NCBI GenBank assembly: GCA_951406725.2
Contig: OX597829.1
Coordinates: 37,944,001 to 38,008,000 of the forward strand
DNA length: 64,000 bases
Source of the DNA: Octopus vulgaris
Lineage: Eukaryota
Direction of reading: 5' to 3'
In this document: one piece after another, positions 1-64,000 of the stretch
Layout: each line of letters opens with the position of its first letter
Numbering within the stretch: position 1 is the first letter of the stretch
Program-made: the position numbers and the translations under genes
Notes under the pieces: generated by a model
The model's input: the letters and a program-made list of their open reading frames with translations, nothing else
The model's database searches: none
Told to the model about the DNA's origin: nothing

Positions 1-317
1 ACAAGGCTTTGGTCAGCTTGAGGCTACAATAGAAGACACTTAATCAAGGTGCCATGCAGTGGGATTGAATTCGGAATCGTGTGGTTTGGAAGCAAACCTC
101 TTGTCACATAAGCCATTCCTGCATGGCTATGTGGTAAGAACAATGTGGCAAGAACAAAGGTTTGAGAGGAACATTGATGACATCAATCTCATCAGTCTAA
201 ATGGGATTGCAAAAGCTTTGGGCACTGCCCATTCCTTCAGACCCAGCAAGTTAGAAAATTTAATGACTATTTTTTTCTTATCTCATTTAGAGGAGAAAAT
301 TGGGATAAGATAGGGAA

Positions 318-368
318 ATCATCATCATCACCACCACCACCACCACCACCACCACCACCACCACCACC

Positions 369-428
<60 letters not shown>

Positions 429-430
429 TT
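318..430. repeat. (CAC)n/(CAT)n compound microsatellite
   Basis: Directly visible. Confidence 0.95.
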
Positions 431-2639
431 TATCATCATTGTTATCATTGTTTAACGTCTGTCTTCCATGCATGCATGCATGTGTAGGATGGTTGATAGG
501 AGCCAGCCACATAGAAAACTACTCTAGGCTACTGTATCTGTTTTGGCAAGGTTTATATGGTTGGATGCCCTTCCTAACAGCAACCACTCCAGATTAGACT
601 CAGCGCTTTTTATGTGGCACTAACACAGGCAAGGTTAGTTTTGGAAATACAATTAAAAAAAAACAAAAATCTTGTTTTAAATATTACAAAGCCTCTTAGG
701 AGTAGCAGCCGAAATATATCAAATTTCATCTTACTGTCTTAAAAAAGGAAGGACACATTGGACAGTCTTGTCCCTGGACAAACTAAATCATCAGATAGAC
801 ATGGTTGGTACACTTTTGATCACAAAGTCTGTGCAGTCAGGGCTTACCTAGAGGCTAAACAAGAGTTATAACTTGTCATATTAGAATCAATGTGATTGTA
901 TGATGACATTCTGAGTCCAAATGCTGCCAACGTTGGCTTTGCCTTTCATCCATTCAAGGTTGTTAAATAAGCATCTGTTGAGTATTGGGGCTGATGTAGA
1001 TTGACTGGCCCTTTCCACAAAATTTCAGGTTTTGTGCCAATACTAGAAAGAATTATTAATGAATCAGACAAAATGCATAAGATATTTCTTCCAGCTTTAT
1101 GTTCTTAGTTCAAAAGCTGCCAAGGTTTACCTGCCTGTTTTCTTTTTGGGGGTCATTAAATAAATACTTTTTGAGCAATGGGGTTGATGTAATTGAATAG
1201 ACCCCTCCCACAAAATTTCAAGCTTTGTGCCCATAGCAGAAAAAATATGACGGGTAGAAAGAATAGACGTCATTCATTGGTTGAAATTGCAGAAATGCAA
1301 TAAAATAAACAACAAATATCTTACAAACTACAGGATTTTCTCAGGAAAGCCAAGAGAAAAAGATGTTTTATAAACACATTCAATCAGTATACGAAGTTTA
1401 AAAGTGTTTCGGTACAAAGAAATTATTAAAAAAATCTGCCAGTCAAAGCGAAAAGATCCGCTGTTTGTCCCCCAACAAATATGAGGACAGGGGTTTAAAT
1501 TAGGGACTAAGTTAGTACGCAAAGACAGGATGCATGTCTCATCTTTTTCTCAGTCTGTCTGTTTGATATGAGAAACCACTTTTATTTCACAGTTGACTGG
1601 TTTGTATAAAGAAAGATACTGCTCAGCCGGAAACAAAAAAAAAAGTATCTTCCAAACAATATGCTTCATACAAATTAGCAAAATTTGGGTGACAGTAAAA
1701 ATAATAAGCAGTAACAGGCAGGAAAGTATGTGCAGGAAGAAGAATGTGTTTTGTGTGTGTGTGCGTGAGTATGAGTGTAGGAGAATAAAGGAGTTTGCAT
1801 AGATGTTCCTGTGAGTGCGTATTATAGAATCATGCATTAATTTAGGCAGTGTTAAGTAGCTGACACACATCATAACAACAAATCATGAAATGATAATTAA
1901 ATAAATATATTTAGTGTAAGTAAATTACTACTTTATGAAAACTTTTCATCGTGTTTTATATGGGTCAAATGTCATGCTTAAACTGTCAACACACATATCA
2001 GCATGAAAAAAAATATTGAATACGAAAATACTGCTGGCTGTTGTTACCATTGTTACTGTTGTTATTGTTGCTGTTGTTGTTGTTATTTAGATCCAGGTCA
2101 GCCCAGATCAAGCAGTCCTATGATTAAGGACATTCCAGCAGTGGCCATCCAGTATATTTATGGGTAATTAAGACTACATCATTAAATGTTGAAAGTGGTG
2201 AATTAGCGAAAATCATTAGAGTACCTTGTGGTGTTTCTTCTTGCGGCTGTTTTTACATTTTGAGTTCAAATCACACATAAGCGAATTTTGCCCCCTGCAG
2301 ACTTCTAAAGGGCCACCTTAGGGTGGTGGATTGGTGATTAGAGCATTGGACAAACTCATCATCATCATCATCATCGCCATCATTATCATCATCATTTAGT
2401 GTGTCTGCTTTCCATGCTGGCATTGCTTAGATGGTTTGACTGGAACTGGTAAGCTGGAGATTTGCACCAGATCCAGTCTAACTTTAGCTTGGTTTATATG
2501 ACTGGATGCCCTTCCTAATGTCAACCACTCCAAGAGTATAGTGGGTGTCTTTTGTGTGCTACTGGCACAGGCAATGACTACAATTTCACATGGTTTATAT
2601 ATACATGTATATATATATATTTATATATATATATTATTT

Positions 2640-3925
2640 AAGTTGACAAATGAATTATCTTATTACGGATAATTCAAAAGAATATGCAGGTGATATTGCC
2701 TTAAATAGTAATGAAAATAGGGTGAATAGTATCGAATCCAGCGGTAGTTTTTACAACCATCATAGTAATAAGAACGCTGTATTAGTATCGGAAACTAATC
2801 CCAATAGATTAAGGTTCTTATCAGATAACTCCAAAATTAGAAACGCCACTTACCAGTGCAAAATTTCTGCTGGATCCGATGTCTACCTCTATATCAGGGC
2901 AACCTCATCTAAATTAGCCACAAGAATATCAAATCATTTTTCCACGTTTCGTGATAAAAGGAAACAACACTCCACTGGGCTAAGCAAATTAGTCTGGCGT
3001 TTGAATAATGCAAATTCAACTTTTAGGCTGGAATGGTCAATATTATCGGTGTCCTTACCGTTTGATAAGGGCAGAAAAATCTGTGCCCTATGTAATTCCG
3101 AACTCTTTCATATTCTGTTTGCCTGAGGCCGACTAATAAACTCGATTGTCGAGAGTTCTTTCAGATGCCTACACTGGAAAAAGCATACCTTTCTCTCATA
3201 CCAATGAAGTCTAATATAGATAACCCCTGGATTTCCTAAAAAATTTGAAAGATGATATCTCACCCCTTTTAGTATAAAAGACTTTCTCATAGTTGCCAAG
3301 AACTACTACCAATCTCAACAGTAACCTTGTATCTTGTCATTGTTATTGCGGCCTCCATCTGCCCTCTCCCTATTAAGTTGACACATTCGAACACACAGAC
3401 ACAGTCTTTTCAGTTCTTGACCGTTAATTCTTGCTATCTCTCTCTCTCTGCCTTCCACACACACATTCACGCATTCAAAGACGCACACACACACACATTA
3501 AGGCAATTTTACACACTCATACATACGAGCACTCATTCATAAAATAAATCAAATATAAACACCAGTCATACAGAATACATTCACTCACTTTAATCTTCCT
3601 ATACCTTCCTTCTCCTACCTTGATTCTGCCCTTGAACTATTTCAACGGACAATTTCTCCTGCTTTCAACCAATCTGGCGTCACCCCCTATAAATAGACAT
3701 TATTTATCATTATCTTTATGGGCTCCTTGTGAGCAGTCGTCAAAAAGCTTGTTCTGCATTTTGTTGGAGGATTAAGTTCCTAGATTTTCCTGAAGAGAAA
3801 GCTGCACAATGGACTCCTTATTCACTCGGAATTAGGGACTTTGCAGACTTCGAAATATATGTCGAAAATAAAATAAAGGAATTTTGTTAAATCTTCGTTC
3901 AGCTCCATTCTTTCCTATACTTAAT
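2640..3925 (+). mobile_element. Penelope-like element relic with GIY-YIG endonuclease and 3' hammerhead
   Basis: YQCKI...YIRATS...TRISNH...TGLSKLVWRL...CALCNSE...RCLH resembles the PLE GIY-YIG C-terminus; in-frame TGA at 3124; (TA)n on both sides. Confidence 0.8.
3784..3869 (+). ncRNA. Type I hammerhead ribozyme motif (PLE-associated)
   Basis: ATTTTC-CTGAAGA-stem II-GAAA-TATAT-GTC-GAAAAT; 6-bp stem I. Confidence 0.8.
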
Positions 3926-3974
3926 ATATATATATATATATATAACTGTATGTATGAAAACATACACTTGCTAC

Positions 3975-4272
3975 GGCACATGGCCTAGTGGTTAGAGCAG
4001 CGAACTCGCAGTCAAGGGATCGCGGGGTTCAAATCTCAGACCAGGCGATGTGTGTGTTTATGAGCGAAACACTTATGCTCCACGCAGCTCTGGCAGAAGG
4101 TAATGGCGAACTTCTGCTGACTCTTTTGCCACAACTTTCTCTCACTCTTTCTTCCTGCATCTAGCAGCTCACCTGTAATGGACCGGCGTCCCGTCCAGGT
4201 GAGGAACCTATACGCCAAGGAAACTGGGTAACCGGCCCTTATGAGCCAGGCATGGCTCGAGAAGGAACAAAA
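3975..4272 (+). mobile_element. tRNA-derived SINE family C (other copies 35050-35350 and 50664-50967, both +)
   Basis: A box GGCCTAGTGG, B box GGTTCAAATC; three similar copies. Confidence 0.88.
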
Positions 4273-4273
4273 C

Positions 4274-4379
4274 CTAGCTACAGCAGTACATATTCTAAAA
4301 TTGGAATGATACAGAGAAGATTAGCATGGCCCCTGTGCAAGGATGAAATGCAAATTCCTGAAGTGTTCCATATTTTTTT
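4274..4379 (+). pseudogene. U6: U6 snRNA pseudogene
   Basis: ACAGAGAAGATTAGCATGGCCCCTG...TTCCATATTTTTTT; CpG-type substitutions and a disrupted 5' end. Confidence 0.92.
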
Positions 4380-4962
4380 ATAGGCGTAGGAGTAGCTGAG
4401 TGCTAAGAAGCTTGCTTCACAACCACATGGTTTTGGATTCATTTCGACTGTGTAGCACCTGTATGTTCCCAAGGTGCAATGCAGTGGGAATGAACCCGGA
4501 ACCATGTGGTTGGTAAGTGAGCTACTTACCACACAGCCGCTCCTAGGCCTATATGTATATATCATCATCATGATGATTGTTTCAATGAGGAAAATGTCTT
4601 TGTGAGTATGTGGAAATATGAGTTTGTGAGTATTATCTGTGTGAGTATGTATAATAGGTTCATATATTAATCTAGGCAGCGATAAGTAGCTGACAAAAAA
4701 TAATGAAATAACATGATTTCATGGGTTGGATAGAATTGTTTTTGAGGCAGTTCTTGTACAGCTAAATGCCATTTCTGTTGCCAACCTGCACTTGTTTTCA
4801 AGTTAGGTGTTATTTCTTCATGACTGGATGCAGTTTCATCGAAGATTTAAAAAGAAAGACACCACTTGTATGACAGTGAAGCTTGTTTACAACTGTCACA
4901 TGATGTCAAGACAAGGAGACACAAACACCCTCCATAAAAATATGCATACACACACACACATG

Positions 4963-5000
<38 letters not shown>

Positions 5001-5084
5001 GACACACACACACACCGACACACACACACACCGACACACACACACACCGACACACACACACACACGTGTACGTACATGCGTATG

Positions 5085-7100
5085 TACACATTCATGTATA
5101 CCAAAGTTGTTGTTTGCAAGAAAGCAAATAAGACTCTATTTCCATCAGGTAAATGGTCCTGCTCAGACTGTAGGAAAAAAATGGGAAATAATTCCACTTG
5201 CTGCACCAAGTGTAAGCTATGGACACATAAGAGATGCAGTGGAACCACAGGGAGATTAACAGATAAGGACACCTTTATGTGTAGGGGATCTGCAAGAGCA
5301 ATAAGCACTAAGAGCACATGGAACTTAGACTCTCGCAAATGTCCAGGAGGCTCTCTTCAGGTAGTAGATAGATAGTTTCTGTTATCTAGGTGACCAAAAT
5401 TAGCAATGGGTGTGAATGTTCTGAAAGCATTGTTTCTAGAATACGAATAGGATGGAGGAAGTTCAGAAAGCTACTACCTCTGTTGGCAACAAAAGGACTC
5501 TCTCTCAGAGTGAAAGGTAGACTGTATGATGCCTGTTTATGAATGGCTATACTCCATGGTAAGGAGACATAGGCTCTGAATGCAGAGGACGTGTGTAGAA
5601 TGACAAAGGGTAATGGTGTTGAGAGAAAAGTGGAGCATAAGACATGTGCATGAATGACATGTGTGTGAATGATGTGCATGAATGACAAAGTGCAAAGGTG
5701 TTGAGAGAAAAGTTGGGCATAAAAGGAATCAAATGCAGTATGCAAGAAGTGCTGATCACTGAAAGTAATGGCACCTGTGGAAGTGGGGGGAAAACCCAGG
5801 AAGACATGGGATAAAGTGGTAAGGACCGATTTCAGGATGTTGGGGCTCACAGAGGAAATATCTGGTGATGTGAGGTTCTAGAGAAGACCTGACTGCATCA
5901 GCAAACCTGAGTTCTAGAAGCGTTAAGTTCCACCCACAGGTAACAATAAAATTTTCATACACCCTACCCCAACAAACTAGACTACATCCCTCTTTCCCAA
6001 ACCTCCTGTTTTTTTTTTTCCTCACATTTCCTCTTCATACACTATAATTATCTCCCCCCCGCCAAATCCAGTCCTCATTACTCTGCTCACTGCATCATTG
6101 CTTTTCACTCCCCCCCTGTCCCATCCCCACCCCATTTACCCAGATTCTCACCAGTCACAACATTCGCCCCCCCACCTCCACTCCCGACTCGTGACCCCTT
6201 GGTGATACTCTGCCAACTCTTGCCATAATTCATCTCCCTCTTCCTTACTCTACCATCCCATCTATACCCTAATCTCCATTCCTTGCGAATATACCCCTGG
6301 CACTTGCCGCCATCTCTTTCCTGCTCTTGTAGTCTCCTACTTGCTCTCTCTCTCTTTTTCCCTTGCTCTCCCCTCTGGATGAGTAACCATCTATCTCCTC
6401 TACAGCAACAAACTTGTTTCTGCCCTCATTCTTGATCACTCTCTCTCTCCCTCCTATTGCTTTTACTTCTGGCTAGATAACCATGTATCTCCTTTACAGC
6501 AGCATACCTCTTTCTTATTAACTCCCCCCTCTCACTAGGTAACCATGTCCCTCCCTTTCAAAGCACACCTGTTTCTACCTTAATTCTTGATAACTCTTGC
6601 TCTCTTTTTCTCCCTCTCTTTCTCTGCCTTTCTCTCTCTCTTTGGCTGGGTAACCTTGTACTTCCTCTACAGCATGACACCCGTTTCTGCTTCTCTGTCA
6701 CACTCTGACATTTCATCATCTGACATAAGATCCCCTCCTACAATGTCCCACTCCTCTCAAAGATTCCTTGTCTTGCAAGTTACTTGGTGACCCTGCCAGT
6801 GCTGGTGCCATGCAAAAAGCATCCAATCCACACTGTAAAGTGGTTGGCATTTGGAAGGGCATCCAGCTGTAAAAACCATGCCAAACCTGACCTCGCTTGT
6901 ACTTGTGTCACGTAGAAAGCACTCTGTCCACTGTGGAGTGGTTGGCATTAGGAAGGGCATCCAGCTGTAAACACCCTGCCAAAATGAAGTGAAGCCTAGT
7001 GCAGGCTCCTACCTGGCCAACTCCTTTTAAACAATCTGACCCATGCCAACATGGGAGGAGGACTTTAAATGATGATGATGATAATGATGATGATGATGAT
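5085..7100 (+). mobile_element. Degenerate RTE-clade LINE 3' portion with long pyrimidine-rich 3' UTR and (GAT)n tail
   Basis: Cys/His finger, KGLSLRVKGRLYDAC motif, GKPRKTWD; UTR related to 19383-19770 (+) and 43040-43940 (-). Confidence 0.8.
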
Positions 7101-7181
7101 CAAACACACACACACACACACATGTACGCAGACACACACACACATACACACATGCAGGTGCACGCACATGCATACATGCAT

Positions 7182-7228
<47 letters not shown>

Positions 7229-7617
7229 TGTGTTTCTGTGTGTGTGTGTGTATTGTATATGTATTTTATATGTGTGTATTGGCCCTCAAAATGTAAACTT
7301 TGTATTTTCAAAATTTAATAGATTCTATTGTCAGAATTAAATTTTTTTTCATGAATGCCTGTTTTGACTTTGATAACCATTACGTTAATAATATGAAACA
7401 ATGGAATTCCAAACTTGAAAAAACATTTCATTTATTCTTTGTGTGCGTTCTCAATTGTTGTCAGTTTTGTACCATAAACTTTATCTTTTAATCTTTCCAG
7501 GAATGAGACAATCTGTTTTTTGCCTCATAAGAATTGTGTAAATTTTTGAGAGAAACTGGAATAACTCTGTTCTGGGACAATATATTTCAAAGTACATTAC
7601 ATACAGTAATAAAGAAT

Positions 7618-7822
7618 ACTCTTTTACTTGTTTCAGTCATTTGACTGTGGCCATGCTGGAGCACCACCTTTTTAGTCTACCAAATTGACCCCAGGACTTA
7701 TTCTTTGTAAGCCTAGTACTTATTCTATTAGTCTCTTTTGCCGAACCGCTAAGTTACGGGGACGTAAACACACCAGCATCGGTTGTCAAGCGATGTTGTG
7801 GGGGATAAACACAGACACACAA

Positions 7823-7865
<43 letters not shown>

Positions 7866-8027
7866 CGATGGGCTTCTTTCAGTTTCCGTCTACCAAATCC
7901 ACTCACAAAGCTTTGGTCGGCCCGAGGCTATAGTAGAAGACACTTGCCCAAGGTGCCACACAGTGGGACTGAACCCGGAACCGTGCGGTTGGTAAGCAAG
8001 CTACTTACCACACAGCCACTCCTGCAC
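7618..8027 (-). mobile_element. tRNA-derived SINE family A (full copies also 45491-45902 +, 55337-55738 -, 59004-59415 +; many fragments)
   Basis: GGAGTGGCTGTGTGGTAAG head, internal (TA/TG)n, (AAGAGT)n tail; multiple near-identical copies. Confidence 0.9.
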
Positions 8028-8177
8028 CTTAACACGGGAATATTGGGTTTAAAAAACCCTTTTGGTCAGAGAAAGTTGAATTGCCCATGGGACTAGAACC
8101 TACATCTGTAGACATGAAAAATGTACCATTGGACCAAAGCATGTTTACAGGAGATATGAGTTTAAGTCGCACAAGTA

Positions 8178-8640
8178 CCATAAATCCTCGAGTATAATCC
8201 GCATTTCTTCCCCAAAATTTAAGGGTCAAAATCCCTAGTGTGTACTATATACGAGGTTAAAAATGAAAAATATTTTCTAAGCAATGTCCAAGTCTCTATT
8301 TGCTGTCCGGCAATGTTTATTCAGACGCATTTTGAGATGTCGGGTGTGAAAATACCTTAAGCTAAGCCTGAAAGCAATGAAGTCATAAAAGAATCATCCA
8401 TAACATGCAGTAAGCAACATTTATTAAAATAAAAGTATTCAGAAATAAATGAAAATGAATCTTCTGATGTTGACTATGAATCTGACGGAGATTTACACTA
8501 CAATGATGCTGACATGTTTACGGAGGAACAAATGGAACAGGTATTTGATGCTGAAAGTGACGTTGAATTTGAAGGATTTAAATAAATGTTTTTGCTTTTG
8601 CTTTGTAACTGATAGTGATAAATATGTAAAGGCAATTTAC
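8178..8640 (+). mobile_element. Tc2/pogo-like DNA transposon remnant
   Basis: TA-CCATAAATCCTCGAGTATAATCCGCA terminus; acidic transposase tail ...ESDVEFEGFK* ending 8585. Confidence 0.6.
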
Positions 8641-8767
8641 TTAATACTTATTTTTCACTGATGTTATTATTGTTATTTCTTTATTTACTGCAAACAAAAT
8701 GCACAGAAAAGAAACAAGGAGAGAAAAAAATGCGTGTAGGAGCTAACGATCCAACAACAACAACAAC

Positions 8768-8822
<55 letters not shown>

Positions 8823-9374
8823 TTAACAATAAAAGAATGAGACCTCAATATTAGATAGAGGTTTATACATGTTATAAATTAGAATAAACTGTAAAAGGTT
8901 GTCATTACAGTACTCAGAGTTTTGAATGTCAGAATGAAGAGTTACAATACATTCTTGTTGGCTATTAATGGTAACAGATGCTATGAAAAAAAAAAAGAAT
9001 CATTAAATAAAAGGGAAGGTACTCTTATAAGTAGAAAAAAGCAGATAAAAAATAGGCACAATCATATTCTCACAATACATTGACATAAACCTCCTGCATT
9101 CACAACGTCTACATACATACACACTCAAATATATATAGACACCTGCATATACACACACAAATATATATGTATGTACTCATACATAGACACATATCCACAC
9201 ACACATGCACACATGTATATATATATATAAATTAGAAAAGAACCACTATTATGTAATTCAAATAATGATAGACATAAACCAAATCATATAGAAAAAATAA
9301 AATATATTATAAAACATATATCTAAATCACAAAAATTACAAAACAATGAATAAACATTATATAATAAGTAAGAA

Positions 9375-9477
9375 GACTACTTACATTTCGTGGCTATAAA
9401 TTTCAATTTGAATTACAATTAAATTTAAATTTAATCCAAAAACAATTCAATTTAAAAGTATAGTCACTCCTCAGGTC
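9375..9477 (-). ncRNA. Hammerhead motif with long AT-rich stem II
   Basis: GAC-CTGAGGA-GTGACTATA...TATAGCCAC-GAAA-TGTAA-GTA-GTC. Confidence 0.6.
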
Positions 9478-9916
9478 AGAATTAAACAATATTTCTTTAT
9501 TAAGCAATATTTCAATATTGTTTAATTCTATTTGATTATTTATTAAAAATATGTATTTATTTAACTATTATTGTTATTATTGTTGACCTGAGGAGTGACT
9601 ATACTAAAATTTATTTGTTGAAGAGTGCTTGAAACCTTGGTCCAGGAAATAAAACAGGTGGTAAATGTTTTTATTTTTTCATACCCTTTTGAAATTATCC
9701 CTAATTGTGATTTGGATTTTAAATACTCCCTCTAGCGGTTTAGATGTCCGATTATGGCCATCTCTTATGTGTTTAAATGTACACTGTATATATAATAAAT
9801 AGTATATAGTCTATTGACTAGTTTTTCTACACACTAGGCCACAGAGTTAAAAAATTTCTAAATAATATTTTACTACCCTGAAATTTATTAATATATACAT
9901 ATATATTATACATACA

Positions 9917-9956
<40 letters not shown>

Positions 9957-9992
9957 CATCTACATATATATATATATACATATACATACATC

Positions 9993-10024
<32 letters not shown>

Positions 10025-10030
10025 CATACA

Positions 10031-10074
<44 letters not shown>

Positions 10075-10082
10075 CATACATC

Positions 10083-10113
<31 letters not shown>

Positions 10114-10151
10114 CATACATATATATATATATATATATACATATACATACA

Positions 10152-10205
<54 letters not shown>

Positions 10206-10304
10206 TATACATATATATATAGGTATAAAAATTATATATAAAGAAACAAGAATGTGAAATACACAAAGGGACGAACACAGAAAACAGACGGGTCATTCGA
10301 AGCC

Positions 10305-10344
<40 letters not shown>

Positions 10345-10695
10345 ATACATACATACATATATTGAAGTAGTGAAAGCCATTGAGATGAAGCTAAACATAT
10401 CAGTATGCAAATTTGATGATAAATTTATATACATAAATACATGTATGTATGTTCTTTTTAGGAACAGTCTATACATATATAGATAGTCAGTCCTTAAGAA
10501 GAAAACTGTTCATAGTAGCTGAAATTTTGGGTGAAGTATGTTAGTCACAGAATATGAAGACTTTAAACCAATGAGTGGAATTTATGGTAATATTTTTAAT
10601 TAGAATTAAAATTAAAAATAGTGCCATGAATTCTATTCCATGACTTTATATACATATATAGCAAATAAGTAACAAGGATGTCACAGTATTACTAT

Positions 10696-10930
10696 AAGGC
10701 GGTGAGTTGGCAGAACTGTTAGCACGCCGAGCAGAATGCTTAACGGTATTTCATCCGCCGCTGCGTTCTGAGTTCAATTTCAGCTGGGGTTGACTTTGCC
10801 TTTCATCCTTTCAAGGTCGATTAAATAAGTACCAGTTATGCACTGGGATCGATGTAATCGACTTAATCCCTTTGTCTGTCCTTGTTTGTCCCCTGCGTGT
10901 TTAGCTCCTTGTGGGTAGTAAAGAAATAGG
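10696..10930 (+). mobile_element. SINE family B with Meta-like core (copies 24947-25160 -, 26927-27152 +, 28345-28570 -, 30038-30266 -, 47363-47593 +, 48285-48697 - tandem, 60230-60461 -)
   Basis: GGCGAGCTGGCAGAA head; GCCTTTCATCCTTTCGGGGTCGATAAAT core; many copies. Confidence 0.9.
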
Positions 10931-11696
10931 TATTACTATGCAATACAGCATTTGTAGGGCTCCATTGTTTTCAAACAATGCAAGCATAACATCAGTTTGA
11001 AATACACCACCAACTTCGTGTATTTGGTAGATGTAAACTGAAAGAAACCAGCTGTGTGTGTGTCTATTTATAGACATGTATGTGTCTCTGTCTATATGAT
11101 TTATCTCTATAGTGTGGCGAGGAAAGAATAAATGATGGTAAAATATTTGTCACCATTGTTGGTAACTGTTAGTTATGACAAGACAAATTTGTGGTTAACT
11201 CACAGTTGTCATCATGTAAGCTCAGCTATAAGACCAGTTAGTTGGACCTATAGATCATAAAGCTGGTTGCTATTTAAAATAAAATAATAATGAAATTATT
11301 GTATACAGTGCCCAGGTGCACCACAACTTGTCAAAAGTGCGTATAAAGTATATGCAGTAATGTACAAATGTCTGGAAAGCGAAAAGTGTATGAGTTAGAT
11401 ACATGCTTGGAAAGTACTGAGTTATAGTGGTAAAAACTGTATCTGAATTGATAATTTCATAGCTGGTTGGCTCTCGTTTGTGGCTATGTTTTAATATTTC
11501 ATGGGTGGTCTGCTGTGTCTTCATATTTCATAATATCAATATACTCTACTGTCAATAGCTGTTATGTCACCTGTGGCTGGCTACCACTATCACAACTACC
11601 AGAAACACTGTAGCTACTCATATACTCAGTATAGACTGGTATTCTGAGATTTATCTCAGGGGTTGAGTGTCAAGTGGGCCTCGGGTCGGGTTGGGA

Positions 11697-12030
11697 CCCC
11701 CTTCGGTCATGACACTGACTATGGGATTGCACCTAGAAAGTTACCCTCCTAGTCACAACTCTGGGCGAGGTTGCTTATGGAATACTAGCAGTCGCCCATG
11801 CATACCGGCTTCCCCTCTCCACGCCACCAGTGTTATCCAAGGGAAAGGCAAAGGCCAATACAGCTTGGCACCTGTGACATCGCAACTCATTTCTACAGCT
11901 AAGTGATCTGGAGCGACGTGAAATAAAGTGCCTTGCTCAAGAACACAACACGCAGCCCGGTCCAGGATTCGAGCTCACAACCTCACGATCGTAAGCTTGA
12001 CGCTCTAACCACTGAGCCATGTGCCTTCAC
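11697..12030 (-). mobile_element. tRNA-derived SINE family D
   Basis: TGGCTCAGTGGTTAGAGC A box and TCGAATCC B box; inverted relative to 12939-13270. Confidence 0.88.
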
Positions 12031-12394
12031 AAGTAGGCCTACTCAGCTGGTAAGCTCTCCACAATGGCCTCCTTAATTAGTATCAGTAGTCATTAGTATG
12101 GCACTGGGCTGAATTTTCTTTAGTTAGAAAAGTGATGATGTAGGCTCAGCTGCTGATGCCAGCTTGTGTGGTTTTTTATTGGATGTTGACAAAAGCAAAC
12201 TGCCAACATGTAGATCTACATTTCAATTACTGGGTACCAGGAATATAACAACATGATGTATTTGCTACAGACAAACACATGCATACATAAACATGTGAGT
12301 ATGTATGTGCACACACACACACATATATATATATATATGTGTGTGAGTGTGTGTGTGTGTATAAATATATATATATAAATATATAAACACATAG

Positions 12395-12432
<38 letters not shown>

Positions 12433-12525
12433 ACATAGCTATACGTATTTATGTGGACACCATCCAAGTATCTATCTATATCAATCTATCTATCTATTTA
12501 TCTATCTATCTATCGATATATATAT

Positions 12526-12556
<31 letters not shown>

Positions 12557-12938
12557 TGAGGATGAGGAGGATATCAAATATACAAGTACGTAGTTACATT
12601 ACACATTCACATATATTACTGAAAGTGTACCTTCATCATATATGCATTAAAAAGCAGAAGCATAAACGTGTACCTGACATACGTAGCAGTATAAGTTTTC
12701 CCTTATTTTTTAAGGTAATATAGATAATTTTAATATATATGTATATTATATGTCTATGTATATATATGTAAAAGAAATGCTAGGTTCTGGCATAACATCT
12801 TGTGTAGACTTACATATCATCTTAGGATACATATCCCAACAAATTTGTCTTTCAGTTCTGCATCTGCTTTAAGTATGATACACATATTTTAAACTAAAGC
12901 TTTTTTGTTGTACTTAATGAATTTATACATATATATAT

Positions 12939-13268
12939 TGGCTCAGTGGTTAGAGCGTCGAGCTTACGATCGTGAGGTTGTGAGCTCGAATCCTGGACCG
13001 GGCTGCGTGTTGTGTTCTTGAGCAAGGCACTTTATTTCACGTTGCTCCAGTTCACTCAGCTGTAGAAATGAGTTGTGACGTCATGGGTGCCAAACTGTAT
13101 CGACCTTTGTCTTTCCCTTGGATAACACTGGTGGCGTGGAGAGGGGAGGCCGGTATGCATGGGCGACTGCTGGTCTTCCATAAAACCACCTTGCCCAGAC
13201 TTGTGTCTAGGAGGGTAGCTTTCTAGGTGCAATCCCATGGTCATTCATGACCGAAGGGGGTCTTTACC

Positions 13269-13270
<2 letters not shown>
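12939..13270 (+). mobile_element. tRNA-derived SINE family D
   Basis: Same family as 11697-12030, embedded in (TA)n. Confidence 0.88.
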
Positions 13271-13313
<43 letters not shown>

Positions 13314-13382
13314 GGTCCCGGGTTGATTCGGGGTTAACCACAGTAAATAAGGTACTCAATACATAGCAGAGTAAAATTAATT

Positions 13383-14195
<813 letters not shown>

Positions 14196-15514
14196 ATGGA
14201 GAACACAGCTTCGTTTAGTCTGTGAAGGTAAGATCAACAAAAAAAGTACTCTATCTGTCCCTGTTACTTAGCAATTTGGCAAAAAGAGATGGATATAATT
14301 TCTTTATTTGTGAATTAAGGCTACCATTGGTTTCATGTTAAGAAAAGTAGGAAAACGTCCTAGTGTCTTAACAATTTTTCAAACCAATCAAATAGAGAAA
14401 GGTGTTTGCCTCCATTTTGGAGAACACAGCTTCGTTTAGTCTGTGAAGGTAAGATCAACAAAAAAAGTACTCTATCTGTCCCTGTTACTTAGCAATTTGG
14501 CAAAAAGAGATGGATAGAATAAATACTAGGTTTATGAAGAATAAGTACTGGGATCGATTTGTTCGACTAAAGGTGGTACTCCAGCATGGCCACAGTCAAA
14601 TGACTGAAACAAATAAAAGAATAAAAGAATATCTGGTGAGAGATAAATATTGTTTAATAAACACAGTATATATGTTTACGAGCTACTGATAGTTCCATGC
14701 AAATAAAATGACTTGGACAAAATTTTATAACACCTATCATCATGTTTCAGCTTGTATATGCCATGTGGGCATAACCTGATGATTGCGGTGAAGGCACTAG
14801 ACATGTTATAAAATGTTGCCTGAGTTATTTTCATCACATGAAACTATTAGTGGCTCATAGAAAGATATACTGTGTTTATCAAACAGTCCACCTTGTAAGT
14901 GTAGTAACGCTATTTTTAGAAGTTTTCAGCACACATGCGCAGAGTTGGATTACTTCTGGTAGGCCGCCGGAAGTTCCCTCATGCGCATGTGCAGAGAACT
15001 GCAATCTGAAAGCGTTCCCACTAAATCTGCCTTTTTGAATCAAATGTATTAGTATAATGCTCAGGAATAGTAAAAGTCTTTTACATTTCGAGCCTACACT
15101 CTTCTACAGAAAGGGACACAGATAAAACAAGGAGAGAAAAAAATGTGTGTAGTGGTTAATGATTTATCATCAGGGAAAACCCTATAAATAGAGAAGCTCT
15201 TCTTCGAAGCAGGAAAGGAGACAGTAATTTTGGTTCACACAAGTGAACATTTGTGACCAGTCTTATGAACTTGGCTGTCGGTTTGCCCTTAAGGGAAATA
15301 TATATGTGCATATAGTTTTTGTATTTGCGAAACCCGGAAAAATAAAGTATTATTTATTGCTATTGAAGACAGTCGGATTTTGGTTCTCCCTTCGACAATT
15401 GTATGTGACAAGATAAGACAGGCACCCCTCAAGTGTTCCTGAGACCTTCATCCTGTTACATAAGGGTAATTTACCCAGAATTTCTGTTGTTCTAACAGTA
15501 ATTCTACATTTGAA

Positions 15515-15545
<31 letters not shown>

Positions 15546-15906
15546 CACAGGTTTTGGTGCGGCACTCATCATCATTAGATCCTGGATTTGATTATTCTTG
15601 GACTAAGTGGTGCAATGTGGTCCTTGAGCAAGGTACTTAATTTCTTGTTGCTTCGGTTTACTTAGATGACATTGTGTACCAGTAGGAGTAAGTGGTGTCG
15701 GTGATGGTGAGGAGAAGGAGCTTAATTTTGTGGTGGTCTGGCATCACGTTGGGTGGGTGGGTGGGGGGGAGAGGCATAGGAGAATCTTTTTGCTCTTAGT
15801 CACTTGGACACTCTAGAAACTGTGGCATGTCAGGCCAAATTGGCCTATAGGCTTGAAAGTGATTTTTAAGATTTATAAATATGCTCGCAGACACACACAC
15901 ACACAT

Positions 15907-15947
<41 letters not shown>

Positions 15948-15949
15948 GA

Positions 15950-15991
<42 letters not shown>

Positions 15992-16333
15992 ACAAGCAGA
16001 AGCTTCAGTGGGCAGCCAAACCAGCAAATTTGCTATGTATTTAACTGAAATTCTTATTCTGCTAATATGTGTGTGTGTGTGCGTGTGCGCACACGCGTGT
16101 ATACATATATGTATATATATATATGTGTGTGTGTATATATGTATATATATATATATGTGTGTGTGTGTGTATATATGTGTATATATATCTGTATATATAT
16201 ATGTATATATATATGTGTATCTTTATGTATATATATATATATATATATATACATACATATATATATATACATATATATATACACATACATATATATACAT
16301 ACATACATATATATATGTGTATATATATATGTA

Positions 16334-16373
<40 letters not shown>

Positions 16374-16718
16374 TATATATATATGCATACATACATACAT
16401 ACATGCATGCATACATACATATATTGTATATATGCATACGTACATATATATATATATATATATATGCACATGTACGCACACACACGCACACACATATATG
16501 TGTATTTATGTACGTATGTTTTACATCTATATATATAAGTAGATATTCATGTATGTATATGAGTTGGGGGTGGGGTGGGGGTGGACGGTAGTGGGTGATT
16601 TGATGGAAGGGTGAGTGTGCACGTCTGTATACGTCAGAAAGGTTTGTTATTTCTTTGCTAGCAGCAAAAGCACGATGTAACTGACAGTAGACAAGCTAGC
16701 GGTCACATCAACGTTTCA

Positions 16719-16749
<31 letters not shown>

Positions 16750-17157
16750 TGTTTAATATTTTAGTATGTTTTACTTTTTGTTTTCCCTCCAAATTAAAAT
16801 CGATACAGTGTACATAAGGTGACATAAAATTCAGTTTATGAAAACATAGTTTAACACAAACGTATAAAAAAAAAAAAAAAACCCAGTCTAGTATATAATA
16901 AAATATGAGAAATAAAATAAATATCACATTGCTAAACAGGTAGGAAAAATGTGAAGCGAGCCGAACAACAGAAGTTCTTCGGAGTAGAAAGTTTCCCCAT
17001 CAGGTAAGTGTTATGGTCCTTATGTTAGTTAAAGGATCTTTTCATTATCGTGGCCAGTTAGCTTTTACCTCCCATTTCTCATTAATCTGTCTTTTTTCCC
17101 CTCTCTTTCTCAATCTGTCTGTCTGTCTGTCTGTCAGTCTATCTGTCTCACTATCTA

Positions 17158-17200
<43 letters not shown>

Positions 17201-17213
17201 CTCTATCTATCTA

Positions 17214-17248
<35 letters not shown>

Positions 17249-17330
17249 GCCTGCCTGTCTGTCTGTCTGTCTGTCTGCCTGCGTGTATGTTTATCTATCT
17301 GTCTGTCTGTCTATCTGTCTGCCTGCGTGT

Positions 17331-18370
17331 CTCTATAGGGGATTAGTGGAGGGGAGGTACGACGACGATCTTGGGGCGAACCTGGGCGTCGACGAGGAAT
17401 ACCTGACCCGCCTGTTTGAGACGACTTTCGGGCCGGGACCTATGGACAACTTCCAGAGATCCCTGGCCTGGCAGTGCTACCAAGAAGCGCTACCCGTTCG
17501 GGATAAGCTCTATAGGCATGGCTCGAGAAACACGGGGCCGACCTGCCCGAGATGCGGTCAGAGCGACGAAACCGTTCTGCTCGCAATCATGCAGTGTCCA
17601 ACAATCTCCGACCTGTGGGCTTATGTCGAACAACTGCTGTCACGTGTGGGACGAGTCGGTTTATCAGCCGAGTCTATCGTTAATATCGTCACGCCTCCTT
17701 CCTTCACACGGGAAGGAAGAGCTATTTTTATCATACTTGTGGCTATGGCGAAAGAATGTATCTGGTGGACGCGTCTGAAAGGATTGGAGACAAACACTTT
17801 CCTCTCTGGTCAATCTCTCATCAACTTCTTCAAGTATCACTTGAAAAGGAAAGTGAGAGTAGAGAGGCAAGTTTTGTCTTGTGAATGTTTTAAAAAAAGA
17901 TGGGTGAATGTAGCAAGGATGGCACGTATGAATGACGAAGCCACTTTGACTATGATCCTATAAACCGTAAAAATTAATACAGAGAGTTGCTTATTTGTAA
18001 AAAAAAATATAACATGTGACTTCATTGACCAAGGTTACCGTGGTCTTTTCCGTAGGCCTTTCTTTCCACGGGTAAACCTCACCTGTCTTCCCCTTTACAC
18101 TTTATATTGACATTTCTGTGATAACGATCCCTATTGATCGATTTTTCTTTTTCATTTTCTTTTTTATTTTTTTATTTTTTAAATTTTAATTTAAAAATTT
18201 TTTTAAATTAAAAAAATTTTTTTATTTGTGTTTTGCTTTCTTCTTTCTTTCCATTTACGATCCCTTTTGATCGAAAACCAACCCAGGTTTTTTTTTATCC
18301 CCCAAAAGAAAAGCTCTACCTTGTAATTTGTCCCGTCTGTGTGCAGCCCTGTGTGGCTAATAAAGAAACA
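17331..18370 (+). mobile_element. 5'-truncated Tx1/L1-clade LINE (zf-RVT C-terminus and 3' UTR)
   Basis: Open GC-rich ORF SLAWQCYQEALPVRDKL...CPRCGQSDETVLLAIMQC to stop 17963; AATAAA at 18359; both flanks (TCTA/TCTG)n. Confidence 0.8.
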
Positions 18371-19864
18371 TATCTATCTATCTATCTGCCTGCCAGTCTA
18401 TCTGTCCGTCTGTCTGTTTCACTATCTATCTATCTGCCTGCCAGTCTATCTATCTATCTATCTATCTATCTGTCTGTCTGTCTGTTTGTCTGCCTGCCTG
18501 TGTGTCTGTCTATCTATTTGTCTGCCTGCGTGTCTGTCTATCTATCTATCTATCTGTCTGTCTGCCTGCCAGTCTATCTGTCCGTTTCACTATCTATCTA
18601 TCTATCTATCTACCTACCTATCTATCTATCTGTCTGTCTATCTATCTATCTACCTATCTATCTGACTGCCTGCCAGTCTGTCTGTTTCACTATCTATCTA
18701 TCTATCTGTCTCTCTATCTATCTATCTACCTATCTATCTGACTGCCTGCCAGTCTGTCTGTTTCACTATCTATCTATCTATCTGTCTGTTATCTGTCCGT
18801 CTGTCTGTCAGTCTGCCTGTCCGTCTGTCTACCTGTGTGTGTATCTATCTATCGCACAAGTAAAGTATTGATTTTGTTGACAATCATGTACATTACTGAG
18901 GCACCACAGAGCAGTAGAAAGGTTTCCTATTTCAACTGTTTTGATTCCTACTTGTAGCCATTTCACTGCACTTATGATGAAAATCAAAGTGGGCAAATGA
19001 AATTATATTTGCTCAACTGATAAATCAAAGGTCATATGACTATGTATTGAAGAAATGTTTAAGAATAATTTCCTAAATACCAATTATGTATAAATACCCA
19101 ATCTTATCTCTTAAGCTAACAAAGCAACTTCTAATTGGTTTCTTGACCTGTTAGAAATAGTAACAAACTCACCACCTATAACTTTATAGAAGGACACTCC
19201 CCAGTGCATTTTGCTTGATAAACAATTGAAATGGTTACAGTTGGAACGTTTTAAAATCATAGATTTATACTATCAGGGCTGGCCTTGGGCTGAACAACTG
19301 CAACAACCACCTTGTATGTTTATTGTTTATCCTTCTTTATGGCATTTACTAATTTTTTCATATTCTTACAAACAACAATAATGGTGATATGAGGTTCTAG
19401 AGAAGGCCTGCCCATGTCAGTTCTAGAAGCATTGAGTTCCACCCACATGTAACAATAAAATTTTCATACACCTTACCCCAACAAACTAGACTATATCCCC
19501 CCTTTCCAAACTGTTTCTCTTCTCTTCCTCACATTCCACACTGTGATGTAGTTGGCATCCAGCTGTGAAAACCATGCCAAAAACTGACCTCACCTGTGCT
19601 GGTGCCACATAAAAAGCACTCAGCCTACTCTGCTGGGTGGTTGGTGTTAGGAAGGGCATCCAGCCATAAAAACCCTGCCAAAACAGTGAAGCTTGGTGCA
19701 GTCTTCTGCCTGGACAGCTCATGACAGTATGAAAGGAGGACGTTAAACAATGATGATGATGATGATCCCTGAATAGTTATGCATTTCTCTCATCATTTAA
19801 CAAGGTTATTAATACCTTTTCAATAAAAATCCAAAGGTTTTGATGTCAAGAAATCTTTGAATTC

Positions 19865-20120
19865 AGCTTCGACTTCAGTTTTGTTCCACTATTATTTTCA
19901 AATGCTGATCACCAAGAGTGGATGGATGTCCTCTATCTTCTTGTTCTTCAAGGCTCTCATCCTCACTATGGAATCTCTCAAACCACCATCGTACTGTCCA
20001 ATCACTAGTGGACCCTTCACCTCATACTCTGTTGATATTGGCAGCTGTTTGGGAAGCATTATGTCCAAGCTTGAATTCATGCAATAAAAGTAAACACATT
20101 TCTTGTTTTTTCATTTTTTG
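19865..20120 (-). mobile_element. Mariner transposase N-terminal (HTH) relic
   Basis: LHEFKLGHNASQTAANINRV*GEG...TVRWWFERF...DESLEEQEDRGHPS, Hsmar1-like with stops. Confidence 0.8.
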
Positions 20121-20304
20121 AAATTAAGGATTTCTACACTTCAAAATTATATTCTGAAAGAAATAATAAAAGCTAATTAAAGAGTACACGTCAATTATTA
20201 AGCATGTAAAACTTCGTCTAAAACGCTACAAAGGTAAAATCTTAAATCGAATTTTAAAAATATAAAAAAAAAAATCTGACAGTATTTTCTGAACAACCTT
20301 AATA

Positions 20305-21003
20305 TCTATCTGTCTGCCTGTTCATCCTTCTATCTATCTATCCCTGTCTGTCTGCCTGTCCATCATGCTATCTATCTATCTACCTATCCATTCATCCATC
20401 CATCTATGCCTTTCTTTCTGTCAATCTATCTATCTGTCTGTCTGTCTGTCTACCTACCTACCTACCTACCTACCTATCTATCTATCTACCTATCCATTCA
20501 TCCATCCATCTATGCCTTTCTTTCTGTCAATCTATCTATCTGTCTGTCTGTCTACCTACCTACCTACCTATCTATCCTATCCATTCATCCATCCATCTAT
20601 GCCTTTCTTTCTGTCAATCTATCTATCTGTCTGTCTGTCTGTCTACCTACCTACCTACCCATCTACCTACCTATCTATCTATCTACCTATCCATTCATCC
20701 ATCCATCTATGCCTTTCTTTCTGTCAATCTATCTATCTGTCTGTCTACCTACCTACCTACCTACCTACCTATCTATCTATCTACCTATCCATTCATCCAT
20801 CCATCTATGCCTTTCTTTCTGTCAATCTACCTATCTGTCCGTCTGTCTATCTACCTACCTATCTATCTATCTACCTACCTATCTATCATCTACCTATCCA
20901 TTCATCCATCCATCTATGCCTTTCTTTCTGTCAATCTATCTATCTGTCTGTCTATCTACCTACCTATCTATCTATCTACCTACCTATCTATCTACCTACC
21001 TAC

Positions 21004-21049
<46 letters not shown>

Positions 21050-21115
21050 GTCTGACTATCTATTCATCCATCCATGTCTTTCTATCTATCTATCTTGCTA
21101 TCAGCCTGTCTGTCT
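20305..21115. repeat. Higher-order tandem array built on TCTA/TACC/TCCA tetramers
   Basis: CCATTCATCCATCCATCTATGCCTTTCTTTCTGTCAATC recurs six times at about 90-110 bp spacing. Confidence 0.9.
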
Positions 21116-21264
21116 GACTTTAACCTAAAATTTATTGCCATTTCAGTTATATGATGCTGTTGTAGCTTAGCTCTGATCCGACAGACCTATATTCAAAGGT
21201 GTTTCAGTTTGGGCTGTGCCATTTTTTTCCTTGCATAATATATCAAAGACTACATTATCCAATA

Positions 21265-21778
21265 CTAGCAGTATCGCCCGGCGTTGCTCGGGTTTGTAAG
21301 GGAAATAACTATATAAGCATTTTTAGAGAGTTACTTCCCTTATAGATGCCAATTCGGGCTTTCTTAGCCATTTCTGTTTTGGTGTCTTCAAGCCATGAAG
21401 TTGTTGTTCTAAAAGAACGCTGGTCTTCTTGACAACACATTACGACGTTGATTTCCTTAAACTCCCTTCCCCACAGCCTCACGAGGGAGGGAAGGGGGAG
21501 AAGCAAACACAGGTGCAGGTGTTTGAGCGTAGACGCCAACTCCGCCGCCATCGACACACGAAAAATTATACCTTAAAATGGAATAAAAAATGATGTCAAA
21601 TTATTTTTAAAATCGTAGACTCATTGTAGACACGCGCTAATAGCCAGACGGGCTCGATATGAATCACGACTATAAGATAACCGAATTTGGTTAAACTGCA
21701 CCACAAAATGTGGGAGGAGTTAGGAATCTAAATCGAAGGGGACAGACACTCACACAACTACAGTTTTATATATATAGA
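21265..21778 (-). mobile_element. Non-autonomous Helitron
   Basis: A|TC 5' end, subterminal hairpin CCCGAGCAACGCCGGG, CTAG|T 3' end. Confidence 0.8.
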
Positions 21779-22429
21779 TGTACTCACTTCCATTTTCGAA
21801 TTTTCTGCAACTTTATTTGCAATTAAATACACAGCACATATGGTTTAATTAATCCATTTTGAAAAATAATCAAGAATATGGGATCTTTTTTAATTTCCAA
21901 ATTCTTAAGTTATTTTAATGCTAGGCATCTATATTAGTGTGTGTGTGTGTGTGTGTGCATGCATGCGTGCACACACGTACACATACTCTGTCTCACACAT
22001 ACACATGCATTTGACAAGACCCAGAATTTGGAGAGGATTTTGTTTTTCATTATTAAATTGATAATGAAAAACGTAACTATGATGGGAGATTTGGGATTAA
22101 TTCCAAAATGGATACAAGGAAATGAGAGATTTTGTATCATAAACCAAAACCCATGCCACGGCACAGGACATCAATAGGATTTTAAGAGTAATATGTGATG
22201 TGGCTGTTATTACTAGCAGGGCAGCAGGTAAGAACATAGAGACGTGTTATTAAACAGAGTCAACTGTTAAAACCTCAAGGGAGACTACTCACAGTAACAT
22301 TAAGGAAATTCGAAAAATTGCAAAGCAACTCGGATACTACTCATTGCTGAAACTTGCATATGGACATATGCATTTTGGGTTGGGCTTTGTGTGCATGCAT
22401 CTATCTGTCGGTCTGACTAGATATGTGTG

Positions 22430-22655
22430 CAGTTCTATATTTAAGAGATGATGAATTATATACATTATTTACATTTGACGAATATTTGTCCTAATCTTTG
22501 TTGTTAACACGTTTCAGCTGATAAACCCTCCAGCCTTCATCAGGTGACTTGGGGAAATTTCGAACCTGGGTATTTTTCAATGTTGTTGTTATCATTATTA
22601 TTATTATTATTATTCAGGTCACTGCTTGGAATCGAACTCGGAATCTAGGAGGGTT
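22430..22655 (-). mobile_element. tRNA-head plus hammerhead-tail element, 5'-truncated (same family as 60999-61419)
   Basis: B box GAGTTCGATTCC, (AAT)n, CTGATGA-AGGCTG...CAGCT-GAAACGT. Confidence 0.75.
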
Positions 22656-22656
22656 A

Positions 22657-22757
22657 CTAGAATTCAAGCTGTAATTACTGCTAAAGGTGGTCCTACCCAT
22701 ATTAAAATAAATTTGTTTGAAATTTTAAGGTATTTCCATTATTTTGTCCAACCCCTG
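22657..22757 (+). mobile_element. Tc1 3' end fragment
   Basis: Matches 53785-53885 including the TIR. Confidence 0.8.
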
Positions 22758-23597
22758 TATGTACACACACACAACAGGCTTCTTTCAGTTTCTGTCAACT
22801 TAATCCCTTCACAAGGTTTCTTATAGAAGAAAACATTTGCTGAAAGTGCTATTCACTGTGGGATTGCATCTGAAATTGTGTGGTTAGGATGCAAGCTTCT
22901 TAAAAACATGCCTGCACACACCCATGTATATGTGTATTTCTATTTATATCAGCATCGCCTTACTGGTACGTGTAAAAACATTCGAGCGAGGTCGTTGCCA
23001 GTACCGCTTGACTGGCTCCCATGCCGGTGGCATGTAAAAGCACCCACTACATTCTTGGAGTGGTTGGCGTTAGGAAGGGCATCCAGCTGTAGAAACTCTG
23101 CCAGATCAAGATTGGGGCCTGGTGCAGCCATCTGGTTCGCTAGCCCTCAGTCAAATCGTCCAACCCATACTAGCATGGAAAGCGGATGTTAAACGATGAG
23201 GATAATGATGATGATATGTGTATGTTTGTATAAGTATGTTGCTAGTTCTTCATCATTTTTTACAATCATTATTCAATTGCTTGATCAACAGAATTGCCTT
23301 CTCATTGAATGATTGTCAAAGAGGCTGAGTATTCCACAGACATTTATATGTTTAATATAATTGTCTAGCAGAATCAGTGTAACACAACAATATTTTGGAC
23401 TGCAGGTACAATGGGCTTCTATACAGTTTCCATCTATTCATTTTCTCTTACAAGGTATGAGTTGAATTTAAGGTAAGGAAAATAACATTTGTGCAAGATG
23501 GTATGCAGGGAAATTGAACTTAGGATCTTATAGCTGTAAAGATAGCCTTTTAAGCATTTGGCCACACTGTGCTTATATATGTGTGTATACATATATA

Positions 23598-25232
23598 TCG
23601 AAGGGCCTTAAAGTCAATCTAGCAAAAACCAACACCTTAGTAAATAGGAAGGCAGATAAACCACAAACTCCTTCAGGTAGATGGCCCTGCTCGATCTGTA
23701 GAAAAGGTGTAGGTAGAAAGTTTATAAGATGTACCCGGTGCAAGCTATGGACACATAAGAGGTTCAGAAATATCAAAGGAAGGCTAACTGAGAAGATAGT
23801 TTTTGTATGTGGCAGATGCTCAGGAGCAATAAACACTGAAAATGTGCAGAAAACAGCTTCCGTCACATTCCAGGGAGAAAAACTAGAAGTAGTTGATAGA
23901 TTCCGTTACCTAGGTGACCAAGTCAGTAGCAGGGGAGGGTGCGCTGAAAGTGTAGCTGCTACAATAAGAATAGCCTAGGAAAAGTTCAGAGAGCTCCTAC
24001 CTCTGCTGGTGACAAAAGGCCTCTCGCTCAGAGTAAAAGGTAGACTGTATGATGCATGTGTACGAACTGCCATGCTACATGGCAATGAAACATGGGCCGT
24101 GATTGCTGAGGAAATGCATAAGCTTGCAAGAAATGATGTTAGTATGCTCTGCTGGATGTGTAATATCAGTGTGCATACATGGCAGTGTAAGCACCCTGAG
24201 AGAAATGTTGGACATAAGAAGCATCAGATGTGGTGTGCAAGAGAGATGACTGCACTGGTATGGTCATGTGTTGAGTATAGATGAGGACAGCTGTGTGAAA
24301 AAGTGTAACACTTTAGCAGTAGAGGGAATCTGTGGAAGAGGTAGACCCAGGAAGACCTGGGATGATGTGGTGAAGCATGACCTTTGAATGTTGGGCCTCA
24401 ATGAGGCAATGACAAGTGACCAAAACCTTTGGAGATATGCTGTGCTTCAGAAGACCCGGCAAGCCAAGTGAGATTGTAACCATTCCAGTGTAGCATAACC
24501 GGCTTATTTAAGAGTATCCTTCAATCATTGGGCAATGCACCGTGCTTAAGAAGACCTGTTGAGTCAAGTGAAATCATTGTCATGGCTGATGCCAGTACCG
24601 CCTGACTTGCATCCATGCCCGTGGCACGTAAAAAGCACCAAGAGTGGACATTGTCAGTACCGCCTGACTGGCTTTCGTGCCTGTGGCACATAAAAAGCAC
24701 CATTCAAGCATGGTTGTTGCCAGTGCTACCTGACTTGATCCCATGCTGGTGGTATGTAAAAAGCACAATTCAAGCGTGGTCGATGCCAGTACAGCTTGAT
24801 TGGCCCTTGTGCCTGTGGCATGTAAAAAAGCACCCACTACACTCTCAAGAGTAGTTGTGTTAGGAAGGGCATCCAGCTGTAGAAACCTCGCCAGATTAGT
24901 TTGGAGCCTGGTACAGCCATTTGGCTTGCCAGCCCTCAATCAAACCTATTTCTTTACTGCCCACAAGGGGCTAAACACAGAGACGACAAATGGATTAAGT
25001 CGATTATATCAACCACAGTGCGTAACTGGTACTTAATTTATCGACCGCGAAAGGATGAAAGTCAAAGTCAACCTCAGCGGAATATGAACTCAGAACGTAA
25101 CAGCAGACGAAATACCACTAAGAATTTCGCTCAGCGTGCTAACATTTCTGCAAGCTCGCCCTCAATCAAACCATCCAACCCATGCCAGCATGGTAGGCGG
25201 ACGTTAAATGATGATGATGATGATGATGATGA
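23598..25232 (+). mobile_element. RTE-clade LINE 3' portion with tandem-repeat UTR; family B SINE nested with 15-bp TSD
   Basis: GLKVNLAKT, Cys/His finger, FRYLGD, GRGRPRKTWD; TSD GCCCTCAATCAAACC at 24932 and 25158. Confidence 0.85.
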
Positions 25233-26139
25233 TATATATATTATACATATTTCACTTAGGCATTGCAAGATTAATAACTTGGTGTAGAACTCAATACATG
25301 CATGCTTCATGGCAAAGTGTTAAATGAGTACAGAGTGGTAATAAAAAGAGATGGCACAAGAAAAACAATGGTTGTTTTCATAACATAACCATTGTTTTTC
25401 CTGTGTCACCTCATATATAAATTATGTTAAGCCATTACTGAGGTCTCTCACGAGTGTTACTGGTAACATGTAATGGAGTACAACCTGTTGCATGGCTGGA
25501 TCATCATCATCATCATTTAATGTCCGCCTACCATGCTGGCATGGGTTGGATGGTTCGATTGAGGGCTGGCAAGCCAAAAGGCTGTACCAGGCTCCAAACT
25601 AATCTGGCGAGGTTTCTACAGCTGGATGCCCTTCCTAACACAACTACTCTTGAGAGTGTAGTGGGTGCTTTTTTACATGCCACAGGCACAAGGGCCAGTC
25701 AAGCTGTACTGGCATTGACCACACTTGAATTGTGCTTGTTACATACCACCAGCATGGGATCAAGTCAGGCAGCACTGGCAACAACCATGCTTGAATGGTG
25801 CTTTTTATGTGCCACAGGCACGAAAGCCAGTCAGGCAGTATTGACATCCACCACTAGGGTTGCTAGAAACCCAGTGGGATTAAATACAAGACCTGTCAAA
25901 AGGATGGATGAACCTGGTATAGGTTCAATGACTGTCTAGTAATAGCAGGGGCCCTCAGAAATTCTGAGTTGATATCTGACATGCTGGAAGATCACTGGGA
26001 GTGAGGCACCCCTCAGCTTTTGTTGAAGCATGTCTCTTGGAGAAGGTCACTCTGATATAAAAGGAATGGTATTGAACATTTTGGGCATCTCTTGCTTCTA
26101 CTTGAGATCAAGGGGTTCCTACATTCCCAAACCTACGAC

Positions 26140-26595
26140 CCATATTGATTTCAAACTTAAAATCTTCAAAGCCACAGTTGAACCAATTTTACTATATGGC
26201 TCAGAAACCTGGACGTTATCAAAGAAGCTTGAGAGGCAGTTGGATGGAACTTACACTTGCCTTCTTATGAGAGCTCAAAATCTCTCGTGGAAGCGTCATC
26301 CAACCAAAGTACAAATACATGGGAAACTACCACCTGTATCATCTCTTGTGAAAGGTAGAAGAGTCCAGTTTGCTGGACATTGATGTAGAGCTGAAAACGA
26401 GGTAATTTCTACTCTTTTCCTCTGGAAGCCATCTGCTCGTGATACCAGAGGGCGCACACTCTCCTACTCTGATGTAATCTCCAGGGATACAGGCATCCAG
26501 CAACAGGACCTCCGTAATGCTATGATAGACCGCGAAGTCTGGCGTAACATAGTAAATTCCATTGTCTCGACCACGGTCCCACAATGATGATGATA
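26140..26595 (+). mobile_element. RTE-like LINE 3' fragment (second family)
   Basis: KIFKATVEPILLYGSETWTL...RRVQFAGH; (GAT)n tail. Confidence 0.8.
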
Positions 26596-27197
26596 TTGAT
26601 ACTAGATATCTTGTCTCTGAATCATGTCAATAGGGTGAAAAAGATCGGTTAGCTGCTGAACAAAACTTACTGTTTTTAGGTTGTGCAATTACCAGTGAGG
26701 TAACTTTCTGATGCCCAGTTGAGCATGAACCTAGGTGAAGCTGACCATGGGTGGAATAACCTCATGCATGGGCATTGCTAGCATTTTGCATGGGCAGTGG
26801 TCAGCAATGGTCTTTGTCAGTTACAAGTGGACAACCATCAGCATCATATACACACACAGATATATACATGTGTGTGTGTGTGTGCGTGCCTGTAAAGACC
26901 TTGAGAAAACTTCACCGGTATTATAGAAGGCAGCGAGCTGGCAGAATCGTTAGCACGTCGGGGGAAATGCTTAGTGGTATTTCGGCTGCCGTAACGTTGC
27001 GAGTTCAAATTCCGCCGAGGTCGACTTTGCCTTTCATCCTTTCGGGGTCGATAAATTAAGCACCAGTTATGCATTGGGGTCGATGTAATCGACTTAATAC
27101 CTATGTTTGTCCCCTCTATGTTTAGCCCCTTGTGGGTAATAAAAGAAATAGGTATTATAGTAGGGTAAGGCGGTGAGCTGGCAGAAACATTAGCACG

Positions 27198-28340
27198 CCG
27201 CCTTATTTCTGGGGTGCAGTTATCATCTCGATTTATTTTGGAGTCAAGGAAGATGAAATCATCAACCACTTCAATCGTTTCATTATCGATCTTGATGCTG
27301 ATGTTTGTTGTGGCTGCTGTTGACATGATCTTTGTTTTCTTGACATTGAGGTACAGCCCAAATTTCTCACTCTCTTTCTTGACTAGCAGGATAAGATTCT
27401 CTAGATCCTTATTATTTTCTACCAGCAGGGTTGTATCATCTGCATAGCGAAAGTTATTAATATTTCTTCCTCCAATCCTCACTCCAATGCTGCTATCCTC
27501 CAGGCCCGCATTCCTCATGACCTTTTCAGCGTACATGTTGAAGGCTGCTGGTGACAGGATGCAACCTTGCCGAGTGCCTTTTCCAATCTCAAACCAATCA
27601 GTGTCGCCATATGGTGTCCGTACTGTAGCCTCTTGGTTTCGATAGAGTGATCTAATAAGCAGGACAAGGTGTAAAGGTGTTCCCATTTCCTCCAAACATT
27701 TCCATAACTTGTCATGATCAATGCTGTCAAAGGCTTTGGAGTAATCGATGAAACATGTACAGCTTCTTTTGGTATTCTCTTGCCTTTTCCATAATCTACC
27801 GTAGGTTAGCGATGTGATCGCAGGTGCTTCTTCCCTTTCTAAAACCAGCTTGCACCTCTGGCAACTCTCTCTCAATAGTTGTATTCAGGCGCTTCTGGAT
27901 GATTTTAGGGAGAATTTTGCTTACATGGGGGATCAGGGTGATGGTACGGTAGTTTGCACAGTCCTTGGTGTCTATTTTCTTTGGTATTGGGATGAAAAAT
28001 GACCTCTTCCATTCCCTTGGCCACTTACAGGTTCTCCATATTCGTTGGCAAAGCGATGTTAGTGTTTTTGTTGGTATTGGCTTGAGTAATTCTAGTGGAA
28101 TGCCATCAGTACCTGGGGCTTTTCGGTTGGCCAGCTGTTTCATTGCCCATACCACCTCATCCTCCGGGATGTCTGGCTCCAGTTCCAGTGGCTTCTCTTC
28201 TGCCTGCTCATCAAGGTTCTTCCCTGCATACAACTGTTCAGTGTACTCTTTCCATCTTTTTCTGATCCCTTCTTGGTCATGCAGTTCTTCACCATTTCTC
28301 CTACGGATGGTTGCTTCTCTGGCCATGAATGCTGTACGGG
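27198..28340 (-). mobile_element. RTE/BovB-like reverse transcriptase fragment (frameshifted)
   Basis: KAPGTDGIP, NYRTITLI, QAGFRKGRST, FIDYSKAFD, GTRQGCILSP, RYADD. Confidence 0.92.
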
Positions 28341-28794
28341 TTTTCTTTACATCTACTATAGGCACAAGACCTGAAACTTGGAGGAGGGGATAGGTGATTA
28401 CATTGGCCCAAATACTTAACCCCAAAAGGATGAATGGCAAAGTTGACTCCAAAAGGATAAAAAGGCAAAAATCAACCTCGGTGAAATTTGAACTCAGAAC
28501 ATAAAGACAGATGAAATACTGCTAAGCATTTCACCCGGTGTGCTAACAATTCTGCCAGCTCACTGCCTTCGCTCAATAATAATAATGGTCACCACCACCA
28601 CCACCACCACATTCGTCATTATACACCCATATGATATGAGAAAAAAGAATTCATTTTTATAATTTAGACTTACATTTTACTTTTGCTGTTGAAATTTTAA
28701 AACAATAATCTTTACACCATTTACAAATACCATATACAGGTCTTTCAGCCACCTCAGCATGATCATTCATACAATGATAATAAATAATGTAATC

Positions 28795-28800
28795 TTTATT
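28795..28800 (-). terminator. Candidate PIK3R4 polyadenylation signal AATAAA
   Basis: TTTATT on + strand, about 50 nt after the stop codon. Confidence 0.4.
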
Positions 28801-28850
28801 GAACTGTTCATGTTTTTTAGGTTTTTTTTTCCTTTCCTTTTTTTTTTTTT

Positions 28851-29052
28851 TTACTTCCATACTTTAACAACGCCATCATACGAAGCAGTAACAACTAGAT
28901 ATTGCGATGTGTAGCACATGTTTACGTCATTGATAATGTCTTTGTGGCCAGGTGAAGGTGTTTTAGGGTATCTGCCAGGCATGTCATCAGTGGGACCAGG
29001 TTTGGTAACACAGGATTCTATGATAACTTCTGTTCCATCAACAAGTCGGGAG
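28851..29052 (-). CDS. PIK3R4: PIK3R4 terminal coding exon (SRLVDGTEV...GVVKVWK*)
   Basis: TAG acceptor, TAA stop at 28851-28853; C-terminus matches VPS15 ...DGIVKVWK. Confidence 0.95.
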
Positions 29053-29092
29053 CTAGAGATAGAAAATAAATGGTTGAAATAACTGTGTATTT

Positions 29093-29278
29093 GCGGAGAT
29101 GTACTTGCATAGCAAGTGACCTGATCTGAGATCGTGTGCTGGAATAAAAACAATTGCAGCGTGGAAGGTGTTTATAAGCCATTTAAGAAACAAACAAAAA
29201 CCCGTTAGATTCACTTCAACATTTAAATTTAATTTGTCAAAATATTTTCGGCGCTTTGAGACCATGACCTGTTTATTT
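29093..29278 (-). mobile_element. Copy of the 49.1-49.4 kb hammerhead element (core decayed)
   Basis: Near-identical to 49238-49418. Confidence 0.8.
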
Positions 29279-31660
29279 GGTTTCACAAATAAAATGATGC
29301 AAACTATATTAATTCCTGCTATAATTGAGCATATGTAAGTATATCTATGTATGTAACTGAAACACTCTCAGCTCTCACCATCAACTGGAAATCATGTTTC
29401 CAACAAAGAACTGCATGCATGCTCACATCAGCCCACAACCTCCTACCTCATAGCTATCTATCGCATGCACTGGTACACATATGTCCTCCATCTCCCACTG
29501 GATCATCCTACCAGGGCTTTACTCTCATTCAATGCAGCAGCTATGGGCTAGGAGAGACCTTGTGGCAGGCCCCACATCAGATGGCAGGATGTGATTGGAG
29601 AATATCTCCAAAAGCTCAACATCACCTTGGAGGATGTAGAGAGGTTGGCATAGGATTGCCAGCAACAGAGAACACTGGTGGACCTGGTTGGCTCTATACA
29701 TGATGATGCTTCTGGGACTGGTAACTTGGAATGACCATCCCACCCAGCCCCATCAAGCAAGAGCATGAAGCTAAGAAGCCAAATAAATCATATCACTGTT
29801 CTGAAGTAATGAAATAGAAGTAACTCTTACCTCACCCTGCCTCTTATACTAACGATTTCTCTTAAAAAAGAGAGAGAGAGAAATAATGGTTTGCCTGTTG
29901 TAGTGCTGAGGAAGTTGACTTCAGTATATGTCAGCAGGTTTCTGTGTTCAACAAAGAGCTTTCTCATGCTTTCTTACCAGCTAGAAATATCAACCAAATC
30001 CCACCCTACATCTTCAACAAAAGATATATATATATATGTCTTTACTGCCCACATGGGGCTAAACATAGAGGGGACAAACAAGGACAGACAAACGGATTAA
30101 GTCAATTACATTGACCCCAGTGCGAAACTGGTACTTAGTTTATCGACCCCGAAAGGATGAAAGACAAAGTCGACCTCGGCGGAATTTGAACTCAGAACGT
30201 AATGGCAGACGAAATACGGCTACGCATTTCGCCCGGCGTGCTAACGTTTCTGCCAGCTCGCCGCCATTCAACAAAAGATATAGTGGACAATGCAGTTCCT
30301 CATACACAAAAGCATGAGATGGTTGTCACTTTCATTATAAGACTGTCTGATCAGGGCTGATCTGATCTGGGGCTAAAGAACAACAACAACAACTACCACC
30401 ACCAAGTTTACTTTGAGTCAACAACTGCTGTCTGGTTCCTCAAGATGCTCAAATCACACATGTTGTCACATCATTCTTCACCACCACTATACTTGCCTCT
30501 GATCCTCATAAGATCCCTAATTGCAGGCCACCACTGACAGACTTATCTCTCTCCTCCTCATACTCTTCTTCATACTGTGTCTTCACCCCAGGGTCCCCAC
30601 ATTACTCCTTAAATTCACTCCTTCCTCTTCGGGTCATCAGCTCTCTGGAATTCCCTTTCCAGCTACGTTTTTGCCTGCAGCCATCTACTTGCATATGTTC
30701 AAAGTGATCATCAGGGGCACCACTTTCACCATTTGAGGAAGGCTTGCAAAGGCTATGGCAGCAGACCATTCGTCTTGATTAAACGATATAAAAAAACGAA
30801 AATTACACAAGAAAATAAAGCTGTGACCATCATGCCGTTTATTCACACCCAATGTTAAGTAGTTGGTGAATGAGCAGGGATAACATGGGGTGACAGGATA
30901 ACCTGTTCAACCCATACTAACATGATAAAGCAAATGTAAAACGGTGATGATAACCGTATTTATAATTACAGTTCTGAATTCTGAAACCCCCTTTGGTCAT
31001 GACACAGACCATTGGACTGCACCAAGAAAGTTACTCTTGGAGTGGTTGGCATTAGGAAGAGCATCCAGCTGTAGAAACTCTGCCAGATCAAGACTGGAGC
31101 CTGGTGCAGCCATCTGGTTCGCCAGCCCACAGTCAAACCGTCCAACCCATGCTAGCATGGAAAGCGGACGTTAAACAATGATGAACTGTGAAGTTAAATT
31201 TCATGGCTATTCCAGAAATGATGCTAACTCTTTAGCATTTAAACTAAGCATATCTGGCACAAATATTCTACCAATTATATGATCCAATCAGCCAGATGTA
31301 GCCGTTCACATCTATCATACTAAGTGAAAAATAATATCAAAAACCTCAAGCTATTAGATAATGCATGATTAATCCCAAACGATGTGAATGAATAAGCATT
31401 ACATTTGACAGAGAAATCTGAATGGTAAAGGGTTAAATACCTACAAAAAAAAAAAGAAAGAAAGGAATTGGTTAATTTGACATATTCCAACAAAAACAGT
31501 TTCAAACCTGACATCCCTCAACAAAAAATAGACTGGTCTATAAAACTGCTTTCTGCAGTTGTCAAGGCTAATGAGATTTTAAGTGGATATACATCTGCTT
31601 TCCAAAGTGAAAGGGTAAAATAAATAAATAAAAATGCCAGTTTTTTTTTTAAATACTTAC

Positions 31661-31836
31661 ACATAGTTTGTAGTCATTTGTTGTGGCACATCAGTTGCTG
31701 CACCCACCATAATGAAAGAATTGTTAGGAGAGTTCAAATCCCAGAATCGAACACGCATGTCTGATCCTCCGGTTATCATAAACACACTATTATCAGTGGC
31801 AGCGATGTACATTCCGTAAACTGATTCATCACTTGA
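31661..31836 (-). CDS. PIK3R4: PIK3R4 exon (SSDESVYGMY...GGSDMRVRFWDL...TNY)
   Basis: 176 nt, CAG/GTAAGT. Confidence 0.94.
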
Positions 31837-33154
31837 CTGTTATAAAGAAAATAAAAAAAGATAAATTTCAGAAATAGTATGATCACAACTTTAGGGATAT
31901 TCTCATAATAAAATTCTGGACATTCTATTGATAGCCAATCATCATCATCATCATCGTTTAACGTCCGTTTTCCATGCTAGCATGGGTTGGACGGTTCAAC
32001 TGGGGTCTGGGATGCCCTTCCTAACACCAACCGCTCCGTGAGTGTAGTGGGTGCTTTTTTCGTGCCACTGGCACAGGTGCCAGACAAGGCTGGCAACAGC
32101 CACAATCGGATGGTGCTTTTTACGTGCCACTGGCATGGAGGCCAGTCGGGGCGGCGCTGGCAACAGCCACGTTCGGATGGTTCTCTTACGTGCCACCGGC
32201 ACTGGTATCACGGCTACGAATTAAGTGATACAAAAGCGATGAAGTTCCCGACTAAAATGCATGTGGTTATAGGTTCAAACCTGACCAGTACGGTGATGGC
32301 ATAGATGTAGGATTCCTTGTATTAATAACTGTTAAGCACTTTGTAGTGAGACTTATTGCAAAACCCATAATAGTAACACACACACAATTCCTTGTGTGAT
32401 AAGTTTGTGTACTTATTTCCACAAATCCTGCACTAAACGAAGGATTCAATATTGGATGCAGAATTATAATAATTGTTGTCATCATTTAACGTCCATCTTC
32501 CACACTGACATGGATTGACAAGATCCATTGAGTTGGAGAGTTGTACTAAGCCGCTCCAATGATTGAATGACTGTGCTAATGCCAACCATCTTAAGGAATC
32601 TATTGGGTATTTTTCCATGACTGACACATTATTTATTATTAATCACAGTGACTATTTAATTTATGGTTTCACTGATATCAGCTTCTCAAAGGACAATGTT
32701 TGGTAAAATGAAATTGCCTTTATATATAGTCACAAGTGGTTTAGGGAAGTGGCTGAGACCATGGGTTAAAATAATAAGCAAAATCAAAGAGGGACAGAAA
32801 GGGAGGTAAGCAATGGTTATATTTTCTCACTCGCGTCCTTGTTTACTACTTCAACCCACCACCTCTTCCCTGCACCAGTTATTAGTAAATATAAGAAAAA
32901 TTCCATCTTACCAAACCCTGTTTAGAAGTCAATAATTGGTAGTAAACAATTGCTATGATGATTATTCGCACATTCACATACAATTGAAAGAAGCCCATTG
33001 TATATATACATGTATATATGTATGTGTGTGTGTTTGTTTAACAACTGATGTTGGTGTGTTTATATTAAACATTACTAAACTCTAGGTGCAAGACTATATA
33101 ATACAGTGGTAGAAGAAAGAGTTATAATGTTATGCTGCTGGTGTTCTTACGTAC

Positions 33155-33312
33155 ATCTCTGTGAGATAGAGCAGGGGAATTACTAGCCCAGAGGGCCTTC
33201 TGTCTGGCTCCGGTCTCCACCTCCCACATTGACACTTCATTGTTACCCTGAACTGCAGAGAGTACCCAAGACTGCTGCTGTGGATGCATCATAACACGGC
33301 GTATCCAAACAT
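33155..33312 (-). CDS. PIK3R4: PIK3R4 exon ([10 protein letters not shown]...[12 protein letters not shown])
   Basis: 158 nt, CAG/GTACGT; donor chosen by phase. Confidence 0.92.
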
Positions 33313-33525
33313 CTGTAAAGAAAGGACATAATAAAAAAACAACTTGATAGACACGGAGTATAGTGACTACGACATAAGAAAAGTACCTGAAGACTGTGGT
33401 TTCGAATTCCCTTGTTCTACATTCCTGACAATTAACATCTGTTAATTCCCCTCTGGGCAAATATCTTTATAGGTTGACAAATGCCTTGTGAGTGAAGTTG
33501 ATAGACAGAAGCTGAGAAGAAGCTC

Positions 33526-33561
<36 letters not shown>

Positions 33562-33639
33562 AGTGTGTTTGTATGTGCATGCGTGCATATACATGTGTGT
33601 ATGAATATCATTGCATATACCTACATTAACAAATCTGAC

Positions 33640-33868
33640 GTAACCCTTTAGCATCCAGATTATTCTGTCTAATGGATCATTTATTTATCATTATTGTTTT
33701 GAATTAATCATGCATTATCTTGTAGCTTTGAAATTTTTATGAGGTAACTATTAAATTTTAGAATGATATTGTAGAATAGGTGTGAGGGGCCACATCTGGC
33801 CAGTTTGAACATAAAACAGGGGAGAATATTTTGGCCGGATGTGGCCGGCTTAAATGCTAAAGGGTTAA
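33640..33868. mobile_element. piggyBac-like TTAA MITE (copies 31224-31436, 35444-35672, 59627-59856)
   Basis: TTAA-CCCTTTAGCA...TGCTAAAGGG-TTAA termini. Confidence 0.8.
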
Positions 33869-34026
33869 AGGAGTATCTTTGTTTACAATTTCTGGTTAGT
33901 AAAAAGTCCCTAGTTTCAAGTTTTAATGAATCAGCTAAGAGGAAATGAATCCAGGCATGGAAAATCTGCCTCAATGTTTCATCTAACCAAAGCTAGCATA
34001 GAAAAATGAACATAAAATCAAACAAG

Positions 34027-34059
<33 letters not shown>

Positions 34060-35850
34060 CTTTCACATTTTTGAAGACTGTTATTTACCTGTGTATTCTA
34101 TCCTGCAACAGAAATGTGCATAAATGGAATCTACAGTGCATATTTTGGATGCAGGAAAGAAAATGTAAGTGAACAGTGCCGATATATCTGTATGGGATTC
34201 ATCATCATCATCGTTTAACATCCGCTTTCCATGCTATCATGGGTTGGACGATTTGACTGAGGACTGGCGAACCAGATGGCTGCACCAGGCTTCAATCTTG
34301 ATTCGGCAGAGTTACTTCAGTTGTATGCCCTTCCTAACGCCAACCACTCCAAGAGTGTAGTGGGTGCTTTTTATGTGCCAGTCAGGTGGTACTGGCAACG
34401 GCCACGCCCAAATGGTGTTTTTTTATATGTGCCACTTGCACACTGGCACAAGTGCCAGTAAGGCGATGCTGGTAATGATCACACTCGAATGGTGCTTTTT
34501 ACGTGCCACCGGCACAGACACCAGTTATCCGCTCTGGCAACAATCACGCTTGGATGGTGCTCTTAGTGTTCCACTTGCACGGTATTTTGTAATTATGTGA
34601 TTATTGAGAGTTTATTCCAGAATGTGACAGCCTGGGCAAATGTATTCTGTCATGACACTGGGTTGTTTCCAAACCTTATCAGTAACAATGTATAAAATGT
34701 CACATTAACTACTTTTTCTTGAGATGTTGGAACCATTGCATGGTGTTAAACTGTGGCTTTAGCAAAGGTTACACAATTGCAAGTATTCAGATAGACTTAA
34801 TAGTATCAAGATCCTCTACTTCTTGAATGAGCTGTTTTCTATGAATTGTGGCTCATTCAGACCCACCCGCTTCTCCCACAACTCCAAGACCTGAATGGTC
34901 ATAGGAAAAGATCTTGACATGAGCATTTCTGAACTTCCTCTTTTGACTAAGACATAATAAAAAAAGTCCGTAAAAAGTAAATTAAAAAAAACCCCTAGGA
35001 CATATAATTCTTTGCAATTAATTTTTAATGAGTTGTATACATAATAATGTGGAGGCACGTGGCCTAGTGATTAGAGCAGCGGACTCGTGGTCGAGGGATT
35101 GCGGGTTCAAATCTCAGACTGGGCGATGTGTGTGTTTATGATTGAAACACCTAATATCCACGTGGCTCCGGCAGAAGGTAATGGCAAACTTCTGTTGACT
35201 CTTTTGTCACAACTTTCTCTCACTCTTTTCTCCTGCATCTTGCAGCTCACCTGCAACAGACCAGCGTCCAGTCCAGGTGGGGAACCTATACGTCAAGGAA
35301 ACCAGGAAACTGGCCCTTATGAGCCAGACATGGCTCGAGAAGGAACAAACATATATAACAATGGATGTGTATGTGTGTGGTATGTGGAGGTTTGGGTATT
35401 GTATTTTCTGGCATACAAATCGGTGTTATTAACATGTAAACTTTTAACCCTTTAGCATTCTGATTTCTCTGTCAACTGTAACCCTTTATATAATCACATT
35501 GATTTGAATTAGTCATGTATTACCTTGTGGCTTCAAGATTTCAGTAGTGTGTTTGTATATTTTTAGAATGACATTGTAGGGTAAGTATGAGAGGTTGAAT
35601 CAGGTTAGTTTTAAGATAAAATAGGTAAAAAATTTGGGTTGGATATGGCTGGATTAAATGCTAAAGGATTAAACTTCATTCCTATCTTTCCAAATCCTGC
35701 TGCATTCCACACAAAATTTTTGGTTCTCCAAAGTTGTCTTGGTGTATATGACAACCTACCTTTCCCTGTTTGAAAAGTTTGAATTGTACACTGGAAAAAG
35801 CACTAAAGATTTTTAAATATGTACATTTAAATAAAGGTAAACTTGCTCAC

Positions 35851-35976
35851 CTGCAGGATGTTTGATAGTAGCAATTGGTAGATGGAATCTCATATCCCAA
35901 CAGATATGAGCACCATTACTGGTACCAGTTGCCAACCAGCATTGTGATTGATGGATAGCAAATGACGTTATTAATC
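35851..35976 (-). CDS. PIK3R4: PIK3R4 exon (LITSFAIHQSQCWL...WDMRFHLPIATIKHPA)
   Basis: 126 nt, AAG/GTGAGC. Confidence 0.95.
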
Positions 35977-36089
35977 CTTTGAAATAAACAAAAAAAACAG
36001 GCATATGTAAGTGTTTGTGCGCATGTATATATTATATAGAAGAATTATTGAAAATTTGAGGTGGGTGGAATACTAACAGTCACCTTCTA

Positions 36090-36775
36090 CATCATCATCA
36101 TCATCATCGGTTAACGTCCGTTTTCCATGCTAGCATGGGTTGGACGGTTCGACCGGGGTCTGGGAAGCCAGGAGGCTGTACCAGGCTCCAGTCTGATCTG
36201 GCAGTGTTTCTACAGCTGGATGCCCTTCCTAATGCCAACCACTCTGTGAGTGTAGTGGGTGTTTTTACGTGCCAGGGTTGGCTGGCAATGGCCACGAACG
36301 GTTGGTGCCTTTTATGTGCCACTGGCACGGAAGCCAGTCAAGGCGGCGCTGGCATCGGCCATGTACAGAGGGTGTTTTTTACGTGCCAGGGTAGGCTGGC
36401 AACGTCCACGAACGGTTGGTGCTTTTTACGTACCACCGGCACAGAAGCCAGTTAAGGCGGCGCTGGCATCGGCCATGTACAGATGGTGTTTTTTACGTGT
36501 CAGGGTAGGCTGGCAACGGCCACGAATGGTTGGTGCTTTTTACGTACCACCGGCTAAGAAGCCAGTCAAGGTAGCACTGGCATCGGCCACGTACGGATGG
36601 TGCATTTTACATGCCACCGGCACAGGTATCGCAACTACAATTTCCATTTGATTTTTTTATGCTGACATACTTGACTCAATAGGTCTCCTCAAGCACAGCA
36701 GGTCGCCCTACGATCCAAGGCACTTTGGAAGGGCTGGGGCTTCTATGTGAAGCTGGTGCAGGAAACAGCCATGAA
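36090..36775 (-). mobile_element. RTE 3' UTR/tail repeat with about 60-bp tandem units (over 20 truncated copies in the window, e.g. 31938, 34200, 44755, 46430, 58300, 63505)
   Basis: Units GTGGCACGTAAAAAGCACC; end GGAAAGCGGACGTTAAACGATGATGAT. Confidence 0.85.
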
Positions 36776-38117
36776 CTCACTTCAACATGAAAAAAAAAAC
36801 CCCCCAGTTAAGTGAGCGTTTATATCAGGCATGAACAACCTTTTTCAAGAAGCGAGTTGAATGAGATATGGCTCATTATCAGATGGGCTACGCAACTAAA
36901 AAAAAATTATTCATGTGTTATTTTCCTCAGAAAATTAGGTGTGTCATTAAGAATGTTCCACGGGCTGCATTTTGCCCGTGACTGGTTTATATAATGTAGT
37001 GAGTGAGACAAAAGACAAAATATTTTATTTATAAAAGTTCTTGATTCATTACAAGCACTGAATTAACTGCTTCATTCATTGAACAATATATCTGCATATG
37101 TGGGTGTATTTAGAGATATGTGTATATATATATATTTATCTAAGTATGTGCTTCTGTGTACGTGTGTATTAAGAGATATTTGTGTGTGCGTGTGTATATT
37201 TAAACATACATATGTAGTCAGCCACAAATCCTTATCATCATTTAACATCCACTTTCTATGCTGGCATGGGTTAGATGATTTGACTGGAAATGGTAAGCCA
37301 GAGAGCTGCACAAAATTCCAATCTGATTTTGGCTTGGTTTCTATGGCTGAATGTTCTTCCTAATGCCACTCACTCCAAGAGTGTTATGGGTAGCCTTTAT
37401 GTGTCACCAGCATCAGAGATTTTATGCATCACTGGCGTAGGGCATTGTGCATATTATTTAGATGTGTGTATCTGTATTAATTAAATAAGTCTACTTGTAA
37501 ATCATTTAGAGATATACACACGTGTATTATTTAGATGAGTGTGTGTGTGTGTATATATTACTTAGATCTGTGTGACTACACTTATGGAGTGGTTGGCGTT
37601 AGGAAGGGCATCCAGCTGTAGAAACACTGCCAGATCAGACTGGTGCCTGGTGCAGCCTCCTTCCCAGACCCCGGTCAAACCGTCCAACCCATGCTAGCAT
37701 GGAAAACGGACGTTAAGCGATGATGATGATGATGACGTGTATATTTACATGAATATGTATGTCTTATTTAGACATACTAAAATAGAGCTGTCTTTGAGCA
37801 TTCAATTTTTATGAAATACTGAATGTTATAACAAACTGATTGTAGTTGTTAAGAAATATTTAATTTGATAACATTCAAATTAAGGTCAAACACCATAAAT
37901 ATAATGCCAAATCTACCAATAATCTTTAGTGACCTTCATTGTTTGATGCTAATGCCCTTGGTTCATTAACTCTGAAATCATCATCATCATCGTTTAACGT
38001 CTGTTTTCCGCGCTAGCACGGGGATTAACATTATATAATTTTATCACCAATTAAACATTTCCTATATAACATTATCATTGTGTATCATTATGTACCACAT
38101 ACCATTATGTAACATTA

Positions 38118-39267
38118 TCTGTATCTATAAAAGGCATGATGTGTGTGTGTGTGTAGTACGTGATTGTAATTTATGCACATCCACAAATTAGCACACATGT
38201 CGCTCCAATTTTAGGAGGACATTCATCAACAACCTACCTGGGTTTTGTCAACTTATTTTTCCCTGAGGCAAAAATCTATTTTCAGCCATAGCTTTTACCA
38301 ATTTTGAAGGTTGCTAACATGAGTTAAGTCCCTTCTAGCCATAGCCAAGCAAAAGTGTATGTGTGAGGGAGAGAGAGAAGTTGTGTGTTGATGTATGTAT
38401 GTGTGTGTGAGGGAGAGAGAGTGTTTCACAACGTCTAACAAAAAAAGTAAAGAAAAAGTGTGTAAGGAAGAGTGGGAGATAGTGTAACAGCGTCTGACAA
38501 AAAAAAAAACAAGGTAAAAGGGTTTGACAGCAATTAAACAAAACAAAAAGGTAATGACAAAGTGAGATGGAGAAAGAGAGGGAGAGTTTCTCAGCATTCA
38601 TAAAAAATAAAATGTAAAATGTTTTGTTTTTTCTTAAACATGAGATACAGTGTTCAAATTTAGGATGTTTTTGAAAGACACTATATTTTATAATCAGATT
38701 AAATATACTTTCTCACACAACAATTACAATATATTTATTTTAAATCATTCATTTATTTTAAATTGTTAATCTTCTCCCCTCTCTCTCTCACACACACATT
38801 ACTTTGGGTGCGAAAGATTTTTTATTTTACGCCCAATGAAAATGTGTTTTGTTGAGAATCCATATATTTAACAACAAAGAAGTAGGTAACAGTTTGTCAG
38901 TGAATTACACAATATAAATGGGTAAGATTTCCAAGGCTTCCACCACACCCCATTCCGTTTTACGGACCACAAAAAGGGTTTTGTAGCATATTAGGAGGCC
39001 AGAGTAGTTGATTCCATGCAAAAAAAACGATTTTTAAAAAAAATGAAAATCGTGCGAGTGTTGATTTACAAATTTATCAACATTTTTTCCATTCATTTCT
39101 GTTTATGAACATGTATGTGTGCAAAAAACATATGCAATATATATAAACCAATTTCAACGGATTTTGCCCAAATTTGACGTCGATATTACTTAGTTTGGTT
39201 TGAAATAAAACTCGATTAGCTTAATAATCGTAACTTAATCCCGGGCAAGGCAGGGTTATACTGCTAG
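38118..39267 (+). mobile_element. Non-autonomous Helitron
   Basis: A|TC start, hairpin CCCGGGCAAGGCAGGG, CTAG|T end. Confidence 0.7.
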
Positions 39268-39352
39268 TTATCTTATATGACAGGATAAAGATATTTTATC
39301 AATTCAGACCATGTGATGTGATGCATTTATTCACAAAGGTTTTAAAACTTAC

Positions 39353-39457
39353 CAGTTTTGTATTCATTTTTCAAATTCCAAGCAATGTCAGGCATACGTG
39401 TGTCCCACCCAATAATATTACCATTCACTGTAGCATAAGCTAGCACAGACTTAGAAC
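39353..39457 (-). CDS. PIK3R4: PIK3R4 exon (SKSVLAYATVNGNIIGWDTR...EYKT)
   Basis: 105 nt, TAG/GTAAGT. Confidence 0.94.
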
Positions 39458-41849
39458 CTAAAAAGAAAAAATAAACATAAAAGAATTGTGTGTGCATGTG
39501 TGTGTGTGAGTGTAAATTTAATACACAACCAAAAGAGTTACTTATAATTTCATGTTTTCATGGTACTTTAACTAGGCATATTCATAAAAATACGCCATGC
39601 ATCTCCAAGCAATTTTTCAGGCTTGGAGATACATAGCGTATTTTATAAACATGCCTAGTTAAAGTATCATAAAGGCACGAAACTATTAGTAATTCTCTTA
39701 GTTGTGTGTGTGTATATATACATATATATACATACATATATACATACATACATACATATATACATACATACATATATACATACATATATATACATACATA
39801 CATATATATATATATACATTTCGTCTTTTGTTTATTTCCGTAAACCTGCCTTCGTCTTTTGTCTATTTTCATAAAGCTTCCCGTTATATATATATATATA
39901 CAGTTTTTTGTGGAAACCATGGTTTGCTTGGTTCTCTTACTTAATTATCATCTTATAATCATCTCATAATAATGACTTTTATTACTACCTCAGTCAATCT
40001 AAATGTATATATTTGTCGTTACCTGTCATAAAAAGCCTTTTTTTATTTACAATATGCATTTTCGTTGATTTTTCATATTTTACCCTTACATTTCCATGTG
40101 TATTTTATATTTTCTTTTTGTAACATATTTCTACTATATATATATATAAATTAGAAAAAAACCACCTTTTATTAATTCAAAATGAACAATTAAATTACAC
40201 CATCTAGAAAATTACATATAATAGAAATCATCATCATCATCATCGTCGTTTAATGGCTGCTTTCCATGCTAGCATGGGTTGGACAGTTTGACTGTAGGCT
40301 GGCGAACCAGATGGCTGCACCAGGCTCCAGTCTTGATATTAAAATTAAAATAACAATAATATACTGATGATTAAGTAAATTGCAAAATAATAAAAACGTA
40401 TATATTTGGTATAAAAACGTATATAATGGGTAGCAATTTTCTTCACTACTTCAGGGAGTGATGACCCTGCCTGACACAAGTCCGGGGTTCAGCTGGTTCC
40501 AGCTGACAGTACCTGGTATGGGCCCCTACCCAAGGTTATAGAAAGAAGAAAACTTTCAAAGAAATCTAGAGTGGAGCCCCGTAGGCGGTTTAGTGTTCAA
40601 CTCAACACTCTTCTGGCACCTCCTGCAACCAAGCTGGTGCCAAACATACATAATGCTCTCCACTCCTTTGGACTATGTCAGCAAAGTTGAGAGAGGAATC
40701 TTGACGATAGGGCTACCCAGGATTTTCTTACATCTAGCCCAGGCCTGTGCAAAATTTATGCGCAACTCCATTGTCGCCCGAGACAAAAGGATGCCAAAAG
40801 CAATATATGTACATACAGAAGAAGTATGAACCTATATCCTTCAGGAAGTTACCTTTGTTGCTATTGCTATTGCAAATGTCAAGTGTAAATTTTTTTTTTT
40901 TAATTTGCATGTCATTAGTGCGATATTGATGCAGCACATCCAACAATAATCTCAGAAATAGGCACAAGGTCAACACTTGTGATAGGAAGATGATAAGTTG
41001 ATCCCAGTACTTGTACTTTATTTTATCAACCCTAAAGGGATGAAAAGCGAAGTTGACATTGGTAGGATTGGAACTCGGAACATAAAAAGAGACAAAATGA
41101 TGTACTGCAAGGTATGTTTATGTTTCTGGTGCTTGGATGATGTATCAGCTCATTTGCCTTAGTAACAATTAACAATAGTCAACAACAATTTGAAAGTTGT
41201 CTAACATATCAAAATTGAAGACAAGGTAAAGAATTTTAATGAGCTCATCAAAATATATTTAGTCAATTATTCTAGTAAATTTAAGGTTATTTTACAGGAT
41301 ATTAAATCTGCTTGCGAAGACCTCTTGAGGCAAGTGAGATCAAAATCAAAATCAAATTCAACAACTGGCATCAGTGCTAGCGGGGTGCAAAGAGCACCAA
41401 AAGAGCACCATTCGAGTGTGATTGTTACCAGTGTCACCTTACTGGCACTTGTGCCTGTGCTTGTAGGGTGCCAAGAGCACCATCCGAGCGTGATCATTGC
41501 CAGAGCAGCCAACTGGCTCCGTGCCAATGGCACATAAAAGGGCGCCATTCGAGGGTGATCGTTACCAGCATCGCCTTACTGGCACCTGTGCTGGTGGCAT
41601 GTGTAAAAGGATTCGAGCGAGGTCATTGCCAGTGCCGCCAACACCCACTACACTCTTGGAGTGGTTGGCGTTAGGAAGGGCATCCAGCTGTAGAAACTCT
41701 ACTAGCACAGGCACAAGTGCCAGTAAGGTGACACTGCCAGATCAAGATTGGAGCCTGGTGCGGCTGTCTGGTTCGCCAGCCCTCAGTCAAAATCGTCCAA
41801 CCCATGCTAGCATGGAAGGCAGACGTTAAACGATGATGATGATGATGAT

Positions 41850-42278
41850 TGGCAGACACCCATAAAATTATTAACCATCTTACAAACAATAACTCTGAGC
41901 ACCTTTTCAAACTCCACCTGTCTAACACCCGTGGACATATTTACAAAGTCAGAAAACAGCACAGCTCCCATGACTTTCAGAAACATTTTCTCACGCTAAG
42001 AGTTGCTGAAGCATGGAACAAACTGCCGACATCAGTTGTTAGTTGTCAGAGCACTGCATCCTTCAAAACTTCCATGCTTCCTGAGATTTGCCAACACTAC
42101 ACCTGATTTTCTCCCCTCCATACACATGCAAGCATGTATCTGACTCATACACTGTTCACTTTCCAGACATTTCTACATTACTGCATATACTTTATACACA
42201 CTTTTTGCCAAGTTGTGGTGCACCTGAGCACTGCATACAATAATTTCATTATTATTATTATTATTATTATTACTATTA
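41850..42278 (+). mobile_element. CR1-clade LINE 3' end
   Basis: TRGHIYKV...HFLTLRVAEAWNKLP...FK; (ATT)n tail. Confidence 0.85.
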
Positions 42279-42497
42279 TCAGAATTTGAATAAGTTCATC
42301 AAAATATATTTAGTCGATGATTCTAGAAAACTTAATGTTATTTTACAGGATATTACCAGTACTAACAGTGGTGGTATTATCCAAGACATAACAACAATAA
42401 CAATGCTAGGACGAAGTCTCAGTAAAGCATTGAAGAACGCGTGAATCACTTAAGTTATATATCAATCACTATATTGGAAACTAAATAAAATACTTAC

Positions 42498-42589
42498 CAG
42501 AATCAAAAAAATTCATATCAACAACATGACCATATTTGGAAACATCAACGTTGTGAGTTACAGCTGCACTCACTTTTCCTGATTCTAAC
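42498..42589 (-). CDS. PIK3R4: PIK3R4 exon (LESGKV...GHVVDMNFFDS)
   Basis: 92 nt, TAG/GTAAGT. Confidence 0.9.
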
Positions 42590-42619
42590 CTAAATAATGA
42601 AATAAAACAGGATATTTAA

Positions 42620-42662
<43 letters not shown>

Positions 42663-44029
42663 CGTGTGTGTAACTCAGTTTCGTCCCAAAAGCCACAGTT
42701 ATGCTGGGGCACCACCATTGACTTTTCTACACTGTCGTTATTTGAAACCTCCTTTGATATGTGACATTTAAAGAATGAGGGAGTCTGATGCAGGCCAGTT
42801 TGAATATGAAAACAAATAGAATATTTGGACAGGATATGGCCATTGTCTTGAGTTAAGGATATGAAGTTAGGGAAAAGCAACCAGACCATCCAGGAGTGTT
42901 GTTGAGGCCGCTGAAAATGCCCGTGAAGCAGGACAAGTGTAGGTCATTTGCATAATCAGTCAGGTAACAATACTGTGGTGTAATGATGAATGAGTGGCTG
43001 CTGCCGCCGCCGCCGCCACCACCACCACCACCACCACCACCATCATCATCATTTAACGTCAGCGTTCCATGCTAGGATGAGACAGTGCCACAAGAGCTGG
43101 CCAGGTTGAAGCCTGTGACTGTTTTGGCAACGTTTTTACAGCTGGATGCCCTTCTGAACACAAACCACTTTACAGTGTGGACTCAGTGTTTTTTATGTGG
43201 CACAAGCATAGGCAAAGTCAGTTTTGGCAACGTTTTTACAGCTGGATGCCTTTCCAAACACCAACCACTTTACAGTGTGGACAGGGTTACCAAGTACTTG
43301 CAAGACAAAAACTTTTAAGAGGGGAAGAGGCATTGGAGCAAGTGATAATGAAAAGGCTATAGTGAGACATATAGGTGTCTTGCTCAAGATGAAGTACAAG
43401 GTTACCTGGCCGGAGAGAGAAAGATCGGGAATGAAGACAGAAAAAGGTGTGTTATCACAAAGAAAATACATGGTTGTCCAACCTGAGGGAAGTGCAGGAG
43501 AAGGAGAGAGAGTGGGAGACCGGAGGATGGAGATGGTGGCAAAATACTGGGCACACTCACAAGGAATGGGGATCAGAGTATAAATGAGATGGTTGAGTAA
43601 AGGAAGGGAGAGATATAGATAGTGGCAAGCGCCATGGCATACCCTTGAGGTTTAAATGCCATAATATAAGTGACAGGATATTGCAAAGGGAGTGCAATTA
43701 AAGAGTGCGAGTAAGTGGCAAAAGACCTAGGTATATATATATATAGAGTTGGAGGGGCTACTGGTTGCACTGATACCAAGGAACAGGGGTGTGAGGACAA
43801 GATTGGGGTGTGAGAATTAGACAGTGAGTGAAGGAGGAAATATGAGAAAGAGATGTAAATTGGTTAGTTGGGGGTAGGGTGAGGGAAAAGTTTTCTTGTT
43901 ATGTGTGGGTGGAACACCCAGGTCAGGGGCTAGCAGATGGCAATAATGGAGTGAGACAGAGCATATCATTATTTATTTATAATAGAAAGAAACAGCTATA
44001 AAAGCATTAAATTGAAGAATCTGATAATG

Positions 44030-44400
44030 AAAATGACAGAAAAAGTTATAGCACAACTGACTGAGAAGAAAATTAGTTTAGACGAGTTTCAGTTTGGGTT
44101 TGTGACAGGAATAAGCACTACCAATACCCTTTTCCTCATAAGATAAATTTAGAAGTTCTTAGCCAAGAGTAAGTCGTTATACCGAACACTTATTGCCAGG
44201 AGTTAGTATTGCCTATACCCTCTTCCTCATAAGACAACTTTTAGAAGTCCTTAGATAAAAGTCACTGTACCTCATTATACCTAACATTCATTGACCTAGA
44301 GAAGGTATTTGACAAGTAGTGTGATGGTCATTAAGAAAACTTGGTGCATATGAGTGGGTTATGAGAATGGTGTAAGCCATAAGCAAAGAGTTGAAAATAA
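44030..44400 (+). mobile_element. Highly degenerate RTE reverse transcriptase fragment
   Basis: QFGFVTGISTT and FIDLEKVFD remnants. Confidence 0.6.
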
Positions 44401-44592
44401 ACTTGAATAAGAATAATTCTATATCTGGCTGACCGTGAAGAATTTGATTTAACAGTATCAGAACAAGAGATGAAATTGACAACAGCTTTCAGTTATATAT
44501 TACTAAGGACCAAGGATTGGTGTAGTCACATCATTATCAAATCATGTAATATAAATTCTAAACGAAAGGGAAAAAAAATATTCTGAACTTAC

Positions 44593-44677
44593 TTGAAAAC
44601 TTGAATTGAACCATTGTCAGATGCTGATGCCAACATGTCTGTACCTTTACAGAAAGCCATATGCTGAATGTGGCCAC
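44593..44677 (-). CDS. PIK3R4: PIK3R4 exon (GHIQHMAFCKG...SDNGSIQVF)
   Basis: 85 nt, CAG/GTAAGT. Confidence 0.92.
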
Positions 44678-47600
44678 CTGAAATATGATTTCAAAATTAG
44701 AATGAAATTAGTTAATTTGATTATCAGATGGAATAAATGGCAATGTTTTTAATCGTCGTCATTATCATTTAACGTCCGTTTTCCACGCTAGCATGGGTCG
44801 GACGGTTCGACCGGAGTCTGGAAGCCATGGACGCTGCACCAGGCTCTAGTCTGATTTGGCAGTGTTTCTACAGCTGGATGCCCTTCCCTTCCTAATGCCA
44901 ACCACTCCATGAGTGTAGTGGGTGTTTTTTACGTGCCACCGGCACAGGGGCCAGAGCAGGCTGGCAAACGGCCACAATCGGTTGGCGCTTTTACGTGTCA
45001 CAGACACGGATGCCAGCCAGATGGCGCTGGCATCTGCCACGTTCGGACGGTGCTTTTTACGTGTCACCGGCACGGGTGTCTTAACTACAATTTCCATTTG
45101 AATTTTTATTTTGATGTTGGTGTACTTGACTCAATAGGTCTCTTCAAGAATAGTGGGTCACTCTACGATCCAGGGTTAGCGCAGCCGGCCGTCCTGCGAG
45201 CCATGAGTGAAAAAAACAATACCCTGCACTGTCAAAGGAGGGTATTTGTGATCAAAGAATATTTTTTAAAATATGTGGAAATGAAAGTGCTGATGTCAGA
45301 TATGAAGATGTAGCATGGCAGAGAAGGTAATACAATATTGAATCAAGCCATTATTAGCAGCTGTGCAAGCTTGAAATAATGGAGTTTTAAATGATAATGT
45401 GTTGTGTTTACACAACACATACACATACTATTCTATATGAAAAATGATTCTGGCTGTGTTTGAATATATCGCCTGAGTTACACAACCATAGGCACAGGAG
45501 TGGCTGTGTGGTAAGTAGCTTGCTTACCAACCACATGGTTCCGGGTTCAGTCTCACTGCGTGGTGTCTTGGGCAAGTGTCTTCTGCTATAGCCCCGGGCT
45601 GACCAAAGCCTTGTGAGTGGATTTGGTAGACGGAAACTGAAAGAAGCCTGTCGTATATATGTATATATATATATATGTATGTATGTGTATATGTTTGTGT
45701 GTCTGTGTTTGTCCCCCTAGCATTGCTTGACAACCGATGCTGATGTGTTTACGTGCCCGTCACTTAGTGGTTCAGCAAAAGAGACAGATAGAACAAGTAC
45801 TGGGCTTACAAAGAATAAGTCGTGGGGTCGACTAAAGGTGGTGCTCCAGCATGGCCACAGTCAAATGACTGAAACAAGTAAAAGAGTAAAGAGTAAAGAG
45901 TAACCAGGGATATTTTTGATCTCCAGCTTTCTGGTCACATTGCTATTTTCAAATGAAACATACTATACCTGTTATTCTGTACTTTTTACAGAATAACAAT
46001 AACAATAATATAAAAATCAACTGTATCAGTAACCCTTCTTCAATCCATATTAAACTGACTCTAATATGTCATCATACCATCACAGTCAAACCTTCTTCAT
46101 AACTGGAAGATTTTTTTTAAAGTCTTTTTTAATGAATTAGCTAGAAGGAAAAGGATAGCACTCATGACATCAGAGACTGGTATGAGGAAGGGAGGAGCTT
46201 ATTCTCAGACCAGAGGACTGACCCAAATACTTGCCACATAGTGGACTTCACTAAAAAGCACCCAAAAGCCAGATGCTTGTGTTAAACCAGCTGACCGATT
46301 GGGTTTGCTAGTCAAGGACAGAGAAAGTTACTCTGACAGACTTTCACACAGTTACTGCCTACCAAGTTTCATTCACAAGGCTTTGGTCAACCCAATGCTA
46401 TAGTAGATGGCATTAGCCCTAATTGCCATGTCATCATCATCATCATCATCATCATCGTTTAGCGTCCGTTTTCCATGCTAGCATGGGTTGGACGGTTCAA
46501 CTGGGGTCTGTGAAGCCGGAAGGCTTCATCAGGCCTAGTCAGATCTGGCAGTGTTTCTACGGCTGGATGCCCTTCCTAACGCCAACCACTCTGTGAGTGT
46601 AGTGGGTGCTTTTTACGTGCCAGACAGAGCTGGCAAACGGCCACGAACGGATGGTGCTTTTTATGTGCCACCGGCACGGGGGCCAGGCGAGGCTGGCAAC
46701 GGACATGAACGGATGGTGCTTTTTACGTGCCACCGGCACGAGGCCAGTCAGGGCGGCGCTGGCAACGGTCACGAACGGATGGTTCTCTTACATGCCACCG
46801 GCACTGGTAACACATCTGCAATTTCCATTGATCGATTTCGATTCTGATCCCTCATGTAGAGGGATCAAATCCAGAATGACACAATATGAAATAAACTTTT
46901 TAACCAATAGCTGTACCATTTGGAAATAATGAAGCTAAGGTATAATACTGGTGCAATACCAATTTTCCAGACACTGATGGTCTGGAATCTCTTATAATCT
47001 ACACTCATTTATGAATAAAAACTTCAAATTCCATGAATGCCAGACTAGTTTATTGCACCTTACACAGTAGAGTATTAATAAACTTGTTTCATTCATATTA
47101 ATGATACAGGGACCCTGTATTTCATTTAATTATTTAAGTAAATATAATGTTTGTTTAATTTAGAATGTGTTGACGAAAGTGACCATTGTTGGTTCAGAAA
47201 AAAGGAACTAATACACACACACACATATATACTGAATGTCCCATGAGACAAAGAAAATATTGTTACATAACCATCCAATCTGCTAAAAGAAGCAGCCAAA
47301 ATCTCCCTCAAATCAAACTTGCTAACTTAATGTGGGAAGGGCATATTAGGTAATATAGTTCTAAGGTGGCGAGCTGGCAGAAACGTTAGCACGCCGGGCG
47401 AAATGCGTAGCCGTATTTCGTCTGCCGTTACGTTCTGAGTTCAAATTCCGTCGAGGTCGACTTTGCCTTTCATCCTTTCGGGGTCGATAAATTAAGTACC
47501 AGTTACGTACTGGGGTCGATGAAATTGACTTAATCTGTTTGTCTGTCCTTGTTTGTCCTCTCTGTGTTTAGCCCCTTGTGGGTAGTAAAGAAACAAATAT

Positions 47601-48797
47601 AGTTCTATATTCTGCCTAAAAAGACAGCTGGAATGCTTTGATTACATATATTTGCAAATATAGCAAACATATGACCAAACAACAACTCCCAGCTAACAAA
47701 AGCAGAAGGCATTTTTTTTCTTTATATCTTCAGGAGAAAGCTTAGCACCAATGAGAAGACTACAAATTTAATACTTTCCATCACAAAGAGTAAATCAAAT
47801 TACTCAAATTGGTCAAATGTTTTGTGCTTAAGATATTACTGTCATCCTTCCTGCTTTGATATGCCTATCGAAAAGATAATCAATATTCTCAACCGAAAAT
47901 GACTTACTGAAGAGAAATTGATCACCAAAATGAAAGCAAAGATGGAAAAGAAAGAAATAAGAAATTTTAAAGGATTTTTTTCCCAAATTTTTTGTTTGTA
48001 GTTCCAAAATATTAACAAAAGAAATCTTTCTTAGATCTGCTTCACGAACGTGAAAACAAAAAAAAAACAAAACAACCAACATGGGCACACTTTCTGGGTG
48101 TGCTAGGTGAATGTTGCACCAATCATTAAAGATGGTAAATTTTCTTAATAAGAAGTTCTGTTCTTGCAGTATCATTGTAATATAATCAAGGCATAATTTG
48201 TTTTGAAACCTAATAATGTACATTCAAAAACAAAGATTAAGTCTAGAAATATACTCAAGCTTGTATGTTTATATTTATGTCTGTTTCTTTATTGCCCACA
48301 AGGGGCTAAACATAGAGGGGACAAACAAGGACAGACAAACGGATTAAGTCGATTACATCGACCGCAGTGTGTAACTGGTACTTAATTTATCGACTCCGAA
48401 AGGATGAAAGGCAAAGTCGACCTCGGTGGAATTTGAATTCAGAACGCAATGGCAGACGAAATACCTATTTCTTTACTACCCACAAGGGGCTAAACACAGA
48501 GGGGACAAACAAGGACAGACAAACGGATTAAGTCGATTACATCGACCCCAGTGTGTAACTGGTACTTAATTTATTGACCCTGAAAGGATGAAAGGCAAAG
48601 TCAACCTTGGCGGAATTTGAACTCAGAACGTAACGGCAGACGAAATACGGCTACGCATTTCACCCGGCGTGCTAACGGTTCTGCCAGCTCGCCGCCTTTG
48701 TTTATGTTTATATTTATATCATGGTAGTAAATGGAAGCACAGCAGCACACACTTTACCACAATCACCATACACCAGTAATAAGAAACTGTTTGTTAC

Positions 48798-48928
48798 CTT
48801 GCTTGTTATAAGTAAACTTTGACCGGTTAGCGACGCTTTTTCCCTCCAACTGGCCGCAGTCCCATAACTTCATAGTTCCATCATTGGAACAGGTGGCAAA
48901 CATGGAATGGTCTGTACACACAGCAATC
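48798..48928 (-). CDS. PIK3R4: PIK3R4 exon (IAVCTDHSMFATCSNDGTMKLWD...YNKQ)
   Basis: 131 nt, AAG/GTAACA; WD repeat. Confidence 0.93.
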
Positions 48929-49145
48929 CTTAAAAATAAAAGAGTAACTTAATGATAAAACGGTAATAAAATACTGAAGGAGACTACATGATTGATTGGT
49001 CTAAAACAGTTGGACAGTCCTTAAATTATATCTTAAGTAAAGGCATCTATGTTGGACAATATGTACAAAAAGACAAGGCGGTTGTGGCTGAAATAACTCT
49101 GACACCATATCATTAACATTACTCTAATGCCATTTATTTACCAAT

Positions 49146-49416
49146 TGCAGCATGGAAGGTGTTTATAAGCCATTTAAGAAACACACAAAAACCGTTAGAT
49201 TCACTTCAACATATAAATGCAGCACAAAGTTTTGTCAGTGAACAGGTCACGGTCTCAAAGCGACGAAAATATTTTGACGAATTAAATTTAAATGTTGAAG
49301 TGAATCTAATGGTTTTTGTGTGTTTCTTAAATGGCTTATAAACACCTTCCACACTGCAATTGTTTTCGTTCCAGCACACGATCTCAGATCAGATCACTTG
49401 CTATGCAAGTACATCT
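49146..49416 (+). mobile_element. Non-coding PLE-type element: inverted partial copy plus hammerhead-bearing copy, 16-bp TSD
   Basis: TSD CCATTTATTTACCAAT at 49130 and 49417; 49142-49217 is the reverse complement of about 49285-49362. Confidence 0.8.
49231..49281 (+). ncRNA. Variant type I hammerhead (G3-C8 core)
   Basis: TTTGTCA-GTGAACA-G-GTCAC..GCGAC-GAAA-ATAT-TT-TGACGAA. Confidence 0.65.
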
Positions 49417-51110
49417 CCATTTATTTACCAATACCATGGAAGTCATCAAAGTACCAATTACATTGTGTAGCCTTCCAAAGAATTAGAGGGTCAGCAGCAA
49501 ACATTTCATGTAAAAGAGTACGTTTCATTTTGTTTCGTTAAGATGGGGCTCCAACATTATCTTGATAATCCAGCTTGATGAAGGTGAATTAAATTTCAGC
49601 AACCAGTCAGTGATTAATGCTACAGCATATTTTTATATGTTCCTAATCAACAGTAACTGATTTCTACTTGAATTACTGTCTGAAGAACATGTAAAATCCA
49701 TAGGTGTTGCAACATAGCGAATGGATATTTCCCAATTCTAGTTAATTCATCATCATCATTGTTTAACGTCTGCTTTTCATGCTAGCATGGGTTGGACGAT
49801 TTTGACTGAGAGCTGGCGAACCAGATGGCTGCACCAGGCTCCAATCTTGATTTGGCAGAGTTTCTACAGCTTGATGCCCTTCCTAATTCCAACCACTCCG
49901 AGAGTGTAGTAACTCCGAGGGTGTAGCCACTCCGAGAGTGTAGTAATTGTGATATACATATATTTATACATGTTTAGCTGAACTGTTACAGTCCACACTT
50001 GTGATCCTTTGTACTCTTCAAACTCAACAATCTAACTTCATTAAAGTCACACACCCACAAAAACAGTATATATTAGTTAACTGAAGATGGATGTATGCGT
50101 TAGATATGCTTGGTGACTGAACTTTCTGTATCTTGTGTTCCTGTGGCTCTACGTTGTCCTTCATTGAAATCTAGTTCACATAGGGTTGAACTTGTTTAGA
50201 GGTTCTTAGTTTCTTGGTTTGTGGTGGTTTTGTTGTTATAATATCATAGATTTGACATTGCAAGGTTGTTCTTCATTGGGATTCTAATTCTGGTTAATAC
50301 CAGTTTAAGGGTTTCTAGTTTCTAGTGGTTTTGTTGCACACACACAAACATGCACACACACACACACATATATATATAATACATACACACACGCACATGT
50401 ATGTATGTACATATGTATGTCTGTGTCCAGTTTTCCATGATGGCATGGATTTGTTGTCATCAAGGTCTGCGTCAGTTCTTATTCAGACTTACTGTCCTTC
50501 AAGATGGCTCAAGCAACACTTGGTCCTCTGGCATGTCTTGGAAGGTAGGAATTCTGGTTAAGAACTGACCTGAATCATGATGACACATACATGGAAAACA
50601 TATAAAATGATGCTGATAATAGGTACACATATACACACATGCACAAACATATAATCCATTTGTGGAGGCACATAGCCTAGTGGTTAGAGCAGCGGACTCG
50701 CAGTCGAGGGATTGCGGGTTCGAATCTCAGACCGGGGGATGTGTGTGTTTATGAGTGTAAACACCTAAGCTCCACGTGGCTCTGGCAGAAGGTAATGGTG
50801 AACTTCTGCTGACTCTTTTGCCACAACTTTCTCTCACTCTTTCCTCCTGCATCTTGCAGCTCACCTGCGACGGACCGGTGTCCCGTCCAGGTGGGGAACC
50901 TATACGCCAAGGAAACCGGTAAACCGGCCCTTATGAGCCAGGCATGGCTTGAGAAGGAACAAACAACAAAAAGAAGATATAATCCATTTGCAGACTTAGA
51001 ACCTTACTAATTTCCATTATGTAATACTGAAAAAAAAAAAAACTTATTCTATTTGCAACATTTGAATCAAATCACGAAGCTAGCATTCCTTGGATATTTC
51101 TAAAACTTAC

Positions 51111-51300
51111 CTATTAACAACTGATTTGTGTTCTTGCATGTGAGCAACAAGTTGACCTTTAGGTTTCCAGTTCTGTGGAGGAAAAATCTGGTCAAGCCCA
51201 ACACCTTCCAAAATATCTTTAGTCCGGATGTCAGCTTCATATTGCTCTCTTCTGCGATTTACCAAATTTCTTAAGTCTTGTTTGCAAGGTGCGTAACGTG
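51111..51300 (-). CDS. PIK3R4: PIK3R4 exon (RYAPCKQDL...HMQEHKSVVN)
   Basis: 190 nt, TAG/GTAAGT; start of WD40 domain. Confidence 0.95.
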
Positions 51301-51484
51301 CTAAAAGTAAATGGTAAATGTAAGGAAACTGTTCAAACAAGTTTATAGCAATAAAATGTAAAACCTTAGTTTCAAAATTATTCTGTTTTCATATTTGTCA
51401 AAGCTTTTAATCATAAATGATCAACATTTTCACTGTCATAAGATAACTGATGTTTAGACATCATCATAATCATCATCATCTCTT

Positions 51485-51516
<32 letters not shown>

Positions 51517-51517
<1 letters not shown>

Positions 51518-52690
51518 CATCATCATCGGTTAACGTCCATTTTCCATGCTAGTACGGGTTGGACGGTTAGACTGGGGTCTGGGAAGCCAGGGGCTGTAGC
51601 AGGCTCCAGTTTGATCTGGCAGTGTTTCTACAGCTGGATGCCCTTCCTAACGCCAACCACTCCGCGAGTGTAGTGGGTGCTTTTTACGTGCCACCTGCAC
51701 AGGTGCCAGGGGGGGGTCTGGCATTGGCCACGATCGGTTGGTGCTTTTAATGTGCCACCAGCATGGAAGCCAGCCAAGGCGGCGCTGGCATCGGCCACGT
51801 TTGGATGGTGCTTTTTATGTGCCACCAGCACAGAAGCCAGTCGAGGTGGCGCTGGCATCGGCCACGTTCGGATGATGCTTTTTATGTGCCACCAGCACAG
51901 AAGCCAGTCAAGGCGGCGCTGGCAACGGCCACGTTTGGATGATGCTTTTTATGTGCCACCAGCACAGGTATCACAACTACTATTTCCATTGATATTTGTT
52001 TTGATGTTCATGTACATGCACTTGACTCAACAGGTCTCCTCAAGCACAGCGAGATGTTCTGGGATCCAAGGTACTTTGAATGGGCAGGGGCTATGCGGAA
52101 CTGGTGCCGGAAGCATCCCGGGTCTTTGTAGTCACAGCACATCTCCAGAGATCTTGGTCCTTCGCCATTGCCTCAGTGAGGCCCAACGCTCTGAGGTCAT
52201 GCTTGACTACCTCATCCCATGTCTTCCTGGGTCTACCTCTCCCCCTGATTCCTTCAACTGTTTGGGAGCGGCACTTCTTCACACATCTCTCCTCATCTGT
52301 CCGCAGTACATGACCATACCATCGCAAGCGTCGCTCTTGCACACCGCATCTGATGCTTCTTATGTCTAGCATTTCTCTCAGGGTGCTTACACTCTGTCAT
52401 GCATTCACACTGACATTACACATCCAGTGGATCATGCTAGTTTCATTTCTTTCAAGTCTACGCATGTCCTCTGCAGTCACCGCCCATGTTTCACTACCGT
52501 GAAGCATGGCAGTTCGCACGCATGCATCATACAATCTACCTTTCACTCTGAGTGAGAGACCCTTTGTCGCCAGTAGGGGTAGGAGCTTTCTAAACTTTGC
52601 CCAGGCTATTCGTATTCTAGTGGTGACACTCTCTGAGCATCCACCTCCACTACTAACTTGGTCACCCAGGTAGCGGAAACTATCAACTAC
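51517..52690 (-). mobile_element. RTE-clade LINE 3' portion continuous with its tandem-repeat UTR
   Basis: RRLRWYGHV...GRGRPRKTWD ORF runs into the (GAT)n-tailed repeat. Confidence 0.88.
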
Positions 52691-52714
52691 TATATATATA
52701 TATATACATACACA

Positions 52715-53885
52715 CAGGGGTTGGACAAAATAATGGAAACACCTAGCATCATAATTTTGAAATATCTATAAAACCGTTAAAAGCTTGTTTATTTTTATGT
52801 TTTGTGATTTATTGTTAGTCTTGCTTAATATGTTTTGCTAAACTTGCTGTTTCTTTTCAGATATCATCAGAAAAAGGTAATTAAAATTCATTAAAATGAA
52901 TTCATTAAAGTGTATCAAGAAGTACTCTCTCGAAAGTAATGACAGCCTTTGAGAAAGAGGGAAAACCTCCTCGTCAAAACAAAACTCTGGAAGAAAACCA
53001 AAACTTTCAGGTAGGGACTGACGGGCTCTTATGTGAATTGTTAGAAAGGATCACAAAAGTACAGCTCCCAAATTACTGCAGAGCTTAATGAACATCTCAA
53101 GAACCCAGTTTCCACAAAATCTGTTTGCCAGGAGCTGCACAAAGCCGGATTTCATGGGAGGGCTGCAATCAGAAAACCAATACTTTCAAAAACAAATATT
53201 GCAAAGCATTTAGAATGGAGTAAAAACCTACAGTATTGGTCCCTAGAGCAGTGGAAGAATGTTATTTTCTCGGACAAGTCATCCTTTACCTTATTTCTGA
53301 CCACTGGTTGAGTGTACGTGTGGAGATAGCCAAAAGAAGCATTTGACCCAGACTACCTTTTTCCAACTGTTAAACATGATGTGGGGGCTATATCTTGGAA
53401 ATCTGCCAGCCCAGTGGTTTCCCTTCATAGCAGAATTAATAGTCAAGACTATTTAAGCATTTCATTTGATCAAATTCATCCTATGTTTGTGGAACTGTCT
53501 CTGGAGGGAAACGCAATCTTTCAGGATGATAATGCACCAATTCACACAGCTAAAGTTGTTTACTGAATGGCATAAGGAACATTCTAGTGAAGTTGAACAT
53601 CTTATCTGGCCACCACAGTCCTCAGATCTCAATATTATTGAACATTTGTGGTGCATTTTAGAAAAACAAGTAAGGAGTCGATAACCTCCACCATCATCAC
53701 TACAAGAACTGGAGACTGTTTTAGCTGAAGAACGGACAAAAATTCCTTTGGAAACAATTCAAACTTGGTATGAGTCCATATCTTGTAGAATTCAAGCTGT
53801 AATTACTGCCAAACATGGTCCTACCCTATATTAAAAATAAATTTGTTTGAAATTTTAAGGTGCTTCTGTTATTTTGTCCAACCTG
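52715..53885 (+). mobile_element. Tc1-like transposon, near full length, decayed
   Basis: TIRs CAGGGGTTGGACAAAATAATGGAAACACCT; GRKPKLS, IFSDKS, FQDDNAPIH, WPPQSSDLNIIEHLW. Confidence 0.9.
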
Positions 53886-54284
53886 TATATGTATATGTCA
53901 TCATTTAACATCCATGCTGGTATGAGTTGGATGGTTTGACAGGAGCTGGCAAGGCTGAGAGACACACCAGATTCCATTGCCTGTTTTGGCTTGGTCTCTA
54001 CAGCTGGATACCCTTTCTAATGCCAACCACTTTACAGAGAGTACTGAGTGCTTTTTATGTGGCACCAGCACCAATGCTTTTTAGAAGGTATGAAAGGTGA
54101 ATATATTTAACCACTCATCTTTAGGATTACAGCCATTTCACAGCCTTCTTCATAGTTAAATAAATTCACCTCTAATATCTCTTGTCTTTTTATGGCTTAT
54201 ATACTCTTCACAAAATAATCTTATTGATCAGATCTCCTAGATTTCAACTGCATGGAATTCTGCATTATACTCCTTAGTATTGGA

Positions 54285-54404
<120 letters not shown>

Positions 54405-54475
54405 CAATAATTCAAATTGCAGATTAACTAAGTTGAAGGCATGATCCAATTACATTAACGAGTAACAATACGTAC

Positions 54476-54686
54476 TCTGAATAAATGGTTTTTCAGGAAT
54501 TGACCCCCGCAGGCTGTTTCCGTCAGCTGAAGTCTGTGAAAAAACGTTTGAGGCAATACCAGGATTTGTTAAAGAAGCTCTGCGTTCTGAACCACTATCC
54601 CATTTGATGTTTGCCTTAGACTTTGGAGAACTTGACAATGATTTTTCTGTATCACTGGAACCAAACATACTTTTCCATTCAGCATT
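54476..54686 (-). CDS. PIK3R4: PIK3R4 exon (NAEWKSMFGS...KPFIQ)
   Basis: 211 nt, CAG/GTACGT; conserved EWKSMFG. Confidence 0.9.
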
Positions 54687-55238
54687 CTGAAAAGAAAAAT
54701 ATTATTATTGAGTGAGAAAGCAGTGCATGTCATCAGAGTGGCACTGGGGTACAAATATGCAAAGCCCAATATACCCATCATGACTACAGAAAAAGCTACA
54801 CCAGACAAAAAAAATCACAGCCATATGTGCATGATATGGTGACCTCATTTAAAAACAAACAGTGCTTGCAGGTGGGGGCCTAGTTAGTCTTTGGGTCAAG
54901 TAGTCCAGCCTGCTCAAAAGGACCCAGAATAAGGTTTGTTTAAAGATGATGAGTGAGAAACAACCATGTTTCCAGGGGTGAATTATTCAAACTCCAAAGA
55001 ATCCCTCTCAGCACATAGCTATGATGCTCCCCAACTACTTCGGCTCATGATCAGAGATGCACATATTGTGAGCCACTAAGGGACATGCTCAACTGGTTAA
55101 GGTTGAGTAACTGGCAAGCAAATTTGTGGTATTGAGCAGAATATTAGCTGATGCCCATTATTATTAATAATAGTTTTAATAGTAGCATGTACACAAAAAT
55201 CACACACACACACAGACACACAGACCCACACACACACA

Positions 55239-55890
55239 TTAACCCTTTGACTGTGGAAATCAGATATATCCACTCAAAAGTTCTCCACCCTTAACTGGTA
55301 AAAGCTTTAAGAGTAATGAAATCGAAGTATGTCATACTCTTTACTCTTTTATTTGTTTCAGTCATTTGACTGCGGCCATGCTGGAGCACCGCCTTTAGTC
55401 GAGCAACTCGACCCCGGGACTTATTCTTTGTAAGCCCAGTACTTATTCTATCGGTCTCTTTTGCCGAACCGCTAAGTAACGGGGACATAAACACACCAGC
55501 ATCGGTTATCAAGCAATGCTTGGGGGACAAACACAGACACACAAACATACACACACACATATATATATACATATATACGACGGGCTTCTTTCAGTTTCCG
55601 TCTACCAAATCCACTCACAAGGCTTTGGTCGGCCCGAGGCTATAGTAGAAGACACTTGCCCAAGGTGCCCCGCAGTGGGACTGAACCCGGAACCATGTGG
55701 TTGGTAAACAAGCTACTTACCACACAGCCACTCCTGCGCATGTCATGTTTGAAACTATTTTTTTTTTTTTAAGGTTTGCCAAGTTTATTGAGGCATGACT
55801 TGCAGAAAATACCAATTCTAGTTTTTTGGTAGATATTTAACATCATTACTGGAATAACCATGGAATTTTATTTCACAGTTAAAGGATTAA
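55239..55890. mobile_element. TTAA-flanked TIR element hosting a family A SINE
   Basis: TTAA-CCCTTTGACTGTGGAAAT ... ATTTCACAGTTAAAGGA-TTAA. Confidence 0.65.
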
Positions 55891-56519
55891 TTTGGCTACA
55901 AACTAAGCTACTTATCTGATAACAGCCAACAGATTACCTCTCTTATGACATCGTCATGTGCAGAAACTATCTTTTTACATACCACTTGAGAATTGATTCG
56001 TCTTTTATCATCGTTTAACGACCGCTTTCCCTGCAGATCCAAAAAATGGGATGTATGTGACACTACACACAAAATAATAAATTTTTTTTGCTTGAAAATA
56101 TTAACAGCAAATTCCTCTGAATTTTTTCAGAGCAGCAAAGAAAGTCTCATGGTGTTTGTTTACATTGACCTTGGAATATCAGAAAATACTAATGAGTTTT
56201 CTGGGTAACAATGTCTGTGGTCACAACTCACACTGCTGTGACGTGTGTGACAAAAATGGATATCAATACCTGGTCAAAGATGAACCATTTCAAAACACCT
56301 TTGCAGGTATATAGTAATTCTTCAGGACATTTTAAAACAATTTTAAAAACCTGTTTTGGTTCAACTTTAATGAGAGTTGATATGGTTTGTTAAGATAGTT
56401 TTTTTTTTTTTTATGTTAGGAAAAAAAGAAAGCAAACTAATATAGAAGATAGAAAAAATAATAAAAAAAGACTTTAAAAATGTGATTAATATAAAAGATA
56501 AAATTTTTGTAATAGTTAC

Positions 56520-56568
56520 CATAGCAACTGCTGAATTATCTAATTGGGGACTTTTTTTTCTTCGTGAT
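56520..56568 (-). CDS. PIK3R4: PIK3R4 exon (SRRKKSPQLDNSAVAM)
   Basis: 49 nt, TAG/GTAACT; its phase 2/0 exactly bridges the flanking exons. Confidence 0.75.
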
Positions 56569-57762
56569 CTATAGTTGAATAGAGAAAATAACAACATCAA
56601 ATATTATGCGTATAATTAATAAAACAACTTTAATTAAAAATGTTGAGAAACTTAAAATAGAGTGTAAATATCTGAATATTGAATAAAATATCTGATAACA
56701 AGGATAAACTATAGATATTATATTGACAGAATATTTAGCAATTATATATCTGATAGCTTGGTGCCTTGCTGTACTCAAGAAGACCCATACTCTGCAGCGG
56801 AAGTATTAAGACCAGTCCCCCTGGTGGTGAGGATTGATCTGCAAGAGTCCTGCTCCGGTGCCACATAAAAGCACCTGTGCAGTACTATGTAGAAGTGCCT
56901 GTGTGGCACCATATGAAAGCACCCAGCACATTTTGTAAAGTGTTTGGTGTTAGGAAGGGCATCCAGCAGTGGAAACTATGCAAAACCAGACTGGAGTCTG
57001 GTGCATCTCCTCAGCTTACCAGCTCTGGTCAAACCGCCCAACCCATGCCAACATGGACAATGGACGTTAAATGATGATGATGGTTATGATGTATGGCAAG
57101 TGACAAGACCTGTAACTCAATGGCTAACAGCGACACAGAATAAGTTAAATTTAGTATTACAAGTTGTTGTTTTTTTAACAGTACTCACAATACTCAGAAA
57201 AGTGTCATCTGCTGCCTGGTGGTGTCTATTTACAGCTAAGTAGACTCAGTTAATTGACAGTTAAATGTCCTGATTACAAACAATACATTGTCAGGATATG
57301 AACTCTTGATCTTTGGTCTGATTGCTGAGTACCATAGCTGCACATGAATTTATGTTCCTAGCCATATATAGGTAGGATACATAGTAAATATGTCAAGAAA
57401 AAATATACAAGATTTGATATATAAAATATATATAGTAAGTATCTGAGAGTCACTTTATACAAAGGATATTCAAACAACAAACTTAACATGACCAATTATC
57501 TCATCTCCATCATATTATTTTCAGCATTAGCATTTTTCATTATGGCCATAACATTTGCTAATTCCCCTCCAGGGCCTTCATTTAACAATTGTTATATTAT
57601 TAAAACTTGAAATAGAAAATGAGGTGGCCAGAATATGAACAAAATATTGGATGGGAGAGAACAGGATAAGGGTACAGATTAGAGGTATGGAGAAAAAGGT
57701 AGCAGATTGAACAATATACCTAATAATCCAAAAAACGAAAAAGAACTAAAAATAATAGATAC

Positions 57763-57912
57763 CTAGCAGGGGAATTTGGTGTTTCTGTTCGGGTATCTTT
57801 AGGTTTGAAGAGATCAGCATGTCTTCGTGTAAATGTGTTACCTAGATGACGCAGGTTCAATTTTCCTCGTGAGCAGTCATCATCTATTTCAGCAAATACT
57901 GCTTCAACAGAA
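57763..57912 (-). CDS. PIK3R4: PIK3R4 exon (SVEAVFAEID...PNSPA)
   Basis: 150 nt open frame, TAG/GTATCT, phase 2/2. Confidence 0.85.
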
Positions 57913-59433
57913 CTACAAATAAAACAAACGGTGATATTTAATTGATATATGTTTAATGATTATTTTAAAGAAACAACTCCCTATAAACCTTTAAGAACAA
58001 TAGAACTGATGGCAAGTGAACAGACACAACTTGGTGCAAGCAGTAAGAAACTCTAGGGAGAGCTGTACAGCAGAAAATCTTCAGAGAAGATGCTCCCTCT
58101 CTTCTCCCTTAAGCAAGTGTTTTAGGCTCTTAACTCCTTATACTCTAAGGTGGTCAGGCACATCCAGGTCATGAGCCCCTGGATACTGTGCTGCTGCCAC
58201 ATGCAGTGCTATTGTCTACAATGTAACCCTCTTGGATGGCTAAGGTGCCACTGATTCATATACATATATGTTTGTTCCTCTGTATATATGTGTGTGACCT
58301 GAAGCCAATGGCACCTGTGCCGGTGGCATGTACATAAAAAGCACCCACTACACTCTCGGAGTGGTTGGTGTCAGGGAGGGCATCCAGCTGTAGAAACTCT
58401 GCCAGATCAAGATTGGAGCCTGGTGCAGCCATCTGGTTTGCCAGCCCCCAGTCAAAATCGTCCAACCCATGCTAGCATGGAAAGCGGACGTTAAATGATG
58501 ATGATGAATCAAAAGACATCAGAATTTAGGATAAAGAACAACAAAAACAAGTAAAATAGTAAACATTCACAACTGTGTGGTGAAGTTCACTTGGCAACCA
58601 TGTGGCCCTGGCTTTGATCCCCCAAAACATGGCATCTTAGGAAAGTGTGTTTATCGGTAGTGCCAGGTTGACCAATATTTGTGAGTGAAAGCTAGCAGAA
58701 GGAAACTGTATGGAGAGAGCCTTATGCATGTATGAGCTTGTTGCATATTTATGCATGCTGTGTATATATGTTTCGGTGTTTATGTGTAAACTGGTGTTTC
58801 CAAAGGTAATTCAATAAAATAATAATCAATAAAAAAAATAATAATAAAACAGAAACAAGTACAAGGAGCAATATAATTGATTAAAGAAAAAAAAAACTTC
58901 GAAGACAGTGCTCCAGTATGGCTGCAGCCCAATGACTGAAAACTGGAGAAGAATAACAGAATATAAAGCAAACAAATATTTTTACGAAAGTAATATAAGT
59001 AATAGGCACAGGAGTAGCTGTGTGGTAAGTAGCTTGCTTACCAACCACATGGTTCCGGGTTCAGTCCCACTGCGTGGCACCTTGGGCAAGTGTCTTCTAC
59101 TATAGTCTCGGGACGAACAAAACCTTGTGAGTGGATTTGGTAGACGGAAACTGAAAGAAGCCCGTTGTATATATGTATATATATATATATATATGTGCGT
59201 GTGTGTTTGTGTGTCTGTGTTTGTCCCCCTAGCATTGCTTGACAACCGGTGCTGGTGTGTTTATGTCCCCGTCACTTGGCAGTTCGGCAAAAGAGACCGA
59301 TAGAATAAGTACTAGGCTTACAAAGAATAAGTCGTGGGGTCGAGTTGCTCGATTAAAGGCGGTGCTCCAGCATGGCCGCAGTCAAATGACTGAAACAAGT
59401 AAAAGAATAAAGAGTAAGTATAATTAAACTTAC

Positions 59434-59477
59434 CTGGACCGAGACCTGTTGAGTTTCAATATGAATTCTTTCATGGC
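59434..59477 (-). CDS. PIK3R4: PIK3R4 exon (AMKEFILKLNRSRS)
   Basis: 44 nt, TAG/GTAAGT, phase 0/2. Confidence 0.88.
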
Positions 59478-59597
59478 CTATGAAGGACATAAATATAAGA
59501 GACAAATTAATATAAAGAAATAGTTAGTGGTTGTGTGATTAAGGCAGAGCAGACTCTGAAAATCACAGCTTTCTATCTCATTACAGCTGGAAGTACA

Positions 59598-60045
59598 TAT
59601 GATGAGGTGCTGAAAAATCCCTGGCTTTAACCCTTTAGCATTCAAACCGGCCATATCCGGCCAAAATATTTAACCTATTTTATATTGAAACTGACCAGAG
59701 CTTGCCTCTTACCTCAGCCTTACCATGTCATTCTAAAATTAAAAAAAACCACATCATTGAAATCTATAAACTACAAGATAATGGATGACTAATTCATATC
59801 AATGTGAATAAATAAGCCTCACATTTGACAGAATAATCTGAACACTAAAGGGTTAAGGTTGTCGTGAAAGGACTGGTTGAAAGCCCAACCTTCTGAGTTC
59901 TTTTTACAGGGCTTAGAAAAACTGAAGGACTGCTGCAATAAATGTGTGAATCTGAGGGGAGAATATGTTGAGTAAAATCATAATCAACTGATCCTCCTGT
60001 ATTTTCTTTTACCCAAAGCCAGAGACTTTTCAACACCCCCTCATA
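59598..60045 (+). mobile_element. Mariner-derived MITE interrupted by a piggyBac-like MITE
   Basis: TIR GAGGTGCTGAAAAATCCCTGGCTTT / AAAGCCAGAGACTTTTCAACACCCCCTCATA; residual ...GEYVE* tail. Confidence 0.75.
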
Positions 60046-60998
60046 TTCATAGACAAAGAACATAATTTTGATTTACACTGACAAGCCTAACACAAAGTCC
60101 TGTTGTTGTTGCAGTGTAGTAGTTTGTGTACTTCAATGACCCTGTGTACTATGCCAGCTGAGTACAAGCTTCTGGTAGTCCTCCAATGCTATACAGGTCA
60201 AAGGATAGAGACCAAACTAATATTAGTACCTATTTCTTTACTGCCCACAAGAGGCTACACACAGAGGGGACAAACAAGGACAGACAAAGGGATTAAGTCG
60301 ATAACATCGACCCCAGTGCGTCACTGGTACTTAATTTATCGACCCCGAAAGGATGACAGGTAAAGTCGACCTCGGCAGAATTTGAACTCAGAACATAACG
60401 GCAGACGAAATACCACTAAGCATCTCGCCTGGCGTGCTAACGTTTCTGCCAGCTCGCCGCCCTAATATTAGTACCACAACCTACAGGTAAAAAGGGCTTT
60501 GTGTAGGGCCAACACACCTACCTAGAACAAGGCAAAGTAATTCAAAACCAACAAGACTTGGGAGAGGAAGACCTTAAAGAGAACCCTCAGTTAAGAAGAG
60601 TGGAGAAAACTTGCAGATGGTCTTTGTTCCATAGCGAGTGAAAAGCTTAAGAAAGTAACATTGACAGGTACAATATTGCACTCTAAGTTCTGGTTGCTAT
60701 CCTACAGTTTTCTTTTCAAACCTAGAAATATCATAGTTCCAGAGCCTCAGCCATCCACAAGAACAAAACCCTTGAGGTTGAATGGCTTTTTGGGCCCATC
60801 ACTTTCTCCTTTCTTTCAGGGTGGTGCATTTGCCATTTTGTCTGTTGGAACTGTAAAACATCTGCATGCTTTAGTATACTTTATGTCTCAAAAATATAGT
60901 AAACAACTGATGAATTGTTCAGTTACTGGAGAGAAATGTTTCTTAGAATTTTATATTTACATTGACTTTATATAAAAAATACATAAACTATTTAGTTC

Positions 60999-61419
60999 AG
61001 TTCTATATTTAAGAAATGAGGAATTATGTACATTATTTACATTTGACAGATATTTGTCCTCATCTTGTTGCTGATATACCCTCCAGCCTTCTTCAGGTGT
61101 CTTGGGGAAATTTCGAACCTGGGTTCTCATTCCTAAGGTATTTTTCGATGTTGTTGTTGTTGTTATTATTATTATTATTGTTCACTGCATAGTGGTTAAG
61201 AGCACAGGCTACTAACCCCAAGATTCCGAGAACGATTCTAGGCAGTGACCTGAATAATGATAATAATAACATCGAAAAATACCCTAGGAATGAGAACCCA
61301 GGTTAGAAATTTCTCCAAGACACTTGATGAAGGGTGGAGGGTATATCAGCCGAAACGTTGTGTTAATAACAAACAAGATGAGGACAAATATCCAACAAAT
61401 GTAAATAATGTACATAATG
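60999..61419 (+). mobile_element. tRNA-headed hammerhead element with inverted duplicated tail, 13-bp TSD
   Basis: TSD AACTATTTAGTTC at 60986 and 61420; tRNA-like head 61185-61250; HHR 61319-61364. Confidence 0.8.
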
Positions 61420-61649
61420 AACTATTTAGTTCTATTTCAAAGTTGCATGATTTGGGTTTGTAGAGAGTGAGAAAATTTGTTGAGTGAAAGTTCATTTACT
61501 AAATACTGAACTTACAAGAAAAGTAAAAAAAGAGAAACTAGGGAATATTAAATTCTAAACTGCCTAATGAAAATAAATTTTCTGATATGGATTTTAGAGT
61601 TAATTAAGAAACAGACTAAACATTCTAACAAACTTTAAGATGTACTTAC

Positions 61650-61706
61650 AAGCAATTTCTCTTCAGTTAGTTCACTCATTCCAAGAGAAAAGAGCTTCCG
61701 AAAAAT
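61650..61706 (-). CDS. PIK3R4: PIK3R4 exon (IFRKLFSLGMSELTEEKLL)
   Basis: 57 nt, AG/GTAAGT; resembles KKLLSQGMTEEEEDKLL. Confidence 0.9.
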
Positions 61707-62928
61707 CTGTAGAAGAATAAATATCAGATGCCATATTCATAATCTTTACAGCTCATCATTATAATTTGAATAATAAGGATCAGATAACATTTGTTGAAGT
61801 AGATTTTGTTTCTTGGTTAGATGCCCTTCATGTTGCCAACTTTCACCTCTTTCCAAGCAAGGTGTTATTCGCTTCTGAATTGACATGTCTTTGCAGAACA
61901 TTGGAAACAAATCACACTGCTTGTATGACAGTGACACTCACTTACAACTACCATGTAATATCAAGTCAAAGAGGCACACACACACACACAGACACACATT
62001 CACTCTCATAGACTCACACAGGGCTGGCTTCTCAGTTTTCGTGGCACTGCCACACCCTCTACCCAGATATACATAACGTCATCATCATTTTAATATCCGC
62101 TTTACCATGCTTGCATGGGTCATTAGGAGTTTATTTGAGGTAGATTTTCTACAGCCGGATGCTCTTCCTGTCACCAACACACACCGGTTTCCAAGCAAGT
62201 TGATATTTCCCCGAGGCCAGACATATTTTCATAAAATATTAGAAATGAACGACACTGCTTATATAAGAGTGACACAGAGATATAGGTAAACAAACATACA
62301 TACACACATATATGATGGCTGTCTACTCATTAGATGAGCCTGACCATCAGTGAGAGGTAGTGCCAGCAATGTCTGTGCAAGACTTTTAAGCCAAGTGTAA
62401 TATGCACAACACCACAATGACTCTCACTAGTAAAATCAAGGAACCCAGAAACAAGCAAAGTGCAAGACATCTAGGTCATGTGTGTGTGTGTGTGTGTGTG
62501 AGGTTTCTTTCAGTTTCCGTCTACCAAATCCACTCATAAGGCTTTGATCAGCTTGAGGCTAAAGTAGAAGACACTTGTCCAAAGTGCCATGCAGTGGGAC
62601 TGAACTTGGAACCATGTGGTTGGGAAGCAACCTTCTTACAACACTGTCATTAGCTGGGATCATCAACCTACTTCTATAATAATTCTTCTTCACTACAAAA
62701 AAAGTTCTTCAATTTGAGAATTGAGAAGATAATAATGACAACTCATAGGAAAGAAGGATAGCAAATTGTAAAACCATTTGCACCAATAAATAAATCATTT
62801 CCCCTGTAAACACAGAAAATAGATCTATTTATTAGGGGGCAAAAAAACAGCAACAACAACAACAAAAAATGCAAAAAAAAATGTGTGTTTTGTGTTTATC
62901 ACAACAATCAGATAATAGAAATACTTAC

Positions 62929-63105
62929 GGGAGACATATTATCATCTAAGTCAGGATATGGTGATTTATGGCCCCGCCTCATTGTTTTACGATTCTCACT
63001 GCCTTTCAATAAAACATCGTATATACCGTCGACATTAGGTGATCGAACGATATAGTCAAACACAGCCCGGGGTACTGATTCACCAACACAATTTAACAGA
63101 ATATG
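62929..63105 (-). CDS. PIK3R4: PIK3R4 exon (HILLNCVGESVPRAVFDY...DDNMSP)
   Basis: 177 nt, CAG acceptor, GTAAGT donor, phase 0/0; resembles vertebrate EPVSRSIFDY. Confidence 0.9.
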
Positions 63106-64000
63106 CTGCAAGAAATAGTAGGGAGAAGATAAAAGAAAAAAGGGTATACAAAATAAGTTATGCTTAAATAAAATGGCTAAATATGGTTAGTTACAGAATG
63201 AGGAAATACTCAGAAAAATAGTCCAAGAATTATAAATAGATTCAATTAGAATTTGAAATAAGATGTTCTTTGAGAGTTTATATGAGATGTTATAATTTAA
63301 ATCATGCTTAATTGTGAGACAGAACTTAGAAACAGGATACTGCATCATATGTGCACATGCAATTTGCAACCAATACACAAAAGAGCACTTATCTAGCATA
63401 ACGTAGCAATTACAAATTATTGTTATTGAAAATAATCTCAAAGCCAACTGTTTTCTGTTAATTAGAAAACATAACAGCTGTAACAAGTTTACTGCTGACT
63501 TTTAAAAATCAGCCAGTGTCGCCCCAACTGGCCGCTGTGCCGGTGGCACGTAAAAAGCACCATCCGATCGTGGCCATTTGCCAGCCTCGTCTGGCACCTG
63601 CGCCGGTGGCACGTAAAAAGCACCCACTACACTCACGGAGTGGTTGGCATTAGGAAGGGTATCCAGCCGTAGAAACATTGCCAGATCAGACTGGGCCTGG
63701 TGCAGCCTTCTGGCTTCCCAGACCCCAGTTGAACCGTCCAACCCATGCTAGCATGGAAAGCGGACACTAAATGATGATGATGAGGATAATGATGATGTGT
63801 TACTATAATAGTTATCATTTAATTTCCCCACAGTTGCAGGGTGTTGGTACTGATAATAGATATAAGAGATATTAAAGTGAAGTATAGCAGAAGAGGTGAG
63901 AGATAACTGGAGGCATAGAAAGGAGGTAATTGGTGAACATAATGTAAGACAGGATGATAATGAGAACGCAGGATGGAATCTCAGACAGGGTGGTATCAAT

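Follow-up and report, generated by a model that had tools for sequence, protein, structure and literature searches.

Does a short repeat in the genome of Octopus vulgaris carry a hammerhead ribozyme in which the usual C3-G8 pair of the core is replaced by G3-C8, and to what kind of mobile element does such a repeat belong? The question is raised by one insertion in the 64,000-nt stretch of DNA analysed here (the window; Table 1). An earlier note, made from the sequence alone, had described a hammerhead with a 7-bp stem I, the core GTGAACA and a predicted cut after 49274, all of which are present as laid out. The core (49238–49244, with G3 at 49238 and C8 at 49243) follows the first strand of stem I (49231–49237, pairing with 49275–49281) and precedes a single extra G (49245); stem II is formed by 49246–49250 and 49260–49264 and is followed by GAAA (49265–49268), which runs into the palindrome AATATT and U17, after which cleavage is predicted. 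The flanking direct repeat of 16 bp, likewise claimed before, is exact, but 4 nt of its left and 2 nt of its right copy match the element as well, which leaves 10 nt unambiguous. The inverted partial copy, previously given as 76 bp, measures 77 bp at 94.8% identity.

The window copy is slightly decayed. It has a mismatch in stem II at a site where 84 of 93 segments of the family sample described below carry the pairing G; the stem II of the earlier note thus stands in its position and as a pairing of the family, not for the window copy itself. In folding, the stems of this copy do no better than shuffled sequences (z 0.23), and the minimum-energy fold of the whole window unit does not form the hammerhead stems. 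A second copy near 29.2 kb aligns to the unit only from about A6 onward; it does keep C8, as had been stated, but it is truncated and, lacking G3, uninformative on the swap. The claim that standard searches would miss the motif is borne out for the window copy and the window: Rfam covariance models returned no hammerhead match to E 10 in 49100–49460, nor in a scan of the window.

Several other sequences in the window came to light. The miRNA matches of the Rfam scan were rejected because they arise from an inverted repeat, a long near-perfect palindrome between TA runs at 13272–13609. A U6 snRNA copy with a degraded 5' stem (4275–4377, +; Rfam 95 bits, above the gathering score) lies directly 3' of a ~300-bp repeat and is likely a retrocopy. 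No ORF of a Penelope-like element (PLE) and no copy of the sister families introduced below were found in the 64 kb.

Table 1. Positions of the unit copies and their parts in the window (TSD, target-site duplication).
Feature	Position	Strand	Basis
Left TSD, 16 nt; last 4 also match the inverted copy	49130..49145	+	sequence
Inverted 5'-truncated copy of unit nt 72–148, ending at the family's short 3' end	49142..49218	-	
Direct copy (unit nt 3–204; ~202 nt) of the ~208-nt end of the PLE pseudo-LTR: 5' UTR with hammerhead, then ORF start	49217..49418	+	
Minimal type I hammerhead motif, predicted cut after 49274	49231..49281	+	
Stem II and loop II, mismatch in window copy	49246..49264	+	
Palindromic 2-bp stem III, predicted dimerisation site	49268..49273	+	sequence; PMC4209133
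Start of the parent PLE ORF, ~29 codons from the ATG at unit nt 117	49331..49418	+	comparison with L126
PLE 'tail' between short (~149) and long (~208) 3' ends	49364..49418	+	segment ends; PMC11167929
Right TSD; first 2 nt also match the element	49417..49432	+	
Second unit copy, 5'-truncated inside the hammerhead core; C8 kept, no G3	29095..29273	-	

Family size and the G3-C8 consensus

As had been supposed, the insertion belongs to a multi-copy family, with thousands of copies in the 2.8-Gb genome. A 35-mer in which positions 3, 7 and 8 could be any letter had 1,380 exact genome matches and its reversed control none, so the motif is that of a family and not a product of chance; among the first 100 matches listed, 95 have G3-C8 and none C3-G8. 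With a shorter pattern, 6,868 G3-C8 matches were counted genome-wide against 3 with C3-G8 in the same context. Copies were sampled with a 25-mer in the 3' body (5,916 matches), taking the first places listed, all on contig 1; removal of four overlapping loci left 84 loci with 137 segments. G3-C8 is found in 78 and C3-G8 in none of the 88 segments that cover positions 3 and 8 and start at or before nt 20, and the contigs of four runs list no other letter at G3 or C8. GUGAACA, whose conservation had been proposed as a check, is therefore conserved with G3-C8 as the consensus: the literal C3/G8 of CUGANGA occurs in none of these 88 segments, and a Watson-Crick pair at 3-8 is present.

The remaining core positions (U4, G5, A6, A9, G12, A13, A14, the A15.1-U16.1 pair and H17) are each kept in 92–99% of 93–103 segments, U17 itself in 101 of 103. 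The family also has an extra nucleotide after position 9, G10.1-C11.1 and a short palindromic stem III. Subfamilies vary in loop II and outside the motif, the single common change in a stem being U-A to U-G. When intact copies are folded as whole units, stem II reaches a probability of 0.98–1.0 and the five inner pairs of stem I 0.78–1.0, and these copies show a three-way junction in which stems I and II both pair and stem I is open. Two close copy pairs (L032, L033) turned out to be kilobase-scale inverted segmental duplications of host DNA carrying the unit, and another locus (L035) contains only a different, unrelated ORF piece. One copy (L112) joins unit nt 2–31 directly to nt 61, a single case of a deletion that ends exactly at the predicted cut site.

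Ends of the copies and the parent element

The 3' ends of the segments cluster at nt 145–153 and nt 204–208, and 57 of the 137 segments begin at nt 1–4. Solo copies make up 34 of the 84 loci and head-to-head inverted copies 49; a head-to-tail tandem was found in none of the 84 sampled loci. Nearly all two-strand loci (41 of 49) pair one long with one short end, and a TA run adjoins 51 of 82 loci. This pattern of tail and inversion is the signature of a PLE (PMC8557442; PMC11167929). Among the 28 copies that start at nt 1 without the upstream sequence of the parent, 13 carry a G at position −1 in place of the template's C or T (P 0.0009 for a G frequency of 19% and 0.011 for one of 25%, both uncorrected for junction microhomology). 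Reverse transcription adds a G opposite the cap, and the −1 G would thus be cap-derived and mark the start of transcription at unit nt 1. Directly upstream of nt 1, parent copies carry a branch-like motif, a pyrimidine tract and YAG, which looks like a 3' splice site and counts against the explanation proposed below. The sharp 5' start might then be the 3' splice site of an intron in the pseudo-LTR (pLTR), as the intron of the Drosophila virilis Penelope ends at helix I (PMC4209133); we regard this as rather unlikely, because most full-start copies retain the AG, an upstream exon common to the copies was not seen, and the G at −1 is in many cases non-templated.

At two loci the end of a GIY-YIG ORF lies upstream of the unit. 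A genome search with this ORF end gave 150 scored matches, from which 12 long-ORF loci were hand-picked, and in all 12 loci fetched the unit lies about 1 kb after the stop codon, with 99–100% identity to one subfamily. Moreover, locus L126 holds a partial tandem, in which the upstream unit continues into the ORF, with the ATG at unit nt 117. Given these two arrangements, the ~208-nt unit is the 3' end of the pLTR of a young protein-coding PLE and comprises 5' UTR, the hammerhead and the first 30 codons of the ORF, which starts 56 nt 3' of the predicted cut site; nt 117–208 are this start of the parent's ORF, and the tail has about 58 nt. The earlier note had taken the unit to be non-coding and retrozyme-like, a view that does not hold for what is the pLTR end of an autonomous PLE including its ORF start, and one free of head-to-tail copies in the 84 sampled loci.

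The parent encodes a single ORF with a reverse transcriptase (RT) and, at the C terminus, a GIY-YIG endonuclease (EN; PF01541, above cut-off) that has a Cys pair between GIY and YIG. The protein contains the motifs DKSG, YVDD and CxxxCxxC, and between RT and EN a zinc-finger-like CX2-5CxxC linker, a criterion of the Neptune/Nematis clade. The Pfam RVT_1 profile did not match the parent protein, and a PDB sequence search with it had no match; its Atlas neighbours at 0.96 carry RVT_1, HTH_animal and GIY-YIG, and the closest named relative of the RT region is a predicted protein of O. vulgaris with 60% identity. Further characters of EN+ PLEs were seen in the pLTRs in partial tandem, the inverted 5'-truncated copy and the tail at one end. 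At L103, a different GIY-YIG ORF fragment lies between two inverted unit copies.

Pair 3-8 in related families

Searching with the N-terminus of the ORF retrieved relatives at about 33–46% identity, in which a hammerhead likewise precedes the ATG at this position. In one sister family (S1), the first 100 matches listed of 3,376 include 98 with C3-G8 and 96 with C in place of the normally invariant A9; S1 is a young PLE family with intact ORFs of ~1,310 aa (hammerhead at L166:6234–6281, −). A second sister (S2; L186:1497–1541, +) has U3-A8 in 89 of the first 100 matches listed of 2,155 exact ones, the others including 2 U3-G8, 1 C3-G8 and 8 C3-A8, and these C3-A8 mismatches count against our explanation. 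An older relative of the G3-C8 family has G3-C8 in 5 of 8 copies and a stem II that is different yet paired, with U-A where the young family has C-G.

For 13 aligned motifs, drawn from 17 rows that had been filtered for paired stems I and II and left unfiltered for the pairings at 3-8 and in stem III, the 3-8 columns pair in 13 of 13 (G-C 5, U-A 5, C-G 2, A-U 1), in line with the compensatory core pair claimed by the earlier note. Two-sided changes occur at 7 of 12 pairs, and slid controls drop to 26–51% paired. The stems are conserved and covary, as that note had proposed to check, with statistics that are inflated and reflect few independent events because of the stem filter and the kinship of the 13 motifs. 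A tree of 16 of 18 rows, two short rows being dropped, separates the G3-C8 group (100/100) from the U3-A8 group (96/95); it is unrooted and gives no order of core changes. That related PLE families use C-G, U-A and G-C at the same pair supports, at the level of sequence comparison, a compensatory origin of the swap.

A lone old copy (L241:1497–1542, +), which is not a shown family, has the fourth Watson-Crick option, A3-U8, and may be two transitions away from G3-C8. Another hammerhead, with the canonical core CUGAUGA, occurs in an inverted pair at L171. A DNA search with L203 was set aside, as it returned mostly an unrelated repeat.

Function, alternatives and known systems

We propose that the locus is a short copy of a PLE pLTR 3' end with a minimal type I hammerhead and a natural G3-C8 pair, and that this motif is probably a weak self-cleaving ribozyme dependent on dimerisation or on protein. 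The hammerhead is likely a self-cutting RNA kept by selection. Transcription from unit nt 1 would yield a capped RNA. With about nt 149 and nt 208 as starting points, and frequently at TA-rich sites, the parent's RT/GIY-YIG protein could copy this RNA through target-primed reverse transcription, and the direct-plus-inverted structure and the variable TSD would result. A short RNA, having one hammerhead with a 2-bp stem III, would stay uncut and be copied whole. The full pLTR-ORF-pLTR RNA contains two hammerheads that could pair via the palindrome and cut after nt 60, and the resulting unit-length uncapped RNA might be either circularised as a template or lost.

The role of pair 3-8 as a structural Watson-Crick pair would explain why the swap is tolerated; cleavage would be weak and need a second hammerhead or protein. 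In a PLE hammerhead that depends on its protein, the double swap C3G/G8C brings back part of the activity (PMC11167929); the in vitro rescue cited in the earlier note is thereby upheld, although only as a partial one in the one PLE hammerhead tested there. In a mutational scan, the double swap was the only double change that rescued the hammerhead motif studied (PMC9901934). A G3-C8 variant was less active with C17 than with G17 (PMC3884650), which, set beside the U17 of this family, gives a hint for the swap.

Starts of copies at the cut site are scarce: only 2 of 137 segments start at nt 61, which is about the background level given by 19 starts over nt 21–60. Compared with the many starts at nt 1–4, this indicates that the copied RNA is mostly uncut, which matches the low in vitro activity of PLE hammerheads (PMC4209133) and the uncut RNA of the Poseidon element PAc (PMC11167929). 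Likewise, the young, intact S1 spreads with C9, so elements of this clade can spread without a textbook core. Neither the start counts nor S1 can separate a conditional ribozyme from a purely structural one, and the absence of an Rfam hammerhead match counts against our explanation. The fold and its 3-8 pair might have lost cleavage and persist in the PLE 5' UTR for a structural or protein-binding role. Such a role would account for the missing pile-up of copy ends at the cut site and for the spread of S1, and it agrees with another PLE, in which catalytic mutants were without effect on in vitro insertion and RNA-seq ends at the cut site are absent from the data reported (PMC11167929). We nevertheless consider it improbable: pair 3-8 is a known part of the active fold (PMC3884650), every one of the 13 motifs has U or C at H17, and none of the 13 deviates at U4, G5, A6, G12, A13, A14, A15.1 or U16.1, although most of these positions had been set by the search patterns.

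A very unlikely reading is that the ribozyme is dead, that G3 and C8 arose in it by drift independently of each other, and that it was amplified by chance. In favour of this, amplification from a single master can spread any sequence through thousands of copies, and the tree implies few independent events. Against it, each of three families has fixed a Watson-Crick pair of its own at 3-8, and G3-C8 has been retained since the older relative despite changes in stem II, N7 and the loops. A non-LTR retrozyme, i.e., a non-coding tandem unit spreading via circular RNA, shares the unit size of about 208 nt, the type I hammerhead, TSDs and thousands of copies, and retrozymes may derive from pLTRs (bioRxiv 10.64898/2026.07.22.740005), but this reading is scarcely credible given ends fixed at nt 1 and nt 149/208 rather than at the cut site and a unit contiguous with the PLE ORF, and, as retrozymes are defined in PMC7229834 and in that preprint, it is refuted for the sampled loci by the coding unit and the lack of tandems.

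Among natural variants of the core pair, U3-A8 has already been published (PMC3088659; PMC4209133). No natural G3-C8 hammerhead was found in the literature searched, which left out the largest survey of PLE hammerheads (Lunse 2017), nor in the text passages and supplement file 2 matches of PMC4209133; a search for cephalopod hammerheads found none either. In this literature, as far as the relevant passages go, G3-C8 appears only as an engineered rescue (PMC11167929; PMC3884650; PMC9901934). Judged by its sequences, the octopus G3-C8 appears to be a real variant of the minimal hammerhead of PLEs, and its comparative support is unusually good. That it is the first natural high-copy animal G3-C8 hammerhead, is catalytically active, and belongs to one PLE clade that switched 3-8 among C-G, U-A and G-C under selection for cleavage, we put forward only tentatively. 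If so, PLE hammerheads would be kept for catalysis, and CUGANGA searches would miss whole families, perhaps including some PLEs reported as hammerhead-less. PLE hammerheads cut poorly in vitro and seemed dispensable in the sole reconstituted system; three Watson-Crick pairs at 3-8, a tertiary pair of the active fold, argue for selection on the fold. The families supply natural variants with G3-C8, with U3-A8 and with C3-G8 plus C9, a laboratory rescue mutant is the natural consensus here, and descriptor searches with a fixed CUGANGA undercount these motifs.

Among known systems, the metazoan PLE minimal type I hammerheads (Cervera and de la Pena 2014, PMC4209133) are alike in their position in the pLTR, the extra nucleotide between 9 and 10.1, G10.1-C11.1, the palindromic short stem III, mostly solo copies and opposite-strand pairs; the passages on them report C3-G8 and a U3-A8 variant only, whereas the octopus family has G3-C8 and a stem I of 7 bp. 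Poseidon PAc from Anolis carolinensis (Frangieh 2024, PMC11167929) also carries its hammerhead where pLTR and ORF meet, has a tail delimited by two RT start sites and uses AT-rich targets, its main template being uncut RNA. In PAc, C3G/G8C is an engineered partial rescue, and in the octopus family the natural consensus; moreover, the octopus ORF starts 56 nt after the cut site, the tail has about 58 nt and a CxxC linker is present, unlike in PAc. Neptune/Nematis-type EN+ PLEs (Craig 2021, PMC8557442) share the RT with C-terminal GIY-YIG, the Cys pair and the zinc-finger-like linker, as well as partial tandems, inverted 5'-truncated copies and a tail, which is longer in octopus than the 30–40 bp stated for them; this likeness is one of features. 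The natural U3-A8 covariants (Perreault 2011, PMC3088659) are likewise compensatory changes at 3-8, but G-C, which needs two transversions from C-G or U-A, is not among the variants in the passages of that paper. Finally, non-LTR retrozymes (Cervera 2020, PMC7229834) resemble the octopus unit in size, type I hammerhead and the likely dependence of short copies on PLE enzymes; unlike them, the octopus unit is free of tandem arrays in the sampled loci, has a minimal instead of a canonical hammerhead and is identical to the end of an autonomous element.
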